Shown here: piece by piece, positions 1 through 13,363 of the stretch
Numbering within the stretch: position 1 is the first letter of the stretch
How the letters are laid out: every line of letters begins with the position of its first letter
Assembly (NCBI GenBank): GCA_965371515.1
Contig: CBDUYR010000062.1
Location: 1-13,363, forward strand
DNA: 13,363 nt
Direction of reading: 5' to 3'
From: an uncultured bacterium
GTDB taxonomy: Bacteria; Krumholzibacteriota; Krumholzibacteriia; Krumholzibacteriales; Krumholzibacteriaceae
Program-made: the position numbers and the translations under genes
The notes under the pieces: model-generated
What the model was told of the DNA's origin: nothing
The model's database searches: none
The model's input: only the letters and a program-made list of their open reading frames with translations

Positions 1-3
1 AAA

Positions 4-975
4 ATGGGTGAGTTCAAATTCGAGCAATTAACAGTTGGGATGTTGATCAAGCGTGAAGGCGGCATGTTCACGCCCAGCGGGCTGGGTGTATTCTATGACC
101 CGACTAAAAAGGGAGAAAAAACCAAATCTAAATCAGCTTATGGAGAATATGACGAGGAAACCATCTATGGTAAAAACAGCAGGGTCGGCGGCAAACATAA
201 ATATCCAAATGTCGACCCGATGACAGTGGCAGAGATATTTTTTGAAGCAATGAACGTAGCAGGCATTAAAGCCGAAAAGCCCGTTAAAAGGCCATTGAGG
301 TTAGAGCTTGAGGGCAATCTGGGTTATCTGGTGCGGTTCCCGACGGAAGACCTGGAGCGGGGGCGCTCAATATTTGAGTTTCTGTCGACTCTGTATTATA
401 ACCATCGGAATGTATTAACATCTTTTACCTATCTTGACAGGGCAAAGAAGAAGGATCTGGGCCAGGCTACGGTTGTAACTCTTGGACCTGATGTCAGGAC
501 ATTACACACAGAACGGTTCCAGCCGATTTACATCGGCGGCACTCAACTGCTGGACAATATAGAAGTTGATAAATCAACGCTCGCGCTCAATTTTTACGGC
601 GTGAAAAAACAGCGGCTAAAACAATTTGTGGACAATATTGAGTCCAAAACTACTATCTATTCCATGACTCTTGAAGATCTTCCGGCCGATCAAGTCGCAT
701 ACACACATTCCGTGATGTGGGACAACAAAGATCTGCCCAGAGGCTACCGGGCAAATTTAATCAGGAGGGGGCTGGTCGATTTTCAGGATAGAGATTCGGG
801 CAAACTGATCGCGTACAGTCTGTTCCCGATGGAAATGAAGACAAGGCTTGTTGAGTCGCTGGAATTATTTCAAAAAATGTCTTTTGAGCCGATCGGCCTG
901 CTGCAGAAATGCATAGAAGTAAATAAACTTATTAAACAGGTCGTGAAGGACGAATTTTCCGCCGATTTGATTTAG
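4..975 (+). CDS. Hypothetical protein (323 aa); the true start may lie upstream of the window
   Basis: Long ORF with no competing ORF, Lys-rich, visibly lower GC than the rest of the window. The frame is open from base 1 (AAA ATG). No family motif recognised. Confidence 0.75.
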   Translation: MGEFKFEQLTVGMLIKREGGMFTPSGLGVFYDPTKKGEKTKSKSAYGEYDEETIYGKNSRVGGKHKYPNVDPMTVAEIFFEAMNVAGIKAEKPVKRPLRLELEGNLGYLVRFPTEDLERGRSIFEFLSTLYYNHRNVLTSFTYLDRAKKKDLGQATVVTLGPDVRTLHTERFQPIYIGGTQLLDNIEVDKSTLALNFYGVKKQRLKQFVDNIESKTTIYSMTLEDLPADQVAYTHSVMWDNKDLPRGYRANLIRRGLVDFQDRDSGKLIAYSLFPMEMKTRLVESLELFQKMSFEPIGLLQKCIEVNKLIKQVVKDEFSADLI

Positions 976-1019
976 ACCACAAAGGTTTCTACGGATAGAA
1001 TTTTTCGGCAAGGAAAGTC

Positions 1020-2432
1020 ATCACGAAAATAATCAACCGATTATTCCGGTTTACCTGGTTTCCCCTGGCGTTTCAGCTGCTCACGCTGGGTGTGTTTATC
1101 CTCCTGATCGTCGGCGGCCTGGCCGCCAATACCAGTGATATGTCCTTTGCCATGGTGCTGCGCAACACAAACGCGGCAAACCTGATCGTCTGGTCCTACT
1201 GGTGGCCGATTATCATCCTGTCCGCGATATTTCTCGGCCGCGTCTGGTGCACGGTATGCCCCATGGAACTGGTCACATCGCTGGCTTCCAGGGTCGGGCT
1301 TAAACGGAAGCCGCCGGCTTTATTGCGTTCCGGCTGGGTGATGGCCATCTTCTATATCCTCATCCTGTTCGTCGGCATCCACATGCTGGCCATCCATCGC
1401 GTACCTTTTCGCATGGCGATCTACATGCTGATCCTGTTCGGTGCTGCCATCGTGTTCGGCCTTCTGTTCTCCCGCAACACTTTCTGCGCCCATGTCTGCC
1501 CGGTGGGTTACATGCTGGGGCTTTATGCGCGGCTCGCGCCTGTGGGTTGGGGCGTGAGCGACAAGTCTGTCTGCCTGGACTGCAAAGACCTGTCGTGCGT
1601 CTCGAAAAAGACCGCCTATGAATTCCAGGGGAGAAGCTGTGGTGTCGGGCTCAGGCCGTACGATCTTGATGACAATACCGATTGCCTCGTTTGCGGCCAG
1701 TGCCTGAAAGCCTGCGGCCGCAACAATCCGGGGCTCGACGGGCGGCCCAACCCGGGCTGGTTCCAGCGCGGATGGTTCAAGGATCTTGTGGAACTGAAGC
1801 CCATGACCGCCGCGCAGGCCTTGTTCTGTCTGGTCGTATCCGGTTTTGTCGTCTACGAGATCTTTACAGAATGGCCGGTGACGAAGGAGTTGCTGCTCCG
1901 GGCGCCGGCGATGCTGGAGCAGGCGCTCGGTGCGGGCGGCACATGGGGTGGCGGGATCGTGAGATCGATGACGCTGTTCGTGGCCCTGCCGGCGGTCTTC
2001 TGGATGCTGCCGTTTTTTACGTTCCGCCTGGCCGGCGGGAGGCTCTCGCTGAGCGACTATTCGCTCCGATTCGGCATCGCTTTCATTCCAGTCATGGCGG
2101 CCGCTCATATCGTGAAGTCGCTGTTGAAAATGACTTCGCGCATTCCTTATTGGGAATATGCCGCGGGCGATCCGGCCGGTATGGAAACTGCGCGCGGTAT
2201 CCTCGAGGAGACTGTACCGTTGGCACCGTTGCCCTTGTGGCTTGATCCTGCAATGACGTTTGTCAGCCTTGGGTTGATGGGCGCCGCTGTCGCGCTGAGT
2301 TTCCTGCTCGTATACAAGTTGATTACGGCTCACGCGGCCGAATCGGGATGGCGTTGTGTGCCACTCTACCTTATCCCGCTCCTCTACGGCGGAGCATTCA
2401 CTGCCATGCTGATTGCGTGGAGACTTTTCTGA
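1020..2432 (+). CDS. Polytopic membrane 4Fe-4S (ferredoxin-type) protein, NapH/MauN/RdxA-like
   Basis: Several hydrophobic helices and the Cys motifs GRVWCTVCP, FCAHVCPVG, CLDCKDLSC and the ferredoxin-type DCLVCGQCLKAC. The ORF track starts at GTG 1092, but the frame is open back to 999 and encodes the rest of TM1. A start at ATC 1020 is inferred from AAGGA at 1010-1014. Confidence 0.8.
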   Translation: MTKIINRLFRFTWFPLAFQLLTLGVFILLIVGGLAANTSDMSFAMVLRNTNAANLIVWSYWWPIIILSAIFLGRVWCTVCPMELVTSLASRVGLKRKPPALLRSGWVMAIFYILILFVGIHMLAIHRVPFRMAIYMLILFGAAIVFGLLFSRNTFCAHVCPVGYMLGLYARLAPVGWGVSDKSVCLDCKDLSCVSKKTAYEFQGRSCGVGLRPYDLDDNTDCLVCGQCLKACGRNNPGLDGRPNPGWFQRGWFKDLVELKPMTAAQALFCLVVSGFVVYEIFTEWPVTKELLLRAPAMLEQALGAGGTWGGGIVRSMTLFVALPAVFWMLPFFTFRLAGGRLSLSDYSLRFGIAFIPVMAAAHIVKSLLKMTSRIPYWEYAAGDPAGMETARGILEETVPLAPLPLWLDPAMTFVSLGLMGAAVALSFLLVYKLITAHAAESGWRCVPLYLIPLLYGGAFTAMLIAWRLF

Positions 2433-2508
2433 ATCACACGGGGTTGTCGCTTTGCGACCACACCAATAACCTGAATAATGGAGGCCCTTCTCAAGCGAGA
2501 GTTCAGAC

Positions 2509-3195
2509 ATGGGGTACTATTCTGAAAAGCTGGCAGGAAAACGTCTGCTGGAATGCTATGATATTGCTCCGGCGAGGGTTAAACAGTATTTAGAGGCTGA
2601 GATCCAATATGTGCTTTCCAGAACAAACCCGGAGGATTCAGTCCTGGATCTGGGATGCGGATATGGCAGGGTTGCGTGTGAGATCGCCGAGGTCGCGAAA
2701 CGTGTCGTTGGTATTGATACCGCCCCCGAAAGCCTCGAGCTTGCCAGATCTCGAATGAAAAGTGGAATGCCCTGTGAATTTCTCGAGATGGATGCAACCG
2801 CCCCTGGATTTGATGACGATGGATTCGATCTGGTCGTATGCATCCAGAATGGGATATGCGCATTCGGCGCGGATCCGTTTGTCCTGATCAAAGAAGCGAT
2901 ACGGGTCGCACGCCCGGGGGGTTCTGTTCTGTTCTCCAGCTACTCGAGCAAATTCTGGGACCACAGGCTGGAATGGTTTGAGCTTCAGGCGGAACGCGGA
3001 TTGCTCGGTGAGATCGATTACGATACAACCGGTAACGGCGTGATCGTGTGTAAGGACGGATTCCGCTCGGGAGCAATGGGGGAGGTGGAATTCAGGGAAT
3101 TGTGCGGCCGGATCGAACTGGAGCCCAATATTGTTGAAGTGGACGAGTCGAGCATATTTTATGAATTAGTCAAGCCCTGTGATGCCGTTTTATAA
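2509..3195 (+). CDS. Class I SAM-dependent methyltransferase
   Basis: Motif I VLDLGCGYG, acidic end of beta2 (VVGID), FDLVVC (motif II) and RVARPGG (motif III). Confidence 0.9.
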   Translation: MGYYSEKLAGKRLLECYDIAPARVKQYLEAEIQYVLSRTNPEDSVLDLGCGYGRVACEIAEVAKRVVGIDTAPESLELARSRMKSGMPCEFLEMDATAPGFDDDGFDLVVCIQNGICAFGADPFVLIKEAIRVARPGGSVLFSSYSSKFWDHRLEWFELQAERGLLGEIDYDTTGNGVIVCKDGFRSGAMGEVEFRELCGRIELEPNIVEVDESSIFYELVKPCDAVL

Positions 3196-3237
3196 TCCCC
3201 GTATATATCCATGCTCATACAGATCTGTCGCGTCAGC

Positions 3238-4173
3238 CTACACTTCAATCAGCGTGTAGTTGTAGCCCGCCTCGAAACCGGCGCCGCCGTCGAGGTATCT
3301 CTTTATAAACTGACCGCAGTTCGAGCCGATGTGGTTCTCCTCGAGCTCACCTATCGAGACGAGGACTTCGTAACCCGCTTCACGCAGGGGCGCGGTGACG
3401 CTCTCCGGCTCGATCCCTCCGATTATCGACGACCTGACCCCGCTGCGGTCCGCTTCGCATGTCGGGTTGACCGGCGTCAGCTTGACGAGGAACTTCTCCG
3501 GGTCGAAATGACTGAAGAGAATAGCCGCGTCGAGAGGCATCCCCTCGGCCAGGGCGAAGTTCAGCGTGATCTTCCGGCATCCATCGATGAAGAAGTCCTC
3601 GCCGTAACGGGCGATCTCCCCGAAATCCCATTTCTTTGGAGGCATGAGCCAGTCGCGCCTCCCGGTGTCTGTAGTATGGAGTGAGAACTGGAGCTGGAAA
3701 CGCCCCTTGTATATATTCCTGCCGATATCGAGCAGCCTGTCGAAGAACGCTTCCCTCCCCGCCGGGGCTATGGTCGACAGGGCAGGCATCAGTCCCGGGG
3801 CTTCGTATCGCGAGGGGAGTTCCTCGAGGACATCGAGGACCGCATCGTTCAGCGCCGGCTCGCCCATTCTGGCGAGCTGCACCTTGAACTTCGCCGCCGG
3901 CACGCGGCGATCGGGGTACCTGCGCTCGATCATGTAATCTGTCTGAAAGAGGATCTCGTCCTCGGAGAGTTTCCCACCGTATGAGCCGCCCGCATCGCAG
4001 AAGCGGCAGCCGCCAGGGCACCCGAAGAGGGTCGAGACGATCAGCACCCACTTCTCTTCGCGCGGCAGCGGCGGCTCGACCGACTCGACGAACTCGACAT
4101 GCCGGCCTCCCTCCGCTTCAGCTATATATACCTTCGCGATCTCGTCGCTACCCGTCCAGGCCCTTACCTTCAT
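3238..4173 (-). CDS. RlmN/Cfr-like (class A) radical SAM protein with no N-terminal domain and no resolving Cys
   Basis: CxxxCxxC (CPGGCRFC), ARMGEP (RlmN MGMGEP), QFSLH (RlmN AISLH), KLTPVNP and C-terminal IGSNCGQ (RlmN IDAACGQ). ATG 4173 is preceded by GGAGATAT, so it is preferred over 4200. Confidence 0.85.
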   Translation of the reverse strand: MKVRAWTGSDEIAKVYIAEAEGGRHVEFVESVEPPLPREEKWVLIVSTLFGCPGGCRFCDAGGSYGGKLSEDEILFQTDYMIERRYPDRRVPAAKFKVQLARMGEPALNDAVLDVLEELPSRYEAPGLMPALSTIAPAGREAFFDRLLDIGRNIYKGRFQLQFSLHTTDTGRRDWLMPPKKWDFGEIARYGEDFFIDGCRKITLNFALAEGMPLDAAILFSHFDPEKFLVKLTPVNPTCEADRSGVRSSIIGGIEPESVTAPLREAGYEVLVSIGELEENHIGSNCGQFIKRYLDGGAGFEAGYNYTLIEV

Positions 4174-5047
4174 ATATCTCCATTGCAGCGCGGACGCCAT
4201 CCCCGACGGCTATCGCTGTCTGCCTGTACATGCCGTTCATCACGTCCCCGGCGAACCGGAGCTTCCCTTCGTCTGCCAGATCGTCGATCATCTCCGTCAG
4301 GCCGGACAGCAGCGCGATCTCCCGCGACACCCTGCCGATTGCGGCAATAACATGATCCGCAGTCATCCTGTCAAGTGAGCCGCACCCTCCGCCGCGAAGC
4401 GCAAGGGCGAAGCGGCCTTCGTCCTCTCTCGATATTTTCTCGACCGACGCGTTCTCCAGCACTGTAACGCGCTCGCTCCCCGAGATTCGCCTCAAGAGCG
4501 CGGCGTTGCAGCGCGGTTTCTCTCCCCGCTGCATGATCACGACATCGTTTTTTTTCGACAGGGTCAGTGCATAATCGAAGGCCGCATCCCCCGCGCCGAT
4601 GATTGCCACCGACTTACCCGTGATATTTCTTATCTCACCGATCCCGTAGTCTATTCCATCCTCCGTCTGCGGGTCGTCGAACTCAACGCCGTCGAGCGGA
4701 ACGGGCCTCGTGCCAGTCGCAATGATCAGCCTCGAAAAATCGGCCCCTGTTTCGGCCTGCACCCTGAAGACGCCCGCCGCATAATCAACGGCGAGGACCT
4801 CCTCGGGGCAGACGACCGCCTCGCTCGCAGCAAGACCGGCGGCGAAGAGGGCCGCCAGCTCGGGCCCTGCTATTCCCTTCGGAAAGCCGGGATAGTTCTC
4901 GACGGTCCCGGCATTGTAGAGAAGACCGCCCGGTGTGTCCGCTTCGTATACGAACGGGTATATCTCGTACCGCGCCAGCTGCAGGGCGGCCGCTATGCCG
5001 GCCGGACCGGCGCCGATTACAGCGGTGTCGCTCTTTTTCATTTCCAT
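4148..5047 (-). CDS. Thioredoxin-reductase-fold FAD/NAD(P)H oxidoreductase lacking the redox CxxC
   Basis: IGAGPAG (FAD binding), VENYPGF, IIATG, second dinucleotide motif IIGAGDAA, AIG and FAGDV..RQTAIAVGDG. Start is ATG 5047 (GGAG 5 nt upstream) or ATG 5041 (ATGA overlap with the upstream stop). Confidence 0.88.
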   Translation of the reverse strand: MEMKKSDTAVIGAGPAGIAAALQLARYEIYPFVYEADTPGGLLYNAGTVENYPGFPKGIAGPELAALFAAGLAASEAVVCPEEVLAVDYAAGVFRVQAETGADFSRLIIATGTRPVPLDGVEFDDPQTEDGIDYGIGEIRNITGKSVAIIGAGDAAFDYALTLSKKNDVVIMQRGEKPRCNAALLRRISGSERVTVLENASVEKISREDEGRFALALRGGGCGSLDRMTADHVIAAIGRVSREIALLSGLTEMIDDLADEGKLRFAGDVMNGMYRQTAIAVGDGVRAAMEIYEGKGLDG

Positions 5048-5706
5048 TTCGTCTCCATCGTAGCGATCAGGCCTGAGCATATGGTAACAGCCGCCGCACC
5101 GTGCGAAAGATTGAGCAGCGAGGCTGCGTGGAATTCCCTGTTATATGTGGCCGTCCCGTCGGCCGGGACGAACACTGCGAATCCCCTGACAAACGCCGAC
5201 CGCGCCGTCGCCTCGACGCAGAGGTGAGTCATCACGCCCGTGACTACGACCTGTTCCGTGCCGGAATCCCGGAGGAGATCCTCCAATGCGGTCTCATAGA
5301 ATGCATCGTACTGCGTCTTGTCCACAACAGCGGTCGAGAGATCCTCGAGGGTCGGCTCGAGTGCCGCCTCGTCGCTCGCGGGCTCGAGGAGATCGTCCCA
5401 CCAGACCCCCATCATGCCGGAATCCTCAGGCGTGTTTGAATGGCGGGTCATCAGCACCGGGCGCCCCGCCTCCCTGAACACCCGGGCCAGTTCGCGCAGG
5501 GCCGGTACTATCGCCTGCGCGTCGGGCACGGTGGCGTGAGAATCCTCGTCGAGGAAGAAGGCCTGCATGTCGAGGATCAGCAGCGCCGCACGGGATATAT
5601 CGAACGCAGGGCCGCGTGCCGCCGCCTCGGGGATCAGCCTTCGGGCATTCTCCTCTATATCGCCTGGGGTGAGATACTTATGCTTCAACTCGCTCGAACG
5701 CTCCAT
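5038..5706 (-). CDS. Isochorismatase-family cysteine hydrolase (amidase-like)
   Basis: Catalytic triad motifs ALLILDMQ (Asp), DKTQYDAF (Lys) and GVMTHLCVEATAR (Cys). Starts 1 nt after the MttB stop. Confidence 0.9.
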   Translation of the reverse strand: MERSSELKHKYLTPGDIEENARRLIPEAAARGPAFDISRAALLILDMQAFFLDEDSHATVPDAQAIVPALRELARVFREAGRPVLMTRHSNTPEDSGMMGVWWDDLLEPASDEAALEPTLEDLSTAVVDKTQYDAFYETALEDLLRDSGTEQVVVTGVMTHLCVEATARSAFVRGFAVFVPADGTATYNREFHAASLLNLSHGAAAVTICSGLIATMETKWK

Positions 5707-5707
5707 A

Positions 5708-7159
5708 TCAGACGGGCAGCTTCTCGAGGCCGTACCGCTTCGCCTCGGCCTCCATCAGCCCGGTCAAGTGCTTGACGACGGCCGGGTCGAGCGCTTCGGG
5801 CTCATGGCTCGACAGGAGTTTCTCGACCCTCTCGCGCGCCCTCTGCGACGCGTCCTTCTTCCCTTTGGACCGCCACTCTTCGAGCGTGCCTCTTTCAATG
5901 ACGGGATCGGGGAAATACGCCTCCTTGCGGAACCACTTCGTCGTGTGGGGCAGCGAGAGAAACTCCTTCTTCTCGAGACCCTGCTTGATAAGCGGCATGG
6001 CGATCGGATCGTCGCGCAGTTCTATGCCCTCGGTGAGCCTCAGGGTCATCCCGCAGATCTCGTGGTCGAGGACGAGCTTCTCGAGCGACTGGCACGACTC
6101 GAAGTCGAGCATTCCCGGGCCCGAGATGTTGTTTATGCCCGAGACGGCTGCAACGATCGCTCCCATCGCTGTCTCCATGCCGGCCTGGTAGTCGACCGGC
6201 TTTGCGTCGCTAAGCGCCATGTAGGCCTGTGTCGGGACTCCGAGGTGCTTGCCTATCTCGGCGTAGGCGCCGTCTATCATCATCGTCTCGATAGCGCCCA
6301 TCGGGGTCGTCCCCTTGCGCATGTCGAAGCATGCCGGAGAGCCGCCGTAAATTATCGGCGAGCCTGCGCGGGCAAGCTGGTGTATCGTGATACCGCTGAG
6401 GCTCTCCGCGCAGTGCTGCGTGACCGCTCCTGCCAGCGTAACGGGTGATGTCGCCCCTGTAAGCGGCATCGAGATGAGCTCGGCGGGAAGCCCCGTATGT
6501 GCGCAGTCGATCAGAGCCTGGCAGGTCAGGTCGCTCCACATCAGCGGGGGCGAGGGGCAGCAGTCGAATATCGCAATCGGCTTCTCCATCAGAGTGTCGG
6601 CGCCGCCCGAGACGGTCGCGAGCATCTCGTGCATCACCTTGAACGCCTCGACCTTGAAAGTGCCCGTAACGATCGGCTTGACCGAGTTCTGCAGACCGAG
6701 GAAGACCCTGTACCTGTCGGCGATCTCCTCGGGCACATCGCCGGGGATGAGACCCGTACTCTGCGCCGCGTAGTTCGGGAGGGCGTCGGTGAGACGCGCG
6801 TACTTTATCACATCGGCCGTGACCGGCGGCCTCGCATCGTTGATCTCGGGATCGAATATCCGCAGAGCCGCGGAGCCGGGATTGAAGTGGATCCTGTCCT
6901 CGCCGAGGTCCATCGCGACCTCGCCGTGGCGGTCGTAGACGAGTATTCTCGAGGGTGCAGTCTCGAGCGCCTTCTCGACGACCGGCGAAGGTATCATCAC
7001 CCGGCCGCCCTCGACCCTGGCGCCCGCGCCTGTCAGCAACTCTATCGCCTCGTCGTTCTCGACGAAGACGCCGACCTTTTCGAGTATCTCCATCGCCTCG
7101 GCGATGATCTTCTTTCTCGTCGTCTCGTCGAACCAGGTAACGCGCGGGGTCATGCCCAT
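5708..7159 (-). CDS. mttB: Trimethylamine methyltransferase (MttB) family protein, non-pyrrolysine type
   Basis: Family motifs ILEKVGV, CPSPPLMW, TGATSPVTLAG, QLARAGSPIIYGG, FDMRKG, SDAKPVDYQAGME, GMLD and SLEKLVLD. RBS AAGGAG at 7173-7168. No in-frame TAG. Confidence 0.92.
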   Translation of the reverse strand: MGMTPRVTWFDETTRKKIIAEAMEILEKVGVFVENDEAIELLTGAGARVEGGRVMIPSPVVEKALETAPSRILVYDRHGEVAMDLGEDRIHFNPGSAALRIFDPEINDARPPVTADVIKYARLTDALPNYAAQSTGLIPGDVPEEIADRYRVFLGLQNSVKPIVTGTFKVEAFKVMHEMLATVSGGADTLMEKPIAIFDCCPSPPLMWSDLTCQALIDCAHTGLPAELISMPLTGATSPVTLAGAVTQHCAESLSGITIHQLARAGSPIIYGGSPACFDMRKGTTPMGAIETMMIDGAYAEIGKHLGVPTQAYMALSDAKPVDYQAGMETAMGAIVAAVSGINNISGPGMLDFESCQSLEKLVLDHEICGMTLRLTEGIELRDDPIAMPLIKQGLEKKEFLSLPHTTKWFRKEAYFPDPVIERGTLEEWRSKGKKDASQRARERVEKLLSSHEPEALDPAVVKHLTGLMEAEAKRYGLEKLPV

Positions 7160-7189
7160 CTCGCATGCTCCTTCCGTTTCGTCGCTTTT

Positions 7190-7849
7190 CTATTCTATAA
7201 GCCTGTACGGACAGGTCTCCATGTCGCAGTTCCTGCAGGAGCTCTCGCTGCGGAGCCTGACCGGGTCTTCCGCTATGTGCACGGCGAACGATACCGATTT
7301 GCGCGGGACCATCATGCTGCTCTCCGTGAGCGTCACGCCGATCCTGCCCGCCGGGACGAGCGCAAAGAGCGCTTTCTGCTCCTTCACATCCCAGTCACCA
7401 TATCCGGGGCTGGCCCTGCACGAGGTCTTCAGCCCCTCCGCCGCCGCGTCCTCGTCAATACGGTCGTTCGCGTAGCGGGCTGTCGCCTCTGCCGCCGCCG
7501 AGCCTATCGCGTCGAGCACTACGGCGGCGAGCATGTCCCCGTCCTTCGACAACGCCGTCACCCTCTCCTCGAGGGCCGGCCCTATCGTGCAGACGCAGAA
7601 GGCTACCTTCTCGAGTTCGGTGAACATCTCGGAGCCGGGCAGGTCGCCCCCTGCCGCGGTCACGCAGATCGCCTTCGGCACTATCAGGCCCTTCGACTCC
7701 TCGAGCGCCGCATCGAGCGCTTCGGAGATCTTTCCCGCCGCCGCAGCGGCGGGCGCCCCTATCCCCTCGCCGTTCTTCCTGCCGAGAAGCCTCGACAACT
7801 CGCCGCTGTCGGGCTCGATGTCGAATCCCTCGAGGATCACAGGTTCCAT
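7190..7849 (-). CDS. Stand-alone B12-dependent methionine synthase reactivation (AdoMet-binding) domain protein
   Basis: FCVCTIG, LDAIGSAAAE, RASPGYGDW, Q..LF and IGVTLTESSMMVPRKSVS match the MetH C-terminal activation domain. C-terminal CxxCxxxxC. Confidence 0.88.
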   Translation of the reverse strand: MEPVILEGFDIEPDSGELSRLLGRKNGEGIGAPAAAAAGKISEALDAALEESKGLIVPKAICVTAAGGDLPGSEMFTELEKVAFCVCTIGPALEERVTALSKDGDMLAAVVLDAIGSAAAEATARYANDRIDEDAAAEGLKTSCRASPGYGDWDVKEQKALFALVPAGRIGVTLTESSMMVPRKSVSFAVHIAEDPVRLRSESSCRNCDMETCPYRLIE

Positions 7850-7859
7850 CTGCCGGTTC

Positions 7860-8756
7860 TCACATCCTGTCGAGGCGGGCCCTTATGACCCTTGTGAAAT
7901 CTGGCGTTGTGCCGCAGCATCCGCCGACGGCGTTCGCCCCCGCTTCTACCATCTTCATCAGGTCGTCGGCAAATTCCCCTGGGTCCTGCCTGTAGATCGC
8001 ATTCCCGTCGGCCAGTTCGGGCTGGCCCGCATTCGGCTGGAAGAGAAGGGGCGTGTCGGTCAGGGAACGCATCTCGCCGACAAGACCTATCATCTCGCCG
8101 CTCGTCAAACTGCAGTTCGCGCCTATTACGGCCACTCCCTCGGCAACGAGGATCTCCGCCGCCTTTTCAGGCGAATCGCCCATTATAGTGAAATATCCCT
8201 TTTTCTTTTTCTCCATCGTCAGTTCGCAGACTATCGGTTTGTCGGAGACCTCGCGGACGGCGCGAATCGCCTCGACAGCCTCCCTGATATCATACATCGT
8301 CTCGAGGAGAAAGATGTCGACGCCGCCCTTTTCAAGGGCCGCTGCCTGCTCCCGGAAGGCCTTCCTGGCCGCATCGGTGGAAAGAGTCCCCATCGGAGGG
8401 AAAAACTCCCCCGTAGGCCCGATGTCGCCGGCGAGAAACCTGCCTCCGACGATGAAGTCGTCGATTGCCTGCCTCGCTATTTCCGCCGCCTTGATGTTCA
8501 GCGCCGCCATGTCGGGAGCCCCGTCCCGGCATGATGCGGCGAGCTTGATCGAGGTCGCGCCAAAGGTGTTTGTCTGAATGACATCGGCGCCCGTCTCGAG
8601 GTACTTCGTGTGTATGCCGATGATCGTATCGGGGCGCTTGATGCTCCACTCGTCGGGCACCTCTCCCTCGGCGAGCCCGGCCGCTATGAGCATACTGCCC
8701 ATGCCGCCGTCGAAGAGAAGAACCCTTTCGCGCAATGCGTCGAGAAATTCGTTCAT
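7860..8756 (-). CDS. Homocysteine S-methyltransferase domain protein (MetH N-terminal/BHMT-like, Zn)
   Basis: LFDGGMGS, GADVIQTNTFGA, AGDIGPTG, LLETM, QPNAG, and Zn ligands GANC and GGCCGTTP. RBS GAGG upstream. Confidence 0.93.
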   Translation of the reverse strand: MNEFLDALRERVLLFDGGMGSMLIAAGLAEGEVPDEWSIKRPDTIIGIHTKYLETGADVIQTNTFGATSIKLAASCRDGAPDMAALNIKAAEIARQAIDDFIVGGRFLAGDIGPTGEFFPPMGTLSTDAARKAFREQAAALEKGGVDIFLLETMYDIREAVEAIRAVREVSDKPIVCELTMEKKKKGYFTIMGDSPEKAAEILVAEGVAVIGANCSLTSGEMIGLVGEMRSLTDTPLLFQPNAGQPELADGNAIYRQDPGEFADDLMKMVEAGANAVGGCCGTTPDFTRVIRARLDRM

Positions 8757-8775
8757 ATCCCCTCAGGTCCTTTCT

Positions 8776-9417
8776 TCAGCCGGCCTTTCCCTTTGCCAGC
8801 GCTACCGCCGCGACCGCGTCGCCGGCGTAACCGTCGGCCCCGATCTCCGAGGCCCACTCTTCGCTGCAGGGAGCCCCGCCGACCATCACCCTCACGTTGC
8901 CGCGAAGCGACTTTGCCTCGAGCTGCTCTATGACCTTCTTCTGTCCCGGCATCGTCGTGGTGAGCAGTGCCGATATGGCGATCCAGTCTGCGCCCTTCTC
9001 CTCGGCCGTTTCGACGAACTTCGCCACGGGGACATCGGCTCCGAGGTCGGTGACCTCGAACCCGTTTGCCGCGAGCATCGTCGCAACGAGCGTCTTACCG
9101 ATATCGTGGATATCGCCCTCTATCGTCCCGATGACGACATGGCCGAGCCTGTCCTGTTCGCCTTTGCCGCCCTCGAGGGCGGGCCGAAGGATGTCCATCG
9201 CTTTCTTCATAGCGTCGGCGCCGATGACAAGCTCGGGGAGGAAGAGCTCTCCCTCTTCCCATAGCCTGCCGACCTCGCGTATCCCAGCAACGAAGCCGTT
9301 GTCGACCACCTCGAGTACGGGCATCCCTTTCTCGAGAGTCAGTTTCGCGAGCTCCTCGGACCTTTCGGCGTCGCCGTCGATGATTGCCTGCCTGCAGCTG
9401 TCCAGGTGTTCCTTCAT
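8776..9417 (-). CDS. Corrinoid (B12-binding) methyl-carrier protein, MttC/MtbC/MetH cap plus B12 domain
   Basis: Cap domain (G..EVGRLWEEGELFLPEL), DxHxxG motif (GDIHDIGK), DLGADV, SALLTTT, VMVGGA and GADGY. RBS GGAGG at 9431-9427. Confidence 0.93.
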   Translation of the reverse strand: MKEHLDSCRQAIIDGDAERSEELAKLTLEKGMPVLEVVDNGFVAGIREVGRLWEEGELFLPELVIGADAMKKAMDILRPALEGGKGEQDRLGHVVIGTIEGDIHDIGKTLVATMLAANGFEVTDLGADVPVAKFVETAEEKGADWIAISALLTTTMPGQKKVIEQLEAKSLRGNVRVMVGGAPCSEEWASEIGADGYAGDAVAAVALAKGKAG

Positions 9418-9503
9418 CCGGGATCCTCCGTCCTTGTTTTCTTTATGCCCGGCGCCTTAGCCGGGGTCACGCTATAGATATCAGGTATGTGAGCAGATTG
9501 TGG

Positions 9504-9534
9504 AGTATATCAGACTCGGCGCCCGGGGATGCAA
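9504..9534 (-). promoter_or_regulatory. Candidate sigma70 promoter for the corrinoid/MttB operon
   Basis: On the minus strand, TTGCAT (9534-9529), a 19-nt spacer, then TATACT (9509-9504) with an extended -10 TG (TGaTATACT). The spacer is longer than optimal. Confidence 0.4.
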
Positions 9535-9587
9535 ATATATTATGGCGCCTGTAAGGAATATCGATTGTCAGGTTTGTCGTAAGGAGA

Positions 9588-11456
9588 TCAATCCCCAGGG
9601 CCGACTGTCCTGAGGATCGTACCGGAATAACCGACCGCGGTCATTATGTCTCCGCCAATGCACAAAGCTCCCCTGAGACCGAATTTCACCGGGGTGTACT
9701 GCTCCTCCCAAGTCTCCCCACCGTCTCTCGTTTCAAGAATCGTCCCGTTCTCTCCGACGATTATACCCGTATTCGCATCGGCGAATGAGACGGAATAAAG
9801 GTGCTCACTTGTACCGCTCGGCCAGAAGAACCATCTGTCGCCGCCGTCGGTCGTCCGATAGATGATACCGCCTCCGCCCACGGCAAAGCCCGTATTCTCG
9901 CTTGTAAGCGAGACGCCATAAAAGGTCGTTCTCGTGCCAGTCGGTGTTTTCTCCCAGGTTTCTCCTCCATCGGTCGTCTTGACGATCGTGCCGTAATATC
10001 CTGCCGCAATCCCGGTATCGGCATCGAGGAAGCTTACGCCATATAGGTTCCATGTCGTTCCGCTCTCCTGTACCGCCCATGTCTCTCCACCGTCGGTTGT
10101 CCGAAGGATCGTGCCGTATTCACCCACGGCCGTGCCAATATATTCGTTTATGAATGTCACGTCATGAAGGGTATAGAACCCGCTCCAGGCCTCCGACTGT
10201 ACGGTCCAGCTGTCACCGCCATCGGTCGTCCTGAAAATAATACCCCAGCCGCCGACGACCGTGCCGATATTCGCATCGACAAACGATACTCCATATAAAG
10301 TCATAAGATCCGGATTCGCTGTTTCTGTCGACTTCTCCACCCAGGTCTCACCGCCGTCTCCCGTTCTGAGTACGGTCCCGTTCAAGCCTACGGCTGTCCC
10401 GGTATTGGCGTCGGTGAAAGATACATCCTCGAGATGCATTCTGCTTCCCCTGGAAATCAGCTCCCATGTGTTTCCTCCGTCTTCCGTGCGGACGATCTCC
10501 CCTTCATCGCCCACCGCTATTCCCAGGTTGCTGCCGAAGAACGACAGCGCCTGCAGACGTCTGTCCGTCCCGCTGATCCTTGTCTCCCACGTTTCCCCGC
10601 CGTCCTCTGTGCGGACGATTGCGCCGAGCGCACCCACAGACACCGCCGTGGTCTCATTAATGAGGGACACGCTGTAGCAAAAGGGCTCGCCGCCAGACAC
10701 AACCGTCCACGTGTTACCACCATCGGCCGTCCGATGAATCTTGCCGTACCAGTCTGTAACCATTCCGTTATCTGGATCGAGCAGCGAAACGCTGCTGAGG
10801 CTGGCATGAGGCGGCATGCCCTGCCCGACCCAGGTGGCGCCTCCGTTTTTTGTCCGGAGAATCGTTCCGTCAAGACCGATAACTGTGCCGTTGTCAGAAT
10901 CGCAGAACGATACTCCGGTGAGATATTCGTCGCAGATGTTCCGCCTGATCCAGTTTTTCCCTCCGTCCGTTGTTTGCAGGACGGCTCCATAATCACACAC
11001 GACTGTGCCGATATCGGGATGGGCAAAGCTGACTCCACGATAATAATCATCCTTGGCGCTATTCTGTTTTACCCAGGTCTCGCCGCCGTTCTCTGTCCTC
11101 AGTATCACATTTGCACCAACTACTGTCCCGATTTCGAAATCAGCGAACGAAACACTGTTGAGAGTCGCATCTGTCCCGCTGTCCTGCACTTCCCATGTAG
11201 CACCTCCATCGGTCGTCCTGATGATCGTCCCGAATGCTCCTACCGCAGTAGCGGTCACCGCGTCGGCCACGCAGATGCCACGCAGTTCCTGTCCCTGCGG
11301 TACGGGGTTCTGGATGAACCACACGGAAGAAACCGGATCATCCTCAACGGGCGTAACGGGATTGTCGTCTGAGCATGAGATGAACTGAAAGGCGGCGGCA
11401 AAGAGTATCGATAGGGCAATGGTGGTGGGTCTGGAACGAAGAATGCGGATCATCAT
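9588..11456 (-). CDS. YCF48/BNR (Asp-box) repeat beta-propeller lipoprotein
   Basis: Signal peptide with lipobox FISC. 13 complete I(L)RTxDGGxTW Asp-box repeats about 42 aa apart plus a truncated 14th. RBS AAGGAGGAG just upstream. Confidence 0.9.
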   Translation of the reverse strand: MMIRILRSRPTTIALSILFAAAFQFISCSDDNPVTPVEDDPVSSVWFIQNPVPQGQELRGICVADAVTATAVGAFGTIIRTTDGGATWEVQDSGTDATLNSVSFADFEIGTVVGANVILRTENGGETWVKQNSAKDDYYRGVSFAHPDIGTVVCDYGAVLQTTDGGKNWIRRNICDEYLTGVSFCDSDNGTVIGLDGTILRTKNGGATWVGQGMPPHASLSSVSLLDPDNGMVTDWYGKIHRTADGGNTWTVVSGGEPFCYSVSLINETTAVSVGALGAIVRTEDGGETWETRISGTDRRLQALSFFGSNLGIAVGDEGEIVRTEDGGNTWELISRGSRMHLEDVSFTDANTGTAVGLNGTVLRTGDGGETWVEKSTETANPDLMTLYGVSFVDANIGTVVGGWGIIFRTTDGGDSWTVQSEAWSGFYTLHDVTFINEYIGTAVGEYGTILRTTDGGETWAVQESGTTWNLYGVSFLDADTGIAAGYYGTIVKTTDGGETWEKTPTGTRTTFYGVSLTSENTGFAVGGGGIIYRTTDGGDRWFFWPSGTSEHLYSVSFADANTGIIVGENGTILETRDGGETWEEQYTPVKFGLRGALCIGGDIMTAVGYSGTILRTVGPGD

Positions 11457-11566
11457 CTCCTCCTTGAAAACCCTGCATTAAATATATTGATCCGGCACCG
11501 GCTTCAAAACAATTAATCCTGATTTATTTGTAATCGTTCTTTGTGGCGCGGAAAGAAGGCGGGGAT

Positions 11567-11607
11567 AAAAAGGGAAAGCCCGGGGCATATACTCACTCCG
11601 GGCTCCC
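11567..11607 (-). terminator. Rho-independent terminator downstream of the M49 peptidase gene
   Basis: Minus strand GGGAGCCCGG-(loop)-CCGGGCUUUC forms a 10-bp stem (two G-U pairs), followed by CCUUUUUAU. Confidence 0.65.
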
Positions 11608-11623
11608 AGCGACGAAACTGTAG

Positions 11624-11710
11624 GGGGTGCGGCCGGGCACCCCGGTAATCTCCTCAGAAAACCTTACCCCCTTGAAGGCCGACCAGACTCTTCGGAGGTG
11701 GCGCCCGGCC
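11624..11710 (-). other. Unclassified GC-rich structured element with alternative hairpins
   Basis: 11-bp stem 11710-11700/11641-11631 (GGCCGGGCGCC/GGUGCCCGGCC) and an overlapping perfect 7-bp hairpin 11643-11637/11630-11624 (GGGGUGC/GCACCCC). Confidence 0.45.
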
Positions 11711-11715
11711 AATAA

Positions 11716-13363
11716 TCAGTTCGCCGCAAACTTTTTCTCTATCTCGAACGCGGGCACGATGTCGACGGGCAGGCGCGCCTTTCTGAGCTTGAGCAGCGAT
11801 GCCTCCACGTCGGCGTCCATCTTTCCATACTTATCAAGAAGGCCCTTCGCCGCTTCGTAGTCGCCGAGGGCCTGGATCATCAGGATTTTCGCGGAGAGAT
11901 CCTTCACGGCGCCACGTGTCCCTTCCATGTCGACGGACCATCGGCCGCTCTTCGTGTCGAAGGAGTAGACACCCTTCTCTCTCATGTAGTTGAAGATGAC
12001 CATGTTCGCCCTTCCGTGCGCAGACTCGGCGCCGAAGCGGACGGAGCGGAAGAAACCGGCGAGAAATGTGACCGCTACGTCCTTTTCGAGCTCGCGGCCG
12101 AAAAATCCCTCATCAATAAGATAATAAATGTTGTGCTCGCCCACAATGTCTGCTTTCGCTTCCTCGACAGACGAGTGGGCCTCCTTCAGCGCCTTCTGCG
12201 CGGTAGTCTCCGTTCCGTCGGCGAGGGTTATCCTGCCCGGCCCGAGGCCGTGGGAAAACTCGTGCAGCAGGATGTGGTTGTAGTAGGCGTCGAAGGTCAC
12301 GTGCTTCAGCTGGTCCTCGGCGATGAGCAGCTCGGCTATCGGCTTGAGGATCTTGTCGAACTTGGCGTGGATGATGTTGCGGAGCATGACCTTCTTGCTC
12401 CCCTTTGCCTCATGCACTCTCTCGTCGTTGGGCAGGTTGAAGGCGAGCGTCTGGACGCCGGCCTTCGTATCGCCGGCCGAGAAGACCACGTCGACGACCG
12501 AGATCGGTGACTCCGTGCCGCGCTCGAGGTTCTTGTGCTCGTCCGGGATGGGGAGATTATTCTCCATCTTCACGAGATACCCCTTCAGCCCGTCGAGACG
12601 TACGCTTTCCTTCGGGTCACGGATGCATACGAAGGCCTCGAATGCGGCCTTGTAGTTGAAGAGGTTGTCCTCGTAGACCTCGTACGGGCCGATGGTGACA
12701 TCGATCAGGTTATCGGTAACGTCCATCCAGTCCATATCGCTCTGAAAGTAATCGTTAGAGCCGAAGGCGGCGGCTCGGGAGCTCAGGAACTTCGCCAGCG
12801 ACTCATTCGAGGTCAGGTCGGCCGCACGGCGCAGATACCCCGCCGCTTCATCGAGAAGTTTCTTGTACTCTTTCGAGTAGGGAATCGCTATGAGCTCGCC
12901 CGCTTTCTCTCCCCGCCTTATCACGGTGAACGTTCCCTCGAACGCCTCGCGGTCGACGGGACGCTTCGCGATCCATTCTTCGAACTCCTGCTTCGTCATG
13001 TCGGTCGGATAGAACTCCGCGCCGTCGGGCTTTATCAGTTTCGAGATGAACGGCTCGTTCTCGTTGATCCGGTCCCAGGGGCCGAAATTGATCTTGAAGA
13101 ATTTGAGCTCTTTCATCATGCCCTTGCTGATCATGGCTTTACGCAACTCGACGTTGCCCTTCCAGACCTGCCTGAGAAAGATCTCGTCCATGACGACGGC
13201 CGCTCTGTAGATATTCTCCAGCGCTGCGGTCTCGTTCTTGTCGAGAAGCTCCCAGGGCACCGGGATCTTCACCGGCGCGTAGACGGCGAGCCTCGCCTCG
13301 ATCGGCTTGTCGCTCTGTGCGGACACGGTATCTCCTCCCCCGGCGATGACGAGCAGGCAGGCG
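11716..13363 (-). CDS. Peptidase family M49 (dipeptidyl-peptidase III-like, HEXXH type); probably secreted and 5'-truncated by the window
   Basis: IGPYEVYED, AFNLPNDE, GSKKVML, HEFSH zinc motif, EEAKAD and FRSVRFG..SAHG. The frame stays open past GTG 13326 to the window end and encodes ACLLVIAGGGDTVSA, which resembles the end of a signal peptide. Confidence 0.9.
   Translation of the reverse strand, partial: ACLLVIAGGGDTVSAQSDKPIEARLAVYAPVKIPVPWELLDKNETAALENIYRAAVVMDEIFLRQVWKGNVELRKAMISKGMMKELKFFKINFGPWDRINENEPFISKLIKPDGAEFYPTDMTKQEFEEWIAKRPVDREAFEGTFTVIRRGEKAGELIAIPYSKEYKKLLDEAAGYLRRAADLTSNESLAKFLSSRAAAFGSNDYFQSDMDWMDVTDNLIDVTIGPYEVYEDNLFNYKAAFEAFVCIRDPKESVRLDGLKGYLVKMENNLPIPDEHKNLERGTESPISVVDVVFSAGDTKAGVQTLAFNLPNDERVHEAKGSKKVMLRNIIHAKFDKILKPIAELLIAEDQLKHVTFDAYYNHILLHEFSHGLGPGRITLADGTETTAQKALKEAHSSVEEAKADIVGEHNIYYLIDEGFFGRELEKDVAVTFLAGFFRSVRFGAESAHGRANMVIFNYMREKGVYSFDTKSGRWSVDMEGTRGAVKDLSAKILMIQALGDYEAAKGLLDKYGKMDADVEASLLKLRKARLPVDIVPAFEIEKKFAAN

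Follow-up and report, generated by a model that had tools for sequence, protein, structure and literature searches.

The seven-gene operon analysed here is probably two independent modules brought together in one lineage. The first, a four-gene B12 set, likely moves a methyl group from a cationic N-methyl compound onto homocysteine; the second, a cassette of three genes, likely attaches one carbon to a small anionic metabolite by radical SAM chemistry. This reading draws on which genes are present and linked, on protein fusions, residues and folds, and on co-occurrence across genomes; the activities and substrates are predicted. In the window, a 13,363-nucleotide stretch of DNA from an uncultured member of the Krumholzibacteriaceae, seven open reading frames lie on the minus strand between positions 3238 and 9417, separated by gaps of 19, 10, 30 and 1 nt and then overlapping by 10 nt (5038-5047) and 26 nt (4148-4173). 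These coordinates bear out the co-oriented, tightly packed arrangement described in the original prediction. The family identities it gave to the seven genes also stand, with Pfam and NCBIfam profile matches to B12-binding, S-methyl_trans, Met_synt_B12, MTTB, Isochorismatase, Pyr_redox_2 and, weakly, RlmN/Cfr. Relatives keep an identical gene order, so the packing is not due to chance, and from the spacing we infer that the seven genes are co-transcribed. Sequence scans found no terminator-like site on the minus strand in 2300-9700 and no promoter-like site upstream of 9417, and 9300-11800 yielded no Rfam element. The neighbouring class I methyltransferase (2509-3195), which had been tentatively linked to the same pathway, is on the opposite strand and convergent to the seven genes, with a GC3 of 0.56 against 0.73-0.85 for the seven; it therefore falls outside the unit.

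The B12 set comprises a cognate corrinoid protein of 213 residues (8776-9417, minus strand, as are all the following; PF02310/PF02607, TIGR02370 above its cut-off, DxHxxG motif at residue 102), a 298-residue homocysteine S-methyltransferase (Hcy-MT) domain (7860-8756; PF02574, E 1e-65) whose GANC and GGCCG motifs we take to be the zinc ligands, a 219-residue MetH-type AdoMet reactivation domain (7190-7849; PF02965, RxxxGY motif) and a 483-residue non-pyrrolysine MttB-family methyltransferase (5708-7159; PF06253, alignments to 9yce and 7xcl, orthologue columns). From what is known of these families, MttB would methylate the Co(I) corrinoid, Hcy-MT would make methionine from the corrinoid-borne methyl group, and the AdoMet domain would reactivate the Co(II) corrinoid. 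MttB probably feeds a split methionine synthase, as was originally proposed. The gene cluster itself is already described: in its passages on the cluster, one study reports the grouping of an MttB/MtgB homologue with Hcy-MT, corrinoid and activation-domain genes in Ca. Electryoneota and 'diverse bacteria', and hypothesises that methionine is made there with a methyl group whose donor is unknown (Williams et al., 2022, PMC9324843). The B12 set described here shares with that cluster the same four genes, a non-pyrrolysine MttB and the proposed methionine synthesis; it differs in its three-gene neighbour, which those passages do not mention, and the supplements as searched gave no match for 'isochorismatase' or 'Krumholz'.

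The MttB frame is open, with no in-frame amber codon or pyrrolysine, and in the alignment the Pyl site of 7xcl falls on a Leu/Ser region; against TIGR02369 it scores 385 bits, with a cut-off of 525. It lacks all four of the residues that PMC13080624 names as binding glycine betaine in MtgB: Y97, R312, H348 and F356 are replaced by S96, Q311, S346 and E354 in a HMMER alignment for which we worked out a numbering offset of 2, and S96 is invariant in 31 orthologue hits. In MtgBCDE of Ruegeria pomeroyi and the split MetH of Phaeobacter inhibens, an MttB-family enzyme, a split methionine synthase and a pterin-binding methyltransferase share one corrinoid protein (PMC12478193). All such modules are present in the genome studied here, but its MttB is without the MtgB glycine-betaine residues and its pterin module is on another contig. 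This stand-alone pterin-binding methyltransferase (L069), of which there is none within the operon, would let the same corrinoid swap methyl groups with folate. Because of this gene and an Hcy-MT/MetF fusion also encoded elsewhere in the genome, the corrinoid module is probably a shared one and not, as had been supposed, self-contained.

The remaining three genes encode an isochorismatase-family cysteine hydrolase (5038-5706, 222 residues; PF00857), a TrxB-like FAD/NAD(P) flavoprotein without CxxC (4148-5047, 299 residues; PF07992) and an RlmN-like radical SAM enzyme (3238-4173, 311 residues), again all on the minus strand, and form a cassette present in many bacteria and archaea. In genome loci, the radical SAM gene has the flavoprotein gene beside it in 56 of 58 cases and the hydrolase gene nearby in 44 of 54; the corresponding counts for metagenome loci are 51 of 54 and 32 of 43. 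Fusions occur in all three pairings: flavoprotein with radical SAM enzyme (P0125, P0131, P0151), radical SAM enzyme with hydrolase (P0153, P0156, P0164, P0168, P0180) and hydrolase with flavoprotein (L064, L067). Some genomes (L091, L096-L099, L109) do without the hydrolase, and its catalytic Cys is lost in four of the five radical SAM fusions. No fourth conserved partner emerged from ORF clustering or from a Pfam scan of 110 of the 218 dereplicated neighbour ORFs. Among loci with enough flank, MttB is near the cassette in 5 of 51 from genomes and 1 of 38 from metagenomes, and no MTTB family member was found in 35 of 50 cassette genomes. The converse also occurs, MttB modules without the trio: of 20 loci fetched because their genome or locus lacks the join, none carries the hydrolase with the MttB module. 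The expectation that the neighbourhood would be conserved holds within one order, where 22 of the 39 genomes holding both modules keep the seven-gene join, and fails outside it, where the trio is largely unlinked from MttB. The join spans two families of that order, MttB there falling to 48-54% identity, and a second, divergent juxtaposition of MttB and cassette is found at L118; on account of this persistence and of L118, a functional tie between the modules may exist. The likeliest reason for the join would be that the supplies of methyl groups, SAM and folate are regulated together.

The radical SAM protein is, as predicted, a non-canonical relative of RlmN, as judged from its residues and its missing N-terminal domain. 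RlmN and Cfr are its closest folds, far ahead of all others (Z 27 vs 15), and its AF2 model (pLDDT 91.6) matches residues 80-362 of RlmN 5hr6 with a Z of 27.2 and an rmsd of 2.7 Å over 267 residues; the model begins at RlmN residue 80, so that the N-terminal domain is absent. Identity to RlmN/Cfr is about 20-22%, and the TIGR00048 score is 33 bits against a cut-off of 290. The CxxxCxxC cysteines C52, C56 and C59 are present in 66/66 family members, and C286, which aligns to the AACGQ Cys and is the equivalent of RlmN C355, is kept in 66/67. At the position of RlmN C118 stands I45, in a column made up of I (36), N (14), L (10), V (3), C (2) and M (1), so that Cys occurs in only 2/66. The roles given here to the cysteines follow PMC13266988. 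With these enzymes (TIGR00048, TIGR04432; PDB 3rfa, 5hr6, 6fz6, 9p0p) the protein shares fold, CxxxCxxC, MGEP motif, an E105-like Glu and the methyl-carrier Cys, but it lacks the resolving Cys and the N-terminal domain, its active site is remodelled, polar and basic, and it has flavoprotein and hydrolase partners, to which it is sometimes fused. Because the methyl-carrier Cys is kept while the resolving Cys and N-terminal domain are missing, the enzyme likely passes a single carbon to a small molecule; the invariant or near-invariant K41, K97, R102, R200 and K231 suggest, at the level of sequence, that this molecule is anionic. One SAM would methylate C286; a second would yield a 5'-deoxyadenosyl radical and with it a C286-S-CH2 radical, whose target would be an sp2 carbon. 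As there is no C118 base, the adduct would have to resolve otherwise, through a different active-site base or partner proteins. Members of this family are commonly mis-annotated as 23S rRNA methyltransferases, and the ESM Atlas returned only unnamed radical SAM clusters. In a more distant radical SAM clade the fusion partners are a nucleosidase-family domain and a QueT-like transporter; a scan of viral contigs with a sister-clade protein confirmed no relative.

The flavoprotein conserves its Rossmann FAD/NAD(P) motifs (G12/G14/G17 and G151/G153/A156) and is indeed CxxC-less, the CxxC position being replaced in the alignment to TrxR and no Cys being conserved across 60 family members. Its best NCBIfam match, TRX_reduct, reaches 127 bits against a cut-off of 343. 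In its TrxR fold, FAD and NAD(P) motifs and lack of a redox disulfide it resembles other CxxC-less TrxB-like flavoproteins, and we liken it to ferredoxin/flavodoxin-NADP reductases of the YumC type, but by sequence it lies nearer to true TrxRs than to FNRs of the PDB. The neighbour ORF scan and clustering found no ferredoxin or flavodoxin gene recurring beside it. The flavoprotein would pass electrons from NAD(P)H to the cluster or to the product. In the hydrolase, the triad D46/K130/C163 is invariant in 46-47 relatives. Cysteine amidases (NicF/Ami, RutB, BiuH, CSHase) share its fold (Z 25-28) and the Asp-Lys-Cys triad; chorismate-type hydrolases (EntB, VibB, PhzD) have a fold within the same range, amidases and PhzD/EntB-type enzymes tying at Z 26-28, but the best sequence matches, EntB and VibB, have Gly at the C163 position. 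All NCBIfam equivalogs fall below cut-off. The hydrolase would split an amide or thioester, either ahead of the radical SAM step or following it.

The original prediction joined all seven genes in a single, self-contained pathway, in which an amidase would free an N-methyl compound for MttB and the resulting SAM would supply the radical SAM enzyme. Sarcosine released from N-carbamoylsarcosine, or trigonelline from N-methylnicotinamide, would be examples of such a compound. The tight packing, the keeping of the join in 22/39 genomes, the juxtaposition in L118 and the occurrence of N-carbamoylsarcosine amidase among the fold relatives of the hydrolase all speak for such a pathway. It is nevertheless unlikely, as the trio stands without MttB in 46/51 genome and 37/38 metagenome loci and in the 35/50 genomes noted above, the hydrolase is fused to its trio partners, and the MttB modules fetched, selected for lacking the join, all dispense with the hydrolase. 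The modules might also have been joined because the flavoprotein doubles as the electron donor that reactivates the corrinoid with the AdoMet domain. Reactivation of the AdoMet type requires a reductant, this genome, 99.6% complete, yielded no RACo/RamA activator, and the join is conserved in the order; we nevertheless consider this quite improbable, since MttB modules with an AdoMet domain have no flavoprotein nearby in 19 of the 20 loci fetched and other organisms carry the flavoprotein as a fusion with the radical SAM enzyme.

Other readings concern the cassette itself. The nearness in fold to RlmN and Cfr, and basic invariant residues that could bind RNA phosphates, are compatible with an RNA modifier that introduces a non-methyl or cross-link-resolved modification at C2/C8 of tRNA or rRNA, with the flavoprotein reducing and the hydrolase finishing. 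This is rather doubtful, as the resolving Cys is absent, and so is the N-terminal domain, which in Cfr is hypothesised to bind RNA and where mutations lower activity (PMC2836569). Furthermore, a canonical RlmN-like gene with both cysteines coexists in the genome, for which reason replacement of RlmN was also rejected, and no RNA-related neighbour recurs in the ORF scan and clustering. In several lineages the cassette has B12-related neighbours (here MttB, MeaB at L053-type loci, and in L160 genes that from their sequence are presumably MetVF/CooC-like), and B12-binding domains occur in 48/51 cassette genomes; both would fit a trio that builds or alters the lower ligand of a cobamide, for instance 2-methyladenine. 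We rejected this as highly improbable: CobT occurs in only 6/51 cassette genomes and was not found in this one, and B12-binding domains are likewise present in 12/14 controls. Among five cassette genomes examined for folate-related genes, ThyX or ThyA is present in all, excluding replacement of thymidylate synthase, DHFR in two, so that its replacement is not general, and FolB and FolK in three and four, respectively, which likewise speaks against their replacement. A role in anti-phage defence was set aside, PADLOC giving no meaningful match for the trio, only a 22-residue Rossmann match.

Our leading candidate for the product of the cassette, put forward tentatively, is pABA for folate; that it forms an oxygen-independent, PabAB- and chorismate-independent pABA route in sediment bacteria and archaea is a lead that may well prove wrong. 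The one-cysteine RlmN relative would add a carbon taken from SAM to a precursor, aromatic or pre-aromatic, via the Cys-S-CH2 adduct, which the flavoprotein and cysteine hydrolase would process and release. A clear PabB occurs in none of 92 cassette genomes (0/42 in the host phylum and 0/50 outside it, one case being ambiguous), which suggests a PabB-independent pABA route. Fourteen PabB-less cassette genomes keep TrpE, chorismate synthase is found in about half of the cassette genomes tested, and the sole cassette genomes of two PabB/TrpE-rich families (G025, G076) are without any chorismate-binding enzyme. In the genome studied here FolB, FolK and FolP are present, and AroC and PabB were not found. 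The route remains only a lead because many genomes lack both cassette and PabB: near-complete genomes without the cassette and without a chorismate-binding enzyme (e.g. G035, G068, G019) count against it, as does the near-universal presence of DHPS in the phylum (191/201). The class of G205, looked at as an independent clade, also counts against it, with PabB in only 42/301 genomes and the cassette in 1/301; 7 candidates were scored per genome there, so that misses are possible. Neither the trio nor a radical SAM route to pABA is described in the literature searched, which covered few subscription papers.

The seven-gene join, as a clade-specific arrangement, is less important than the modules it brings together. 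The B12 set is a compact system for identifying the methyl donor of an uncharacterised MttB clade. If the pABA lead is true, the cassette would fill a folate-synthesis gap of DHPS-positive, PabB-negative anaerobes and archaea. RlmN and Cfr, the class A radical SAM methyl synthases in the literature examined, use two cysteines and have RNA as their substrate; a widespread relative with one cysteine, working with a flavoprotein and a cysteine hydrolase, would imply another release of the Cys-CH2 adduct and would extend class A chemistry to small molecules.

Open reading frames and family profiles place seven genes on the minus strand of the window, encoding a corrinoid protein (8776-9417), Hcy-MT (7860-8756), an AdoMet activation domain (7190-7849), MttB (5708-7159), an isochorismatase-family hydrolase (5038-5706), a TrxB-like flavoprotein (4148-5047) and a radical SAM (rSAM) protein (3238-4173), with spacings, in that order, of 19, 10, 30, 1, -10 and -26 nt. 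The seven co-oriented, tightly packed or overlapping genes of the original prediction were thereby confirmed. GC3 is uniform across all seven (0.73-0.85), each of the three terminator-like sites found lies on the plus strand, and the layout of the sequence makes a single transcript likely. The adjacent class I methyltransferase (2509-3195), proposed as a possible further member of the pathway, has to be removed from it: the gene is convergent to the operon on the plus strand, its GC3 is 0.56, and a close homologue lies near the operon in 1/67 loci and 0/40 phylum loci. At that one locus (L024, about 740-1410, from a Krumholzibacteriota genome) the homologue, of 64% identity, is upstream of and co-oriented with the corrinoid gene.

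The nearest named relatives are Krumholzibacteriota MAGs at 88-89% identity. Downstream of the operon, positions 1-3195 carry on the plus strand a 323-aa ORF (45% GC) with no Pfam or NCBIfam match, a NapH-like polyferredoxin membrane protein and the methyltransferase; as none of these genes is found downstream of the operon in the close relatives L001-L004, the stretch appears to be variable. Many genomes of the order keep the gene for an M49 (DPP III-like) peptidase directly upstream of the corrinoid gene; in the window (peptidase at 11716-13326) a YCF48-like repeat protein (9588-11456) comes between the two.

The original prediction read the seven genes as one pathway, an interpretation that is partly supported. 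When species genomes were queried with the rSAM protein, 67 loci turned up, spread over many bacterial phyla, Thermoplasmata and Heimdallarchaeota, with the flavoprotein at 59, the hydrolase at 46 and the MttB module at 5. Where upstream DNA was sufficient, the counts were 56/58, 44/54 and 5/51, and among the best 80 of 561 metagenome loci they were 51/54, 32/43 and 1/38, the last being a locus (L118) in which the MttB module is divergent with other genes in between. Outside the phylum, any MTTB member occurs in just 15 of 50 cassette genomes (50 of the 61 first tried; the completeness of the MAGs is not given). In other genomes, then, the hydrolase, flavoprotein and rSAM genes mostly occur without the MttB module, and the operon is more likely a join of two modules, the four genes from corrinoid protein to MttB and the three-gene cassette of hydrolase, flavoprotein and rSAM protein. 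Of 201 sampled genomes of the phylum, 42 have the rSAM gene and 84 have MttB; of the 39 genomes with both, 22, across two families, have the two modules adjoining, a point in support of the one-pathway reading, and 17 do not, the separation being confirmed from the flanks in 10, whereas in the other 7 the genes lie on different contigs and may yet adjoin. Twenty MttB loci picked for lacking the join all have corrinoid and Hcy-MT genes, 19 have the activation domain and none has the trio.

Fused forms of the trio proteins were seen in all three pairings. The hydrolase is its least constant member: several genomes have the flavoprotein and rSAM genes with no hydrolase gene alongside. In four of five rSAM-isochorismatase fusions (P0156, P0164, P0168 and P0180) the hydrolase has lost its catalytic Cys, and the C-terminal Cys of the radical SAM part is retained. 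At L160:655-8567 the trio lies among what we take to be MetV-MetF, formate/nitrite transporter and two CooC-like ATPase genes; L121, L139, L164 and L189 are similar, and from these sequence-based labels the setting looks like a second C1/folate-type neighbourhood. At L028:6330-9826 the flavoprotein and rSAM genes, with no hydrolase beside them, are between two dihydroorotate dehydrogenase subunit genes. MeaB and a glyoxalase-family gene, a probable methylmalonyl-CoA epimerase, lie within about 5 kb of the trio at L053, L057 and L059.

The predicted rSAM model (pLDDT 91.6) has RlmN as its top match (Foldseek E 2e-13; Z 27.2, covering RlmN residues 80-362). In RlmN, C355 bears the methyl group and C118 takes a proton from the adduct (PMC13266988), and PDB titles describe C118A RlmN trapped as an RNA cross-link. 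Alignment to the source genome's own RlmN-like protein puts C286 at the methyl-carrier Cys, retained in 66/67 relatives, and I45 at the resolving Cys, a position that is Cys in 2/66. Invariant or near-invariant in the 67 relatives are K41, K97, R102, Q160, Q162, R200, N205, K231, T233 and E279. The N-terminal domain, absent from the rSAM protein, has been hypothesised to bind RNA (PMC2836569). Because of the residues kept and lost relative to RlmN, together with this hypothesis, the enzyme likely begins catalysis as RlmN does and has to complete it differently, and its substrate is likely a small anionic molecule, although it may act on RNA. Its predicted mechanism is that of a class A radical SAM methyl synthase, and it departs from RlmN/Cfr in two defining features, the resolving Cys and the N-terminal domain. 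A full-library search gave 209 clusters at E<=1e-30, among them a more distant RlmN-like clade (P0204, P0228, P0236), also without the resolving Cys, that has a fused QueT-like transporter domain and, in two members, a nucleosidase-family (PNP_UDP_1) domain as well. The flavoprotein lacks CxxC throughout its family; the hydrolase has an intact Asp-Lys-Cys triad and in structure ties between amidases and PhzD/EntB. No description of this trio was found in a search of mainly non-subscription literature.

Could the cassette be a PabB-independent route to pABA? The source genome has FolP, FolB and FolK, and neither a chorismate-binding enzyme nor chorismate synthase was found in it. In the phylum the chorismate-binding profile PF00425 matches in 1/42 cassette genomes vs 126/159 others, of which 89 by hand count have at least two matches; the sole pair typed, from G013, is TrpE plus PabB. 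In families f6 and f4 the cassette occurs only in G025 and G076, both with AroC and neither with a PF00425 match. Cassette genomes outside the phylum have DHPS in 47/50 and PF00425 matches in 13/50; the 17 matches in cassette genomes inside and outside the phylum, all examined, comprise 14 TrpE (one typed solely by trpG/trpD neighbours), 2 MenF and one ambiguous, divergent protein (L205:2847-4448, genome G233) with a glutamine amidotransferase neighbour, far under the TrpE and PabB cut-offs. As chorismate synthase is present in 29/58 cassette genomes, shikimate-pathway loss cannot explain all PabB absence. Against the pABA route, DHPS is found in 191/201 phylum genomes and hence does not discriminate, five near-complete genomes (G035, G068, G088, G019 and G063) have neither cassette nor PF00425, and in the class of G205 PabB occurs in just 42/301 and the cassette in 1/301. 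The exclusion is one-way, is counted over related, non-independent genomes and incomplete MAGs, and is compatible both with another way to pABA and with a common anaerobic, scavenging lifestyle; the pABA reading, with its speculative chemistry, is an unlikely lead. Roles as thymidylate synthase or DHFR, in cobamide lower ligand formation, as an RlmN replacement or in defence were also tested and are weak. The source genome encodes a tandem-domain ThyX and a DHPS with a long N-terminal extension (C77:172-1434; C28:14942-15667), and DHFR was not found in it.

The corrinoid, Hcy-MT, activation-domain and MttB genes are a cluster already known: Williams et al. 2022 (PMC9324843) describe the same set of four genes clustered in diverse bacteria, proposed to make methionine from an unknown donor, and Mausz et al. 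2025 (PMC12478193) report a Ruegeria MttB-family system and a split methionine synthase that use one corrinoid protein in common. The window's MttB lacks pyrrolysine, and the four residues for glycine betaine named in PMC13080624 are all missing from it. The position of F356 is acidic instead (E354 in 21/31), and, read from sequence, this suggests that the donor is cationic and carries no carboxylate. The flavoprotein may take part in corrinoid reactivation. Since the source genome also encodes a stand-alone pterin-binding methyltransferase and a 611-aa Hcy-MT/MetF fusion, and RACo was not found in it, these four genes probably serve a fully split system as its common B12 hub.
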